DNA of 64,000 nucleotides from Candidatus Obscuribacterales bacterium. Its GTDB lineage: Bacteria > Cyanobacteriota > Vampirovibrionia > Obscuribacterales > Obscuribacteraceae. The translations under genes and the position numbers were made by a program. Below are positions 1 through 64,000 of the stretch, piece by piece. The stretch lies in contig CBDDIJ010000002.1 in assembly GCA_965228855.1 (NCBI GenBank), positions 1,888,001-1,952,000 of the forward strand, written 5' to 3'. The notes beneath the pieces are model-generated. The model ran no database searches and was not told where the DNA came from. It saw nothing but the letters and a program-made list of their open reading frames with translations. Every line of letters begins with the position of its first letter. Position 1 is the first letter of the stretch.

Positions 1-165
1 TTTAAAATGGCGGAGCTTCCAGAGCTTGAAGTTGTTGTGCTTAGTGATTGCCCAGTCACGGAGACAGGCTTGGCGCGTCTGCGCGCGCGTAAAATTCGAT
101 ACGAAGTTACCCAAACACCGAGTTCAGGCTACGAGATCATAAATATGTTTGGCGACTCTGACTAG
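1..165 (+). CDS. 3' end of an LRR protein, probably the C-terminus of a Ser/Thr kinase-TM-LRR gene (5' part outside window)
   Basis: My translation of frame 1: FKMAELPELEVVVLSDCPVTETGLARLRARKI...FGDSD*, TAG at 163-165. Same LRR style as the kinase-LRR paralogs in this window. Confidence 0.7.
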   Translation, partial: FKMAELPELEVVVLSDCPVTETGLARLRARKIRYEVTQTPSSGYEIINMFGDSD

Positions 166-188
166 AGGAATGAAACTCATCTCGCTGA

Positions 189-1101
189 GCCTATCGGCCA
201 ATCGTTGGAACTCCACTGTATATGTCGCCGGATCAAGCTCTTGGACTGGCTTTTGATGAGCGTTCCGAAGTTTACAACCTGGGATGTGTGATGTTTGAAA
301 TGCTCACAGGTCGTGTCCCTTTCGACGGTGAAACGGCTATGGAGATTATAGGCAAGCACGCCAGTGAAAAACCTCCTCGCCTGACCGACGTCAACGAAGA
401 CTACCAGGCGAGCCCGGAAATAGAATCACTTGTGGCGAAGTGTTTGGAGAAGGAGCCTGATAAGCGCTTTCAATCAATGTCTGATTTAATCGCGGCGCTG
501 AAGACAATCGATTTTAAAAATCATGAGCTTGAGGTGGCAAAATCGGACAGTACTGGGTTCAAAAGGGTTGGTGTAGGTGTCGGGATCTTACTAGCGCTTA
601 CTGCAGTCGGTGGATATTGGTATCACAAGCGATACCATTGATTTGGTGATCAGATCGTTTCCCGAGTTAACTCAATTGAACCTGGAAGGAGCTGTGTTGA
701 GTCCTGGTAGTTGGCAGAAGTTGTCGAAGCTAGAGAAACTGCGGTCCCTTTCCTTGGAAGCAACGAACCTCACAGACAAGACAGCCTATCCGGTTCTAAA
801 CTTGCGCGCGTTGGAAAGCCTAACCTTGAACGAAACTGACATAAGCGATAGCACGGTTGCAAGATTAGCTCAGATGCCGAAGCTACTTCATGTGGAACTG
901 ATTGATTGTCGCAACACTAGTCGGCAGGGGCTGAAACCGCTCATTGAGAGGGGCATTCAGTTCAGTTCCGAGCACGAGCTTAAGCCGACCGAGGCGAGCA
1001 TGATGGATGACATGATTGCGGAGGAACTCGAAGGTCATCGCATTGATTGTCTTCCTGTGCGATTGGTATTATTCATCTCGCGTTTGTCTACGACACATTG
1101 A
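189..1101 (+). pseudogene. Fragmented Ser/Thr kinase-TM-LRR gene remnant
   Basis: After a stop at 186-188 the frame reads ..IVGTPLYMSPDQALG..DERSEVYNLGCVMFEMLTGRVPF (kinase subdomains VIII-XI only; no Gly loop, VAxK, HRD or DFG), then a TM (VGVGVGILLALTAVGGYWY). A frame switch near 610-640 leads to LRRs (LTQLNLEG, LRSLSLEAT, LESLTLNET). Confidence 0.75.
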
Positions 1102-1262
1102 CGATTTTTCGAAAATCCGGCAACGCACGATAGCCAAAATCGGTCAGCGATTGAGGACGGTTCCCAGAACCCAGTCTGCGGAAGGCTCCGCAAAGAATCA
1201 TGTCCTGTCTCCTATAGTAGGAAGTCTGGGCTGACACCGACTCGTTGCTGGAATCTCACAAA

Positions 1263-1559
1263 TCAGTCTTTCTTGGGTTTGTTGATCAATTCTGTCAGCG
1301 AATCGATGATTACCTTGTCGGCTTTATGTTGCCAGTCAAGCGCTGTAAGCAATTCCGACCTGGACATCAAACCCTTGGACAAGATCAGCTCGCCGAGCGG
1401 CTTACCTGAATGCTCCTGCTCTTTGATCAAGTCTTCCAGTTGGTTGACGTTTATTTTTCCGTGCTTCAAAAGAATTTCGCCGAGCTTCTCGGGACGAGTG
1501 AGAATATCCCACTTTTCTTCTTCGCTAAGACCGAACTGAACAGATTCTTGCTCGCTCAT
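1263..1559 (-). CDS. Stand-alone MshEN-domain protein (putative c-di-GMP receptor)
   Basis: Two tandem MshEN-type motifs: KLGEILLKHGKINVNQLEDLIKEQ and PLGELILSKGLMSRSELLTALDWQ. Confidence 0.8.
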   Translation of the reverse strand: MSEQESVQFGLSEEEKWDILTRPEKLGEILLKHGKINVNQLEDLIKEQEHSGKPLGELILSKGLMSRSELLTALDWQHKADKVIIDSLTELINKPKKD

Positions 1560-1679
1560 ATAGGTTTAAACCTCACTGTGCGTTTCTCATTGTATGGCTA
1601 AAGGCGGCGTTGACGCGGTTCAGGTTAGAGAATTCGAATCTTGAAAAGTCGAGGACCTGAACCGGTTGCCGGTTAATGG

Positions 1680-2651
1680 TTAAGCAGTCGCTGGTTTGAT
1701 CACTTTGGGACGCTTAGCCTGTATTTCACGCCAGTATGCAAGCAGGGCGCTGGCGTTGAAAATTGATGAGTATGTTCCGGAGATGATTCCGATCAACATC
1801 GCAAACACGAAGTCTTTGGTTGTGACTCCGCCCAGGAAGTACAAACTTGCCAGAGTGAAGATAACCGTCAGTGATGTTGCCAGAGAGCGGAAAAGGGTCT
1901 GGTTGACACTGTCATTGGCAACGTCGCCAAACGATCTCTTGCGCTCTTCCCCGGTTTTTGGATCTTTGTATTTCGCGCCAACATATTTAGCGTTCTCGCG
2001 AATTCTGTCGAATACGACGATGGTGTCGTGAACGGAGAATCCGATGACGGTCAGGATCGCCGAAATAAACAAACTATCTACTTCGGTGCCCATGAATTTG
2101 CCGAATAGCGCGTAGAAGCCGACCAGCACGATTACATCATGGAAGAGCGCGGCAATCGCGCAGAGAGCGTAGTCGAACTGGTAGCGATATGAGATGTACG
2201 CGACCATGGCTGCCAGCGTCACGAATAGTGCCAGAAGTCCATTTGTGAGTAGCTCGGGACCGATTGTCGCAGTCACCTTATCTACCGACAATGCCTGGAA
2301 CGGACCGCATTGCTTTTCAAGCTCGGCATCCAGTTTTTTCTTTTCGGCTTCGTCATCGATTGCCTTTGTCCGCATTACGATCACTTCTTTGCCTGAGATA
2401 AACGCTTTCTGCACTTGCGATCCATGCAGATCGACCTCTTCAAGAACGTGGCGAACCTGATCCAGTTCAAGCGGTTTCTCGAATTGGTATTGAAGAATCG
2501 AGCCGCCGGTGAAGTCAATTCCAGGTTTCAGCGGCGCGCCGAATGTCATCATGCAGAGGATGATTCCGATTACTCCTGGAATTGTCAGAAGTGCCGAAAT
2601 GCCAAACCAGATTTTTCTGTATTTAACGATGTCTACGTGTGGAAGTTTCAC
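1680..2651 (-). CDS. secF: Protein translocase subunit SecF
   Basis: GIDFTGG, HDTIVVFDRIREN, GTYSSIF motifs. GTG start overlaps the secD stop (GTGA), with GGGGAGG SD upstream. Confidence 0.97.
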   Translation of the reverse strand: MKLPHVDIVKYRKIWFGISALLTIPGVIGIILCMMTFGAPLKPGIDFTGGSILQYQFEKPLELDQVRHVLEEVDLHGSQVQKAFISGKEVIVMRTKAIDDEAEKKKLDAELEKQCGPFQALSVDKVTATIGPELLTNGLLALFVTLAAMVAYISYRYQFDYALCAIAALFHDVIVLVGFYALFGKFMGTEVDSLFISAILTVIGFSVHDTIVVFDRIRENAKYVGAKYKDPKTGEERKRSFGDVANDSVNQTLFRSLATSLTVIFTLASLYFLGGVTTKDFVFAMLIGIISGTYSSIFNASALLAYWREIQAKRPKVIKPATA

Positions 2652-4207
2652 AGCTTTGTAGCCTCCCCTGTCATAACTTGCTGGCTATCATTTTTTTTTT
2701 CATTGCCTTTGCGATCGTATTTATGTCCAAACAGACCCACCTTTCTCGGAATCAAGTGGAGCAGTGTACGAGTCGCGGTAATTGCGGTAAACATGGATAC
2801 CGCCACACCCAATGCCAGGGTAACTGCGAAACCTTTGACCACCGAGGTGCCGAACATCATCAACACCGCGCAGGCGATCAAACTGTTTGCGTTACTGTCC
2901 CAGATCGCTGAGAAAGCCAGTCTGAAGCCAGTTTCAATAGCCGTATAGAGTGACTTGCCGTGGTCCAATTCCTCTTTCGTTCGTTCGAAAATTAGAATGT
3001 TGGCGTCGACCGCCATACCGATAGATAGAATGAAACCCGCAATACCAGCCAGTGTTAGCGTGACCGGTATGTAGGCAAATATCGCCAGTGTCGCGATAGT
3101 GTAGAGAATGAGCGCGATGTCTGCTACGACGCCGGGCAGCCCGTAGAGCACGATCATGAAGATCATGACGGCTGCGATACCGATGAGACCGGCAATCAAA
3201 CTCTTGTCGATTGAGTCTTGTCCGAGAGTGGCGCCGACAGTTCTCTCTTCCAAAATAGTGATGGGAACTGGCAGAGCGCCTGCGTTCAGCTTGACTGCAA
3301 GGTCGACAGCTTGATCCTTCGTGAAAGAACCGGTGATTTCACCGTGTCCTCCGAGAATCGGTTCGCGAACGGTCACGCCGTTGTACTCAGCGACGGACAT
3401 CGGGCGTCCATCGGCTCCACGCTCGGTTGGTTCACCATCGAGGAAAATGCCGATTTGTTGTCCGACTAAACGTTTCGTCAGAGCGCCGAACTTCTTCGCG
3501 CCTTCATCTTTGAATTCGAAGTTTACGTGCCATGTGCTGCCACCAGCCATGGGTGTGGCTTGCGCGCGTTTGAAGTCAGCACCTGTTAGTTTGCAGTCTT
3601 TCCAAACTCGCATGCCGTTTTCAACTGCCATCTCTTTGAACTCGAGCAAAGCGGTAGTCCCGATGCGGTCCTTCGCTTGCTGCGGATCTTTGATACCAGG
3701 CATTTCAACAATCAGTCTGTCCTTGCCGGCGCGCTGCACCATCGTCTCAGCAACGCCCAAGCTGTTGATACGGTTGTTGATAACAGTTTCAACACCGTTC
3801 ATGACTTGAGGCGTGATCTCAGGCACCTGGGGCGGTGCCGGGTTCGCTCTCAGCAAAAGTTGGGAGCCGCCGCGGAGGTCGAGACCCAGCTTCAAGCTTG
3901 TAAAAAGGCAGTAGTCCTTTTTGTCCCAGGGCGCTGTGAAGTGCGTGAGAATTTGAATGTTGTTCGCTTTGCCGGCGTTCTCCTTCTCTTGCTTGAGCGC
4001 ATGCTCTTGAGCGTAGAAGTTCATCTTGTCCCAGCCTGGCAGCTGAGTGACGCGCTTTTCCACTTCCGCCGCCACTTCAGACGGAGGAAGATCGCCGAGC
4101 CGCTGCCATTCTTTGACAGTTTCGCTCGGCGCGATCTGGAAGAGGGTGGTCATGGACAAAACGAATGCAAGCAATACTGCAAACGGTTTCCAGTCTAATT
4201 TAGGCAA
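2648..4207 (-). CDS. secD: Protein translocase subunit SecD
   Basis: LGLDLRGG, LNAGALPVP, GMAVDANILIFER motifs. TTG start at 4207 chosen because GGGAGG lies just upstream; ORF extends to 4249. Confidence 0.97.
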   Translation of the reverse strand: MPKLDWKPFAVLLAFVLSMTTLFQIAPSETVKEWQRLGDLPPSEVAAEVEKRVTQLPGWDKMNFYAQEHALKQEKENAGKANNIQILTHFTAPWDKKDYCLFTSLKLGLDLRGGSQLLLRANPAPPQVPEITPQVMNGVETVINNRINSLGVAETMVQRAGKDRLIVEMPGIKDPQQAKDRIGTTALLEFKEMAVENGMRVWKDCKLTGADFKRAQATPMAGGSTWHVNFEFKDEGAKKFGALTKRLVGQQIGIFLDGEPTERGADGRPMSVAEYNGVTVREPILGGHGEITGSFTKDQAVDLAVKLNAGALPVPITILEERTVGATLGQDSIDKSLIAGLIGIAAVMIFMIVLYGLPGVVADIALILYTIATLAIFAYIPVTLTLAGIAGFILSIGMAVDANILIFERTKEELDHGKSLYTAIETGFRLAFSAIWDSNANSLIACAVLMMFGTSVVKGFAVTLALGVAVSMFTAITATRTLLHLIPRKVGLFGHKYDRKGNEKKNDSQQVMTGEATKL

Positions 4208-4517
4208 GGAGCCTCCCAGGCATTGCTGCCTTCTGACGTTCATTTCCAAGAAGGAAGAGTGGCGAAGCTACAGAGTAGGCAACAACAGTCCGCCAACTAT
4301 GTAGTCAACACCAGATTTTAACCGTTCTTTCAATTCCTAAGGATCAATATACAATAGGATCTGCTCTAATCTTCTTTCATCTCGCCGCGCGCGCGAGCTC
4401 GAAGCGCTCTATGTCCGACGGTTGGCAGCTCCGCTCGAAGATACGCGTCGTTACCAAAACGCCAGAATTTGCTCAGGCGCACTTCTGTGCTCTTCGGGGA
4501 TTGTTGAACAGTAACTT

Positions 4518-5219
4518 TTAAACCGTGCAGACCTTGTCGCCACCGCGCTGCATCGCCAGTTCTAGAGCGCGAACTGACTTTTCGATCAATTCGTCATGCT
4601 CACGTGCGTGCGCTGGAAATGCTGCCAGGCCGACCGATGCGGTCACGCGCAGGTTGTGCCAGTTGTGCGTGATCGATTGATTTCCGATACGTTGTCTGAT
4701 TCTTTCGGCAACAATTGAAGCGCCAGAGGCGTTTGTTTCCGGGAAGATAATCGCAAATTCTTCAGCACTGTAGCGCGCCGGGATGTCGACGTCGCGAATG
4801 GCGCCGCGCAGAACGTTGCCCATGACTTTCAGCACGGCGTCGGATGTGAGCGCTCCGTACTGTCTGACGACGTCTTTGAAACCGTCGATTGCCACCATGC
4901 AAAGCGCGACAGGGCGCTTATACCGCTTGGCGCGTTTGAGTTCGTCCTTGATCTCTTTATAAAAAGTGCGAGAGTTGTAGAGCTCGGTGAGGGTGTCGAG
5001 AAGCGCGAGGCGCTCGATTTCTTCGCCTTTTACCGCAGCCAGGCTCTGCTCCGTGCTTGTCAGAAGCGAGCGCTGCTCGAGCTCCTTGACTCGTTCGATA
5101 ACCTGGCTGTCCATGAAGGAACGGGCGCCGGATTGCTTTGCCCGGTTTGGATTGTCGAGAACCCGACAAAACATGCACGTTCTACCGCTACAAATGTGAT
5201 CCGTTCGTCCTACGCTCAT
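4518..5219 (-). CDS. Degenerate GGDEF-domain protein with intact I-site and Cys/His-rich N-terminus
   Basis: DTLTELYN..., RDVD I-site, SAEEF in place of GG(D/E)EF, VTASVG. N-terminal HxCx4CxxC. Confidence 0.9.
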   Translation of the reverse strand: MSVGRTDHICSGRTCMFCRVLDNPNRAKQSGARSFMDSQVIERVKELEQRSLLTSTEQSLAAVKGEEIERLALLDTLTELYNSRTFYKEIKDELKRAKRYKRPVALCMVAIDGFKDVVRQYGALTSDAVLKVMGNVLRGAIRDVDIPARYSAEEFAIIFPETNASGASIVAERIRQRIGNQSITHNWHNLRVTASVGLAAFPAHAREHDELIEKSVRALELAMQRGGDKVCTV

Positions 5220-5375
5220 GAACTCGACCTTCTTACAAATGGTGCCGAAGCTTAGCTACTATACATGGGATTCTTGCCCCAATTCCCTCCAGGTGAAACC
5301 TGGATGTACGGCATACAAGTATAGATTAAATAAGTGAACCACACTATATCTGGTTTTCAACAGGCGAATATTTCT

Positions 5376-6779
5376 TTATCGGCGAGCGCCTGTCTGCATA
5401 TTTCTCAGACGCCCACCTTCGACTATGCTCTCTCCGTCGACAAAAACAGCCTCGACTCTCGTGGGAAATCGAATGAGCGTATCAGCCGGGTCGGCGAACT
5501 GCTCGGCAAACCTTGCGGCCACTTCAGGCACGAATTCGGCAGCTTGCGGTGCGATTTTGAAAACAGCAATGTCGGCTTGTTTGCCTACTTCCAGCGATCC
5601 GATTTTGTCCGCCATGCCGATCGCTCGCGCTGAGCCCATGGTCATAGCTTCAAGCAAGTCCGGCGCGCTCAGTTTTGACTCCGGTTCTGCGGCGCGGTGG
5701 AGGTTGAGCGCGAAATTCGCCTCGGCAACCAGGTCCAAACTATCGGTCGAGGGCAGACCGTCTGTGCCGAGACCGGCATTAACACCGGCTTTCAGGTAAG
5801 ACGAAAACGGTGCGCGACCATTTCTCAATCTTGCGTTGCTGCGTGGACAGTGCGCGATTGAAACGCCTGCGGCTTTCAAGAGTTTCACATCCTCGTCATT
5901 CACGTGAATGGAATGTGCTGCTACCAGCTGGTTTGAGAGCAGCTCATGCTCCTTGAGAAACGCCACTGGCGAATGGCCTGCTTTTTTCCAATCGATAGAC
6001 TTGAGCAAAGTGCAAGTGTCACGTTCGCGAGTCGATGGCATCACCTTCATCAAGTAGGCATCGATTACCTCGCTTCCGCCTTGCAGCCAGCCGCATTCCT
6101 CCGGCGATTCCGCAAGGTGCGAAAGAAGGGGGAGTTGTCGTGTTTCGGCCCACTTCTTTGCTTCTCTAAAGAGTGGTGGGCACACCGTATATGGTGCGTG
6201 GGGAGAGCAAGTGAGAACGACTCGCCCCTCCGCTATTGCGTTTTTCAGTTCAGCAGTCCCTTCGTTCTCCAGCTTGGCAAGGCGCTCCAGCCAGTTTTTC
6301 CAGGGAAGCTCGAACGTGTTTTTGTCCAGACCGAACAATTCGAGACCGACCACGCCCTTCAAGCCTGCGTGAGAAATTGCTTCGGCGCTCTGTCCTGAGT
6401 AGGAGCTGTCGACAATCATCGTGGTACCGGCAAGAGCGTTCAAACGCGCGCCGTAAAGAGCGGATTCGAAGAAGTCTATGGGTTGCCACTTCGAAACCGA
6501 TTTCATGAGCGAGGGAATCCACTCAAAAAGAGATGCGCTGGTATCCAGTGGACCAAGAGCCGTGTAATCGAGGTGACTGTGCAGGTTTATAAGCCCTGGT
6601 GTAACGATCGCCTCGCCGTAATCCAGATGTTCCAAATCTCTATGAGCGCTAAGAATGGCATCGCGAGTGCCGACCGCCTCGATGCGCCGGTTTCTGATCA
6701 CAATTGCCCCTTGCAACACGGGCGTGCCGACCACCGGATAGATCCATTTAGAGGTAATGACTAACCCGGAATTTTTCAC
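5376..6779 (-). CDS. Amidohydrolase family protein (MTA/SAH deaminase-like)
   Basis: PGLINLHSHLD, PHAPYTV, SHLAES, HCPRSN, GTD, GSLEVGKQAD motifs. Confidence 0.9.
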   Translation of the reverse strand: MKNSGLVITSKWIYPVVGTPVLQGAIVIRNRRIEAVGTRDAILSAHRDLEHLDYGEAIVTPGLINLHSHLDYTALGPLDTSASLFEWIPSLMKSVSKWQPIDFFESALYGARLNALAGTTMIVDSSYSGQSAEAISHAGLKGVVGLELFGLDKNTFELPWKNWLERLAKLENEGTAELKNAIAEGRVVLTCSPHAPYTVCPPLFREAKKWAETRQLPLLSHLAESPEECGWLQGGSEVIDAYLMKVMPSTRERDTCTLLKSIDWKKAGHSPVAFLKEHELLSNQLVAAHSIHVNDEDVKLLKAAGVSIAHCPRSNARLRNGRAPFSSYLKAGVNAGLGTDGLPSTDSLDLVAEANFALNLHRAAEPESKLSAPDLLEAMTMGSARAIGMADKIGSLEVGKQADIAVFKIAPQAAEFVPEVAARFAEQFADPADTLIRFPTRVEAVFVDGESIVEGGRLRNMQTGARR

Positions 6780-7018
6780 GATGTCCTCGGAGAGTTTCTA
6801 AAGTAGTATGGCAAGTTTCGAGTGCTGGAGCGCGTAGTGGAAGGTCGACGCTTTCAACATCTTGGCAGAAAGTCGCTGTCAAGCTGTGGTAGAATCAAGA
6901 ACTCCAGAATACCGTCAGCCTGGTGCGAAGCAAATGCTTCTGTCGCTCGGGCTCAGGTCTTTACATGAGATGGTTTGACTCGGTTTAAATAATACGAGTT
7001 TCATATTGGGAACGCACC

Positions 7019-7564
7019 GTGCGAATAGACATAGACGAATTAAATTCATTGCCGTCGAAGCGCACCCGCATTGATTTCAATGAGAAGCTCGAGATCGAAA
7101 ACGTCGTGAAACCGGTTGTAGGTGAAATCTACATTCAGGCTAGCGGCGGTGGCGTTCTGATAAACGGGCATGTGCAAACATTGCTCAAGCTCAATTGTCA
7201 CGTTTGTTTGCGACCGTTTTTTCAAAGTCTGAATGTAGAGATTGATGAGCAGCTCTCGGCTCGTGCGGATGAGGATGACTCACCGCGCGAAAGAGAACTA
7301 ACTCGGGATGACTTCTATGAGGTGATTCCGGCCGATGGTCTTATTGACATCAGCGATATTGTGTATCAAGCTGTTACGTTGGCGTCGCCAGTTTTTTGTC
7401 GATGCGGCGACGATTGTCCCGGTCCGCCGAAGCCCGAAAAGGCTCTAGCAGCGGGCAATTCGAGCGCCACTGGTTCGGACTCCAGAGACGACTCCCGGAT
7501 CGATCCGAGATGGGAGAACTTAAAGACTCTGTTTTCTAAACAAGAATCTGGAGAAAATTCGTAG
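7019..7564 (+). CDS. yceD: YceD/DUF177 family protein
   Basis: CHVCL, CRCGDDCPG and IDPRWENLK motifs; conserved position before rpmF. Confidence 0.9.
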   Translation: MRIDIDELNSLPSKRTRIDFNEKLEIENVVKPVVGEIYIQASGGGVLINGHVQTLLKLNCHVCLRPFFQSLNVEIDEQLSARADEDDSPRERELTRDDFYEVIPADGLIDISDIVYQAVTLASPVFCRCGDDCPGPPKPEKALAAGNSSATGSDSRDDSRIDPRWENLKTLFSKQESGENS

Positions 7565-7600
7565 ATAATAAGCAGTTCCAAGATATTAGGAATTTTTCTC

Positions 7601-7786
7601 ATGGCTCAACCAAAGAAAAAGACATCACATCAGAAGCAGCACCAGCGCCGCGCGCACTGGAAAGCTCTCGCTACCAATCTGACGCGCTGCCTGCAGTGCG
7701 GAGCCAAAGCAAGACCACACACAATGTGTTCGGAATGCGGTTACTACCGCGGCCGTCCTGCTTTCCGTAGCGAACAGATCGTTTAG
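7601..7786 (+). CDS. rpmF: 50S ribosomal protein L32 (Zn-binding form)
   Basis: MAQPKKKTS..CLQCG..PHTMCSECGYY. Confidence 0.97.
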   Translation: MAQPKKKTSHQKQHQRRAHWKALATNLTRCLQCGAKARPHTMCSECGYYRGRPAFRSEQIV

Positions 7787-7856
7787 ATCGTTCACTCGGG
7801 TGTAGTCGTTTAAAACGACTGGGTTTTTGGTTTACAGGGCGGAGCGTGAGTCAAGG

Positions 7857-8897
7857 ATGATTCGGATATCCATAGACGCCATGGGTGGTGACCATGCCCC
7901 CAGAGAGGTCGTCCATGGTGCGGTACTTGCTGCGCTTGAATACAAGCTGGCGATTTTACTTGTCGGTCCTGAGGATGTACTCAGGGCTGAGTTGAACCGA
8001 CCTGTCATAAAACAGCTACTCGGCGGCAAGGACCCCGAGGCGCACAATATTTCTATCGTGCACGCGTCGGAAGTTGTCCAGATGGGCGAGAAGCCGGGCT
8101 GGTCGGTCGTCAAAAAGAAAGATTCTTCAATAGTCGTCGCGACGAAGCTCGTCCGCGAAGGCAAAGCAGACGGCATCGTTTCAGCGGGCTCCACCGGAGC
8201 GGCCGCTGTAGCTGCGCAAATATGTCTGGGTAAGCTCGAGCACATCGAACGCTGCGCTATTGCCTGCACGATGCCGACAATTCATCCGCGTCCCTGTTTC
8301 TTAATCGACGCTGGTGCGAGCGTCGCCTGGGATGCTCCTCAAATGGTGCAACTCGGTCTGATGGGAACGATTCTCGCCAAAGGTTTATATTCGATCGAAA
8401 GTCCGCGTGTCGGAATTCTGAACATTGGAACGGAAGAAACCAAGGGCACGGATGTGGTGAAGCAAGCTTACGAGCTGTTTAAGGAAAACGGCAAGATGAA
8501 CTTCATCGGTTTCGTGGAAGGTCGTGATTATCCGCTCGGCAAGGTCGATGTAGTAGTCACTGACGGTTTCACCGGAAACGTTTCTCTAAAAACCGCCGAA
8601 GGCATCGCGCGCATGATGAACTTCATGCTCCGTGAAGAACTGATGGGGTCCTTGAAAGGCCGCGTCGCCGGCGTCATCGGAAAGTCAGCTTTGAAAAACT
8701 TGAAGGCGCGAGTCGATCAGAATGAATTTGGCGGTGCGCTTCTCGTAGGCATCAAGGGTGTGTGCGTCATCGCCCATGGTGGCTCGAAACATACGGCTGT
8801 GAAGAATGCTATTCGAGTCGCCAAAGACATGGTCGGTGCAGGTATCGTAGACAAGATCGAGTCGGTATTAAAGACAACCAACGGCCACTCGAACTAA
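7857..8897 (+). CDS. plsX: Phosphate acyltransferase PlsX
   Basis: IDAMGGDHAP, SAGSTGA, DGFTGNV, IAHGGS motifs. Confidence 0.96.
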   Translation: MIRISIDAMGGDHAPREVVHGAVLAALEYKLAILLVGPEDVLRAELNRPVIKQLLGGKDPEAHNISIVHASEVVQMGEKPGWSVVKKKDSSIVVATKLVREGKADGIVSAGSTGAAAVAAQICLGKLEHIERCAIACTMPTIHPRPCFLIDAGASVAWDAPQMVQLGLMGTILAKGLYSIESPRVGILNIGTEETKGTDVVKQAYELFKENGKMNFIGFVEGRDYPLGKVDVVVTDGFTGNVSLKTAEGIARMMNFMLREELMGSLKGRVAGVIGKSALKNLKARVDQNEFGGALLVGIKGVCVIAHGGSKHTAVKNAIRVAKDMVGAGIVDKIESVLKTTNGHSN

Positions 8898-8907
8898 GGA
8901 GTGTGCC

Positions 8908-9975
8908 ATGAAGTTTGCTTGCGGTGCAAAGATCATAGGCGTCGGAGCCGGGCTTCCGGTTTCCATAGTTACGAATGAAGACTTGACTCGTCTGGTCGAC
9001 ACGTCCGATGAGTGGATTGAAACTCGCACAGGCATCAAAGAGCGTCGCATAGTCAACGAGACAGAGAGTGCGACCGGTTTGGCAACCGAAGCTGCCAGGG
9101 ATGCACTTGCCTACGCTGGTATCGAGGGTGATACCATCGAATTGGTCATCGTGGCGACATCGACGCCTGATAACCTGTATCCGTCCACAGCCTGTCAGGT
9201 GCAGGCTGCCATTGGAGCCTCTCGGGCTGTGGCTTTCGATATGGAAGCAGCCTGCACAGGAATTATTTATGCGCTTTCGGTTGGACAACAGTTCATCGGA
9301 AGTGGAACTTATAAGCGTGTTCTCGTCATCGGAGTCGATGTCCATTCCCGGTTTTTGAACTGGGAAGACCGAAACACTTGCATTCTGTTCGGCGACGGAG
9401 CCGGTGCGTTTGTTCTTGAAGCTACCGAGCAAAGCGACAATCAGATGCTTGGAACCTATTTGCGCGCTGATGGCAACGGCGGACACCTGCTCTGGATTCC
9501 TAACACCGGAACTCAATATCCGCATGCCGGTACTGATGGACCGCAGCCCACGACGCGTTTCTTGCAGATGAACGGAAGGGCGATTTATGAGTTTGCTGTC
9601 AATGCCGTGCCCGAAGCTGTAAGGCAAGCGACTGCCGCTGCGGGCATTACAGTTGACGACATCGATTACATGGTGCCGCACCAGGCGAATATTCGAATTA
9701 TCAAAGCTGCTGCCGACAGGCTTGGAATTAAGAAAGAGCAGGTCGTAACCAATGTGGACGAGATGGGCAATACCTCTGCTGCCTCGATTCCATTGGCTTT
9801 GTGGTCGGCAATCAGACGGGACAAAGTCAAAATTCCTTCGACGATGTGTCTGGTCGGTTTCGGCGCAGGGTTGACCTGGGGATCGGCTGTGGTGAGATGG
9901 ACTGCCGTTGACAAGCGCGGGGACGCTGCGTCAACCAGTGAGAACGCCGAAAAAGCAGAAGCGAGCATTTCTTAG
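8908..9975 (+). CDS. fabH: Beta-ketoacyl-ACP synthase III
   Basis: DTSDEWI, AACTG, LFGDGAGA, PHQANIRI, GNTSAASIP, GFGAGLTWG. Confidence 0.97.
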   Translation: MKFACGAKIIGVGAGLPVSIVTNEDLTRLVDTSDEWIETRTGIKERRIVNETESATGLATEAARDALAYAGIEGDTIELVIVATSTPDNLYPSTACQVQAAIGASRAVAFDMEAACTGIIYALSVGQQFIGSGTYKRVLVIGVDVHSRFLNWEDRNTCILFGDGAGAFVLEATEQSDNQMLGTYLRADGNGGHLLWIPNTGTQYPHAGTDGPQPTTRFLQMNGRAIYEFAVNAVPEAVRQATAAAGITVDDIDYMVPHQANIRIIKAAADRLGIKKEQVVTNVDEMGNTSAASIPLALWSAIRRDKVKIPSTMCLVGFGAGLTWGSAVVRWTAVDKRGDAASTSENAEKAEASIS

Positions 9976-10022
9976 ATTTGTAATTTAGTTTGTGATAAGT
10001 TCAATAGATAGGAGATTGATCG

Positions 10023-10991
10023 ATGGGCAAGATAGCGTTTGTTTTTCCGGGACAGGGATCGCAGTCTCAAGGAATGGGAAAAGATCTTTACGATAACTTT
10101 CCGGAAGCAAAAGAAACGTTTGAGTCGATAGATAAAATCGCAGGACGCGAACTCTCCAAACTGTGTTTCGAAGGTCCGGATACGGAGCTGAAGAAGACAG
10201 TCAACACTCAACCGACGATCATGCAGGTTTCTCTGGCTGCCTGGAAGGCTTATGAGAAACTTGGCGGTCCTGCTCCGGACTTCGTTGCCGGGCACAGTCT
10301 CGGTGAGATCACAGCACTTGTGGCGGCAGGAACGTTGTCACTCGACGATGCAGTAAGACTTATCGACAAACGCGCACGCTTGATGGAAGAAGCTCCGAAA
10401 GGCGCTATGGCTGCGGTTCTCAAAGTTGCTCCTGATGTGCTTGAGCAAGTGGTCGCTTCTGTTCGTGAAGCGCGTAAGAGTGAAGGCAAAAGTGATGATG
10501 AGGCATGCCTGGTAGTTGCGAACTTGAACACACGCGAACAACTGGTCATATCCGGCAATCCGGATGCCGTGAGCGAAGGTGGCAAGAAGGCCAAAGAAGC
10601 AGGCGGCAAGGCGATTCCATTGCCGGTTGGTGGCGCATTCCACTCACCGTTGATGACTCAAGCTGCTCGTGAGTTCGAGGCAGAGCTGAGCAAAGCGGAA
10701 CTCAAAGATGCAAAATGCGAAGTAGTTCAAAATTACGACGCCAAAGGAAGTCGTTCGGCTTCCGATATTTGCGCCAAGCTCGCGAAGCAGATGGAGAGCC
10801 CGGTTCGCTGGTATGAAACCGTTGACTACATGGTGGCAAACGGAGTTGATACTTTTGTCGAAATTGGACCTGGAGCCGTTCTCGCCGGTTTGGTCAAGAA
10901 GATCAACGCTGACGTGAAGGTGGTCAACATCAACGATACTGAGAGTTTGAAGGCTGCAATCGACAGCCTGAAGCACCCGGTCGCCAAGTAA
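10023..10991 (+). CDS. fabD: Malonyl-CoA:ACP transacylase
   Basis: FPGQGSQ, GHSLGE, AFHSPLM, VEIGPG. Confidence 0.97.
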   Translation: MGKIAFVFPGQGSQSQGMGKDLYDNFPEAKETFESIDKIAGRELSKLCFEGPDTELKKTVNTQPTIMQVSLAAWKAYEKLGGPAPDFVAGHSLGEITALVAAGTLSLDDAVRLIDKRARLMEEAPKGAMAAVLKVAPDVLEQVVASVREARKSEGKSDDEACLVVANLNTREQLVISGNPDAVSEGGKKAKEAGGKAIPLPVGGAFHSPLMTQAAREFEAELSKAELKDAKCEVVQNYDAKGSRSASDICAKLAKQMESPVRWYETVDYMVANGVDTFVEIGPGAVLAGLVKKINADVKVVNINDTESLKAAIDSLKHPVAK

Positions 10992-11036
10992 AATTGGTGG
11001 TCCTTTGATCGGTCGCCAGGCGACCAGGAGAAGCCC

Positions 11037-11738
11037 ATGCCTAAATCCAAACGCGAGCCGCTATCACTGACGACTCCGGCACAGTATGAAGGCAAGGAGG
11101 GACCATACTGGCTAAATCAAGCTCGAAAACTCTCCGCAAGCGGCGAGTTTGATAAAGCCGGCGCTATGTACGAATTGGCTCTGGAGTGGGCTTCTACGAA
11201 TGACCCATTTGAGCCGGACCGGGACGCCGAATTTTCAAAATCTGTTTTAAACGCGTACGTTAATTTCCTTGAAAATCACGGACTTCGAGAGGAAAGTGTA
11301 AAATTTCACAGAAGTCTTGTCGAGGAGTGGGAGCAGGCTTACTTGCTGCTTGTCGATCTGGCGAAAGCGTCCCGCGTGTACGATGAGATGGTTGCCGATC
11401 TGGGTTTTGAAGCGTTTCCGGTTCTGATCGAAAATCTGGCTTCCAGTGTGTCCGAAGAAAATCCGGAGTTGCGAAGTTCAATACTCAACCTTGCCGGATT
11501 GCACCTGGTAAGCATGTCCGGTCTGGTCGAAAAAATTGGATTGATCGCAAAGCGTCTCGACCTTAAAAACCCTCAGCATGCCATTCTTCGTAATCGAGTC
11601 GAAAAATTGATTAAGCGTGTCGAGAACAATTCGAATTCGTTCAACGAGGAAACTTTTGCCAATCACGACCAGCTTGATAGCATGCTCAGCCAGCTTGCCG
11701 AGGAGCAATTGTTTCAGTTACGGAAGCTTTTGAGATGA
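11037..11738 (+). CDS. Hypothetical helical protein (TPR-like N-terminus)
   Basis: 233-aa ORF with AGGAG SD; helical pattern; no family recognised. Confidence 0.7.
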   Translation: MPKSKREPLSLTTPAQYEGKEGPYWLNQARKLSASGEFDKAGAMYELALEWASTNDPFEPDRDAEFSKSVLNAYVNFLENHGLREESVKFHRSLVEEWEQAYLLLVDLAKASRVYDEMVADLGFEAFPVLIENLASSVSEENPELRSSILNLAGLHLVSMSGLVEKIGLIAKRLDLKNPQHAILRNRVEKLIKRVENNSNSFNEETFANHDQLDSMLSQLAEEQLFQLRKLLR

Positions 11739-12056
11739 GATGTGATACTACAGGCGGTTTTGTCGGTTAAGGAGTCAAGTCTCCGCTGCCTGCTGTAAAT
11801 CTTTGTAAGCCTGTTACAGTGAGAGTTCTCGCGGTCTGAGAATTTGTTGCGTGTATGTGACGATACACTTCACTGAGAGAGCCTGGCGGTTTTCGTTACA
11901 ATCGTCCTATGGCAAGACTGGCTTCTAGATTGGCGTTTCATGTTTGAGTTGTAAACATTAATGACTTGCCAGCAAAGCAGGTTCTGCTAAGGTGGGCTTA
12001 ATCAACAGCGCAGCTCGAATATCAGCTTCGTTCGAAACGCGCTAATGGAGGCGTCC

Positions 12057-12995
12057 ATGCAAAACCTGAATTTTAAAACCGAAGATATCAACTCGAATAT
12101 AAACAACTTACCCTCACAAAAAATAGCGAAGACCAAATTAGTAATCACCGATGTAGACGGCACTATGGCTTCGTTTTGGGACTACTTCGTCCCCGCGATC
12201 CGCGATTTCATGCGCGAGATGAGCGGTCGCTCCAAAAAATCGTTGCACGAACTGGCTCAAGATATCGGGCATGTGATCGAGCGTCGTGGCACCCACGAAT
12301 ACCCCTGGTTGCTGGAAGAGACTGAGTTCGCCTGGAGTTATTACGTCGATGAGCCGGAGGAGTTTATCGAGAGTTTTGTTAAACCATTCTGGCAGGCCGT
12401 CGATGAGAACCGGGCGAAATACCTGCGGCCGTATCCTCAAGTGCTCGAGACGCTGGCAGAGCTTAAGGCGCGTGATATCAAAGTTGTCGCACTGAGCGAC
12501 GCGCCGGAATACATGGCACGGGTACGTAACAAACAAATTTTCGATGGTCTTCTAGATGCAGTTTATTCACTTGAAACAAAAGAGCCTGATGAAGGCGATA
12601 TTTATCAACCGATTGAGTTCACTCACGGCAGAGCCCGTGTCAAGCAGCTTCGCGCCGACACCGCCGATCTCACGACACCGTTGCATATCCTGCCTCAGTC
12701 ATACGAAAAGCCGTGCACTCATGGAATCGATAGAGTACTTGCAGACTTCGACGTCTATCCGGCTGAGGTAGTATTCATAGGCGACAGCCTCAACAAAGAT
12801 GGGTTGGTTGCTGCGTCTCGCGGGATGCGTTTTGTCTGGGCGCACTATGGGATATCTTTGCCGGCTGAATATGAAGAGCTGGTTAATCATTCGTTGAAAC
12901 CCGTTGGCATTACTCCTATCCAACAGCGAAGAATGCCTCAGCACCTGATCTCGGCGGTAGCGGCGCGCTACGACGAATTGCTCAACATCGTTTAA
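12057..12995 (+). CDS. HAD-superfamily hydrolase
   Basis: Motif I DVDGT, motif II LSD, motif III EKP, motif IV IGDSLNKD. GGAGG SD before ATG 12057. Confidence 0.9.
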   Translation: MQNLNFKTEDINSNINNLPSQKIAKTKLVITDVDGTMASFWDYFVPAIRDFMREMSGRSKKSLHELAQDIGHVIERRGTHEYPWLLEETEFAWSYYVDEPEEFIESFVKPFWQAVDENRAKYLRPYPQVLETLAELKARDIKVVALSDAPEYMARVRNKQIFDGLLDAVYSLETKEPDEGDIYQPIEFTHGRARVKQLRADTADLTTPLHILPQSYEKPCTHGIDRVLADFDVYPAEVVFIGDSLNKDGLVAASRGMRFVWAHYGISLPAEYEELVNHSLKPVGITPIQQRRMPQHLISAVAARYDELLNIV

Positions 12996-13069
12996 TTCAC
13001 TTAAAAGTCGATCGTGCGGCAGTTTATGTCAAAATTATGCGATGTAGTCCGCCGCACGGTTTCTAGACG

Positions 13070-14452
13070 ATGTCTGAAAATCATGAGCTGATAATTCCCA
13101 GAGCCGCTTTTCCCGCCCATCGGGACGAAATGCAAGCGGGGCATCGAGCGCGTGCCTTCCGTCGTCTTGGATTGGATGCGGCTGAGACGCCTTCGGCGGC
13201 GAGCCTGCGTTGCATGATACCGTCAGCAGTGGCTGCTGCATTTCTTTTGATCTCGTCTGCAATGTCAGATGGTGGAGCCGCTCATGCCGTTTTTGGCATG
13301 TTCAACAAAAAGAATTCCCCTGGAAAAACTCAACCGAAAGCGGAGATACATTCGCAGTTGCCGGGCAAGGCTCAAAGTGATGACGACTTGCTTCCGCCCC
13401 CGACGGAGCCGCAAGTCGAACCTCATTCTGCAGTTGGCGAGTCCAGTTTGCCGGAACTAAGTCGAGATGAAGTAAATACATCGCCTGACGTAGACACATC
13501 TCCGGAAATTGATTCTGAACCAGCGATTTTGCAACCGCGAGTGTTGCCCCATGCTGCTTTGGATGCTTTGTTTGACTCGAAAACTGATCCGGAGCCCAAG
13601 ATTGACGCGCCTCAAGTTTTGCCGCATGCGGAGTTGGATACCGTGCCGCAGGCTTTAGAGCCGAAGATAATTCCGCACGTCGAAATCGATTCCGAATCGG
13701 CTCCTGCTCCTATCCTCCAGCCGAAGACTGTTCTTCATAAGGAGCTGGACGTTTCCGGCACTTTTGACGAATCGAAGCGTGATTTCCGGTTGGAAGGCGA
13801 GCCGCTTAGTGCCGCCCAGTTGGTTAAGCTGGGAGGCGCGGCGACTCCACCAGCTCTTTCCGCTCGACTTTGGAAGTGGTTGAGCGACATCGAATTGCGC
13901 CCTGCGTCTCGAAGCGCAGCAACAAAGAAAATCCGTGCCGGTATTATCGCTCGCGCAAAGAAGCACAAGTTAATCTCGCTGGATGAGATGATTGATTTCT
14001 ACAACTCCGCGAGAATGGATGGTGACCCGCGATTGGCCGGAGTTTGTTTGGAAATTATTCTGCAACTTCAGGACCCTAATACGGTCGTCAACCTTCCCAA
14101 TTTTGGGCTGCCCCGTCCGAGTCTTGTTGAAGAACAGTTCTATCAATTCGATCGGCACTTTGCGAAGGATGAGTTCAAAGAGGCAATAGACGCATTCATT
14201 CGCGCATGCGACGCGGCGTACGGAAACCCGCTCGTAATGCCGATTATGGGCAAGTTGACCTGGAAGGAGCGCCTGGACAAAATCAACGACAACGTCGAGC
14301 CCGAACTTGCAGCACCGGCTTCGGCGGCTTATGCAAAACTGACTGCGCGCATGTCTGACTTGTCGAAACTGGCGGAATTTCGTCCGCGGTACTCGTTTGA
14401 CATCGAGGATGATTTCGCTAAGCCAATGGCAAAAAACAGATGGGAATTCTAG
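13070..14452 (+). CDS. Hypothetical exported or membrane-anchored protein with internal peptide repeats
   Basis: Hydrophobic segment AVAAAFLLISSA, Pro/acidic linker with repeated PxVLPHxxLD-like motif, helical C-terminal domain. True start uncertain. Confidence 0.7.
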   Translation: MSENHELIIPRAAFPAHRDEMQAGHRARAFRRLGLDAAETPSAASLRCMIPSAVAAAFLLISSAMSDGGAAHAVFGMFNKKNSPGKTQPKAEIHSQLPGKAQSDDDLLPPPTEPQVEPHSAVGESSLPELSRDEVNTSPDVDTSPEIDSEPAILQPRVLPHAALDALFDSKTDPEPKIDAPQVLPHAELDTVPQALEPKIIPHVEIDSESAPAPILQPKTVLHKELDVSGTFDESKRDFRLEGEPLSAAQLVKLGGAATPPALSARLWKWLSDIELRPASRSAATKKIRAGIIARAKKHKLISLDEMIDFYNSARMDGDPRLAGVCLEIILQLQDPNTVVNLPNFGLPRPSLVEEQFYQFDRHFAKDEFKEAIDAFIRACDAAYGNPLVMPIMGKLTWKERLDKINDNVEPELAAPASAAYAKLTARMSDLSKLAEFRPRYSFDIEDDFAKPMAKNRWEF

Positions 14453-14464
14453 ATCGATCTCGAT

Positions 14465-15643
14465 CTAGTTTTTTACCGCTTCATTCACTACTTTGCGAAT
14501 TTTACAATTGCGTTTCTCAAGCTCAGCGAAGTATTGATCTGTATCAACCGCCACTTCCGGAGCCAACACTCCATGTTTTTTGATACGTCCGTCGACGATC
14601 ATCTGTGCCACTATGGAAGGTGGCACACCCGTGTTTAAATCTCCTGCCCCGATCTGGCGCTCGGAATCTGATGTTGCTGTTTCAAACATAATGATATGAA
14701 CAGCTTCGTTTCCTTTCTTCCCTTTGACGTCGACGCGCAGAATTTCAACATCGTTGACTGCGGGCTTGGTGTAAGGGATTTGAGCGATCATGTGCGCAAG
14801 CATCTTGCGCGGGTGAAATTTGCCTTCCGCTGTTTCAATCGGCTCCGGCTTGCCGAAGCCCAGTTTCACGAATAGTTCGAGCTTCTCGTGTAATTCCTTG
14901 GGGAGAGCCAGGCGGAAGTAGACGTTTTTAATTCCCCTGTCCCTGTAAGTCATCGGAAGGGTTGCGACTTCCGAGTGCAAGGTATAGATTGCCGGCTGCG
15001 TTCCAACCGGGTCTCCGAATTCGATATTCTTTTGCATAGCCAGCGGGTTGCGTCCTTCGGCTACACCATTTTCAAAAACCATTGCGTCTTTGGTGTACTC
15101 ATCGAATAGAGTATCCAGCATGTAAGGTGGGTAGAACGGGTGATCTGATGCTTCTGCGAAGTCGATGGAACCACACGCTATATCTATTAGTTCGACCTCG
15201 TCGAGGTCTTTTGCAGCCGCCGCTGCAAGCAGATTGGTGGTACCGGGGGCGGCGCCACTTCCGAGTACCGCCACGAGATCGGCTTTCGCGAATTCGTCGT
15301 GCAACTCAAGTTGCTTCATGGTTGTGTGATACAGTCCGCCCAGGTCTGTGTAAGAGCAGCCCGCTTTGAGCGCGGCTTTCATCACATCGACGTTGAAATA
15401 ATAAGGTGTCGAGTTTACGACGCACTGCCCTTTCTTGAGCAAGGCGACAAGTGCCTCTTCGTTTTTAATATCGATTTTTTCGGCTTCGACATTGGGTCTT
15501 TTGACAAGTTCCGCTATTCGCTCATTACCTTCGATATTGAAATCGCCGATGATAATCTTAGTGTCTTTCGCGGTATCAGCCAGATCCTGGACGATGATTT
15601 GCCCCATCGCGCCAGCTCCGCCAAGAACAATTATCGTGTGCAC
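14465..15643 (-). CDS. Saccharopine dehydrogenase-like oxidoreductase
   Basis: Rossmann GGAGAMG, SYTDLGG, GAAPGTTN, HSEVATLP, GVLAPE. Confidence 0.88.
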   Translation of the reverse strand: MHTIIVLGGAGAMGQIIVQDLADTAKDTKIIIGDFNIEGNERIAELVKRPNVEAEKIDIKNEEALVALLKKGQCVVNSTPYYFNVDVMKAALKAGCSYTDLGGLYHTTMKQLELHDEFAKADLVAVLGSGAAPGTTNLLAAAAAKDLDEVELIDIACGSIDFAEASDHPFYPPYMLDTLFDEYTKDAMVFENGVAEGRNPLAMQKNIEFGDPVGTQPAIYTLHSEVATLPMTYRDRGIKNVYFRLALPKELHEKLELFVKLGFGKPEPIETAEGKFHPRKMLAHMIAQIPYTKPAVNDVEILRVDVKGKKGNEAVHIIMFETATSDSERQIGAGDLNTGVPPSIVAQMIVDGRIKKHGVLAPEVAVDTDQYFAELEKRNCKIRKVVNEAVKN

Positions 15644-15783
15644 AACCTTATGCCCCGTCTTTTTTCGCTATGTAAATGCGAGTACCTTGAAAGCGCTCGC
15701 GGTGCCCTCATTGTAATCTATAAGTTGGATATCCGTTGCGCATTTAGCTCGAGCTCGACTCGAGCTGGGCTTGACATCGATGT

Positions 15784-17892
15784 TTACTCATCGTTTGTGA
15801 GCGCCTTGCTGCTGAGATCCATTTGCGTTCCGTCGAGGAGGGCGGGCGCATCATTGATTTGGCTCGGCGACACCTGGTCTTTGTCGACTTCGATGCTCAG
15901 ACCTGGGCGCCCTTTGAATATTCGGAGTTCCTTGAGTCCAATGTTTTCATTCTCCGCGACATCCAATAGCTGCAATGTGTTCAAAGACGCGAGCTCAGTA
16001 AGCGCCGAGCGAGTGAGCTTATTTCCGTTGACCCAGAGTTTTCGCAACAGAGATAGTTTTTTCAGAGTGGCGTAACTGCTCGGTTCAAAAGGGCCACAAT
16101 GAGCGATGCTCAAATCATAGAGAGTGGAAATTCCGGAAATCTTGACGAGATCATCATCGTCGATGCCGGTCTCATCCAGATGCAAAACGGCTAAGGCTGG
16201 CAGTTTCACGATTCTGTCGATCATGTTGTGTGAAACTTTGCTCGCTGATATTTCGAGATGAACAAGTGATTTCATGCTCGTGATTTGTTGCACGGCCTGC
16301 TCGTCGAGCTTGCCTTCTCGGATCTCCAGATGCGTCAGTCTGGGATTGTCGACAGTTTTAATAGCCTCATTTGAACCGGCGACGTTATTGAGCCGCAGCG
16401 AAATCAGGCGTTTGAGCGAGACCAGGCGTTTGAGGTTGGGAAGCGAAATTTTACACTGGCGTAAGTTCAGATCGGTGATAGTTTTATGTTCTTCAATGAT
16501 GTGCGTCATCGCATCGTCAACATTCGAAAGGTTGATTTTCAGAAACGTGACCTGTGGATAATTTTCAAGGGCATCGTCGAGTTCCTCCGCAGTGGTCACG
16601 CTATGCGCGACGGCGAGCTTGTCGGAGTGGACTGTCCTACCTGTAATTGTGAAGGTGGGATTGAAGGTTTTGTCATCGGTCAGAGTATCGAACGGACCAT
16701 AAATCGATTTGGCGGACTCAACTTCGTCCGGATTTAAAAAGGTCTTCTCTTTCTTTGCTTTGGCCTTCTTTATCTCGATTGACTTGCGCTCTTCTTCCTG
16801 TTTCATCGACTGCATTTGAACAGTTGCGATCCATAGAATCGCTCCCAGTACTGCCACCACCAGCAGTGTTGGAGTCCAGTTGCGCGACGGGCTCGTGACG
16901 TCCGGTTCGACAGGCCTGTTGTCCTGTTGTTTCGATTCGCCGAGCAGGTTTTCCACTTCCAGCAAAACCTCTTGAACTACATTCATATCCTGAAACCGAT
17001 CCGCCGGGTCCTTTTCCAGGCAATTCGCTACAAGCGCTTCGGTTTCGTTTAAAAACACTTTGGCGCTGCGCTCGCGCAGCATCGGAGCGCGATTATGCGC
17101 ATGCATATTAATCGTTTCCATCACGCTTCTTCCGAGGAAAGGCACCTCGCCGGTAAGTGCTTCAAACAGAAGGCATCCGAAAGAATAGATTTCGGAGCGC
17201 TGATCGTAGCGAAGACCGTTGGCAATGTCGGGTGACATGTACGCCGGCGTACCGGCTAATGTGTTGCCCTGCTGCGCCATATCTTCGCCCGGCTTTTCGA
17301 CCTGCGCGACTCCGAAGTCAATGAGCTTGGCGTCGATAATTTGATCTTGTTCGGTTTGGATAAGCAGGTTGGATGCACTGATATCGCGGTGGAATATGTT
17401 CAGCGAGTGGGCCAACGCAAGTCCCTCCGCGATGGCTGCGAAGATCCGCATAGCAACTAATTCGTCGAGAGGTCCATGGTCATGAATGTAGTCCGCTAGT
17501 GTCACGCCCGGAAAGTATTCGAGCACCATATACGGTGTCCCGGAAGGTGTCGGACCGAAATCCAGAAGTTCGATAATGGCCGGATGGCTGAGGTTTGCCA
17601 GGGCGCGAGCTTCTGATTGAAACCCGATGAGCTGCTCTGCTGTCAGTTCGTGAAGTACCTTGACGGCCACCAGTTTAAACAGCAGGCGATCGCGTGCCAG
17701 GTACACCTCTCCGGCACCGCCCTTGCCCACCTTCTTTAGAGGTTTGTATCTGCCTGTAGGAAAGCGACTTCCGTCAATTGCCAACTCTACTTCATCAACC
17801 GGTTCCACTGTTTCAGTCGCGGGTCGCGATGCTGCTGCCAGTGTTTTTCGAGCAGATGAGTCGCCTCCGCATCTGCAAATGGCTTCGGACAT
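15784..17892 (-). CDS. Ser/Thr protein kinase - TM - LRR protein; frame is open further upstream to 18120 with Cys-rich repeats
   Basis: GKGGAG, VAVK, HRDISASN, DFG, GTPAYMSPD; TM LLVVAVLGAILWI; C-terminal LRRs. Confidence 0.92.
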   Translation of the reverse strand: MSEAICRCGGDSSARKTLAAASRPATETVEPVDEVELAIDGSRFPTGRYKPLKKVGKGGAGEVYLARDRLLFKLVAVKVLHELTAEQLIGFQSEARALANLSHPAIIELLDFGPTPSGTPYMVLEYFPGVTLADYIHDHGPLDELVAMRIFAAIAEGLALAHSLNIFHRDISASNLLIQTEQDQIIDAKLIDFGVAQVEKPGEDMAQQGNTLAGTPAYMSPDIANGLRYDQRSEIYSFGCLLFEALTGEVPFLGRSVMETINMHAHNRAPMLRERSAKVFLNETEALVANCLEKDPADRFQDMNVVQEVLLEVENLLGESKQQDNRPVEPDVTSPSRNWTPTLLVVAVLGAILWIATVQMQSMKQEEERKSIEIKKAKAKKEKTFLNPDEVESAKSIYGPFDTLTDDKTFNPTFTITGRTVHSDKLAVAHSVTTAEELDDALENYPQVTFLKINLSNVDDAMTHIIEEHKTITDLNLRQCKISLPNLKRLVSLKRLISLRLNNVAGSNEAIKTVDNPRLTHLEIREGKLDEQAVQQITSMKSLVHLEISASKVSHNMIDRIVKLPALAVLHLDETGIDDDDLVKISGISTLYDLSIAHCGPFEPSSYATLKKLSLLRKLWVNGNKLTRSALTELASLNTLQLLDVAENENIGLKELRIFKGRPGLSIEVDKDQVSPSQINDAPALLDGTQMDLSSKALTNDE

Positions 17893-18120
17893 AATCCACT
17901 GGGTGAGCGAGCCTTTACGCTCTTCTACGATCTTCTTTCCGCATGTCGAACACAGGACGACATCCTGGGTCGACTCGACAGCAGAGGTGTCAACATCGCA
18001 ATTGCATGCGCTGGGACTTAATATCCATTGCGTCAGAGACGCGTCCTTTTTTTGACGTCGTGACCGTCCGCAAATGTTACAGGTCTCGAGTTTACTGATA
18101 GTTATTCGACTTGCTCGGGT

Positions 18121-18660
18121 TTAGTAGTTCTTCTGGCTGGTGCCGCTTGAATAGCTTGCTGCGCCGCCACTGAAATTGACGTTGACGTTGGCGTTGGTAT
18201 TACCGTAATTTGCTGCGCCGCCATTTTGCCCAGGCACATAGAAGTAGCCCTGTTGTTGCTGCTGCTGCTGCTGAACGGGTCTGCGTTGGCCGCCCTGCTG
18301 ACCCCCCACCGTAATGGTTTTCTGAGGAGTGACCGCGTACGTCGGCACTGCAGTTTTGAATTTGTCAGGCGCTCCACCGAGGTAGAAGTTGTCGCCGGAA
18401 GTTCCGACGGTTCTTCCCCACGAGACGCCGGGTAGTAACTGGTTGGCCTTCTGACCTACGCCTCCGGTAATAACACCTTTGGCGGTGTTGTTGATGGCGC
18501 CCGTCGGAATGTAAGTGGACTCGTGCTGGACGTAACCGACAGAGGATTGGTTGACGACTCTGGAGTTGCCGTAATTGTAATGATAATTCTGAGCGTTTGC
18601 CGGAAGGACGGCGGCGCAGAGGGTTATGACGGAAAAAGCAACTTTGCTGATATTTCTCAT
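18121..18660 (-). CDS. Secreted low-complexity Gln/Asn/Gly-rich protein
   Basis: Signal peptide ending ANA-Q; Q8 run; N/G/Y-rich composition. Confidence 0.8.
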   Translation of the reverse strand: MRNISKVAFSVITLCAAVLPANAQNYHYNYGNSRVVNQSSVGYVQHESTYIPTGAINNTAKGVITGGVGQKANQLLPGVSWGRTVGTSGDNFYLGGAPDKFKTAVPTYAVTPQKTITVGGQQGGQRRPVQQQQQQQQGYFYVPGQNGGAANYGNTNANVNVNFSGGAASYSSGTSQKNY

Positions 18661-19051
18661 GGCGACTCACAAACAACGTTGGGATGGGGTCACAGGGTCA
18701 ATATACCCGTGGACGATGGGCTGCCTAACGACGTTTTGATATTTGCGGACTAGTAAAGGTGAACGTCAGTTTAAGAATACCATGATGTCAAGAATGTGCA
18801 AGTCTATTTAACCAAACCAAATGCGCTGCCGGTGCCACATTCCGTTTCCTCAGGGTTTCGGAACTACCTCTTTTCAGTGTCGTCAACTGAACCGTCGGAA
18901 ATTCTGATTTCTTCTCCCTTGTAAAGAAACCTCCGGCGAAGGCTGTATTTATTGCGTTAATTACAATCCGATCATGCCAGAAACTGGCATTCAACGCACA
19001 ATAAGGAACGCTTGAGTTTGCAGACGTTAGTGTCAGTGGGATTCTTGATTA

Positions 19052-20662
19052 ATGACCGTTTTAAAACGAAGTGGTAATACCTGGGCCGGCGAGCGTCGCC
19101 ATAGGCTGACAGGATTGCTGTATCGAACAGCGTTCGCCTCTTTGCTCGCGACGAGCATTCCAGCGCTGTTGTCATCTTCGGCGCTGGCCGCGCCTATAAA
19201 AATCAATGGTGCATTCACTGAACACATGGTGGTGCAGTCCGGTCAGCCAGTGATCGTTTATGGAACCGCAACGCCTGGCGAACCAATTGGCGTTAAGCTC
19301 GCGGAAAGGAAAGCTGTTGCGATAACGAATGAAAAGGGTGACTGGGCGGCCACTCTGGAGGCGATTCCTGCTGGCGGCCCATATGAACTTCAAGTTGTCG
19401 GTGCCCAAGAAAAGCTTGTTGTGAACGATGTTATGTCTGGCGAAGTCTGGCTTTGCAGCGGGCAGTCCAATATGTTGATGAGTCTGAAACAGGCTGGATT
19501 GGAAGCGAAGACGAATGAAATTTCAACCGGCGATTCATCGATCCGTCTGTTGAAAGTCGGTTTCGGACTCGCGAAGTCGCCCCAGAAGAAGCTGGATGCC
19601 AAATGGGTCATTCTCGATAGAGAGAACGCGGGCGATTGCGCCGCAATTCCGTTTGTATTTGCAACCGAGTTGCGGAAAAAACTGAATACACCAATAGGCA
19701 TAATTGTTTCAGCCTCTGATGGAGCGCGATGCGACTCCTGGATAAGCACGGGTGGCTTGAACAAAACTGCGGAGGGCAGATCGAAGCTTGCCGGTTTTGA
19801 AGAGCAATACAATGCCTATCTGGCGTTCCGCGAGCAAAAGATGAGCAACCAGGACGAGAAGACAAGTGATGTCGAGTGCTGGGAACGTGAAGCCGACGCG
19901 GTTTTCCGAAATGGGGCGACGGCGGTTCCTGCTCCTCCTGGAGCAGCTCTCTACAACGCTATGATTGCGCCGCTGGTGCCGTATACCCTCCGTGGCGTGC
20001 TCTGGTATCAGGGCGAAGTCAACATCACGCGTCCTGAGACCTACGAAAAATACTTCACGCTACTAATGCACGATTGGCGGCGTAAATGGAAAAAGCCTCA
20101 CTTGCCGTTTTTATTTGTGCAGCTTCCTCCGGTTGGAGAAAGGCTTGAGACTCCCGCTTCGGTCAGTAAGGCTGCGCGACTTCGAGACGCGCAAACCAAA
20201 GCAAGTCTTCTTCCCTACACTTATATGGTTAGCGCCGTCGATACGATCAACAAATCGCCGGCTGAATGGCATGGCTCAGATAAACAAGTGATTGGAAAAC
20301 GTCTAGCCCAAATGGCTTTGTCCACTCAATACAAAAAGCCGATGCCTTTTAAGGGACCATCGATGGAAGCGGTGATGCTTGAAGGAAGTAAAGTGCGCGT
20401 TCAGTTTCGAAATGCGACTCACGGTCTGACAATGAAAGGTGACGTCTTAAAAGGTTTTGCGATAGCGGGTGACGATAAGAAGCTGGTGTGGGCTTCGTCT
20501 CAGATTGACGGCGATAGCGTGCTGGTCTGGAGCAATCTGGTATCTAAACCCAGTCTGGTCACATACGCCTGGGCTGATAATCCGGACGGCAATCTTTATA
20601 ACGGTGACGACTTGCCTGCCATCCCGTTTCGTTCTCAAGTGACTCACGGCAACATTCAGTAA
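19052..20662 (+). CDS. Sialate O-acetylesterase family (SGNH) protein, exported
   Basis: GEVWLCSGQSNM, LYNAMIAPL, GVLWYQGE, FLFVQLP, NLYNGDDLPAIPF. Confidence 0.92.
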   Translation: MTVLKRSGNTWAGERRHRLTGLLYRTAFASLLATSIPALLSSSALAAPIKINGAFTEHMVVQSGQPVIVYGTATPGEPIGVKLAERKAVAITNEKGDWAATLEAIPAGGPYELQVVGAQEKLVVNDVMSGEVWLCSGQSNMLMSLKQAGLEAKTNEISTGDSSIRLLKVGFGLAKSPQKKLDAKWVILDRENAGDCAAIPFVFATELRKKLNTPIGIIVSASDGARCDSWISTGGLNKTAEGRSKLAGFEEQYNAYLAFREQKMSNQDEKTSDVECWEREADAVFRNGATAVPAPPGAALYNAMIAPLVPYTLRGVLWYQGEVNITRPETYEKYFTLLMHDWRRKWKKPHLPFLFVQLPPVGERLETPASVSKAARLRDAQTKASLLPYTYMVSAVDTINKSPAEWHGSDKQVIGKRLAQMALSTQYKKPMPFKGPSMEAVMLEGSKVRVQFRNATHGLTMKGDVLKGFAIAGDDKKLVWASSQIDGDSVLVWSNLVSKPSLVTYAWADNPDGNLYNGDDLPAIPFRSQVTHGNIQ

Positions 20663-21125
20663 ACAAAAATCGTCTGATACCAATGGCGGTGGTAGGTAAA
20701 ATATCCGTGGTATCGCTGGCGGTTCTTTACTGGATATGATCTATATAGAGCGGTCGCCTATCGATTACAAAAGTGACTCTATAAGTAGTGGCATTTACGA
20801 TCGATTGAAACCCGGCATGGGTGCCTTGTTTGTCCGATAAATGAACTTGGCCGTAATGGGTGTGAATTCCTGACATGGGGTTGCCATGAAGTCCGTCGCT
20901 GGCAGGTTTTGCAGATTCGGCTCGGAGATATTTTGGGTGACTGACTCTTAAGATGTTAACGTTATTTAATGAGCGCTATTTACCGTGCTGGAGCCGCTTT
21001 TGCGGATTACTATATGGTTCACACTAAAAACGATGTTTTACACTTACATCGGGCTGGAATATTTAGGCTATGATTCCAGCGTTAGACACCGTTAGATTAG
21101 GTCATTGCAAGGGAGTGATTACTAT

Positions 21126-21689
21126 ATGAAAAAGGGGTTTGCAACCTTTCTCACCGCGCTAGCAGCCGTGGGTGCGAGCACCTTTGTTAGCGTTGATGCA
21201 GCTCACGCTCAAGGCGCCAACAATGTCAGTGAATTGACGGATGTTGTCGGCAACGAGTGGGCTTACAATGCTTTGAAAGAACTCGTTAACCATCCGTGTC
21301 ACATATTAGTAGGTTATCCGGATCGTACTTTCCGTGGTCAGAAATCTGCCACACGTTTCGAATTGGCAGCCGCACTATATAAGTACGAACAATGCATCGT
21401 AGAGCGTCTTAACCAGAAAGCTGATAAAGCTGACTTGGAAAAGTTCGCAGCGTTGCTTGAAGAGTTCCGCGGAGAACTCAACCAGCTGAAAGCACGTGTG
21501 ACGGATCTCGAAAGACGTATGAAGCTTGTCGAAGACAAGAACGTTGAACAAGATATGCGCCTTGCTTACGCAGAGCGTCAAAAAGGCTTCCTCTGGGAGC
21601 GTGTAGTTAAGGGTACCTTCATCGACGTTCGTGACGTCGGCGTAGGTGTCGGACGTGGCGCACGCGCCATCTACGAATACTTGTTCTAA
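21126..21689 (+). CDS. SLH-domain plus coiled-coil envelope protein lacking a beta-barrel
   Basis: Signal peptide (AHA-Q); SLH motif LTDV..WAYNALKEL..GYPDRTFRG..TRFELAA; coiled coil LLEEFRGELNQLKARVTDLERR; AGGGAG SD. Confidence 0.9.
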   Translation: MKKGFATFLTALAAVGASTFVSVDAAHAQGANNVSELTDVVGNEWAYNALKELVNHPCHILVGYPDRTFRGQKSATRFELAAALYKYEQCIVERLNQKADKADLEKFAALLEEFRGELNQLKARVTDLERRMKLVEDKNVEQDMRLAYAERQKGFLWERVVKGTFIDVRDVGVGVGRGARAIYEYLF

Positions 21690-21744
21690 ATTGAAGCTCG
21701 GGTTTACCCAGCCAAATTCTTGGACCTAACCTGATCTACGTGTC

Positions 21745-21778
21745 AACTCCCGTTGGCGATTTCTCCAACGGGAGTTTT
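21745..21778 (+). terminator. Intrinsic terminator of the SLH gene
   Basis: 12-bp stem AACTCCCGTTGG/CCAACGGGAGTT ending in TTTT. Confidence 0.8.
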
Positions 21779-21975
21779 GCATGAGCATTTGCAAGCTCTT
21801 TCGGTTTGCAAATGTATTGCATTTGTTGGCACGTAGATCAAACAAGTTTCTCCAGGCGTGCCGTTTACGCTGCATCGCGGATTCGGCTGACGCACCAACC
21901 TTCAGGGGCACCGATACCCTGCGGCGTGCGATAATTTGGGCTGTGTTCGATTCGAGTTAATAGGTCCCACTGATC

Positions 21976-22800
21976 ATGACTAAAGAACTGGTCCTGGCTT
22001 CGGCTTTTCGTGCGGAATTGGTATTCGCGCTCGACCTCATTGAGGAAGCAGGGCGACGGGCAGTCAAATATTTCGAGTCGGGTGTATCCGTCGATGCGAA
22101 AGAAGATGGCAGTCCGGTTACCCGCGCGGACAAAGATATCGAGCACATGATCAGAGAGGCTATCGAGCAGAAGTTCCCCGATGACGGGATTCTGGGAGAG
22201 GAAGAAATCGAGAAAAAGGCCTTCCTCAAGTACCAGTCCGAGGAAGGTAACAAGGTGATGCGTCGCTGGATCGTCGATCCTATCGATGGCACCTACAATT
22301 TCGCTCGCGGAATTCCGATTTTTTCAACTCTCATTGCGTTGGAAGAAGGTGACGAAATCGTCGCGGGTGTTGTCTACAACCCTGTGCTCAAAGATCTCTA
22401 CTGGGCGGAGAAGGGAAAGGGCGCGTTTAAAAACGGGGAGCGCATTCACGTATCAGAAGTCGATACGATGTCCGAAGCTCTTTTCAATTTCGGCGGACCC
22501 GACCGCATCATGAAGTTAGGGCTTTGGGATGGTTTCAGTGAGCTTATCAAACGCACCTGCCGGCAACGAGGTTTCGGTGATTACCTTGGCTTCTCGTTCG
22601 TTTTCGAGGGTAAGGCAGAAGCCATGCTCGAGACGGGTGTCAAACCCTGGGACCTGGCTCCGATGAAAATCATTGTTGAAGAAGCTGGTGGTTCGTTTGT
22701 CGATCTTGCCGGTGGAACTTCCGTTTACCAGGGCGGCTGCATTGTCAGCAATAAGAAATTGGCGCAGGAGTTCAAGCGAATCTTGCTGCCGAATGTCTAG
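21976..22800 (+). CDS. Inositol monophosphatase family protein (HisN-like histidinol-phosphatase)
   Basis: SPVTRAD, ILGEE, WIVDPIDGT, RGFGD, KPWDLAP. Confidence 0.9.
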   Translation: MTKELVLASAFRAELVFALDLIEEAGRRAVKYFESGVSVDAKEDGSPVTRADKDIEHMIREAIEQKFPDDGILGEEEIEKKAFLKYQSEEGNKVMRRWIVDPIDGTYNFARGIPIFSTLIALEEGDEIVAGVVYNPVLKDLYWAEKGKGAFKNGERIHVSEVDTMSEALFNFGGPDRIMKLGLWDGFSELIKRTCRQRGFGDYLGFSFVFEGKAEAMLETGVKPWDLAPMKIIVEEAGGSFVDLAGGTSVYQGGCIVSNKKLAQEFKRILLPNV

Positions 22801-23023
22801 ACAGGTTCAGGTCGCCACCACAGGTGGTGCGGTCCGTTGAGTGTTCCCGCACGCTGATTACAAGGTTAACAACGGCCTGGTGAACCTGCGAATTTATTGC
22901 CAAGTATCTCCGATGTGCGTCGTAGGAGTACGCTTGGGGATATAAATAAAACCATGTACAATGTCATATCTCAGGGGATAGGACGGGTTCTGCGCGGATC
23001 TCGATAACGTTCTCAGGTGGCGG

Positions 23024-24199
23024 ATGATGGAAAGGACCGGCTGGTCAAAAACTATGCGTTTTCGCATGGCTCTCGCCATGAGTCTTTCGGGACTCATTCC
23101 CATTGTCGTGTGCCATCTCATTGTTTTTGGTGAAACCGGCGATATCCTGGGTAGCCTGGCAAGGTTGGCTCCCTGGTACATCCCACTGATTTTACTCTTA
23201 CTTGGCGTCAACTGGTTTCTCGCCGAAGTCATTCTCAAGCCCATCAGTCGCTTGCTGCAATCCACCACTCAGTTGGCGACGATGGATATTCGCAGACGGC
23301 TGGAAGTTGATGCCAACGAACCTTCGGAAACGCTGGAGTTACGCAAGTCGTTCAATAAATTGCTCAACCGTTTGGAAGAGTCATTAAACATCCAGTGTCA
23401 GTTTGTCGCTGACGCTTCGCATGAACTCCGCACGCCACTGACGTCCATTCAGGGTTATACGAAACTGCTGCTCCGCCGGGGCTCGAATATTGACGCTAAC
23501 CTGCTCGGTGAAGCGCTTCAAACAGTTTCCGACGAATCCGGCCGGCTGATTCGTCTCGTTTCTGATTTGCTGCAGTTGGCGCGTGCTGATGCTGGACAAG
23601 CAATCATCAGTCAACTTGAGTTTATCGATCTACGCGACGTCGTCGGCAGTGTTGAAGACACTGTTGTAATGGTTGCGCCTGAACAAATCGAAGTGCAATT
23701 CATCATGCCGCAGTCGCCGATTATGGTGAACGCTGACGCCGACAGGCTTAAACAGGTTTTCCTCAATCTCTCGAACAACGCCATCAAAGCTACACAGGCT
23801 GGAGGCAAGGTCACGGTAACGGTGCGGTCCAGCGGCGACCAGGCAATCGTTCGCGTGATTGATACCGGAATTGGTATCGCGCCTGCAGACCAACAGCGCA
23901 TCTTCGATCGTTTTTATCGTGTTGAGAGAAGCCGCACTCGAAGTCGCCTGTACGGCGGCGGCTCCGGTCTGGGCCTGGCAATTGCACTGACAATAATCAA
24001 AGCTCACGGCGGCAGTATTGACCTGGAGAGTGAGCTGAATAAAGGCTCGACGTTTACCGTTCGGCTTCCGATTGCCAAGAAGGGTGAGGAGAGCAAGGCG
24101 ATTTTGCCACCACCGGCGGCGCCATCGGAAGAGCCAAAGGAGGACCGTGGTTCGAGCGGTTCCAGCGGAGGCGGCGGTCCCATAGGTGAACCTGCGTAA
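23024..24199 (+). CDS. Membrane sensor histidine kinase (2 TM, HAMP, HisKA, HATPase)
   Basis: DASHELRTPLT, NLSNNAIK, DTGIGI, FDRFYR, GSGLGL. Confidence 0.95.
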   Translation: MMERTGWSKTMRFRMALAMSLSGLIPIVVCHLIVFGETGDILGSLARLAPWYIPLILLLLGVNWFLAEVILKPISRLLQSTTQLATMDIRRRLEVDANEPSETLELRKSFNKLLNRLEESLNIQCQFVADASHELRTPLTSIQGYTKLLLRRGSNIDANLLGEALQTVSDESGRLIRLVSDLLQLARADAGQAIISQLEFIDLRDVVGSVEDTVVMVAPEQIEVQFIMPQSPIMVNADADRLKQVFLNLSNNAIKATQAGGKVTVTVRSSGDQAIVRVIDTGIGIAPADQQRIFDRFYRVERSRTRSRLYGGGSGLGLAIALTIIKAHGGSIDLESELNKGSTFTVRLPIAKKGEESKAILPPPAAPSEEPKEDRGSSGSSGGGGPIGEPA

Positions 24200-24216
24200 C
24201 TCGTTTATGAGCCGGC

Positions 24217-24762
24217 TCAGTTAGTATTGGAGGCTTTGGAACTCAGCTGTGTCGCTTGCTGTTTCTCGGCATGAGCTTTCACATACTCCAGTCGTTTTTC
24301 CATGCCCTTCTTCGTGATGCTTCTCAGAACTTTGTTTTTGAATGGCGCGGCCAACCAGGTGTCGATGTCGGTGATCAGACGAACGGTCGTACCTTTGCCA
24401 TCCTTGCTGTCTTCCAGAATCCAGGACCCTTCGAACTTGTTGAGTAGCTTAGATTCGTTCAACTTATAATCGATTCGGTTTTCCTGAACTTTGGTTGTTT
24501 CAGTGTAATCCAGGGTAGTGTTGCCTACGATGGGCAGGCTGCAGAAGTGCTCTTTCATTGTGACCGAATTCGCCTTCTCATTAATGCGTTTCTTTTGAAA
24601 ACCTTTTTCGTCTTTCTGATACTGCTTCAGCGCGCTCCAAACGGCGTCTTTTTCAGCGTCAACGTTTATCGAATCCTCGACGCGGACGCTTGCCAGGGCT
24701 GGAAGTTGCATAACAGAAAGGGCTACCAATGCCAGTGCCGACGCGAAACGAACAACTCTCAT
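24217..24762 (-). CDS. SRPBCC/cyclase-family protein with signal peptide
   Basis: GGAGG SD then MRVVRFASALALVALSVMQLPALA; FEGSWIL..GTTVRL fold signature. Confidence 0.75.
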   Translation of the reverse strand: MRVVRFASALALVALSVMQLPALASVRVEDSINVDAEKDAVWSALKQYQKDEKGFQKKRINEKANSVTMKEHFCSLPIVGNTTLDYTETTKVQENRIDYKLNESKLLNKFEGSWILEDSKDGKGTTVRLITDIDTWLAAPFKNKVLRSITKKGMEKRLEYVKAHAEKQQATQLSSKASNTN

Positions 24763-24875
24763 CAAATCCTCCAAACAACCAAAAGATTTCCAACCCACAG
24801 GGGATTCGTTCGTAACGAGTTTCTCCCCTCTAAATAGCACAAGTCTTTCAAAACAAGCTCATACAAATCCTCGTG

Positions 24876-26333
24876 CTAAAACTGGAAGTAAATGAACGCT
24901 GGCGTGACGTCTGGTGAAAAGATCAACAGCATCGCGATCAGCACGGCCAGGTAAGCCGGTTTGAAACCCGGGAAATACTTGGGCAGAATTCCAGGTTTCT
25001 CCTTGGAATTCGCAAGGGCAATTTGCATTATCCACATAGCGATGAGCACCAGCGGTAATACCGGATATATTATCGAACCATTGGTGTTCATTATGGCGGG
25101 CTGCCAGTTTGCCAGCCCTTCTGCAGCCGGTTGCAAATTGAACATTTTGCCTATTACGAGCAGGCCTTCTGGAATATTATTGGCTCGGAATATTGCCAAG
25201 CCCAGGGCATGAGCGTTGAAAGTAAGCGCGATCGCGAAGATGTGAAAGACCTTCGTTTCCACCAGTTTCTCCAGTGCTCGGCTGCGTGCCACCACTTTTC
25301 GCCACATGCGATGGAGCACCAGCAGCACGCCCACGTAAAATCCCCACACGACAAAGTGCGGTGCTGCTCCGTGCCACAACCCTCCAAGAGTCATCGTGAT
25401 CACCAGGTTGATGCAGGTGCGTACCTCGCCAAGACGGCTGCCGCCAAGAGGGATATACAGATAATCCTTCAGCCATGTCGACAGCGTAATGTGCCAGCGT
25501 TTCCAGAACTCGCTGTATGAGCCGGATAGATATGGCAAATTGAAGTTCTGCGGGACTTTGATTCCCATTAGCAACGCGGAACCACGGGCGATATCAGTGT
25601 ACCCGGAGAAGTCGAAGTACACCTGGAAGGTGAATGCCCAGGTTGCCAGCCAGAAGTCTGCTCCAGTCAGCATATCGGGGTGTGCGAAGCATCGAGTTAC
25701 AGCAATGCCAAGCGTGTCAGCCAGAACGACTTTTTTGAACAGACCGAAGAAGATCAACTCCATCGCTTCGTTGAATTCCTGGACGTTCAACTTCTTGTCG
25801 AACTTGAGCTGTGGAATGAACTGCTGATACCGTTTGATAGGCCCGGCTATCTGAGTGGGGAAGAAACTTGGGAAGAGCGCGAATTCAACAAATGACTTTA
25901 CCGGTTTATCGCCGCGATAAATATCGACAAGGTAATGGATAAACTCGAATACGAAGAACGAGATTCCTAGCGGCAGAACAATCTCCCAGGAGATCGAAGG
26001 CAGTTGGTGCAGACCGATTGTTTTGAACATATCGTTCAAAACGTCTCGCGTCATGTACGTATATTTGAAGTAGCCGAGCACGAGCAGGTTCGTCGTAAGC
26101 GCCAGAGCGAGCCATTTCCCTTTATGCTTTTCGCTTCGGTCAATGAGGAAACCGAAGATCCAGTTGACAGCTGTGAGCGTGAAAATCAGGACGCCATAAA
26201 TCGGCTTCCAGAACATGTAGAAGACGTAGCTGGCGACAAGAAGCATCGCCGAGCGCCATTTCTGTGGCGTGAGCCAAAACAGCAGCACTGTCACTGGTAG
26301 AAAAATCAGATATGAAACACTGTTGAACAGCAT
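24876..26333 (-). CDS. MBOAT family O-acyltransferase (AlgI/PatA/DltB-like)
   Basis: MLFNS start with AGGAG SD; LPLGISFF, AGPI, YFDFSGYTD, FWKRWHITLS, GLWHGA. Confidence 0.95.
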   Translation of the reverse strand: MLFNSVSYLIFLPVTVLLFWLTPQKWRSAMLLVASYVFYMFWKPIYGVLIFTLTAVNWIFGFLIDRSEKHKGKWLALALTTNLLVLGYFKYTYMTRDVLNDMFKTIGLHQLPSISWEIVLPLGISFFVFEFIHYLVDIYRGDKPVKSFVEFALFPSFFPTQIAGPIKRYQQFIPQLKFDKKLNVQEFNEAMELIFFGLFKKVVLADTLGIAVTRCFAHPDMLTGADFWLATWAFTFQVYFDFSGYTDIARGSALLMGIKVPQNFNLPYLSGSYSEFWKRWHITLSTWLKDYLYIPLGGSRLGEVRTCINLVITMTLGGLWHGAAPHFVVWGFYVGVLLVLHRMWRKVVARSRALEKLVETKVFHIFAIALTFNAHALGLAIFRANNIPEGLLVIGKMFNLQPAAEGLANWQPAIMNTNGSIIYPVLPLVLIAMWIMQIALANSKEKPGILPKYFPGFKPAYLAVLIAMLLIFSPDVTPAFIYFQF

Positions 26334-26343
26334 CTGTAAGCTC

Positions 26344-27621
26344 CTACAACTGACTTTGCGCCTTGGCGGCGACGGATGGTTTGTTTTGAGGCGCAGCCTG
26401 TGCGGACGGTTGAGCCTTGTTTGCGACAGATTCGGACGAGCCGCCGGACAGGTGGGCGACAAACCGTTTTTGAGACGCGATATATTCGGCAATCAGAGCG
26501 TGCAGTTTCTCGCCGCCGGACGCATCCATGTGAGCCCAGTCAGTGAAGTCTTGCGGCTCGAATTTAGCGGTTGCCTGAGCGTCAAAATAGCCGCAGTCGT
26601 ATTTATTCGCGAGCGATTTTAGCGTGTCTACGTGGCGATCGTAGACGTTGTCGCGCATGCATCGCAACGCGAGACTGGTTACCGGCATGTTGACCAGAAC
26701 AACGTCGATGCCTTCGCTGCGAAGCGCTTTCAGGTTCATCTCAAGCCATGTCTTTTGATTCTCAAAAAGTTCGTTGTTCGGAGTGGCATAGCGCATCATG
26801 CAGTCCGCATCTGCGACGTCAGCATAGTGATAAGGTGTGGTAGGGTGCGCTACCCACACGCCTTTCTCCAGTTCCGCCCTGTGCATCGCGAACTTGCGGT
26901 CTTCGTCTGTCACGCGATCAAGTGGGCTGCCAGGCAGATTCTTGAGCACGGGAGCGAGAAACTGCTCCACTCCATGACGCATGACTTGCTGAATCGGTTG
27001 GCTTTTGCCTTTGAAATAAATGTAGTCGTTAACCCAGTACTGCGGACGTTCCCAAACATTTGGCACCGCCAGTGGTTCCAATCCTGTTTGATCTACGAAA
27101 CGGCAAAGATATCTGTAGTGACGCGATGAAGCGGCGTGACCGAAATCATTATCGACCATATCACGTGGAACCATGCCGATTACGACGACCTTCGGCTTCC
27201 GGTCGCCCTTGAAAAGCGCCTTGGTGATCATGTAACCGTCCGATGGAACGGCGCCAGGCAAGCCAAAGTTGAAACAACCGAGGTTGCCTATGCCTGTGTA
27301 TTTCTTCAGCTGATCTTCAGCGTAGTGGCTGGTGTGGTCTGCAACCAGATCGAGGTCTTTGCCGCGATATGCAGCCTCCTGCCACCAGGTTGGATGCATC
27401 ATCACGGAGGAGCCGACGTAAACCACATCCGGCGCTTTCGGTTTTTCCCTGTAGTCTTGCGCGGCCCAGTATGACCAGGTTCTAATTGTCGGCAGACTAT
27501 CGACATCGATCTTCTTGATTGGGTCGCCGAGTAACAAGGCGATGTTAACGCCGACTAATATAATTAACGCGCCCAGTATCGGGACCGTTTTAAACCAATT
27601 CTGTTTCTTGTCGAGGCTCAT
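26344..27621 (-). CDS. Membrane-anchored SGNH-like protein, MBOAT partner (DUF1574/DltD-like)
   Basis: N-terminal TM; GSS, FNFG and C-terminal FTDWAHM (DxxH) motifs; directly upstream of the MBOAT gene. Confidence 0.8.
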   Translation of the reverse strand: MSLDKKQNWFKTVPILGALIILVGVNIALLLGDPIKKIDVDSLPTIRTWSYWAAQDYREKPKAPDVVYVGSSVMMHPTWWQEAAYRGKDLDLVADHTSHYAEDQLKKYTGIGNLGCFNFGLPGAVPSDGYMITKALFKGDRKPKVVVIGMVPRDMVDNDFGHAASSRHYRYLCRFVDQTGLEPLAVPNVWERPQYWVNDYIYFKGKSQPIQQVMRHGVEQFLAPVLKNLPGSPLDRVTDEDRKFAMHRAELEKGVWVAHPTTPYHYADVADADCMMRYATPNNELFENQKTWLEMNLKALRSEGIDVVLVNMPVTSLALRCMRDNVYDRHVDTLKSLANKYDCGYFDAQATAKFEPQDFTDWAHMDASGGEKLHALIAEYIASQKRFVAHLSGGSSESVANKAQPSAQAAPQNKPSVAAKAQSQL

Positions 27622-27784
27622 GCTTCCCCAGATTCGTTCCGCTTTTCAGCCGTGAAAAATGATGGTAACAAACATCATGAAAACCTGCCTTAGATACGAC
27701 TAGGAAACCGTTTGCGCCGGTTGCAAGAAGGACAGGATGAGGCTGTTTTCGTTACCGTTCATTACTGCGGTCCCGTGAAACGAA

Positions 27785-27815
27785 CAAAAAAGCACGTGTC
27801 ATGGACACGTGCTTC
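27785..27815 (-). terminator. Intrinsic terminator after rplY
   Basis: Stem AAGCACGTGTC/GACACGTGCTT running into a T tract on the minus strand. Confidence 0.8.
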
Positions 27816-27837
27816 GTGAAGGCTTCGAGAGAGGCGA

Positions 27838-28485
27838 CTATTCTTCGCCAGCGGTCTCTTCTTCTTTGGCTTCTTCCTCTTCTGCCGGTGCTGCAGCTTC
27901 TTCCTGTGCTGCTTGGTTTGCATCTTCGACAGCTGAGCTTCTCGGTGTAACCGCGCGAGCGACGATTTCTTCGAGAGGATTGAGAACCTTAATAGAGGGA
28001 GAGATTTTGAGATCTTGGAAGGTGATAGCCGAATCCAATTCTTTCAACTTCGAGATGTCTGCTTCTACGAAGTCCGGAATTTCGTGGGGGTAGCACTCGA
28101 TATCAACCGAGACTGCTGATTCCAGGAATTGGGCGCTGAAGATTTTGACAGCGGGCGAAACTCCGACAAACTTGATCGGCACGCTCACGGTCAGCTTCTT
28201 GTCGAGACTGACTCTGTAGAACTCGATATTCAGAACCGCATCGGAAGTGGAGACCCGTTGAACGTTTCTAATGATAACGTTGACCGGCTTGCCGCCTTCG
28301 GTCTGGAGTTCGAGCAGGTGCGAGAAAGCCGCTGCCGGCAGTCTCGAGAATTCGCGAGCGTCGATTTGAACGCTTTCCGACGGGACCGCTGGTCCGTAAA
28401 TTGTTGCCGGCACTTTGCCTTCGCGACGAAGGAGGCGAGCGGTCTTTTCTTCCCGTTTGCTAGCTGTGAGCGTGAACTTATCCAT
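27838..28485 (-). CDS. rplY: 50S ribosomal protein L25/CTC
   Basis: LRREGKVPATIYG, IEFYRV, beta domain, acidic tail. Confidence 0.95.
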   Translation of the reverse strand: MDKFTLTASKREEKTARLLRREGKVPATIYGPAVPSESVQIDAREFSRLPAAAFSHLLELQTEGGKPVNVIIRNVQRVSTSDAVLNIEFYRVSLDKKLTVSVPIKFVGVSPAVKIFSAQFLESAVSVDIECYPHEIPDFVEADISKLKELDSAITFQDLKISPSIKVLNPLEEIVARAVTPRSSAVEDANQAAQEEAAAPAEEEEAKEEETAGEE

Positions 28486-28564
28486 TGTCTTTTCCCGGTT
28501 TTTTCGGTGTGTGTTCTTCCGGCGAGGACACGCTTAACGCCGCGTCCATACGCCAAAAAGAGAG

Positions 28565-28636
28565 CTGGGGTGCAAGGATTCGAACCTCAGAATGGCTGGA
28601 CCAAAACCAGCTGCCTTACCGCTTGGCGACACCCCA
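28565..28636 (-). tRNA. tRNA-Gln(TTG), CCA not encoded
   Basis: Minus strand TGGGGTGTCGCCAAGCGGTAAGGCAGCTGGTTTTGGTCCAGCCATTCTGAGGTTCGAATCCTTGCACCCCAG; cloverleaf with anticodon TTG. Confidence 0.97.
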
Positions 28637-28654
28637 ATATCGCGTAGGTTGTTG

Positions 28655-28684
28655 ATTCTATTGAATGTCCTATCGCTATGTCAA
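28655..28684 (-). promoter_or_regulatory. Sigma70-type promoter for tRNA-Gln/rplY
   Basis: TTGACA-N18-TAGAAT on the minus strand. Confidence 0.7.
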
Positions 28685-28740
28685 CGCTGACAGCCGTTTT
28701 TTGAAGCGGCGTTACAAACGTTATGCGACTTTAGCCGTTG

Positions 28741-30450
28741 TTAATGAAAGCCGCCCTTCACTCGACCGGCTTCTTCCATGAGCGAATGCGCGAAAGTCAT
28801 AGCCACTTCCTCCCCTTCGCGACCGCTTGCCATTTCCGCCAGTGCTTTCAGCAAAGAATCGCCTTCCAGGCGTCCAGCCTTGATTACGGTTTTATCATCA
28901 GACTGCTCTTTACATACGTGTATGTAGTTGTCGGCGACAGAAGCAATTATCGGTTGGTGAGTGATGCAGAGAATTTGGTGGCTGGCTGCTAGATTCACGA
29001 GCTTGTCGCGAATTGCTTTCAAAATCTTGCCGCTTAAACCTGTGTCGATCTCGTCGAATACAACTGTCGAGACGCGATCCGCTCTTGCAAAAATGGTCTT
29101 CAGCGCCAGCATTATTCGCGACAACTCGCCGCCTGATGCAATTTTCGCGAGTGATGCCAGTGGTTGACCTGGGTTCGGCGCTATCAAAAACTCTACTTTA
29201 TCTATGCCATCAGCAGTGACGTCGTCGAGTGTCGTAAAATTGATGTTGAACCGGCAACGTTCCATACCCAGGTCGGCGAGCTCCTTGAGAATGGCCTTCG
29301 TCAGGCTCTCCGCCAGTTTCTGGCGTTCCTGTGAAAGTTGAGCGCTTGTCTCGTTCAACTTCGTAAGTAATTCATCCAGTTCTTTTTGAATCGAGCTGAT
29401 GGAACTGGTTGCGTTCTCCAGCTTTTCGATTTCTTCTTCCAGCTCGGCCTGTTTCTCGATTGCGTCAATCAGCCCGGGACCATACTTTCGCTTTACCTGC
29501 GTCAAAACCGCTAACCGCGCTTCTACCTCGCTTAACGATTCCGGGTCGAGATCAAGCGAACTTCTATAACGGCGAACTCCATCAATAGCTTCTTCTAAAT
29601 TGACGAGACTTTCTCTGACGAATCCGGCGGACTGGCCGACTGATGCGTCAAGCTCAGTGAGCGTCTCCAGATCCGCGAGGCTCTCCTGAAGAATGTCGCG
29701 CGCTGCGGTAAAGCCGTCACCATATGTGGAGTCACCACCCGCCAGTTGCGACATTACCTTTTCAGTCGTCGAATCGATTCGAGCAGCGTTTGCCAAAACT
29801 TTGTGCCGGTCGCTAAGCTCCTCGTCTTCGTGCTCGCTAACAAGATTGGCTTCTTGCAGTTCATCTAATTGAAATCTTGCAAAATCCAGACGCTTGATTC
29901 TTTCTTCTTCTGAAATAGAAAGTTCTTCAAACTGTTTTCTAAGGTCTCGATGTCTGGCGTGCAGCGTTCTGACTTTCTCACGCAGCTGACCATGAGCCTT
30001 ATTGCCTAATCCGTCAAGCAGTTCCAATTGCGCGCTGTTTGTCATCAGCGTGCGCAACTCGTGCTGGGCGTGAAACGTTAGTAACAGCTGTCGAAGTTCG
30101 TTCAAATGCGATGCGTTGACTGGAAAACCATTGATTCGCGCTCGTGAGCCGGAGCGCGTCACCTCGCGATATACAATGAGATCTGTCTGATCTTCGTCGA
30201 TCAGCTCCTGCTGTTTAAGCCAGGCTGTCACCGTGGGTGATGGCTCGAAGATTGCTTCGATAGTGGCCCGGTCTTTGCCGTCCTTGATCTGATTGGCGCT
30301 TACCTTGGCACCGAGGACGATGCTGAGGGCGTCAAAGAGAATCGACTTTCCGGCGCCGGTTTCACCAGCCAGGATGTTTAACCCTTTTGTCCAGTGAACC
30401 TCTAGCTCCTGGATGATCGCCAGGTTTGTTATGGATATGTTTTTTAGCAC
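28741..30450 (-). CDS. recN: DNA repair protein RecN
   Basis: GETGAGKS, coiled coil, ASGGELSR, VFDEIDTG, CITHQP. Confidence 0.97.
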   Translation of the reverse strand: MLKNISITNLAIIQELEVHWTKGLNILAGETGAGKSILFDALSIVLGAKVSANQIKDGKDRATIEAIFEPSPTVTAWLKQQELIDEDQTDLIVYREVTRSGSRARINGFPVNASHLNELRQLLLTFHAQHELRTLMTNSAQLELLDGLGNKAHGQLREKVRTLHARHRDLRKQFEELSISEEERIKRLDFARFQLDELQEANLVSEHEDEELSDRHKVLANAARIDSTTEKVMSQLAGGDSTYGDGFTAARDILQESLADLETLTELDASVGQSAGFVRESLVNLEEAIDGVRRYRSSLDLDPESLSEVEARLAVLTQVKRKYGPGLIDAIEKQAELEEEIEKLENATSSISSIQKELDELLTKLNETSAQLSQERQKLAESLTKAILKELADLGMERCRFNINFTTLDDVTADGIDKVEFLIAPNPGQPLASLAKIASGGELSRIMLALKTIFARADRVSTVVFDEIDTGLSGKILKAIRDKLVNLAASHQILCITHQPIIASVADNYIHVCKEQSDDKTVIKAGRLEGDSLLKALAEMASGREGEEVAMTFAHSLMEEAGRVKGGFH

Positions 30451-30525
30451 AGGCGGATATCGAGACCGAGAATTATGGTGTTACGCGTGGTATCAGTAGG
30501 AAGCGGACACCGTCAAGTATAATAC

Positions 30526-30704
30526 GCCGCGATCATTTGTGAAGCCCCAACGGCAGCTTTCTTTTCCTATTGCTATGCGATGTTTGAAATAAAGCTGCAA
30601 GTGCTTGACGTAATGGTTTCGTTTGCGACAGTTAGAAGGAAACGGGAGCAGGCGGAAAGAGTCTCAGTACATCCAACGCCGAACGGTCTTGAGTGCATCG
30701 CGGC
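30526..30704 (+). ncRNA. ssrS: Probable 6S RNA
   Basis: About 180-nt intergenic segment right after TATAAT (30518-30523). Ends pair (GCCGCGAT/ATCGCGGC); nested stems CGGC/GCCG, CTTTTCC..TTGCT/AGCAG..GGAAAG; central unpaired bubble; apical AGCTG-CAAGTG/CGTTTG-CAGTT. Not confirmed by a covariance model. Confidence 0.6.
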
Positions 30705-30738
30705 AAAAAAAACGCGCCCGTTTATGTCGAGCGCGTTT
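30705..30738 (-). terminator. Intrinsic terminator after mrp/apbC
   Basis: Minus strand AAACGCGCTCG-loop-CGGGCGCGTTT inside a T8 tract. Confidence 0.8.
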
Positions 30739-30759
30739 AAGTTTCTAAACCGATTCTCG

Positions 30760-31842
30760 TTAGCCGACCGGTTGCAGTGCGTGGATGCTGACTTGCGCAG
30801 CCACTTGCTTTGCGATTTCGATGAAAACCTGAGAGACCGGCGAATCCGGCTTGCATGCCACGACGGGCTCTCCCTGGTCGCCGCCTTCGCGAACACTGAT
30901 GTCGATTGGAACTTCACCGAGGAATGGCACGCCATATTCTTCGGCCATGCGCTTGCCGCCGCCGTGACCGAAGATCTCGAATCTTTCGGAGGAACCTGGC
31001 GGTTGGAAGTAACTCATGTTTTCAATGAAACCGAGGACCGGAACGTTCATTTGTCTGAACATCGCCAGCCCTTTCTGTCCGTCGAGCAGCGCGACTTCTT
31101 GCGGCGTGGTGACGATGACTCCGCCGGACATGTCGGTCGCTTGAACCATTGAAAGCTGTGCATCGCCCGTGCCTGGCGGCATGTCGACGATCAAATAATC
31201 GAGTTCGCCCCATTCCACATCGCGGAGGAACTGTCTGATCGCTTTGTCGAGCATTGGACCACGCCAGATCAGAGGCGTGTCTTTGGCTACGAAAAATGCC
31301 ATAGACATGCATTTGATTCCGTAATTTTCGGCTGGAATGATCAGCTCATCTTTTGCTTTGGGTTGATAGTCGCCGACGCCGAGCATAAGTGGGCAGTTTG
31401 GACCGGTGATGTCCGAGTCGAGGATGCCGACCTTGGCGCCAAGATGTTTGAGTGCGGCTGCGAGGTTGATTGATACGGTCGTTTTTCCGACCCCGCCCTT
31501 GCCGGAGGTGACGGCGATAATATGTTTAACGCCTTTGATGGGCTCCTTTTCAGAAATCTTCGCGCGACCTGTAACTTGCGCGTCGGTTTCCATGCTGATC
31601 TCTTCAACGCCAGGAATTGCCTTCACTGCTTCGCGGCAATCTGTCTCAATCTTTTCTTTGAGCGGGCATGCCGGCGTCGTCAAAGTGAGTTTGAAGTGAA
31701 CTTTCTTTCCTTCGACCTTGATGTCCGAAATCATATTGAGCGTGACGATGTCGATATGAAGATCCGGATCCAAAACCGTAGAGAGCGCCTTTTTGACGTC
31801 CTCCGCTGTTACCTTGCTGCCTTTGCTCGTTCCAAAAATCAT
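30760..31842 (-). CDS. apbC: Mrp/ApbC (NBP35 family) Fe-S carrier ATPase with N-terminal DUF59 domain
   Basis: LTTPACP, SGKGGVGKTT, WRGPM, DMPPGTGD, VTTPQ, ENMS. Confidence 0.93.
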   Translation of the reverse strand: MIFGTSKGSKVTAEDVKKALSTVLDPDLHIDIVTLNMISDIKVEGKKVHFKLTLTTPACPLKEKIETDCREAVKAIPGVEEISMETDAQVTGRAKISEKEPIKGVKHIIAVTSGKGGVGKTTVSINLAAALKHLGAKVGILDSDITGPNCPLMLGVGDYQPKAKDELIIPAENYGIKCMSMAFFVAKDTPLIWRGPMLDKAIRQFLRDVEWGELDYLIVDMPPGTGDAQLSMVQATDMSGGVIVTTPQEVALLDGQKGLAMFRQMNVPVLGFIENMSYFQPPGSSERFEIFGHGGGKRMAEEYGVPFLGEVPIDISVREGGDQGEPVVACKPDSPVSQVFIEIAKQVAAQVSIHALQPVG

Positions 31843-31969
31843 AGCTGCCTCACGTAACCGCACGAATAAAATGCCAAAACGACTTTTGCCGAACTTGTTT
31901 GAAGTTGGCTCGCCTCAGTCGTTGCAGTTTTAATAATAGATCATGAATACAGGAACTACGCAGGCGTAA

Positions 31970-33160
31970 TCAAATATTCATGTGCGATACACGAGTCAAT
32001 TCGGCGCTCGCGACGCCCGTGTCCGGGTGCTGGCTGCCCAATAGAGCCTCGCGGATGGTCAGACAATTCGTCAATGCGTTCGCGGCTTTCTTGTAATCTT
32101 TCTGCGCATCGTACAGCTTGCCAAGGTATTCGTAGGTGTCTGCAACGTCTTTGTGATTTCGCGGTAATCTGGCTAGTTGTATCTTCAACGCTGATTGCAA
32201 GTAGCGATCTGCGCTTTTGTAGTCGCCCTCGTTGAGAGCAATTGCGCCGAGACCGGTGAGGCTCTTAGCGACAAGCGGGTGATTGGAGCCCAGCTTCTTT
32301 TCCCGCACGGCCAATGCTTGTTTAAACAACGGCAATGCTTCCGCTTCCCTTCCGGTAACTCGGTATAAACCTGCTAGATCGTTTAAATCAGTGGCCGTAT
32401 CCGGATGTGTGGCGCCGAGCGCTGCTATGTCCATTTCCAAAGCGCGTTTATAACAACTCTCGGCTTCCTTGTATTTACCTGTGTCTCGATAGATCGTTCC
32501 CATGTTGATGAGAATGCTGGAAGTGGCGACGTCATTTTTGCCAAGCGCCTTTTCCTTCAGCGCAAGCGCTTCTCTGTAGTATTTGTTTGCTTTCTCAAAG
32601 CGAGCAGTGTCGCGGTAAACCTTTGCCAACCCGTTTAGAAAGGCAGCACGTCTTGGATCCTGGGGCTCCTTTATATTCTCGTCCCAGAGACGCAACGCCT
32701 TTGTGTAGCAAATCTCCGATTCTTTGAACTTTGATTGATCGCGCAGGACCAGAGCCAGCCCGTTGTAGCTAAGTGGAATTTCTTTTCGATTTTTCTTCAA
32801 CTGGGATTCAGTTGTTTTGACAAGAAATCGAAAGTAATTTTCCGAGCTAGCGTAGTCCGCGGTCACGCGCTTGAGTTCAGCCATATTGTTAATGGCGCTC
32901 AGGTATCTTGTATCTGCGATCCCATACTTCTCGGAATGAGCGATTGCTTGTCGAAATGATTTTTCGGCTTGTGGGTAGTTGCCGGCCTCGAACGCTTGCT
33001 TGCCGTCACCGATTGCGGTGTAGAAGGGAACGCTATCCAGGATGTAGAACCCTGCCACCACCGATGATATCGCGATGACGCATCTTTGATACCACTTGTA
33101 TTTCTTGCTTTCTACAATGGACTTGAAGATTGCTTGAGCGCGCTTGAGTTTCTCTTTCAT
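31970..33160 (-). CDS. Membrane-anchored tetratricopeptide-repeat protein (42-aa kinesin-light-chain-type TPRs)
   Basis: N-terminal TM, then repeats such as HPDTATDLNDLAGLY and HPLVAKSLTGLG. Confidence 0.88.
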   Translation of the reverse strand: MKEKLKRAQAIFKSIVESKKYKWYQRCVIAISSVVAGFYILDSVPFYTAIGDGKQAFEAGNYPQAEKSFRQAIAHSEKYGIADTRYLSAINNMAELKRVTADYASSENYFRFLVKTTESQLKKNRKEIPLSYNGLALVLRDQSKFKESEICYTKALRLWDENIKEPQDPRRAAFLNGLAKVYRDTARFEKANKYYREALALKEKALGKNDVATSSILINMGTIYRDTGKYKEAESCYKRALEMDIAALGATHPDTATDLNDLAGLYRVTGREAEALPLFKQALAVREKKLGSNHPLVAKSLTGLGAIALNEGDYKSADRYLQSALKIQLARLPRNHKDVADTYEYLGKLYDAQKDYKKAANALTNCLTIREALLGSQHPDTGVASAELTRVSHMNI

Positions 33161-33362
33161 GCGAAATCCAATCAAAAACCGCACGACAGGTCGTGAAAGG
33201 CAGTCTGTTCTACGGTTTTTGTACTAAGGTTTTGGAAAGGCGGCTAAGTCCGCCTGCAACAGACTAAGTGTTGAATTGGTTGAAGTCAAGCGGGGTAAAC
33301 CCTGAGGTCGTTTATGTTTAAGAAACTCGGCATCCTGAGTCTGAATGAACGGTGTCAGGGCA

Positions 33363-34676
33363 TCATGAGACGCCCGCTCGCATCGAGTTTGATGCAGCAG
33401 CCAATTGTCGGGAATGAGCGCCGACTGTCAGCGGGCTTGTTAAAGCAACGCATTCTGTTTCCTCCTGCAGTGAGATAAATTGGTCATGAAGAAGTTGGGT
33501 CGCGCGACTAGAGTCGGCTTCATCTATGAGAATTGAAATGGTCGACTCGCTGCTTGAATAGAGTCGCGGTTCAATTCTTGCGGAATTCAGGGTGGCAATT
33601 GCGCGCGAGCGAATCTCAGGAGCATTACCGATTCCCGCACCGACGAGACTAACTCTAGTGACGTTCAAATCAATGAGAACGTCTTTTGCGCCGCACTGAT
33701 TTTTCAAGTCCTCCAGAATCGTTCTAAAGATTGCTTCATCGGAATATCTCAATGAAAGCTGCACGCAGCGCGTGTTTTCGCAAGACCCTTTGCCTTGGGA
33801 AACACTGTCGACGATTATGTTGTCGCGAATGAAGAGAGTTTCGCATTCGGTGAGGAACGAGAACTGCCAGGGAATATCGATGAATGATACGTATGCTTGA
33901 TGCGAGTCTAATGCGACTCCTTTGACTCTACAAACCTTTTCCACGTTACTGTCTCCTGTAATGAGAGTGCCCGGATTGTCCGGTTTAAAAGTATTTCTGA
34001 CACGCAGCTTGATGCTGAAATCTCTGGCGAGTTCTGCAGCGCGTGGATGCAGTACCTGAGCGCCTGCTCGTGCGAGTTCAATTGTTTCCGAGTACGATAT
34101 GGTGTCGAGCAATTCCGCTTGTTGAAATTTGTTAGGGTCGGTCGTGAATATTCCATCCACGTCCGTGTAGATGTGGCATTCATCAGCACCTGCGGCAGCA
34201 GCCAGGGCTACGGCGGAAGTATCGGAACCGCCGCGACCGAGTGTTGTAATTTCGCCGCAATCGCTTTGTCCTTGAAACCCGGCCACAACGATCACGTCGT
34301 GCTCATCGAGAGCGGCACGAATTGAGCCTTTGCATATATCAACGATGCGAGCGCAACTGTGGATATTGTCGGTTTTAATTCCGATTTGGGCTCCGGTAAA
34401 TGACTTAGCTTTTATTCCGCGTTCCTGTAACGCAATAGTCAGAAGTGCGATGGAAACTTGTTCACCGGTCGAGAGCAGAAGGTCTACTTCGCGCTTGTTG
34501 GGTGTCGTTGAGATTCGTTTGGCCAGATCGTACAGATAGTCCGTTGTATCGCCCATCGCCGATACAACTACTACGCATTTATTTTTCTGTTTGGAAACGA
34601 TGTCTACAACGTGATTGATGCGTCCGATGTTTTTGACGGATGTGCCACCAAATTTGAGAACCGAAATCTTGCTCAT
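33363..34676 (-). CDS. lysC: Aspartate kinase
   Basis: KFGGTSV, VVSAMG, GFQG, TLGRGGSDTSA, TDVDGIFTTDP, C-terminal ACT domains; GGAGGAG SD. Confidence 0.93.
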   Translation of the reverse strand: MSKISVLKFGGTSVKNIGRINHVVDIVSKQKNKCVVVVSAMGDTTDYLYDLAKRISTTPNKREVDLLLSTGEQVSIALLTIALQERGIKAKSFTGAQIGIKTDNIHSCARIVDICKGSIRAALDEHDVIVVAGFQGQSDCGEITTLGRGGSDTSAVALAAAAGADECHIYTDVDGIFTTDPNKFQQAELLDTISYSETIELARAGAQVLHPRAAELARDFSIKLRVRNTFKPDNPGTLITGDSNVEKVCRVKGVALDSHQAYVSFIDIPWQFSFLTECETLFIRDNIIVDSVSQGKGSCENTRCVQLSLRYSDEAIFRTILEDLKNQCGAKDVLIDLNVTRVSLVGAGIGNAPEIRSRAIATLNSARIEPRLYSSSESTISILIDEADSSRATQLLHDQFISLQEETECVALTSPLTVGAHSRQLAAASNSMRAGVS

Positions 34677-34684
34677 CGCTCCTC

Positions 34685-35953
34685 CTATTTTGTTTGCACG
34701 AGTGCACGTTCGACTGTGCGAGTTTCCAGCTTCGAATTCACGTCTGTGCTTTTGTTGGTCAGGCTTTGCTGATTGCATGGTGAACCGGAGAGCGCCTGGT
34801 CGAGATCGGCGATCAAGTCTTCGGCTTCTTCGATGCCGGGCGATAGACGAATTAATCCGTCCACGATGCCGCAGTGTTCTCGGATCTCTTTCGGTATCGG
34901 TTTGTGCGTCATCGTTGCTGGATGGCAGATAAGCGATTTAACTCCGCCAAGGCTTTCTGCCAGTTGGAATAAGTTCGTCGAGCTGACCGTGTTTGCCGCG
35001 AAATCAATTCCGCCTTTAACGACGAAAGAAACCATTCCGCCGAAACCGCTCATCTGTTTCGCTGCGAGTTCGTGCTGCGGGTGGCTTGTTAAGCCGGGGT
35101 AGTGAACTGTTTCGACATTCGGATGCGATTCCAGGAACTTCGCTATCGCGAATGCGTTTCGTTCATGCTCTCTCATGCGTAGTTTCAGAGTCTTTAATCC
35201 GCGAAGGACAAGGAAGCAATCGAATGGTCCGGGAACCGCTCCAACAGCGTTGTTGTGGTATTGCAATCGTTCATAAAGATCATCGCTCGATGTGACGATG
35301 GCACCGCCAATGACATCACTATGTCCGCCCAGGTATTTTGTGGTGCTATGAATTATGACGTCGGCGCCAAGTTCCAGTGGTCTTTGGAAATAGGGAGTAG
35401 CAAAAGTGTTATCGACGGCAAGGCGCAGCCCATTTGCATGACAGAGATCGGCGATCGTTCTCACATCAGCTAATCGAAGCAATGGATTCGTCGGTGTTTC
35501 GATCCAGACCAATCGAGTTTTTTCGTTTATAGCCTGTTCAATTTCTTCTATGTTGCGTGCGTTTACGTAAGTGAATGATAAACCGTAGCGTGTTAAAACT
35601 TGCTCGAATAGCCTGTAGACGCCACCATAGACATCCTCTCCCACGATGACGTGATCGCCTGCCGACAGCAGATTTGTAACGGTATAAGCGGCGGATAGTC
35701 CGGACGCGGACGCAAGTGCGTACTTTGCGTTTTCCAGTGACGCAATACATTGTTCCAATGCGGTTCTTGTCGGATTGTGCGTGCGAGCGTATTGATACCC
35801 TTTGTTTACTCCAAGTTCGTCGAGAACGAATGTGGAAGTTTGAAATATCGGTGTGTTTAGTGCTCCTGTGCTTGGATCTGCGTCTTGACCGGCATGAATA
35901 GCGCGGGTTGAGAACTGCTGCTGGTTATTGGGATATTGATTGTAAACACTCAT
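34685..35953 (-). CDS. metB: Cystathionine gamma-synthase/gamma-lyase family PLP enzyme (MetB-like)
   Basis: YARTHNPTR, ETPTNP, DNTFATP, HSTTKYLGGHSD (PLP lysine), AESLGG. MetB assignment over the gamma-lyase rests on the lysC linkage and Met-rich leader. Confidence 0.8.
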   Translation of the reverse strand: MSVYNQYPNNQQQFSTRAIHAGQDADPSTGALNTPIFQTSTFVLDELGVNKGYQYARTHNPTRTALEQCIASLENAKYALASASGLSAAYTVTNLLSAGDHVIVGEDVYGGVYRLFEQVLTRYGLSFTYVNARNIEEIEQAINEKTRLVWIETPTNPLLRLADVRTIADLCHANGLRLAVDNTFATPYFQRPLELGADVIIHSTTKYLGGHSDVIGGAIVTSSDDLYERLQYHNNAVGAVPGPFDCFLVLRGLKTLKLRMREHERNAFAIAKFLESHPNVETVHYPGLTSHPQHELAAKQMSGFGGMVSFVVKGGIDFAANTVSSTNLFQLAESLGGVKSLICHPATMTHKPIPKEIREHCGIVDGLIRLSPGIEEAEDLIADLDQALSGSPCNQQSLTNKSTDVNSKLETRTVERALVQTK

Positions 35954-35981
35954 TGGCGTAACTCCTGTGTGTGTGAATGCG

Positions 35982-36015
35982 AAAAAACGCCCCCTCTCAT
36001 CCGAGAGGGGGCGTT
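35982..36015 (-). terminator. Attenuator terminator upstream of metB
   Basis: Minus strand AACGCCCCCTCTC-GGAT-GAGAGGGGGCGTT then TTTT; 13-bp perfect stem ending about 28 nt before the metB ATG. Confidence 0.93.
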
Positions 36016-36043
36016 GAAGTTCTTGATTCTGTTAGCTAATTTC

Positions 36044-36127
36044 TTATGCTATAAACCGTGAACAGCAACGCCACCCTCTCGCGGAGGGCATTTGCATTGC
36101 CATAGACATAGTCACGTGTTTTTGCAT
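36044..36127 (-). CDS. Met/Cys-rich attenuator leader peptide MQKHVTMSMAMQMPSARGWRCCSRFIA (27 aa)
   Basis: ATG at 36127, TAA at 36046-36044; four internal Met codons (7, 9, 11, 13) and tandem Cys (21-22); contains the antiterminator arm. Confidence 0.82.
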   Translation of the reverse strand: MQKHVTMSMAMQMPSARGWRCCSRFIA

Positions 36128-36133
36128 GCCACC

Positions 36134-36161
36134 ATTATGGTCGAACGAAATACTTTGTCAA
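36134..36161 (-). promoter_or_regulatory. Sigma70 promoter of the leader-metB-lysC operon
   Basis: TTGACA (36161-36156) - 16 nt - CATAAT (36139-36134); leader ATG starts 7 nt downstream of the -10. Confidence 0.8.
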
Positions 36162-36260
36162 AGGTTAGCGCGCTCTATGTAACGTTGCTGCAATCTCGTT
36201 CCATATGTATGCAATTTCGATCTGGTTTCAAGATTCGACTTGCTGATGAACTGCAGCAGT

Positions 36261-38441
36261 CTAGAGTTTGGACTGAGCTGAGATAATGAAGTCCATTGGA
36301 TCCTTGTCTTCACTTTTGAGTGACGTAGCATTTATACACTCTGTCATCAATCCGCATTTTGGAAGAGCTGCGCGAATTCGAGCCTCGGTCGCCTCGGTCA
36401 TGTTGCTGTAGAGAATGCCTGTTTGACTCAGTTTTCGCAGGCTGAGCAGAGTATGGTAAATCGCCTTCTCTGATGCTTTGATGTGACTGAGGTGTAGTGC
36501 CTCCAACTTTTTCAGCTTACTAATTACTTCCAGATCGTTATCATCGAGTGGAATGCCTCCCAGGCTGAGCTGCTGCAGATTGGGGCATTTTGCTATTAGG
36601 GGCACGGTCGCGCGTGTTGTTTTTGTGCCGCTCAACCCCAGGGCTTTCATTTTGGCGCCTTTTTTAGTTGCCACCAATTCGACCGTTCTATCCGTAATTT
36701 CCGGACAATCATTCAATTGTAGGTCGTTCAGTTTCGGAAGTGACAGGAGCTTTTCTACGCAATCATCATCACAGGGCGTTGAGTTTAGTACGATACCTTC
36801 AAGTGTTCGACATCCGCTGAGCACTTTGATACCGTTCCTGGTGATATCGGTGACGCCGACGCTCAAGAATTTGAGCTTCGGAAAGCGGCATAGTTCTGCC
36901 ACGACTTCAGGGCTAATATTTTTGCAGTTATCCAAATAAAGCGACTGAAGATTTTTCATCTTCTTGAGCTTTCGAACTTTTGCGAGGGTGATGTTGGTAT
37001 CTTGCAGCGCCAGCTTTTCAATGTTATCCAGCTTGACCAGTTCTGCGAAGCCCGCGTCAGTCAGGTTTGTCGCTGACAGGTCCAGGATTGTCACATTTGG
37101 CGTTCTCAGGTACTTCAATCCGGTTCCAGTTATGGAAGTGTGGTTCAAACTTACTGGAAGAATTTTGTCTTTGTATGTGTAATTCTGGAAGCAAACCAAT
37201 TCTTCATCTCTAAGCAATGTCGAGTTGTACGGCGTATAGTGCTGCTTTGGTGAACGCTCCATGTAATCAGAGTCGCCGCTAGAGTGAAAGAAACTGCTTA
37301 TTTTTTTTGGTTTTTCTGTTATCGGTTTGATCTTGATTGACTCTATGTCGTCCATCCCCGACGTCTCTACTTTTGCGCTCTTTATCGACTTGTCGTGACG
37401 TTTGAATCCGGAGGCGGCTTTAGCTGCCCCGCTATGAGGATCGTGTAGGACAAATGCTGCAAGCCCAAACGCCGCCGCGAGAATTCCGCCGACCGCGACA
37501 ACTGGAAGGGCGGCATGGATGACTCTCAGCGTCATGAATACTTTGTCGCGCTTCGTCGACTCGGTCTTTGCACCACCGGCAGTGCTATCCGGTTTCGCTT
37601 CCAAATCGTGCTTCACTCGCGAAAGCGTCTCCCTGACTTCGATGACACTTTGTGGGCGATCCTTCGGATTTTTCGAAAGCATCGAGTCAAGCAAACGATC
37701 CAGCTGATCGGGAATTTCCCATGCGGGTGCCAGTTCCGAAAGTAGTGGCGGCTGTTGATCAATGTGCTGGCGAAGCAGGTCAAAAATATCTTCGCTGTAA
37801 AACGGGGTCTCGCCGGCTATCATTCGAAAGGCGATACAGGCTAAACCGTAAATGTCGGAGCGTTCGTCACCCAGTCGACCTTGCGCCTGTTCCGGACTGA
37901 TGAACAGCGGGCTCCCGATTGCGGCTCCTGTATCTGTTCGTGATTTCTCCTGGTCGGGATCTTTTGCAAGACCGAAGTCCACTACAACCGCAAGCGGTTC
38001 CGTATCAAAATTTTGCACCATTATATTCGACGTCTTCAGATCTCGATGAGCGATGCTCTTTGAATGCGCGCTCTTTAATCCGTCGCAGATCTGAATCATT
38101 AGATTGAGCGCCAGAGGCAGGGGCAGGCGCCCTTCTTGTTCAATAATTTCGTCAAGACTTTTTCCGTCGACGAAACTCATAATAAGGTAGGCTCGATTCT
38201 TGTGAGTCTTGCCAAAGTTGAGAATCGAAACCAGGTTTGGATGATCTAGCTTGGCGGCGGACTTTGCTTCCTTTTGAAAGCTGATCAAGCCGCGTTCATC
38301 TATATGGCGTAAAACCTTGATAGCGACTCGCTTGTCAAGGTTGCTGTCGTGTGCGCTGAATACTGATGCCGTGGCGCCGCTGGAAATGTAGGTAATATCG
38401 CTGTATCGAGAACCTAGAGCTGACGCGACATCGTCAGGCAT
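36261..38441 (-). CDS. Ser/Thr protein kinase - TM - LRR protein
   Basis: VAIK, HRDLKTSN, DFG, GSPLFISPE; TM LPVVAVGGILAAAFGLAAFVL; LRRs. Start uncertain (ORF open to 38570). Confidence 0.92.
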   Translation of the reverse strand: MPDDVASALGSRYSDITYISSGATASVFSAHDSNLDKRVAIKVLRHIDERGLISFQKEAKSAAKLDHPNLVSILNFGKTHKNRAYLIMSFVDGKSLDEIIEQEGRLPLPLALNLMIQICDGLKSAHSKSIAHRDLKTSNIMVQNFDTEPLAVVVDFGLAKDPDQEKSRTDTGAAIGSPLFISPEQAQGRLGDERSDIYGLACIAFRMIAGETPFYSEDIFDLLRQHIDQQPPLLSELAPAWEIPDQLDRLLDSMLSKNPKDRPQSVIEVRETLSRVKHDLEAKPDSTAGGAKTESTKRDKVFMTLRVIHAALPVVAVGGILAAAFGLAAFVLHDPHSGAAKAASGFKRHDKSIKSAKVETSGMDDIESIKIKPITEKPKKISSFFHSSGDSDYMERSPKQHYTPYNSTLLRDEELVCFQNYTYKDKILPVSLNHTSITGTGLKYLRTPNVTILDLSATNLTDAGFAELVKLDNIEKLALQDTNITLAKVRKLKKMKNLQSLYLDNCKNISPEVVAELCRFPKLKFLSVGVTDITRNGIKVLSGCRTLEGIVLNSTPCDDDCVEKLLSLPKLNDLQLNDCPEITDRTVELVATKKGAKMKALGLSGTKTTRATVPLIAKCPNLQQLSLGGIPLDDNDLEVISKLKKLEALHLSHIKASEKAIYHTLLSLRKLSQTGILYSNMTEATEARIRAALPKCGLMTECINATSLKSEDKDPMDFIISAQSKL

Positions 38442-38827
38442 CTGGTTTGAATTGAGGCTTTTGATAGCTCTCAAAGTGGGATTCCTCGGGGCTCTAGGGA
38501 TTCGAATGCATGGTCGCAGCCGAGCAAAGCTCTTGCGAATACGCAATGCTGTACCAGAAATATATTCCACGGGTATATCGGTTTTTCGCGTCTAAATTCT
38601 GCTCGAAATCCAGAAGAGGCAAGGGCGCCCGGATTTCGATCATTAAACTTTCACGCAGCGTTAAGACCACAACGTTTAGTTGAATAAAGACTACGAGCCA
38701 GTCGCCTATTTACTACCAAATGTGATCGACTGTGTGATGAGGAACGGTCACTTTCGTAAACGTAACCGACATGCGGTAAAACGTCGATCCGGCTACCGAG
38801 GCTCAACCATTCGAGTTCACGGTGCGT

Positions 38828-40972
38828 TCACTCGGGCTGTATCATCTCCAGGCAGTCTTCGACGTTATCACCACTTTTGGGTTTGTTGCCCGGCGTCATA
38901 AACATGCAGTCTCGCCATCGTCTGCGAAGTTCGTCTACGGACTCTGTCGGCGCATCTATTGAAAGCATGAAAATTTTGCGCATGTTTTTCAGCTTGTATA
39001 AGTGAGCAATCCCATTCGCGGAACACATTACTTTTCCGATGTACAGGTATTTTAGTTCGGGAAGATCTCCGAAAATTTTCATCTGCTCATCACCGATTAC
39101 CACTCCTGGTATCTCAATGAATGACAGCCTTTTGCATTTAGCCAGGCAGGCAAGATCTTCAGGTTGTGTGTTGGTAGCACCAAATCCGATGAGCTGAAGA
39201 TTTGGAAGTGCAGTCGTAATTGCGTTTAGCGTTTTGCCCGTCAATTTTTCGCAGCGATTCAAGCGAACATCGATTAGATGTGGCAACTTGAAAAGCGGCT
39301 CTATTCCTGCGTCCGTGAGGTCGGCTCCGTCAAGTTGAACAGTGACTAGGTTGGTGCATTTTGTCAGACAGGCTGCACCTTTATCGGTAACCTTCGATTT
39401 CTTATCGCGCGCGACAAGGACGAGCAGAGATTTGATTTTTGAAACCTCTTCCATCATCTCATCATTCAAGTTTGGATTGGTGTCGAGGCCCAGTTCCATC
39501 AACTTGGGCAGGCGAGACAGCAGGCGCATTTCCTTCGCGCTCACCTTCGTACTTGCCAGAGTCACTGCATGCAAATTGTTCAAGCTCGCGAGAGTCTCGT
39601 ACCCGATAGGTTGTAGGTTTGTGTAATTGAGCTCCAGGCAGAGGTTTGGAATATGTGCCAGATATTTGAGACCCTCTCCGGTTATATTGGAGGCAAAGCT
39701 CAAATTGATGTTGGATGTTGGAAGGGCTTGGCCGTCTAAAACTTCTAGATCTGCATCTGTTAAACTGCCGGCGTCTTTTGCCGCAAGTTGGTCCCAGTCC
39801 AGATGACTCATGAATACAGCGTTTTCGAAACGAAACAAGCGGTCAAGTTTCTCGGCTTTTGTTTCCACCTTAGTTGCTTCTGCAGGTTTTCCCTCTAGTA
39901 ATTTATATGCGATTAAACCAAGTACTGATACTACCAGTAGTGCCCCTGCAATTATCGGTATGATAAACTTGGAACGTTTTCGCCGGTTGACTGGTGTGTG
40001 TGCGATCCGGAGCAGGGGCGCTTGTCCCGCTGCAGGCTGTGCCAGGCGCTGACGTTGAATTTCAAGCAAAGCTTCTCTTACTTCTTTGATAGATTGAAAC
40101 CGATCAGCCGGATCTTTTTCAAGCATTTGATCGAGTAAAGGTTGAAGTAAAGGATCGAAATGCAGATGTGGTGCGGCGTCTGTGAGTCGCGGTGGATTAT
40201 CTTCAATGTGCTGACGGAGAAGATCGAACAAATCATCCGACTCGAAAACATATTTACCGGTGATCGCTCGAAAAATGATGCACCCAAATGAGTAGATATC
40301 TGAGCGTTCATCTCCGTGTAATCCCTTCGCCTGTTCGGGACTTATGAATCGAGGCGTACCGCGTAACTTTCCGCTGGACGAACCCTGTCTGGTTTTGTCC
40401 TGCGGTTTTCGTTCTCTTGCTAAACCGAAGTCGACAACAACTGCGTTCACTCCGTCGGTTCCAAAGTTTTGAATGATTATGTTGGATGTTTTCAAATCTC
40501 TGTGTGCAATTTTTTTTCTGTGCGAATGAATCATTCCTTCGCAGATTTGCAAGAAGATTGGTAGCGCGACATCGAATTTGAGAGGACCGCGCTCTTCAAG
40601 CAGATCCTCGAACTCAACTCCTTCCACGAAATCCATAATCAGATAAGCATGGTTTTTCGGCGTGATACCAAAGTTCAGCGTCGCCACTAGATTGCGATGA
40701 TCGAGTTTGCAGGCGGTTTTTGCTTCGTGCTGGAAGTTCATCAGCCGATGCTCGTCAGCGTTCGACAATAGTTTAATAGCAACGCGTTTATCGAGATTTC
40801 TATCCAGCGCGCTAAACACGGAGCTGGTCGCGCCACTCGAAATATATTCTATGTTTGCGAAACGCCCCTCTCCAAGCGCATCGAGCACATCTTGCGGCAA
40901 TTCGCGCTGGTTGAAAACCTCTTCTGTCGCTGAAGCCGTTGGTTCGATATTTGAATTTTGTTCCGCGTTCAT
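38828..40972 (-). CDS. Ser/Thr protein kinase - TM - LRR protein
   Basis: VAIK, HRDLKTSN, DFG, GTPRFISPE; TM IIPIIAGALLVVSVLGLIAY; LRRs. Confidence 0.93.
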   Translation of the reverse strand: MNAEQNSNIEPTASATEEVFNQRELPQDVLDALGEGRFANIEYISSGATSSVFSALDRNLDKRVAIKLLSNADEHRLMNFQHEAKTACKLDHRNLVATLNFGITPKNHAYLIMDFVEGVEFEDLLEERGPLKFDVALPIFLQICEGMIHSHRKKIAHRDLKTSNIIIQNFGTDGVNAVVVDFGLARERKPQDKTRQGSSSGKLRGTPRFISPEQAKGLHGDERSDIYSFGCIIFRAITGKYVFESDDLFDLLRQHIEDNPPRLTDAAPHLHFDPLLQPLLDQMLEKDPADRFQSIKEVREALLEIQRQRLAQPAAGQAPLLRIAHTPVNRRKRSKFIIPIIAGALLVVSVLGLIAYKLLEGKPAEATKVETKAEKLDRLFRFENAVFMSHLDWDQLAAKDAGSLTDADLEVLDGQALPTSNINLSFASNITGEGLKYLAHIPNLCLELNYTNLQPIGYETLASLNNLHAVTLASTKVSAKEMRLLSRLPKLMELGLDTNPNLNDEMMEEVSKIKSLLVLVARDKKSKVTDKGAACLTKCTNLVTVQLDGADLTDAGIEPLFKLPHLIDVRLNRCEKLTGKTLNAITTALPNLQLIGFGATNTQPEDLACLAKCKRLSFIEIPGVVIGDEQMKIFGDLPELKYLYIGKVMCSANGIAHLYKLKNMRKIFMLSIDAPTESVDELRRRWRDCMFMTPGNKPKSGDNVEDCLEMIQPE

Positions 40973-41895
40973 CTCATTGCGAGAATAGAAAGAAGCAATT
41001 CTTCAAATGCATTCTTATCCAGCTGGGATGCGACCTGAACCTTACGCCCGCCGAAGAGAGTTGTGAAAGTTCTGCCCTGGCTTTTGCCGCTGACGTTGGT
41101 ATCCAGCCGCATATCTTTGAATTTAAACAGGCTCGGCTCGATTGCTGCAGCCGCGGTTATGGTATCCCAGAAGTAGTATTCAAAGCCCTTAACCAGCGAC
41201 CAGAGTTTCGTCGCAAGTTTTGATGCTTTCGACTTTTCAGCTTGAATCTCAAGCTTTTGCAAAAATTCTTTTGTGACCGGCAGCTGATTAGTCAAATCTA
41301 GCGTTATAAGTTTAATTGGAATTTTGGTGTCGAGAATGGCTTTGAAAGCGCCCGGATCCGCGTAGAGATTCCATTCGGCGCTGCCATCGTGCCCCTCTTC
41401 CTCAACGTTGCCTGGTACGCTGATGGCACCGCCCATGATGACCATCTCTTTGACCTTCTGGGTTAGATCCGGTTGTTCAGCAAACACTTTGGCGACGTTT
41501 GTGAGTGGACCCGTCGTGACAATAGTCATAGGGACCTTGGTGTTAGCCAGGCAGTCCGCGAATACTGATTCGCAACGCCGCGCGCGCCCCGCCTGGTAAG
41601 GTTCCTTCAAATAATTTTCGCCGAACAAAGGCAACTCGTTGATGATGTGGCTTTCCCTTCTCCAGTTGTCAGGGAATGGATTCGGCATTTCGTCTGGAGT
41701 CATGGCTATCTCGGCGCCTTCAAGATCGAGATAGGTTCCAATCTTCAGCATGACCTCCAGTCCCTGCTCGGCGAAGCAGTCGCCGTTTGTCACGCCGATA
41801 GCCTGCAGTTCGATTTCCGGCGCGAGCCAGAGCAGAATTGTGCTTATCAGATCATCTACGTGACCGTCGTGGTCGTGAAGGACAGGCTGACCCAT
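40969..41895 (-). CDS. Nucleoside hydrolase
   Basis: DHDGHVDD Asp cluster, TGPLTN, MGGA, AEWNLYADP, YFWD. Confidence 0.93.
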   Translation of the reverse strand: MGQPVLHDHDGHVDDLISTILLWLAPEIELQAIGVTNGDCFAEQGLEVMLKIGTYLDLEGAEIAMTPDEMPNPFPDNWRRESHIINELPLFGENYLKEPYQAGRARRCESVFADCLANTKVPMTIVTTGPLTNVAKVFAEQPDLTQKVKEMVIMGGAISVPGNVEEEGHDGSAEWNLYADPGAFKAILDTKIPIKLITLDLTNQLPVTKEFLQKLEIQAEKSKASKLATKLWSLVKGFEYYFWDTITAAAAIEPSLFKFKDMRLDTNVSGKSQGRTFTTLFGGRKVQVASQLDKNAFEELLLSILAMR

Positions 41896-41996
41896 CGAGG
41901 CTGACGCTCTCTAGTATGTTGACATCCGGGAAACCAGAAATCAGTTTACTGCGAGCGGGTCCCTCCTTGCATTAGCACATGAGAAATCGTTGAGGT

Positions 41997-43817
41997 TTAT
42001 AACAGGGGAAAGCCGTCTTCGTGTTTCTTCTTGGCTGTATTCACGATTTTTATGCCTGGACGCGCTTGCTTAAGCGCTTGAATAGCCTGGTTCGTGATTT
42101 TCGGACAGCCGTCGATTTTGAGGTCGAGAAGGCGAGGCATACGCGCCATGCGCTTCATAGTTAGATCCGTGATCTCTTGATTTCGCGAAATCGTCAGCGT
42201 GTCAACGTTTAGCGCGAGTATTGGCTTGATTGATTCGTCATTGAGCTCGTTGAATGATACATTCAGGTCTCGAAGTTCAGGCAGATTTTTCAACTTCTTA
42301 TATCCGTCTATTCCAACCGGAGTATAGGACAAGTCCAGTCGTTGAAGATGGGGCGCGATTTTTTGCAGAGAGTCGATTGATTCATGTGTAAGCTTTCTGC
42401 ATCCTGCCAGCCCTAGATATGTGAGAGTCGGGAGTTCGGAAATTTGCGCGATGCCTTCGTCCGTAATCCAGGAATAGCTTATGTTGAGGTGTTTGAGTTT
42501 CTTCAAATCACCGATGAAATGAAGGTGCTCGTCCTTGATCTTAGATTCCGGCATATCAAGTTTTTCGACTGGCTCTTCCTTCAAATATTGGAGACCCCAA
42601 CCTTCCAATCGCATGGCGTACAGCTGAACAGACTTCACTCGTTTGCCGCGCAGATCTTTGAAGTACTCGTCTCCCATTCTGCAGTCGATGTTGGTCCATG
42701 TATCCATGTCGTTCTTCCGAAACGGCATAAACTTCCAGTCCTTTTCTTCGACGCCTGTGTAAGTGTAGGATAGCGGTCTCACACTAACTACGGCCTTCTC
42801 CTCGTTTCTAATTGCATTAAGTGAGAACATGCTCGTCGCTGCGATTAAAACTGTTGAGGCTGCCAGGGCGATTCGATGCTGGCGGATAAAGGAGGATGCC
42901 TGGAATTTATTTTTCGTGTATTCCTTACCGTTGTCCGGAAATAGTAATTGTGTTTCTTCCGGCAACAGTGCAAGTAATTCGGACTTGAGTTGATAAAACG
43001 ACTGGTAGCGATCGTTTTTATCCTTCGACATGGCCGTTGAAATAATCTGATCGAGGTCCTCTGAATAGTCGCCTGTATAGCCGCGTTCCGCAAGCTTTGG
43101 CACAGGGCTGTTGACGTGGAGGTCGAATAGCTCGATTTGGTTTTGTCCTTTAAATGGCGGCGTCTTCGTCAACGTTTCAAACATCAAGCACCCGAAGGAG
43201 TAGATGTCCGTGCGATGATCGATTGGTTTTGCTTGAAATTGTTCAGGACTCGAATAGGTTGGTGTTCCGATGACTACACCGGTGCGTGTTAGCTTCTGAT
43301 CGCTGGAAACTACCTTGGCTAGTCCGAAATCGACGATGCGAACGTTGCTGTTATCGTTGGATGCATCTACCAACATCACGTTGCTCGGTTTCAGATCCCT
43401 GTGCATAACGCCCTGACCATGAGCATGCGCAAGTGCATCGCAGATCTGGACAAATACTTTTATTGCCTTTTCCAGAGGCATCGGACCGCTTTCTTTCAGT
43501 GCTTGCGAGAGCGTACCCCCCTCCACCAGATCCATTACAAGAAATAAGAGGCCGTTTTCGCCTCTTCCGAAATCGAGCACTGTGACTATGTTTGGATGAT
43601 GGAGTTTGCTCGCCAGTCTCGCCTCTTGTTGGAAGCGTACGGCAAGCTCTTCAATTGCATGATGGCCCGCGACAACCTTAACTGCTACAGGGCGCGCTAG
43701 CACCGAATCATAGGCGCTGAAAACGCAGGCCATGCCGCCCGCTCCAATACTGCGAATGTTGGCGTATCGGAGCCCTAATGCCGCTTGAATTTGTGAGACG
43801 TCAAATGTACTCGGCAT
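41997..43817 (-). CDS. Ser/Thr protein kinase - TM - LRR protein
   Basis: GAGGMA, VAVK, HRDLKPSN, DFG, GTPTYSSPE; hydrophobic segment IALAASTVLIAATSMF; LRRs. Confidence 0.93.
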   Translation of the reverse strand: MPSTFDVSQIQAALGLRYANIRSIGAGGMACVFSAYDSVLARPVAVKVVAGHHAIEELAVRFQQEARLASKLHHPNIVTVLDFGRGENGLLFLVMDLVEGGTLSQALKESGPMPLEKAIKVFVQICDALAHAHGQGVMHRDLKPSNVMLVDASNDNSNVRIVDFGLAKVVSSDQKLTRTGVVIGTPTYSSPEQFQAKPIDHRTDIYSFGCLMFETLTKTPPFKGQNQIELFDLHVNSPVPKLAERGYTGDYSEDLDQIISTAMSKDKNDRYQSFYQLKSELLALLPEETQLLFPDNGKEYTKNKFQASSFIRQHRIALAASTVLIAATSMFSLNAIRNEEKAVVSVRPLSYTYTGVEEKDWKFMPFRKNDMDTWTNIDCRMGDEYFKDLRGKRVKSVQLYAMRLEGWGLQYLKEEPVEKLDMPESKIKDEHLHFIGDLKKLKHLNISYSWITDEGIAQISELPTLTYLGLAGCRKLTHESIDSLQKIAPHLQRLDLSYTPVGIDGYKKLKNLPELRDLNVSFNELNDESIKPILALNVDTLTISRNQEITDLTMKRMARMPRLLDLKIDGCPKITNQAIQALKQARPGIKIVNTAKKKHEDGFPLL

Positions 43818-43878
43818 TGTTCACCGAACCGTGGATGGTCTATTTATTCCACAATTCAGGTTAAGTGAAAACGGGCGC

Positions 43879-44187
43879 TTAGATTATGCCGAGCTGCATT
43901 TGAACTTCTTCGCTCGACATTGTTCTTGGATCCCATCTTGGACTCCATACAAGTTCGATCTTCGCTTCGTTGACCCAGGGGAGTTTTTTCACAGCTTGAT
44001 GCGCTTGACCCTGGATGACGGCTCCAAGTGGGCATGCCGGGCTGGTCAAGGTCATTTTGACGGTGACGTTGGAATCCTCGACCTTGATGTCGTAAATCAA
44101 GCCGAGGTCGACGATACTCATGTTGAGTTCCGGATCGACAACCGTTCTTAAATTCTCTCGGACTACATCTTCTTGAAGCGTCGACAT
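43879..44187 (-). CDS. sufT: DUF59/SufT Fe-S assembly protein
   Basis: DPELNMSIVDLGLIY, MTLTSPACP; last gene of the suf operon. Confidence 0.9.
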   Translation of the reverse strand: MSTLQEDVVRENLRTVVDPELNMSIVDLGLIYDIKVEDSNVTVKMTLTSPACPLGAVIQGQAHQAVKKLPWVNEAKIELVWSPRWDPRTMSSEEVQMQLGII

Positions 44188-44243
44188 CTTTCCTCTCCTG
44201 AAACGAATTGCGTCTTTCTCGTTTTTCTATTGCCGAGGAAACT

Positions 44244-44696
44244 CTAGCGTTTTCCTTCGACGGTTTCGATTCCTTCAATCAGCGTGTTCCACGGAAGCAA
44301 CGCGCACTTGATTCGAACCGGGTATTTTTTTACGCCCTGGAGCGCTTCCAGATCCTCGAGGTCTTCCGGAAGATCAAGCTCTTCAGTATCGTTTCCTTTC
44401 GCAAGCATCATCTCTTTAAATGTGCCGATGATTTTGTTCGCTTCATCGATACTTTTTCCAAGAACAGCTTCTGTCATCATGGAACCAGATGCGGTGTTAA
44501 TCGAGCAACCTTTCGCTTCCAATTTCACATCTTTGATTTTTCCATCTTCCACGCTCAGGTAGAGTGTGAGCTCATCACCGCAAAGCGGGTTGACACCCTC
44601 GATTTTCGCATCCGGTGACTCGATCGTTCCGTGATTACGAGGGTTGTGATAATGGTCGAGAATTGTTTCCCGATAAAGCTCATCTGCTAATGACAT
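44244..44696 (-). CDS. sufU: SufU sulfur-transfer protein
   Basis: LYRETILDH, NPLCGD, GCSI, RIKCALLPW. Confidence 0.95.
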   Translation of the reverse strand: MSLADELYRETILDHYHNPRNHGTIESPDAKIEGVNPLCGDELTLYLSVEDGKIKDVKLEAKGCSINTASGSMMTEAVLGKSIDEANKIIGTFKEMMLAKGNDTEELDLPEDLEDLEALQGVKKYPVRIKCALLPWNTLIEGIETVEGKR

Positions 44697-45966
44697 GACC
44701 GAAAATTCTTTTTGCCTCCACTAACGCGTTGATAAATGCATCAACGTCATCCTTTGTGTTGTATATGTAGAAACTGGCTCTGGCTGTGCCGCTCACGCCC
44801 AGGTCGTTCATCAGCGGTTGGCAGCAGTGGTGACCTGCTCTGATCGCGACAGCCGACTCGTTAAGCAACTGACCTAAATCATGAGGGTGAATGTCGTTGA
44901 ACGTGAAGGAAAGAACGCCACCCTTGAGCGACGCGTCTGTTGGTCCATAAACCTTTACGCCATCGAGTTCGTGGATGCGTTTCATCGCATAGGACGTCAG
45001 TTCGATTTCGTGCTGGCGAACGTTATCCATTCCGATCGCATTCAAGTAATCAATTGCGGCACCAGCTGCGATGACATCAGCGATATTGGGAGTTCCCGCT
45101 TCGAACTTCCAGGGAAGCTCGTTGAACTTGGTTCTGTCGCGATGCACGGATGCAATCATGTCACCGCCGAACATCCAGGGAGGCATTTTTTGAAGCAACT
45201 CTTCTTTGCCGTACAGAACACCGACGCCTGTTGGACCGAGCATTTTGTGAAAAGAGAAAGCGAGAAAATCCACATCGAGATCTTTCACGGAGGTGGCGAG
45301 GTGAGGCACGCCTTGAGCGCCATCGAGGAGAACGACGGCGCCGTTTTTGTGAGCGAGTTGAACGATCTCTTTGACTGGCGTTATTGAACCCAGTACGTTC
45401 GACATTTGCGAGATCGCGACAATCTTAGTCTTCGGTCCAATCACTTCCGCCGCATGCTTCAAGTCAATGCGTCCGTCTTCGGTAAGCTCGATAAAGCGCA
45501 GCGTCGCGCCCTTCTCCAGGGCTAGTTGTTGCCAGGGAACGAAATTCGAATGGTGTTCGAGCGCTGAAATAACGATCTCATCACCGGCATTAACGTTAGT
45601 TCTGCCCCAGCTGTTTACGACCAGGTTAATCGCTTCGGTCGCGCCACGAGTGAAAATAATCTGGCGTTCAGATCCCGCTTCAATGAAGTCGCGAATCTTC
45701 TCTCTGGTTTCTTCGTAAGCGCAGGTAGCCTCTTCGCTCAGCGTATGCAACCCGCGGTGAATGTTTGCATTGTAGTATTCGTAGTAATGAGTCAGTGCTT
45801 TGATGACTTGCACCGGCTTTTGAGATGTCGCTGCGTTATCGAGGTAGACGAGTCTTTTACCGTTCAACTCGCGGTTCAAAATTGGAAAATCGCTGATTAT
45901 CTTTGCTTGATCGAACATGCTTCCCGATTTTTCTGCTACTAACTCACTTTTTACAGATGGTGTCAT
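44680..45966 (-). CDS. sufS: Cysteine desulfurase SufS
   Basis: YLDNAATSQKP, EHHSN, HKMLGPTG, RAGHHC. Confidence 0.96.
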   Translation of the reverse strand: MTPSVKSELVAEKSGSMFDQAKIISDFPILNRELNGKRLVYLDNAATSQKPVQVIKALTHYYEYYNANIHRGLHTLSEEATCAYEETREKIRDFIEAGSERQIIFTRGATEAINLVVNSWGRTNVNAGDEIVISALEHHSNFVPWQQLALEKGATLRFIELTEDGRIDLKHAAEVIGPKTKIVAISQMSNVLGSITPVKEIVQLAHKNGAVVLLDGAQGVPHLATSVKDLDVDFLAFSFHKMLGPTGVGVLYGKEELLQKMPPWMFGGDMIASVHRDRTKFNELPWKFEAGTPNIADVIAAGAAIDYLNAIGMDNVRQHEIELTSYAMKRIHELDGVKVYGPTDASLKGGVLSFTFNDIHPHDLGQLLNESAVAIRAGHHCCQPLMNDLGVSGTARASFYIYNTKDDVDAFINALVEAKRIFGHVISR

Positions 45967-46042
45967 ATGTGGTTACCCGATTTTCTTAAGTCCTTCTGAT
46001 TGCCGCGTGAGGATTTTGAATTAAACTTCTCTGTTCGTTTCC

Positions 46043-46357
46043 CTATTCATCTGCTCCGACGAATACATCCTGGTCTCGCGTTTCAACCTTGAATGTCTCA
46101 ATCGGTTTAACAGCTGGAAGGCATAGCGCTTTGCCGTTGGTCACATCGAATCTCGCGCCGTGAAGAGGGCAGGTGACTTCTTTGCCGTCCAATTCGCCAT
46201 CGCTCAGCAATGCATAATCGTGTGAACACACATCTGATACCGCATATAGTGAGCCTTCAACGTTGCAAATCAGGACTTGCTCCCCGTCGATTTCAACGGC
46301 TTTCATTTGACCCGCTGGAATTTCGCTGAGGCTGGCAACTTTTTGAAGGTCGCTCAT
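46043..46357 (-). CDS. Rieske-type [2Fe-2S] ferredoxin
   Basis: CSH ... CPLH motifs. Confidence 0.93.
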   Translation of the reverse strand: MSDLQKVASLSEIPAGQMKAVEIDGEQVLICNVEGSLYAVSDVCSHDYALLSDGELDGKEVTCPLHGARFDVTNGKALCLPAVKPIETFKVETRDQDVFVGADE

Positions 46358-47754
46358 GAGAGGGTACCTGACAATTCCTTCTGCGTTTCTACGGCGTGAA
46401 TTTTGTCACCGATCAAATCTTCGATCCACTGCGCCGCGCCTTCAATCTTCAAAGAGGACAACAGCGATGCGAAGAATCCGGTAACGATGAATTCCTCGGC
46501 TTCCTTCTCGGACAAGCCTCGCGTCATGAGGTAGAACAGCTGATTTTTATCGACTGGACCAACGGTCGCGCCATGCGAACATTTGACGTCATCTGTGAGA
46601 ATCTCGAGACGCGGAATCGATTCCGCCTTAGCGGTTTCGCTCAGCAAAAGGTTTTTATTCGATTGGAACGCATCCGTTCTCGACGCTGTGAGAGCGACTT
46701 TGATATTGCCTTGATAACTGGAAACAGAATTGCCTTTCAATGCGACTCGGAAGTTGATATCGGATTTGGTATCAGGAGAGTCGTGGTTTTGAACGGTGTT
46801 GAAATAGAAGTGTTCGTCCTTGTCGCCGAGAACGATTCCGCGAACGTCGCTTGTGGCGCCGCGGTCTCTGAGTTCTGTAACGATGTCAGATTTGAGTTGA
46901 CCGCCGCCGAGTGCTGCGGTGAAGGAATAGATGAACGCATCCTTCGCGACCAGGTTGTTGTTTCTCGAAACTGAGAATACTTGCCTGCCCAGGTTATACA
47001 GTTCCAAATAATGTATCGAGGCCGACTGTTTCGCGGCGACATCTACGATTGCGCTGGTGAAGACCCACTCGCGTTTTGCGCGCGCTTTCGGTTTTGCCTC
47101 AGGGCTCGGATCTGCTGAAGGACCACCTTCGAATACGTTTACGACCTTGACCGAAGCGTTTTCGTCAGCGACGACGATAACGCGCGGGAAAATAGCCTGA
47201 CCGACTTGAGCGTCTTCGGCGATCGAATTGACGATTACGAAAGGTGCTTCTACGTTTACGTTTTTCGGTACGAAGAGAAACGCGCCACTAGTGAAGAATG
47301 CCGAGTTCATCAAAGAAAGTTTGCCGATTTCACGGTGTGTCCCGTTTTCCAAATATTCTTTGATCAAATCACCATGCTTGGCGACCGCGTCTTCGAACGT
47401 TGTGAAAATCACACCTTTCTTCGCTAGCTCATCATCGATATGCAGTTCAGAACGTACACCGTTGACGATTGAAACCAAGCCGGAAACATTGGTGAGGATT
47501 TTGTCGTAGTCCGCTTTAACATTTTGTCTGGCTTTCGAAGAGTCGCCGCAAAACTGGCTGATTGCCGTCATGTCGACGGTTTCGACCAAGGTTTTGCGCC
47601 AATCGTCTAAACGAATGTTTGGTTGATCTGCTTCGAAATAAGCTTCAAAGGCAGACAATCGCAATTTTTCAAGCCAATCCGGTTCGCCCCGTTTTTTCGT
47701 TAGGCTGTCTACATCTGCACGCGTTATCGTGCTTAAAGCTCTGGACTCTGACAT
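46354..47754 (-). CDS. sufD: Fe-S assembly protein SufD
   Basis: PRLEILTDDVKCSHGATVG, FYLMTRGL; position in operon. Confidence 0.93.
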   Translation of the reverse strand: MSESRALSTITRADVDSLTKKRGEPDWLEKLRLSAFEAYFEADQPNIRLDDWRKTLVETVDMTAISQFCGDSSKARQNVKADYDKILTNVSGLVSIVNGVRSELHIDDELAKKGVIFTTFEDAVAKHGDLIKEYLENGTHREIGKLSLMNSAFFTSGAFLFVPKNVNVEAPFVIVNSIAEDAQVGQAIFPRVIVVADENASVKVVNVFEGGPSADPSPEAKPKARAKREWVFTSAIVDVAAKQSASIHYLELYNLGRQVFSVSRNNNLVAKDAFIYSFTAALGGGQLKSDIVTELRDRGATSDVRGIVLGDKDEHFYFNTVQNHDSPDTKSDINFRVALKGNSVSSYQGNIKVALTASRTDAFQSNKNLLLSETAKAESIPRLEILTDDVKCSHGATVGPVDKNQLFYLMTRGLSEKEAEEFIVTGFFASLLSSLKIEGAAQWIEDLIGDKIHAVETQKELSGTLS

Positions 47755-47794
47755 TTTTCCTTCTTTCCGTTTCCCATACCTCGTCGGGCTGGAG

Positions 47795-49225
47795 CTAGCC
47801 GACCGAGCCTTCCATCTCAAGCTGAATCAAGCGGTTTAGCTCGACAGCATACTCAAGCGGAAGTTCTTTCGTGAATGGCTCGAAGAAGCCGTTCACCACC
47901 ATCGCCTTGGCCTCGTCCGCGGTTAAACCACGGCTCATCAAATAGAAGAGTTGCTCTTCACCGACTTTGGAAACAGTTGCTTCGTGCTCGACAGAAACAT
48001 CTTTCTCGTCGATTTCCATGGTCGGGTATGTATCTGAACGTGATTGTTCATCGAGAAGCAAAGCATCGCATTTGACTGACGTCTTTACGCCGGTTGCTCC
48101 CGGGTAAACTTTGACCAGACCGCGATACGAGGTGCGTCCCCCGTCTTTTGAGATCGATTTCGATGTGACGATCGACGTCGTGTTTGGCGCAGCGTGGACA
48201 ATTTTTGCGCCGGCATCCTGGTGTTGATCGTGTCCCGAGAATGCGACAGAGAGAACTTCTCCCGTTGCGCCTTCTCCGGTGAGGTAGATCGCTGGATACT
48301 TCATTGTGAGTTTGGAACCGAGGTTGCCGTCGACCCACTCAACTTTCGCATTAGCTTCGGCTACGGCACGCTTGGTCACGAGGTTGTAGACATTACGCGA
48401 CCAGTTTTGAATTGTCGTGTAGCGAATATGAGCGCCCGGTTTTGCAATCAGCTCAACCACGGCAGAGTGCAGTGAGTCGGTTGTATAGATAGGTGCGGTG
48501 CAGCCTTCGATGTAGTGAACGAAACTGCCCGGCTCGGCAATGATCAACGTTCTCTCGAACTGACCCATGTTCTCTGCGTTGATACGGAAATAAGCCTGCA
48601 GAGGGATTTCCACCTTCACGCCTTCCGGAACCCAGATGAAACTGCCACCCGACCAGACCGCCGAGTTCAAAGCTGAGAATTTGTTGTCTGCTGCAGGAAT
48701 GACGGTCGCAAAGTGTTTTTTGACGATCTCTTCATGCTCGCGCAATCCGGAATCCATATCAAGGAAGATAACTCCTTGCTTGGTTAAGTCTTCGCGAATC
48801 GAGTGATAGACGACTTCCGACTCGTACTGTGCAGTTACGCCTGCGAGGAATTTTCTCTCGGCTTCAGGAATACCGAGTCTGTCGAATGTGTTTTTAATAC
48901 CTTCCGGAACATCTTCCCAGTTCTTCTCGCTCTTCTCCGAAGGCTTGATGTAATAGTAGATGTTGTCGAAGTCAATGTCTTCGAGCATCTTGGTGTTGCC
49001 CCAGGTTGGCATCGGCTTCTTTCTGAAGATTTCCAGCGCCTTGAGACGAAATTCGAGCATCCATTGCGGCTCGTTCTTCATCTTCGAGATCGCTTCTACG
49101 ATTTCGGTAGTGAGACCTCTGCCCGACTTGAAGATGTAATCTTCTTTGTCTTGAAAGCCGTATTTGTAGTCTTCTCCAATGTCCCGAATACTTGTATTGG
49201 GGTCATATGCTAGTTCGGCAGCCAT
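47795..49225 (-). CDS. sufB: Fe-S assembly protein SufB
   Basis: [33 protein letters not shown]. Confidence 0.97.
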
Positions 49226-49238
49226 GATAGTTTCCTCG

Positions 49239-49997
49239 TTAGGCAATGGTCAGTTCCTGTGTAACCCAGTCGTATCCTTGTTCTTCAAGTTTGGTCGATA
49301 GTTCGGGACCGCCTGAAGCAACTATTTTTCCGTCCTGGAATACGTGCACGAAATCTGGTTGGACGTAGTTGAGTATGCGCTGATAGTGGGTGATCAGCAA
49401 GATAGCCGTTTCTTTAGTAGCAAGTGCATTGATGCCGCTTGATACCGTTTTCAGTGCGTCGATATCAAGACCGGAATCGGTCTCATCCAGCACCATTACT
49501 GATGGTTTAAGCATGGAAAGTTGCAGAATCTCCAGGCGTTTTTTCTCGCCGCCAGAGAAGCCGTCATTGACGTAACGCGAAAGAAAATCTTTCGGAACTC
49601 CCAATTTCTCCATGTTTTCGGTCAATTCTTTTCTGAATTCTTTAATCGGTACATCGACACCGCCGCGAGTGGCTTTGGTAGTGGCGCGCAAGAAGTTTGA
49701 AACCGATACGCCCGGAATGGCGACAGGGTATTGAAACGCCAGTGCCAGGCCCAATCTGGCTCGTTCGTCGGTCCCGAGCTCGTTGATGTCTTGACCTTTG
49801 AATAGAATGCGTCCCTTCGTTACTTTGTAGTTTGTGTGACCCATGATCACGTAGGAAAGCGTCGACTTGCCAGAACCGTTGCGGCCCATGAGCGCGTGAA
49901 CTTCTCCGGCGTTGAGCGTCAGTTGAACGCCCTTGAGAATCTCCTTACCGTCGACTTCGACGTGCAGGTCTTCGATTTTGAGAAGTGGAGTTGCCAT
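49239..49997 (-). CDS. sufC: Fe-S assembly ATPase SufC
   Basis: [35 protein letters not shown]. Confidence 0.97.
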
Positions 49998-50399
49998 TGT
50001 CCTTTACACCTTCCTGGAACGAACTCTCGCGAGCCGTTGGCATCGCGGATATATATTGATGATCTCTAGAATCGTACTCTTAATACACTTGGGAACGACC
50101 TTAAAGATCCTAAAGCTTTGATTGTACGGCTTTTACATATAAAATAGTATCAAAAATCTGGAAAGTATTCACCGTATTTAATAATGCCTTCAGGCTGCTG
50201 CCTGTGAGCCGTTCAAAAAATGCGATACTGTTATAAGACAACCTTGGAAGCCCACTCAGGCTGAATCCCGGCCAATCGGACAACAAACTACTTTTCTGAA
50301 GTTTCTTCGAAAAGCCCAGCAGAGCCGGTTTCCTGTGAAGGTCTCGAATTGAGAGTTGATTAAAAGGTTTTGACGACAAAAGGGGCTGTGCTGTAACAA

Positions 50400-51065
50400 A
50401 TGATTACGCATCAACTATCTAAAAAACCTGACAGCACTCAAGATGCAGTCCTTCTTTACTTGAAGAAAGAAGGCGAAATGACTGTGCAGGCGCTCTGCGA
50501 CGTCCTCGGCATCACTGCAATGGCTGTGCGCCGTCATCTTCAGGTTCTGCAGAACGATGGATTGATCGAGTCTCGTATGGAACGTCAATCGCGCGGTCGG
50601 CCTACTTATAAGTACAAACTGAGTTCTAAAGCTGAATCCTTGTTTCCATCAGGTTTCCAAACTCTGGCAATGGACTTGCTCGATGCCGTTTACGATGCAT
50701 CCGGGCATAAGGGCGTAATGGACCTGCTGACGGCGCGAAACCGGAAGCGGATGTCGCGTTTGAAAGAGCGCGTGCAGCAAACAGAACTGCGCGATCGAGT
50801 CGCTGAGGTTTCAAAAATATTTTCTGAAGACGGTTATATGACGGAGTGGACGGAGCTCGATAACGGTGACTTCTTCATTTCGCAGCAGCACTGTGCTTTA
50901 CACGATGTGGCGAAACAATATCGTCAGGTTTGCGCGCTTGAACCACAGTTGATGGAAAGTCTTCTAGGCGTGAAAGTGACGCGCGAGAAATATATTCTTA
51001 AAAACGATCCCGTCTGCGGGTATCTCGTCCACCACGATCAAGAGGCTGAAACTGAGGCTCTCTAG
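50400..51065 (+). CDS. sufR: SufR-like HTH Fe-S-sensing regulator
   Basis: HTH (AMAVRRHL..GRP); C-terminal HC-x12-C..E..C; divergent from sufC. Confidence 0.88.
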   Translation: MITHQLSKKPDSTQDAVLLYLKKEGEMTVQALCDVLGITAMAVRRHLQVLQNDGLIESRMERQSRGRPTYKYKLSSKAESLFPSGFQTLAMDLLDAVYDASGHKGVMDLLTARNRKRMSRLKERVQQTELRDRVAEVSKIFSEDGYMTEWTELDNGDFFISQQHCALHDVAKQYRQVCALEPQLMESLLGVKVTREKYILKNDPVCGYLVHHDQEAETEAL

Positions 51066-51115
51066 TTCAGAACAAATCTGTGTCGAAGTTGTGAATTGGC
51101 ACCACTTGTAGTGGC

Positions 51116-51514
51116 TCACGGTTTCTTGAATTCAAAGTCTTTGAAATCTAACTTCGAAGCGGCCTGGGGCAGCGGGCTGAAGTAATCGATGCTGACGGAA
51201 TCGCCTTCCTTCAGACGTTTATAAGTGTTGTCTGAGCAGGATGCGCTGTGCCTGATTGTGTGTCCATTTGCCTCGAATGCATAATCTAGGGTGTAACTCG
51301 AAGCACCATCGTCATCAGTTATGATCCGTTTATTGACGATCGTTCCTTTGCCGGGCACGACGCCAATGTTGAGTGAAAAGATGATTTGATAAGCTGCCGC
51401 GCACAAGACCATGATCAGGATTAGCAGGCCTATAACCGCTGCAATCAATCCTTCGATTTTCTTTGCGCTCGGTTTGTCGTGATTCGGATCTTTGGTCTGC
51501 GACGGCTGCACCAT
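51116..51514 (-). CDS. Small membrane protein (DUF3592-like)
   Basis: One TM, then G(T)IV..YTLDYAF..LKEGDSVSIDY. Confidence 0.65.
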   Translation of the reverse strand: MVQPSQTKDPNHDKPSAKKIEGLIAAVIGLLILIMVLCAAAYQIIFSLNIGVVPGKGTIVNKRIITDDDGASSYTLDYAFEANGHTIRHSASCSDNTYKRLKEGDSVSIDYFSPLPQAASKLDFKDFEFKKP

Positions 51515-51539
51515 ATTCGGTACCTTCTTTGAGCCGAGC

Positions 51540-52988
51540 TTATATGCCTTTCAATTCCCAATCGCTGGTGGGCAGGCGCGGTGAGATAGTTGACAGTTTC
51601 ACAAAGTTTGCCGGACCGCGTGCCGCGATAGGCAAACCGCCTGTTATAACGATGTTGTCCTTCGCTGCCACGACGCCTTTGCGGAGCAGAGTTTGCTCGA
51701 CAGAGTTTAAAGTCGAGATCGAGTCGCTGACTTCCGTGAGCATGATAGGTGTCGTTCCCCAGAGGAGCGTTAGCTGATTGTATACATGTCCGTGCTGCGT
51801 TAGAGCGATGATTGAAACCGGAGGGCGCAGCTGCGAAATCAATCTTGCGGTGGCACCACTCTTGGTGAATGTTGCGATCACTCGTGCTTTCAAATCGACA
51901 GCCATTTCGCAGGCGGCGTGCGCGATTGCGTACGCGGTGCTGCGCACGTCTTGCGGATCTTCGCGTAACTGGTTTTTACCCTGACTTGTTTCAACTTCGT
52001 TGGCAATCTTTTCCATCATACGAACAGCATGAATAGGATAGTTTCCAGTCGCAGACTCTTCCGAGAGCATGACTGCGTCGGTGCCGTCGAAGATAGCGTT
52101 TGCGACGTCCGAAGCTTCGGCTCTGGTTGGGCGTGGGTTGTTGACCATCGAGTCCAGCATCTGCGTTGCTGTTATGACAGGTTTGCCTTTGGCAATCGCT
52201 TTGCGCGTGATAAGTTTTTGCACTGGAGGAACTTGCTCCGGCGGGAGCTCCACGCCCAGGTCTCCGCGGGCGATCATAACTCCGTCGGTCACGTTCAAAA
52301 TCTCGTCAATGGCGGCCACCGCTTCCGGTTTTTCAATCTTCGCGATGACCATCGGCGTTGGCCAATGATCTGCCATCAATTCTCGCAGTTCAAGGATGTC
52401 CTGCGCGTCTCGGACAAAAGACAGAGCAACGAAGTCGACTTCGCATTTCAATCCGAACGCCAGATCTGCGCGATCCTTTTCTGTCAAGGCGGGGATAGAA
52501 AGCCGAACTCCAGGAATGTTTATACCTTGTCTGTTTTTGAGGACGCCACCAGTGACTACTTCACAGACGCAGTCTGTTTCAGTCGTGGAGACGACTTTCA
52601 GTTCCATTAAGCCGTCGTCGAGTAGAATGCTGTCGCCTGCTTTTACTTCTCGCGAGAGCGGCTCGTAGTTGGTGGAGACGCAACTTTCATCGCCTGGAAC
52701 TTTGCGGCTCGTTAGTGTAAATGATTTGCCTTCGACCAGATCGATTTGACCCTTCTCGAGTTTGCCGGTTCTCAACTTGGGACCCGACAAATCTAGAAGA
52801 ATGCCGACCGGTTGATCCAGTCGGGTTGCAACTTCTCTGATGTCCGTAACAAGATCCCGGATGAAGTCGTGCTCGGAATGTGAGCAGTTGATTCGGGCTA
52901 CATCCATACCGGCTTCAATCATCTTTTGAAGCATTTTTACGTCACGACATGATGGTCCGATGGTTGCGACAATTTTTGTGCGCGCCAC
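51540..52988 (-). CDS. pyk: Pyruvate kinase
   Basis: RTKIVATIGP, AKIEK, IARGDLGVE, ATQMLDSM, PTRAE, DAVMLS. Confidence 0.97.
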   Translation of the reverse strand: MARTKIVATIGPSCRDVKMLQKMIEAGMDVARINCSHSEHDFIRDLVTDIREVATRLDQPVGILLDLSGPKLRTGKLEKGQIDLVEGKSFTLTSRKVPGDESCVSTNYEPLSREVKAGDSILLDDGLMELKVVSTTETDCVCEVVTGGVLKNRQGINIPGVRLSIPALTEKDRADLAFGLKCEVDFVALSFVRDAQDILELRELMADHWPTPMVIAKIEKPEAVAAIDEILNVTDGVMIARGDLGVELPPEQVPPVQKLITRKAIAKGKPVITATQMLDSMVNNPRPTRAEASDVANAIFDGTDAVMLSEESATGNYPIHAVRMMEKIANEVETSQGKNQLREDPQDVRSTAYAIAHAACEMAVDLKARVIATFTKSGATARLISQLRPPVSIIALTQHGHVYNQLTLLWGTTPIMLTEVSDSISTLNSVEQTLLRKGVVAAKDNIVITGGLPIAARGPANFVKLSTISPRLPTSDWELKGI

Positions 52989-53330
52989 AAAAGTTTCCTC
53001 GTTATATACGCAGTACTAGAAAGGTACAACAGTGCGAGGTCGTTGGCCTGTACTTTCTAAGAAATATGACCGCCGGTGTGCGTCGGAACATTAACTGGGG
53101 CAAGGCGTCATCCGAAGAGTTGGCAATCTGCACCGTTTACAGAAGGGGTTCTTAAATGGACATCTTCGTCACGGCGCCGTCACCTTTCTTTCGTGCTAGT
53201 AATCAAGCAGTAGTTATTGCAAATCTAGACAGGGACGGACCTGTGGGGTACGATGAAAATAGTGCCCGCGAGAAACCCGCTCAGGTAGCCAGTCTTAACA
53301 GTATTACCGAAAAATTCCGAGGGCTCATCC

Positions 53331-54146
53331 ATGCCATGCGCTCGGGCGACGCTTGCCGTCGCCACGTTTCTATTCTGTCTTTCCGTTTCAATATCCGCTG
53401 GAGATGCCCGCCAGGTGAGCCCTGTTCTGGAGAAGGGTTCCGAAGTCGTTCGACAACAGACTAGCGGTGACTGGAAACGTTTAAAAGATGGAGAGGTGAT
53501 CGTCAACGCTGTAAATGAAGGCACCACTCGATTCGTGGCAGCGAGAATTCTGATCAACGATACGCCTCATCACGTCTGGCGGGTGCTGACCAATCCTTTT
53601 GAATTCGAGGGGCGAATTTCTCCGCGCATGAAGGATGTTGAGATCCTTGTCGATGCCACCACTCGGTCTGTCATGAAGTGCAAAGTCGAAATTTTTCCAC
53701 CACTCATTCCGTTTATAACCTACACTGTTGAGTCTGAGTACAAGCCATTCGAGCAGGTATTGTTCAAGCGAGTTGACGGAACATTGAAAGACTTTCGAGG
53801 CGGTTGGTATTTATCGTCTAGAGAAAATGGTGCATCGACCGAAGTGACGTATCAGATGTTTGTCGATCCTGGAATGCCCGTCCCGCAGTGGATTATTCGT
53901 AAGGCTATGAAAGCGGAACTTCCGAAGACGCTCGTTGCGTTGCGCGATAGGATTCAGACAAATGATACTGCCAATAGTGCCGAGCCATTGCGCTCTATTC
54001 TGGCCGTTGGAGAGATCGCTCCTCTTGTTCAAATTAACCCGCCGCTGACTGTAAGCGCGTCAAGTCGACATGCGAAACCTCCGGCAAAATCCAAGCCGGC
54101 ATCGAAGCCGCGCCAGGTCAGTACCTTACCACTGGGCGAGTTCTGA
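53331..54146 (+). CDS. SRPBCC/cyclase-family protein with signal peptide
   Basis: Hydrophobic N-terminus; VWRVLT, GTLKDFRGGW, TEVTY..VDPG.PVPQWI. Confidence 0.8.
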   Translation: MPCARATLAVATFLFCLSVSISAGDARQVSPVLEKGSEVVRQQTSGDWKRLKDGEVIVNAVNEGTTRFVAARILINDTPHHVWRVLTNPFEFEGRISPRMKDVEILVDATTRSVMKCKVEIFPPLIPFITYTVESEYKPFEQVLFKRVDGTLKDFRGGWYLSSRENGASTEVTYQMFVDPGMPVPQWIIRKAMKAELPKTLVALRDRIQTNDTANSAEPLRSILAVGEIAPLVQINPPLTVSASSRHAKPPAKSKPASKPRQVSTLPLGEF

Positions 54147-54151
54147 TTGAA

Positions 54152-55828
54152 CTAACGCTTTGTTGTGGTACTGGTGGCGATACTGGATTCCGTAAGCTTG
54201 AAGTTTTCCAGAGCGATTTCCGGGAAGCAGTTGTCGATGTTTTCGATCTCTGACAGCTTGCCTTCATCAACTTTTCCGGATTTGAGCATTTCATAGATCG
54301 TGTTGAAGCGTTCCTGGTGTCCACGGAAACGCTCAACTGCATACTGCTTGGCTTGCGCTGTTGTGACGAGGAACGGCCAATCGCTCGACTCGAGTAAGAA
54401 GAGTTCTCGTCCAAGCTGTTTTAACGCCCGGGTTTTCAACGGATCTTGCTCGTTGGCCTGGAAGTGTTTTTCAACCAGATCTTTCATGGTTTTCTCGGCG
54501 GCTTCGATAACCGGCCACATCCACTCGGTTTCGTTATTCAACCAGACTTGCCAGTGACCGCCCGAGCCCCAGGATGATTGCGGAAGTTCCATCGCGTGAA
54601 CCGGTGGGGTTTCCGTCAGATATTCACTTGCTGTGCACATCTTCACGGCAGTGTATTCGTGCAACTTTCTTATGACTTGCTCGATGAAGACGATGCCTTC
54701 AAACCACCAGTGACCAAACAATTCTGTGTCAAAGCTCACCATTAACAGACCTGGATTGCTGGTCGAGCGCAACTGTTTAGTCAATGCGCTTTGAATCAAA
54801 CCAACATAGTGATCTGAATTTTCCGAAATCCGCATGATAGCGACTTCCGGGTTGTACAGCTCTTTGTCGCCTAGCTCGGTGGTTTTCGAGGTGAGTTTCC
54901 AGAAGTGCAAACCTGATATATCGTCTTTTTTGTGAAACTCTCGATAGTTGCCATCACCCGGGTAACCGTTGCCGGCGGACCAGACCTGATAACTTGCTTC
55001 CTCGTGGCGCCCCATCACAGCGACCGGGTAGTCTTTCAGCCAGAAAGCTTCGAATGTGTCGTATCCCGTGGGTGGGCGTTTGGGTGCAGGAATGTACTCA
55101 ATTGCGCCGTAAGGGCCAAACACTCTGCGGACTTCCGAAGTTTGTCCGCCTGTGATCACAAATGTTTCCGTGAAAAAGTATTTGAGTCCGGCTTCATGCA
55201 ACCAGTGTCCGATGCCGGGGCGATCGTTTTCTTCCGGTCGGTATGCGCATTCAGGCAGCCAGCAACCCCTCGGTTCGCGTCCGAAATGTTTTTTGTAGTT
55301 GGCCACACCAGCTTTGAACTGAGCTTGAAGTGAGGTGTCTTCGCCAATTAGTGGCGAGAAGCAGTGCGTGGCAGCTGAAGTTGTGATCTCGATTGCATCG
55401 AGGTCTTGGTATTTTCTTAGACCACCGATGATGTCGCGACCCCAGCGAGTGCGGAAAGAGTCCAAAATCTTGCTGTACCAATCTACGTAAAAACGAGCTA
55501 GCCTCAGGCGCTCAGGGTCCGGCGTTTCGCCGCGAGCCATGTAGCGAGCTTCGTCTTCCTTGGCTTTTTCAACGCGGCTCTCCATCCACTTTTCGAAGCC
55601 GGCTTTCATGTGTTCGTCCGAAAGCTGCTCAGCGAGGATTGGGGTTATGCCGACTGTGAGTTTTGCCTTGATGCCATCATCGTAGAGGTTGCCAATCATG
55701 TTGAGGAGCGGCACATAAGTCTCCGCCATGCACTCATACACGTTTTCTTCGCCGAAGGGCCACATTCCAGCCTTTCGATAATAAGGAAGGTGGCTGTGAA
55801 GCATGAATACGAACGAACCAACACTCAC
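54152..55828 (-). CDS. GH57 family 1,4-alpha-glucan branching enzyme
   Basis: LHSHLPY, SAATH, WLPECAY, FDTELFGHWWFEG, ESSDWPF; GTG start with GAGGAG SD. Confidence 0.93.
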   Translation of the reverse strand: MSVGSFVFMLHSHLPYYRKAGMWPFGEENVYECMAETYVPLLNMIGNLYDDGIKAKLTVGITPILAEQLSDEHMKAGFEKWMESRVEKAKEDEARYMARGETPDPERLRLARFYVDWYSKILDSFRTRWGRDIIGGLRKYQDLDAIEITTSAATHCFSPLIGEDTSLQAQFKAGVANYKKHFGREPRGCWLPECAYRPEENDRPGIGHWLHEAGLKYFFTETFVITGGQTSEVRRVFGPYGAIEYIPAPKRPPTGYDTFEAFWLKDYPVAVMGRHEEASYQVWSAGNGYPGDGNYREFHKKDDISGLHFWKLTSKTTELGDKELYNPEVAIMRISENSDHYVGLIQSALTKQLRSTSNPGLLMVSFDTELFGHWWFEGIVFIEQVIRKLHEYTAVKMCTASEYLTETPPVHAMELPQSSWGSGGHWQVWLNNETEWMWPVIEAAEKTMKDLVEKHFQANEQDPLKTRALKQLGRELFLLESSDWPFLVTTAQAKQYAVERFRGHQERFNTIYEMLKSGKVDEGKLSEIENIDNCFPEIALENFKLTESSIATSTTTKR

Positions 55829-56149
55829 GAATAAAACTCCTCGTTTTTCACGAACCACTTGAGATGGCGCCCAGCGAATTCGGCGGCACCTGACATGAGA
55901 GATTGCGACTCGTCGACTCACTTACAACGACGGTCCCAAACGGATCGAAATATAGCAATTACATATAAGGTTTGCCAGACGCAAACAGGGCAACCGTTAC
56001 TATTCTTGAGGATTTCGGAAGGATGAGTCTTGCGGTATGCTGAAAGTAAATCGGGTTTGAATTAGCAACATCGACGTGGTAATTTTGCAATTCCGATCAA
56101 GCTACCAGACTTGGAGAAGCCGATCGAGGCGAAGGTAGGAATCGTACGA

Positions 56150-56761
56150 ATGTCAGGCAGTGAGCCGGATCCCAACAAAGATCTCGAAGAAGATGTCGTG
56201 GAAACCCAGGGCACGCTGCGCTACAAGCAGGCTGCGAACACGCAAGATACTGATGACGACGATGACTTCGACGATTATTATGATGAGATCGTTAGCGAAT
56301 CGGAAACTGTTGTGACCGTTACGAAAACGGAAACCGCTGCAGGCGCCGCTTCTGATATTGCGGTCGCGGGTTCTTCCGAAGTTGAAGAAGACTACTGGGA
56401 AGAGCAGGCGCGATATCAGAGTGCCGATGGCACGCGTGTGATCCGGCATAACCTCAAAGCGAAGCAGAAAAAGGTCGATGACGAGAACGAAGAAACGAAG
56501 CAAGCCGGCGGAACCATCAGGAATAAACTTGGCAGAAGTGTCGAGGAGAAGCCGCGTACAAATGTAGTAGTCAAGCTCCTCGAGAAGAATCCTCTTGGAA
56601 TGACATTGCCGGAAATGGCAGGCGGCGTGCGAAAGCAAAAGCGAATTAAGACGCTGCGACCAATGCTCGCTCAGGCGATTAAAGAAGGGCAAATTATGCC
56701 GGTCAGTCAGCGAGCCGGTCACACGGTATACAAGCTTGTAAAGAACATCGGTCCGCGCTAA
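56150..56761 (+). CDS. Hypothetical protein with acidic disordered N-terminus and basic winged-helix-like C-terminus
   Basis: DDDDDFDDYYDE tract; C-terminal LLEKNPLGMTLPEMA..LAQAIKEGQI..VYKL. Confidence 0.7.
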   Translation: MSGSEPDPNKDLEEDVVETQGTLRYKQAANTQDTDDDDDFDDYYDEIVSESETVVTVTKTETAAGAASDIAVAGSSEVEEDYWEEQARYQSADGTRVIRHNLKAKQKKVDDENEETKQAGGTIRNKLGRSVEEKPRTNVVVKLLEKNPLGMTLPEMAGGVRKQKRIKTLRPMLAQAIKEGQIMPVSQRAGHTVYKLVKNIGPR

Positions 56762-57093
56762 CCGGTCTTTGCAAGAAGCTCAGTAAGTTTTGCGATTAGT
56801 TTTTCAGAGTCGCCGGTCAGCAGAATTGTTTTCTGTTTTGACTTCTCGCCTTTCAGCAAAGTTACAGAACTTTTGCTCAGGTCGAAACAGTCGGCGAGCA
56901 ACGCCCGAACAGCCTCGTTAGCGGCACCGTCCAGTGCCTTCTTTGTGACGGAAACCTTTATCCTGTCTTCGATAAGCCCAATGACACCTGCTCTGGAGGC
57001 GCCCGGAACGACGTGGAGAAACAGAATCAAGCCGTTGTCTGCGCGCCTGGCGGCTTGGGCAATTCTTGGATGGCTATCATGGCTGTTATTCAT
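56758..57093 (-). CDS. DUF167/YggU family protein
   Basis: HVVPGASR, DGAANEAV, GEKSKQK. Confidence 0.88.
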   Translation of the reverse strand: MNNSHDSHPRIAQAARRADNGLILFLHVVPGASRAGVIGLIEDRIKVSVTKKALDGAANEAVRALLADCFDLSKSSVTLLKGEKSKQKTILLTGDSEKLIAKLTELLAKTG

Positions 57094-57126
57094 TTTGGTA
57101 TTAGAATGGGGCGCACGTAGGAGGCT

Positions 57127-58005
57127 ATGACTGTGACTATTAATATCGGATCTCTGGAAGTCGGGCGCGATAAGCCGTTTCTTATTATCGCCGGTCCGTG
57201 CGTTATGGAAAGCTGGGACATCATCTACAAAACAGCGCAAAAATTGCAGGACCTCTCCAAGAAACATAATTTTTCGCTGGTGTTCAAGTCCTCCTTTGAC
57301 AAAGCCAATCGTACCTCCATCGACTCTTATCGTGGACCGGGTCTTGATGAAGGGCTGGCGATGATGAAGGAGATTAAGGCCAAGACCGGTCTTCCGGTAC
57401 TAACCGATGTCCATGAGGCTGCTCAATGTGCCAAAGCCGGAGAAGTGATCGATGTACTTCAGATTCCAGCTTTTCTCTGCCGTCAAACAGATCTGTTGAT
57501 TGCAGCGGCTGAGACGGGCAAGTGCGTCAACATCAAGAAGGGTCAGTTCGTTGCACCTGATGATATGAAGAATGCGGTGAAGAAGTGCTTTGATTCCGGA
57601 AATAAGAATGTATTCCTGACCGAGAGAGGCACCACATTCGGTTACAACAACCTGGTCGTCGACATGCGTGCAATACCGATGATGCAGTCACACGGAGTGC
57701 CGGTCATCTTTGATGCCACGCACAGCGTTCAACTTCCCGGTGGCGGCGGAACGGTTTCACACGGCTTGCGCCAATACGTTCCACACCTCGCGCGGGCTGC
57801 TGTGGCTGCCGGTTGTGATGGCGTCTTTATGGAAGTGCATCCGAACCCGGATGAGGCGAAAAGCGACGGTCCCAATCAGGTTCCACTGTCTCAAGTCGAA
57901 GAGTTAATCGAACAGTTGCTGAAGGTTCACGAGCTCGTTAAGTCGTTGCCGGCGCTTGAACTGCCGCAAGCGGGCAAGTGCAAAGAAGTGGCGATGAAGG
58001 TTTAA
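57127..58005 (+). CDS. kdsA: KDO8P synthase
   Basis: IAGPCVME, KSSFDKANRTS, PAFLCRQTDL, IKKGQF, FDATHSVQ, EVHP. Confidence 0.97.
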   Translation: MTVTINIGSLEVGRDKPFLIIAGPCVMESWDIIYKTAQKLQDLSKKHNFSLVFKSSFDKANRTSIDSYRGPGLDEGLAMMKEIKAKTGLPVLTDVHEAAQCAKAGEVIDVLQIPAFLCRQTDLLIAAAETGKCVNIKKGQFVAPDDMKNAVKKCFDSGNKNVFLTERGTTFGYNNLVVDMRAIPMMQSHGVPVIFDATHSVQLPGGGGTVSHGLRQYVPHLARAAVAAGCDGVFMEVHPNPDEAKSDGPNQVPLSQVEELIEQLLKVHELVKSLPALELPQAGKCKEVAMKV

Positions 58006-58048
58006 AATGAAGCTGTCGGCCAACTTCAATGTATAGATTAAGGAACTA

Positions 58049-60805
58049 ATGGAAAAACTCGCTTTCCGCAAGCTAATTGCATCGTACCTGGCGATGAGTC
58101 TGGGCTGTGCGATCACCGCACCACAGCTTCCGGTCTTCGCTCATGGTATCTCCCGTGATACTACCTTGATTGCGCAAGATGCCGGCGAGGGCGAGGAGGA
58201 GAGAAGCGAAGGTGAGATGGATGGCGATGGCGTAGAGCCTGGCTCTTCATCAGGCTCCGGCGGTTTACGGGGACTGGGCGATGACAATGCTCAGTCCAGT
58301 CAGTCGACCGAAATTGACGCAGCGGGCTCTCCGGCGGAAGACGTGCCCGCCAGAAGTCGTCCGTCACTGTCGACTCCCGGTGCGGTTGATCCGTTAATTC
58401 AATCAAGTAGCGCGTCAGCTTCGGCTGCCGACCTGGATAAAGTCGAGTCGGTTGTTGCAAAAGCAGTCGAGGCGATGGGAGATGCTGCCGGTTTGAAAAA
58501 ACTGGAGAAGTCGATAATAGTTGTTGGAAAGCTCATTCCCGGCAATCAAGATCAATCGGCTGCGTACACGTATAAGAAGTTTCGCAAAGGTAAGAAGTGG
58601 CGCGTAGACCTCGAGTCGCCGAGCAAACCGGGTCAAACCGAAACCCGGCGAATTCTTGCGTACAACGGCATGGCGGGCTGGAGATCGTCTGGAACGATCG
58701 CTGAAGATTTGAGTGCCATTCGTTTGCGACAGTTAAACGACGACAACGAACGCGCGCAAACTATTCTCGCGCGTTTTTCCAATCCAGATTACAAGTTCAC
58801 ATTGCTTGGTCCGACGACGTTTCGGCAGATTCCGGTGTATGCGGTGCAGGTCGATCACGACGGGGAAACACCCACCATTGTCTACATCGACAAGCGCAAC
58901 TTCCTGGTTGATGGAATTTCTTATGAAACCAGCGATCCATCGGATGCGAACGGGCGAAAAATCTCGATGGAGTATGCCGAGTACCGCCCCATCGGCGGTA
59001 CCATGTTTCCCTATCGTCAGACTAAATACATGGACGATAAAGCGGCGTCCGAGATTGTCGTGACCAGTATTTCGATGACTTCTGAGATAGATGAAGCTGT
59101 TTTCGACCGTCCGCAATCTGCAGATAAAGTTCACCTCTCTCGGGCGATTGTTGTTCCTTTCGACTACCAGCAACGTGAAATTCTGGTCAAGGGCCGCATA
59201 AATAGCGGCGAAGAGGTCACGTTCCTCTTTGACACCGGAGCCAGTGACACCATCATCGATCGCCGCGTGGCGGCAGAAAGTTTTCTTAACAAGGAAGGGC
59301 AGAGTGGCTTGATGGCGTTGGGTGGCAGAGTCGACGTCAACAACACTGTTCTCAAAAGATTGGAAATCGGTGGCCTCGTTCTTAACGACGTTGATGCTCG
59401 GATTGCCAATTTAAGCGCTCAATCGACGCAGCTCGGCCGCAAGCTCGCCGGTATCATCGGCACTAACGTCATGGAGAAGGCGGTCGTACGCATTGACTAC
59501 GGAAAGCCCAATCTGACCTTCTACGACAAGGACGCATTTCAACGTCCGGCAAACGCTACTATCGTCCCGCTTGTGCAGCAAAATGCACCGGTGGTGAAAG
59601 CTCGAATAAACGGTGCGGACGAAGTTCTCATGCTTGCAGACACCGGCGCGGCGTTGAATAATTTGCCGGCGGAAGTCGCGAAGAAGGTCCTTCAGCGAAA
59701 CAGCAACCAGGAGACTCATACTACTGAAGGTACGGGTCTGGACGGGCGGCGAGTGAAGCTGGGCAACGTGGTGGCGAAAACTACTTCCGTCGGTCCGCAC
59801 TCAGTCTCCAACATGAACTATACCTATACTGTCTCCGGCGCTGCCGCGGCGAAGCCGGAAGCCGGAAAGGTCGTTGAGGCCAGAGAAGGTTTCTTTCAAA
59901 ATTCATCGATCGGAATTCTCGGAAATTCATTCTGGGAGAATTTCATCGTCACCGTCGATTATAAATTCCAACGTTTGCTGCTAGAGCCGAATCCGGGCGT
60001 TCGCATCAGAAGCGAGATTGGTAAGGCGCTTGATCTTGGCGATTCGAAGCTGTTTGTCTACAGTGATTATCGTGCTGGTGAAGCGGCTTATCAGCGCGGA
60101 TTGATGCTTGCAGCCAACGCCAAAGATCTGAGAAATGAGGCTTTGCTTTGGGGACGCATGGGGAATCTGCGGAGAATGATGGCAAAGGATCTGGCACGTC
60201 CGGAGCATGCAAAAGCTTCGTATGAGTACTTCATAAAGGCTCAGGATATGGCTCGCAGAGCGGGTGCTCACGATGTAGAAGGGCGCATTCTTGCCGATTG
60301 GAGTTTGCTTTACAGTGATAACGGACAGATTCAGGAAGCACGACAGACCATCAATCGCGCGGTCATGATGGCGCCGCAAGATCCGCAGGTCAACCTTGAT
60401 TACGCGATACATCTCTCCAAGGATCAAAATTTCCTGGAGATGCAAAAGTACATCGACAAAGCACTATTTTTCGATCCATCCAACTGGCAGGCGCTATGGG
60501 CGCAGTTCAAACTCTCGGAAAAATTTATGGACTACGCCAGGGGCATCACAACGCTGAAGGAAATTACACGGTATTACCCGTGGTCTAAGTTGGCCGCGTC
60601 CAAACTAGTCGAGTGGCAGGGGTTGCTGAAACAGTCAAAAGCCTCGCCGGCTCCTGGTTCCGCCGCTGCGCCGGGCATGAGACCGGTTAATGCGATTCCT
60701 CAACCTCCGAGCATCAGACCAGGAGCACCACAGACGGTGCCAAGTATACGACCGGGTTATCCTCAGAGTGTTCCAAGCATTCGGCCGGGTTCTTCGATGC
60801 AGTAA
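58049..60805 (+). CDS. Exported multidomain protein: LolA-like beta domain, two retropepsin-like aspartyl protease domains, TPRs, Pro-rich tail
   Basis: Signal peptide; FLFDTGAS..GIIG and MLADTGAA..GILG; TPR region; PSIRPG x3. Confidence 0.85.
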   Translation: MEKLAFRKLIASYLAMSLGCAITAPQLPVFAHGISRDTTLIAQDAGEGEEERSEGEMDGDGVEPGSSSGSGGLRGLGDDNAQSSQSTEIDAAGSPAEDVPARSRPSLSTPGAVDPLIQSSSASASAADLDKVESVVAKAVEAMGDAAGLKKLEKSIIVVGKLIPGNQDQSAAYTYKKFRKGKKWRVDLESPSKPGQTETRRILAYNGMAGWRSSGTIAEDLSAIRLRQLNDDNERAQTILARFSNPDYKFTLLGPTTFRQIPVYAVQVDHDGETPTIVYIDKRNFLVDGISYETSDPSDANGRKISMEYAEYRPIGGTMFPYRQTKYMDDKAASEIVVTSISMTSEIDEAVFDRPQSADKVHLSRAIVVPFDYQQREILVKGRINSGEEVTFLFDTGASDTIIDRRVAAESFLNKEGQSGLMALGGRVDVNNTVLKRLEIGGLVLNDVDARIANLSAQSTQLGRKLAGIIGTNVMEKAVVRIDYGKPNLTFYDKDAFQRPANATIVPLVQQNAPVVKARINGADEVLMLADTGAALNNLPAEVAKKVLQRNSNQETHTTEGTGLDGRRVKLGNVVAKTTSVGPHSVSNMNYTYTVSGAAAAKPEAGKVVEAREGFFQNSSIGILGNSFWENFIVTVDYKFQRLLLEPNPGVRIRSEIGKALDLGDSKLFVYSDYRAGEAAYQRGLMLAANAKDLRNEALLWGRMGNLRRMMAKDLARPEHAKASYEYFIKAQDMARRAGAHDVEGRILADWSLLYSDNGQIQEARQTINRAVMMAPQDPQVNLDYAIHLSKDQNFLEMQKYIDKALFFDPSNWQALWAQFKLSEKFMDYARGITTLKEITRYYPWSKLAASKLVEWQGLLKQSKASPAPGSAAAPGMRPVNAIPQPPSIRPGAPQTVPSIRPGYPQSVPSIRPGSSMQ
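60708..60790 (+). repeat. Three 11-aa coding repeats PSIRPGxPQxV (last copy partial)
   Basis: PSIRPGAPQTV-PSIRPGYPQSV-PSIRPG with divergent codons. Confidence 0.8.
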
Positions 60806-60841
60806 GGAGTTTCGTCTCCAGTCGGTTTAGACGTTTCCGTC

Positions 60842-61624
60842 TCAGTGTGTAGAACGCTCTTTCACCGCATTTCGAAGTTTGTCGTACTTCACACCGAACC
60901 AGTATTTCCGCATCTCCTTATAGGTATCGTCGAAGCCCCAGTTGTCGCGAGTGACGCGCCAGATGCCAATCATGCAGCCGGTTCTGTCTGAGCCATGTGC
61001 GCAGTGAACCAGGACAGGTTCGTTTTTCTCCTTGGCACTGTCTATGGTGGCAAGCAGCGTTTCCACTTGCTTTTTCGTCGGTGCTTCGGCGGTCATGGTC
61101 AAATTTATGTACTTCATGCCGAGCTTCTTGGCGAGTTCTTCCTCATTGTGCGCGGCCTCGGTTTTGGCTCTCAGGTCGATCAAGGTTTTCACACCCATCT
61201 TCTGGAGCTGTACCATGCCTTCGGGGCTAGGTTCGCCCCCTCTATATAAGTAGTCCGTGACCTTGTGGAAGTTCGGCAATGCCTGCGTCTCTTTAGGACG
61301 AGCTGCGCTCATTTTGTCTTCTGGTTGTTTAGCAACCGGTTTACCAGGCTCTGCGCCTGCGGACGATTTAACCGGATGAGTCTCCAGGGGCTTAGCGGGT
61401 GCGTTAGCGGCCTCGTTAGCCTGTCTCTTCACCGTCTCGCCGGCTGGCGAATCGGATAAAGTAGATCCTGATGTCTGAGCGTCAACGGAAAAACTGTTGA
61501 AAACAACAGTGCCGCAGGCAGCTATGGACGCCAAAATGGTCTTCACGAACTTTCTGGTGGAAGGCTCGTCTAGGAGATTGAAGTCATGGGGTTGCTTAAA
61601 TTTGCTTAATTTTTGCGTTTTCAT
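60842..61624 (-). CDS. Protein-tyrosine/dual-specificity phosphatase family protein, probably exported
   Basis: PNFHKV..LYRG, LIDLR, HCAHGSDRTG (CX5R); hydrophobic N-terminal segment. Confidence 0.9.
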   Translation of the reverse strand: MKTQKLSKFKQPHDFNLLDEPSTRKFVKTILASIAACGTVVFNSFSVDAQTSGSTLSDSPAGETVKRQANEAANAPAKPLETHPVKSSAGAEPGKPVAKQPEDKMSAARPKETQALPNFHKVTDYLYRGGEPSPEGMVQLQKMGVKTLIDLRAKTEAAHNEEELAKKLGMKYINLTMTAEAPTKKQVETLLATIDSAKEKNEPVLVHCAHGSDRTGCMIGIWRVTRDNWGFDDTYKEMRKYWFGVKYDKLRNAVKERSTH

Positions 61625-61693
61625 TGAACTTTTCTCGTGCTTTTTACGTTGATCTAAGTGTAACCAATCGTTGGGTTGGATATGGAAGTCGAA

Positions 61694-62323
61694 ATGACCG
61701 ATGAGGCCCTTGTCAAAAAATACAGACAAGCCAGGGACATGAATTCATTCAAGACCCTGGTGCGCCGATACCAAAATCGAATATTCAATTCGGCTTACCA
61801 CTTAATTGGTAACAAAGAGGAGGCTGAGGAGGTTGTGCAAGACACCTTCGTGAAAGTCCACCAGGGGATCGACAACTTTAGAGAAGACGCATCTTTTGGA
61901 GCCTGGGTTTTTCGCATCTCGCACAATCTTTGCATGGACATCTTGAGAAACAGGAAGAAGAGAGTTGCAATTCAAACTATCCCGATTCTGGCACGTACCG
62001 GTGAAGAAACCGATGGTGACTATGAAGCGGGAGTGGACGATATTGCCGATATGACTCTAGAGCCTGCTCAAGTTCTCGATCTCAAAGAGGAGAGCGAGAT
62101 CATAGAGTTGTCGCTCAAGAGTCTTCCTGAGGCTCAGAGAGCCGTTCTGATCCTGCATGACCTCGAAGGATTTCAGTATCAACAAATTGCTGAAATCATC
62201 GGAGCCAGCATAGGGACTGTGAGATCGAGGCTTCATTATGGCCGAATCAAACTGAAGGAGATGCTCGACGCGTATTACGCGATGAAGGGCAATCCTGTTA
62301 CTCCACCGATAACTCCAAGGTGA
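61694..62323 (+). CDS. ECF sigma-70 factor
   Basis: AEEVVQDTF, FGAWVFRI, YQQIAEIIG, GTVRSRL. Confidence 0.95.
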   Translation: MTDEALVKKYRQARDMNSFKTLVRRYQNRIFNSAYHLIGNKEEAEEVVQDTFVKVHQGIDNFREDASFGAWVFRISHNLCMDILRNRKKRVAIQTIPILARTGEETDGDYEAGVDDIADMTLEPAQVLDLKEESEIIELSLKSLPEAQRAVLILHDLEGFQYQQIAEIIGASIGTVRSRLHYGRIKLKEMLDAYYAMKGNPVTPPITPR

Positions 62324-63180
62324 TTGATATGAACGCTAATGATAATTGCCTAGACATGAGGGAGCTGATAAGCGCCTATCGTGATGCTGAGCTGGATGCC
62401 GACGAGCATCGTCGCGTTGACGAGCATCTGGCTTCGTGCTCCGGATGTCGGGAAGAACTCGCGACCGTCGAGTCGGCAGTCCGGAGTCTAAAAAGCCTCT
62501 CGCCGGTCAGGCTCTCAGTCGATTTCGCCGATGATATCGACGCAATCATCAAGCGCGCTGAAGCGAGCGGTGCTAGTGAGGTTACGGTGACGGAACCGAC
62601 TGGTATTTCGCCTTCAGCAACCGGTTCGAACGACGGTGCCAATGTTGTACCATTCAAGCGCAAGTCTCAAAAAGCCTGGCTCGCGGTAGCCGCTGCAATT
62701 ACGGTTTCACTGCTTGCCGCTGCCTACTTCGGCAATGGTGGAAGTGGACCGGCTGTGATTGCGGATAGACCGGACAATGTGATGGAATCCGTCGATCAGG
62801 CCGATGAGGACGAAATTGCCAGCTCTGACGACATTCCGCCGCTAAACGACGATAACAAGGACGCTTCGAAGAACGAGACTGTTGCTCCGGAAGTTGCCAC
62901 CGCAGGTGGTGTTGAGGTGAAAGCCAAACCCGACACCATTCAAGTTCAAAAGGAGAAAGCTCCTTCTTCTCACATGAAGGATGACAGCGTCATCGCTCAG
63001 GCTCCGAAGGTACAACATCCTGGGGTTTCCAGCGATAACAAAGGACCACGAACAGAACTTTTTGTTGACGATCTATCAGATAACGAGGCCCTGGTCGCTT
63101 TATCCGATTCGTATGACGATGGTGGTATCTTTGACGGTATCAGCACAGATGAGGACGGTCTCTATGCGATTAAGATGTAG
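62320..63180 (+). CDS. Zinc-binding (ZAS) membrane anti-sigma factor
   Basis: HLASCSGC (HxxxCxxC), TM WLAVAAAITVSLLAAAYF; GTGA overlap with the sigma gene. Confidence 0.9.
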   Translation: MIDMNANDNCLDMRELISAYRDAELDADEHRRVDEHLASCSGCREELATVESAVRSLKSLSPVRLSVDFADDIDAIIKRAEASGASEVTVTEPTGISPSATGSNDGANVVPFKRKSQKAWLAVAAAITVSLLAAAYFGNGGSGPAVIADRPDNVMESVDQADEDEIASSDDIPPLNDDNKDASKNETVAPEVATAGGVEVKAKPDTIQVQKEKAPSSHMKDDSVIAQAPKVQHPGVSSDNKGPRTELFVDDLSDNEALVALSDSYDDGGIFDGISTDEDGLYAIKM

Positions 63181-63220
63181 GACGAACCTGACCGCAGATC
63201 GTGCGAAAGGGGAGAAGGGA

Positions 63221-64000
63221 GTGCGAAATCTCACTCTCTCCCTTACTACCTTGTCTTTTTTAGCAGCCGTCAGCCTGTCTCATATGCCGGCCTGCGCAGC
63301 GCCCGGCGATGATAGCAGTGCAAGCTCGACCATGTCTGAGCGAATCAGGAAGTACACGGGAGAGGAAGAGGCTGAGTCGGGGAGCGGTTTGCCGGCTGAC
63401 CGAATGCAGAGAGTTCGGGAAAAGCTTATGCAGATGCCTCCTGAGCAGCGCGAAAAGTTGATGCAGCAGATGCGCGAACGACGTGGCGCGAAGCGCGGCG
63501 CGAATTTTGGACCTGACGGTGGACCCGATGGCGGACCACCGCCGGATGGAATGGGACCGGACGACGGTCCTCCCGGCGGGCCGCCGGATGGCGGTCCAGG
63601 CGGGTCTCGTCGTCCGCGGCACTTTGGAAACGGACCATCAATAAAAGGTGGAAAGTTCTTTGGGCGTGAGCCTCTCGATTTAACGAAATTGAATTTGACG
63701 CAAGAGCAGAAGGCTAAAATTCAGACGATGCGCTCGGCGAACGGTCAGAAAGCGCGCGCATTGCATGCTGATCTGAAGCAGCGCCGCGAGAAATTTCGAG
63801 AGATGTTATTTGATCCCAACGCCTCGAATGATGACATTCTTGCAATGAGGCGCGAGGTCAACAAGCTACAGACCCAAGCCGAAGATCTGATGCTTACAGA
63901 CTTTCTGGGAATCAGAAAGTTGCTGACGAAAGAACAGATGGAACTTTTGCCGTCCATTCGGCCGCAAGAGCCACCCAGGCGAATGGCTAAACCACGCAAG
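63221..64000 (+). CDS. Spy/CpxP family periplasmic chaperone (runs off window end; absent from ORF track)
   Basis: My translation from GTG 63221: signal peptide MRNLTLSLTTLSFLAAVSL.., Gly/Pro/Asp tract, LNLTQEQK and LLTKEQ motifs; open to 64000. Confidence 0.85.
   Translation, partial: MRNLTLSLTTLSFLAAVSLSHMPACAAPGDDSSASSTMSERIRKYTGEEEAESGSGLPADRMQRVREKLMQMPPEQREKLMQQMRERRGAKRGANFGPDGGPDGGPPPDGMGPDDGPPGGPPDGGPGGSRRPRHFGNGPSIKGGKFFGREPLDLTKLNLTQEQKAKIQTMRSANGQKARALHADLKQRREKFREMLFDPNASNDDILAMRREVNKLQTQAEDLMLTDFLGIRKLLTKEQMELLPSIRPQEPPRRMAKPRK

Follow-up and report, generated by a model that had tools for sequence, protein, structure and literature searches.

A candidate methionine-reading transcription attenuator before a metB-like and aspartate kinase operon in Candidatus Obscuribacterales

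We suggest that a short leader in a Candidatus Obscuribacterales genome is very probably a ribosome-mediated transcription attenuator. Judged from its sequence features, it would read charged Met-tRNA through an in-frame tract of Met codons, and it likely controls read-through to a metB-like gene and an aspartate kinase gene. The leader lies on the minus strand of the 64,000-nt stretch of contig CBDDIJ010000002.1 that was analysed (the window). All four sequence-level features of a classical attenuator are present, i.e., a Met-enriched ORF, an intrinsic terminator, a mutually exclusive antiterminator and a protector over the control codons.

The locus opens with a predicted sigma-70-type promoter (36134-36161), in which TTGACA (36161-36156) and CATAAT (36139-36134) are separated by a 16-nt spacer. 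It is the top scorer of six sigma-70-like sites in 33000-37000 (11/12; shuffled sequences give 4.1 sites), and the pattern (T/G)TGAC(A/T), 16-nt spacer, (C/G)ATAAT recurs in 15/15 leaders checked. The leader ORF (36127-36044) has 27 codons plus TAA. Its product is MQKHVTMSMAMQMPSARGWRCCSRFIA, with Met at codons 7, 9, 11 and 13 (the tract M-S-M-A-M-Q-M, 36089-36109). Because the ATG sits 6 nt past the -10 box, where the start of transcription is expected, the leader mRNA is predicted to be leaderless, with the ATG at +1; the gap is 6-7 nt in 15/15 leaders checked. Anti-SD pairing ahead of the leader ATG is weak, with a mean of -3.3 kcal/mol over the 22 scored of 24 representative leaders.

Downstream, three alternative pairings can be drawn. 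A predicted protector or pause hairpin, 1:2 (36062-36103), pairs 36103-36084 with 36078-36062, that is, nt 25-44 with nt 50-66 of the leader. Met9-Met13 are inside the stem, and a predicted outer helix could extend it to 36121-36053 (nt 7-75). Arm 2 (36066-36080) is the 5' strand of the predicted antiterminator and can pair with 36016-36003 over 14 bp with one bulge, inner helices lengthening the pairing. The predicted intrinsic terminator 3:4 (35982-36016), the 5' strand of which is arm 3, has its stem at 36015-35986 and a U6 tract at 35987-35982; the hairpin has 13 bp and -26.5 kcal/mol, and its final two pairs draw on the U-tract. The first structural gene follows, with a Shine-Dalgarno AGGAG at 35962-35966 and its ATG at 35953. 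A sequence-only reading of this DNA had described the promoter, the 27-codon ORF with its four Met codons, the antiterminator arm and the U-tailed terminator, and all are located on the minus strand where it placed them. It had also proposed a small protector, GCCCTC/GAGGGT. These strands are found at 36089-36084/36078-36073, but the predicted stem is far longer than 6 bp and includes Met codons. Upstream of the leader are three Ser/Thr-kinase-like ORFs with leucine-rich-repeat-like C-termini (36261-43817, minus strand), and the first, the sole one of the three scanned, has PF00069 and LRR matches. A tRNA gene at 28565-28636 (minus strand) is the sole Rfam match in the window.

The first structural gene encodes a metB-like PLP enzyme of 422 aa (34685-35953). 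The lysC-like aspartate kinase gene (33363-34676) starts 8 nt past the metB stop, which is overlapped by a GGAGG. The sequence-only reading took the pair for Met-biosynthesis genes; PF01053 membership (E 3.5e-152) and the aspartokinase are confirmed, whereas the name metB draws on context. The protein scores 523 bits against the cystathionine gamma-synthase (CGS) model NCBIfam PRK07811 (cut-off 513), other CGS models are not reached, and its nearest solved structures are cystathionine gamma-lyases. In its context the enzyme is likely a cystathionine gamma-synthase, though it could be a gamma-lyase. We infer that it works in the forward direction, perhaps with O-phosphohomoserine as substrate. 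Plant CGS uses O-phosphohomoserine. No metA (PF04204) was found in the source genome (G000, 95% complete), and no metX or homoserine O-acetyltransferase was found at E<=1e-30 in any of the 104 family genomes. The source genome holds two full PF01053 genes; the second is 63% identical and lies after a cystathionine beta-synthase (CBS) gene, near metH. In addition, another aspartokinase adjoins homoserine kinase in the thr operon. From the second PF01053 gene and the separate aspartokinase, we infer that the metB-lysC operon is a Met-dedicated copy. The aspartokinase region on contig C4 (L197, G000:C4:175800-178800) is more GC-rich with long opposite-strand ORFs, and may belong to the 5.8% contamination of this genome.

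The leader is conserved. Our survey covered 190 loci with a metB-like gene, 53 of which also have lysC. The proposed check, i.e., whether orthologous loci carry a Met-rich short ORF (sORF), gave a clear answer: one with at least two Met in codons 5-18 precedes 52 of the 53 metB-lysC loci, and the exception (L040) comes without upstream DNA. Selection of leaders required at least two Met, and every metB-lysC locus with upstream DNA passed. Four further leaders belong to metB loci without lysC in the DNA retrieved, and at three loci (L142, L150, L144) the start was reassigned manually to the ATG behind the promoter. The 56 leader loci are redundant and comprise 40 distinct leaders; clustering at 85% identity leaves 24 groups, and the mean identity between pairs is 56%. 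A promoter-linked Met sORF is found at none of the 19 loci of the CBS-linked paralogue in the same lineage, three of which had unlinked sORFs with two Met, and an RNA covariance model of the leader found no match in 14 of these 19. Thus, the leader distinguishes the two 63%-identical paralogues. Most of the nearest named records to the window locus are Ca. Obscuribacterales or Melainabacteria.

The covariance model, built on the 24 cluster representatives, gave 64 matches in 62 of 104 family genomes. Of these matches, 59 are upstream of a metB-like gene (57 within 300 nt of the listed match, and 2 with a truncated or divergent metB), two are directly before lysC, and three weak ones have other genes downstream and are without a Met tract. 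Forty family matches were inspected, and 23 are new relative to the 40 distinct leaders: 19 with at least two internal Met, one with a single Met and three Met-less. At the level of the class, the Met-rich ORF is absent from 6 of 12 weak model matches examined. In two of the same-family loci, Met leaders stand straight before lysC with intact metB missing between (L234:330-470, L235:295-438), and one genome (G093) has the leader in two copies.

The composition of the leader peptides points to Met as the signal. Across the 24 representatives, Met takes 94 of the 408 codons at positions 2-18 (23%), which is 11.7 times its proteome frequency, and all 94 ATG triplets within nt 4-57 are in frame. 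The residues that separate the Mets vary between leaders, the distance from the start to the tract differs by whole codons, and 9-20 codons follow the last control Met. In the source genome, 263 sORFs lie upstream of 280 terminator-like hairpins, and only the window sORF has at least four Met in eight codons. Leaders of one genus (g16; L012, L241, L245, L249-L251) have just one or two internal Met codons, with Lys or Arg codons before them. Co-sensing of Cys was ruled out, since 15 of 24 leader peptides have no Cys and the Cys-Cys of the window peptide is not conserved. A Thr/Met/Val-rich sORF at C2:585203 was also dropped; it has non-Met genes downstream and resembles an alternative frame within the repeat-rich end of a gene.

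Aspartate kinase supplies more than one pathway, so the leader could instead be a multivalent sensor of the aspartate family that reads Thr and other codons besides Met, as thrL does with Thr and Ile. Thr is indeed the second commonest residue in codons 2-18 (44/408, 1.8 times proteome), Thr runs precede the Met tract in several clusters, and lysC is in the operon. We consider this reading improbable, as 6 of 24 leaders have no Thr in codons 2-18, the window leader has a single one there, and Thr is enriched to a degree similar to Asn, Arg and Pro (1.6-2.0 times). Behind Met at 11.7 times, the most enriched residues in codons 2-18 of the 24 representatives are Asn (2.0 times proteome) and Thr and Arg (1.8 times each). 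Moreover, a separate aspartokinase adjoins homoserine kinase in the thr operon.

If the leader is a Met-reading attenuator, we suggest the following sequence of events. Transcription would begin at the leader AUG, and hairpin 1:2 would hold RNA polymerase until a ribosome loads. When Met is ample, the ribosome would pass the tract and, with its A-site between codons 15 and 22 of the window leader, lie over arm 2 as arms 3 and 4 emerge. The terminator would then form, giving an RNA of about 146 nt that ends near 35982. When charged Met-tRNA is scarce, the ribosome would stall at codons 7-13 and mask arm 1 but not arm 2; arm 3 would be taken up in the long 2:3 helix, and the operon would be transcribed. 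Owing to the 9-20 codons after the tract, a moving ribosome would still sit on arm 2 during synthesis of arms 3 and 4. The geometry is suited to masking, as arm 2 lies just outside the footprint of a ribosome stalled on the last Met codon, and in the 24 representatives the antiterminator arm begins 5 to 16 nt past the last tract Met.

The 1:2, 2:3 and 3:4 helices are mutually exclusive, as had been claimed for the window, and per-sequence folds give all three in 24/24 representatives. To model masking, a 30-nt ribosome footprint was blocked and the RNA was cut after arm 3. In this model arm 3 is sequestered in 24/24 leaders if the last Met occupies the A-site, and in 1/24 once the ribosome has moved on by 4-6 codons. 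The idea that a stalled ribosome masks arm 1 and frees arm 2 is thereby supported at the level of the model, with the amendment that the Met codons are themselves part of arm 1. In the cut RNA, arm 3 is already sequestered in 21/24 free leaders and in 19/24 with a ribosome at the stop codon, and therefore termination would have to rely on timing. E. coli controls on cut RNA reach 0.05-0.63 in the free state, below the Met leaders. In 14/24 leaders the antiterminator exceeds the stability of the best fold formed before arm 3; the same holds for 0/6 control leaders. The barrier to entering helix 2:3 hinges on the starting fold (median 5.6 versus 14.8 kcal/mol).

Full-length RNA behaves differently from cut RNA: free, it folds the terminator in 36/40 leaders, whereas the cut form folds 2:3 in 21/24. 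Computing both folds for the window, as the sequence-only reading had advised, gave a mixed outcome. Modelled for the free RNA, the terminator has a probability of 0.95, which drops to about 0 when any codon from Met7 to Ala10 is in the A-site, as expected of a switch. For Met11, however, the value is about 0.75, and for Met13 it reaches about 1, so that a stall at Met13 is still predicted to give the terminator. In full-length equilibrium folds, the terminator falls below 0.5 at the best stall position in just 22/40 leaders. This full-length masked-footprint test is insensitive, because the E. coli thr, trp, his and leu control leaders never switch in it (terminator about 1.0 at every ribosome position).

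The masking model answers to the position of the ribosome and not to the identity of the codon. It is thus compatible with a general sensor of translation stress or antibiotic stalling, for which any slowing within the first 13 codons would do and Met would be incidental. The whiB7 and erm leaders are of this type. The three weak homologues that lack a Met tract, one upstream of an ABC exporter, also speak for it. However, in-frame Met is enriched 11.7-fold while the intervening residues vary, and the linkage to metB/lysC is near-exclusive, which makes a general stall sensor quite unlikely. The Met-less leaders (L237:315-457, L240:368-510, L239:2718-2861) have the same promoter-ATG-hairpin-terminator layout. 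They precede an unnamed protein of 167-181 aa, there with a His/Arg/Cys-containing peptide, and elsewhere an ABC exporter operon.

The RNA structure itself has been maintained during divergence. A hairpin with a U-rich tail is found in 40/40 distinct leaders (the tail is weak in a few, e.g., L007), and in 24/24 representatives an arm is complementary to the 5' strand of the terminator at p<=0.05 versus shuffles. Such an arm is found upstream of 23 of 279 terminator-like hairpins in the source genome; the window terminator ranks first among the 279 (z -7.9, runner-up -3.8). On a MAFFT alignment, each helix of the 1:2/2:3/3:4 layout carries compensatory changes: 80% of cells are paired in helix 2:3 with 33 double changes (0/500 shuffles), 85% in helix 3:4 with 39 (0/500), and 75% in helix 1:2 with 24 (2/500). 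Thus, the anticipated covariation of terminator and antiterminator was found. All three helices exceed the shuffles and all slid registers in cells paired and covariation score, while two of the five measures of covariation (pairs with a double change, further pair types) show no clear gain over shuffles. These values come from leaders that are kin and not independent, and from pairs taken from folds of those very sequences. RNAalifold on the same alignment recovered just the terminator and the inner part of hairpin 1:2; the long protector and helix 2:3 are taken from per-sequence folds.

SAM riboswitches commonly control Met genes, and the Met codons sit in a conserved stem. Potentially, then, the leader could be an RNA switch controlled by a ligand or protein, i.e., an undescribed SAM/Met riboswitch or the site of an RNA-binding protein, with the ORF as a by-product. 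We regard this as very unlikely. The invariant positions are chiefly those of ATG triplets, together with a few G in stems, and the 94/94 ATGs are in frame despite whole-codon shifts in their distance from the start. Rfam gave no match at gathering in the window to a SAM riboswitch, T-box or any leader family, and in 12 homologous loci just three sub-threshold, unrelated matches at E<=1. The sequence-only reading had named a significant SAM or T-box hit as grounds for giving up the attenuator; neither the window nor the 12 loci has one. Likewise, MetJ, SAM-I (RF00162) and T-box (RF00230) were not found in the source genome at its 95% completeness. Finally, an always leaky terminator behind an ORF that arose by chance is hardly credible: short ORFs and hairpins are common (the 263 sORFs before 280 hairpins), but conservation and covariation contradict it.

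Other leaders in the source genome resemble the Met leader in design. A His-rich leader ORF, with seven His in eight codons, and its terminator precede hisG (L192:403-501; G000:C3:1552602, plus strand), and a Trp-rich leader ORF with a terminator precedes a trpE-like gene, with other trp genes following (L193:363-443; G000:C3:2451362, plus strand). Therefore, ribosome-read attenuation appears to be in use in this genome. Met-rich leaders with terminators are also found before other genes. One precedes a SAM hydroxide adenosyltransferase (PF01887/PF20257; L263:918-2183, minus strand), a type of enzyme that releases Met from SAM, and another a small Urm1/ThiS-like protein ending in GG (L254:280-606, minus strand), with a weak PF09138 match (E 0.0016). 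In other families of the class, such leaders precede an unnamed family of 430-570 aa (L255, L256, L258, L265; L270-L299), which has a few hydrophobic segments, no Pfam match and, in the ESM Atlas, hypothetical clusters only. A Met-rich ORF is present at 11 of 30 loci of this family (3 of the 30 repeat L255, L256 and L265), including 8/8 at >=46% identity to L255. Its Met-rich leaders suggest a Met-related role; the family was not found in the source genome with the query used.

A leader peptide that reads Met faces a difficulty, since initiation needs Met too. More tentatively, we propose that the Met attenuator may be ON by default. The antiterminator would win on untranslated RNA, a stall in the Met tract and failed initiation at the leaderless AUG would both give read-through, and termination would follow only when a ribosome crosses arm 2 in step with the polymerase. 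If true, this design would be a way round the requirement for Met at the start of translation as well. In the literature searched, we found nothing on the charging of initiator versus elongator Met-tRNA in bacteria. As part of the same rather doubtful proposal, the Met leaders before lysC, the SAM hydroxide adenosyltransferase, the Urm1/ThiS-like carrier and the unnamed family of about 430 aa could together make up a Met regulon read by ribosomes, which in Vampirovibrionia would stand in for SAM riboswitches, T-boxes and MetJ. The 40 natural variants share a constant geometry and covary in structure, and they make it directly testable whether a lack of Met is reported by ribosomes, and by what route. 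The finding would also put classical attenuation in the non-photosynthetic branch of Cyanobacteriota. A 2016 paper states, in its available part, that there were no reliable data on classical attenuation in cyanobacteria (PMC4833913). For the Obscuribacterales lineage, we found no reports of attenuation in the literature searched, which covers few subscription papers.

Compared with E. coli trpL, hisL, thrL and leuL, the Obscuribacterales leader has a similar short ORF rich in the codon of the end product, the same 1:2/2:3/3:4 helices with a U-tailed terminator, and an arm 2 that lies right outside the stretch covered by a ribosome on the control codons; an aspartate kinase gene follows thrL as well. 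Unlike these leaders, it uses Met as the control codon and is predicted to be leaderless, and its antiterminator is unusually strong next to the E. coli controls. A Pasteurellales thrA leader is closer in its signal. Vitreschak and colleagues reportedly predicted in 2004 that it responds to Thr, Ile and Met, and it would share Met codons, a classical attenuator and a downstream aspartate kinase with our leader. However, that leader is gammaproteobacterial and multivalent for Thr, Ile and Met, whereas the Obscuribacterales leader is Met-dominated. Met genes are normally under the control of MetJ/MetR, SAM riboswitches or T-boxes. SAM riboswitches, Met T-boxes and MetJ act on the same targets, and SAM-I and T-boxes likewise switch between terminator and antiterminator, but the leader matches neither a SAM riboswitch nor a T-box, and the genome search described above gave none of SAM-I, T-box or MetJ.

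The sequence-only reading knew of no characterised Met-dedicated attenuator. In the literature searched, which takes in few subscription papers, we found no tested one, only single putative Met leaders. Seliverstov (2005) reports, in the part available, no conserved structure upstream of actinobacterial Met operons (PMC1262725), and the accessible part of PMC2965389 contains nothing on Met leaders. Even so, the idea of a Met-specific leader has precedents, as putative Met leaders are in print for Deinococcus deserti and Streptomyces lividans, going by the available portions of both articles (PMC4007540, PMC8079986). In D. deserti, Deide_09379 is a putative leader peptide before the Met-tRNA ligase gene, leaderless with its TSS mapped at the ATG (de Groot et al., PMC4007540, Table S9, as far as this source is accessible). 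Like ours, it is a leaderless, Met-containing peptide proposed for transcription attenuation; it differs in having 15 codons, in preceding MetRS rather than a biosynthetic operon, and in being listed as putative. According to the accessible text on S. lividans, metL before metNIQ is a leaderless leader peptide and proposed Met-dependent attenuator, but it has two internal Met and three Cys, a transporter is downstream, and its authors note that a typical Rho-independent terminator is missing (PMC8079986). The polycysteine sORF attenuators of mycobacteria are also leaderless and sense a sulfur amino acid via charged tRNA. As the available part of that report describes them (10.1101/834739), they use Cys and act on translation by SD occlusion, whereas the Obscuribacterales leader has an intrinsic terminator.
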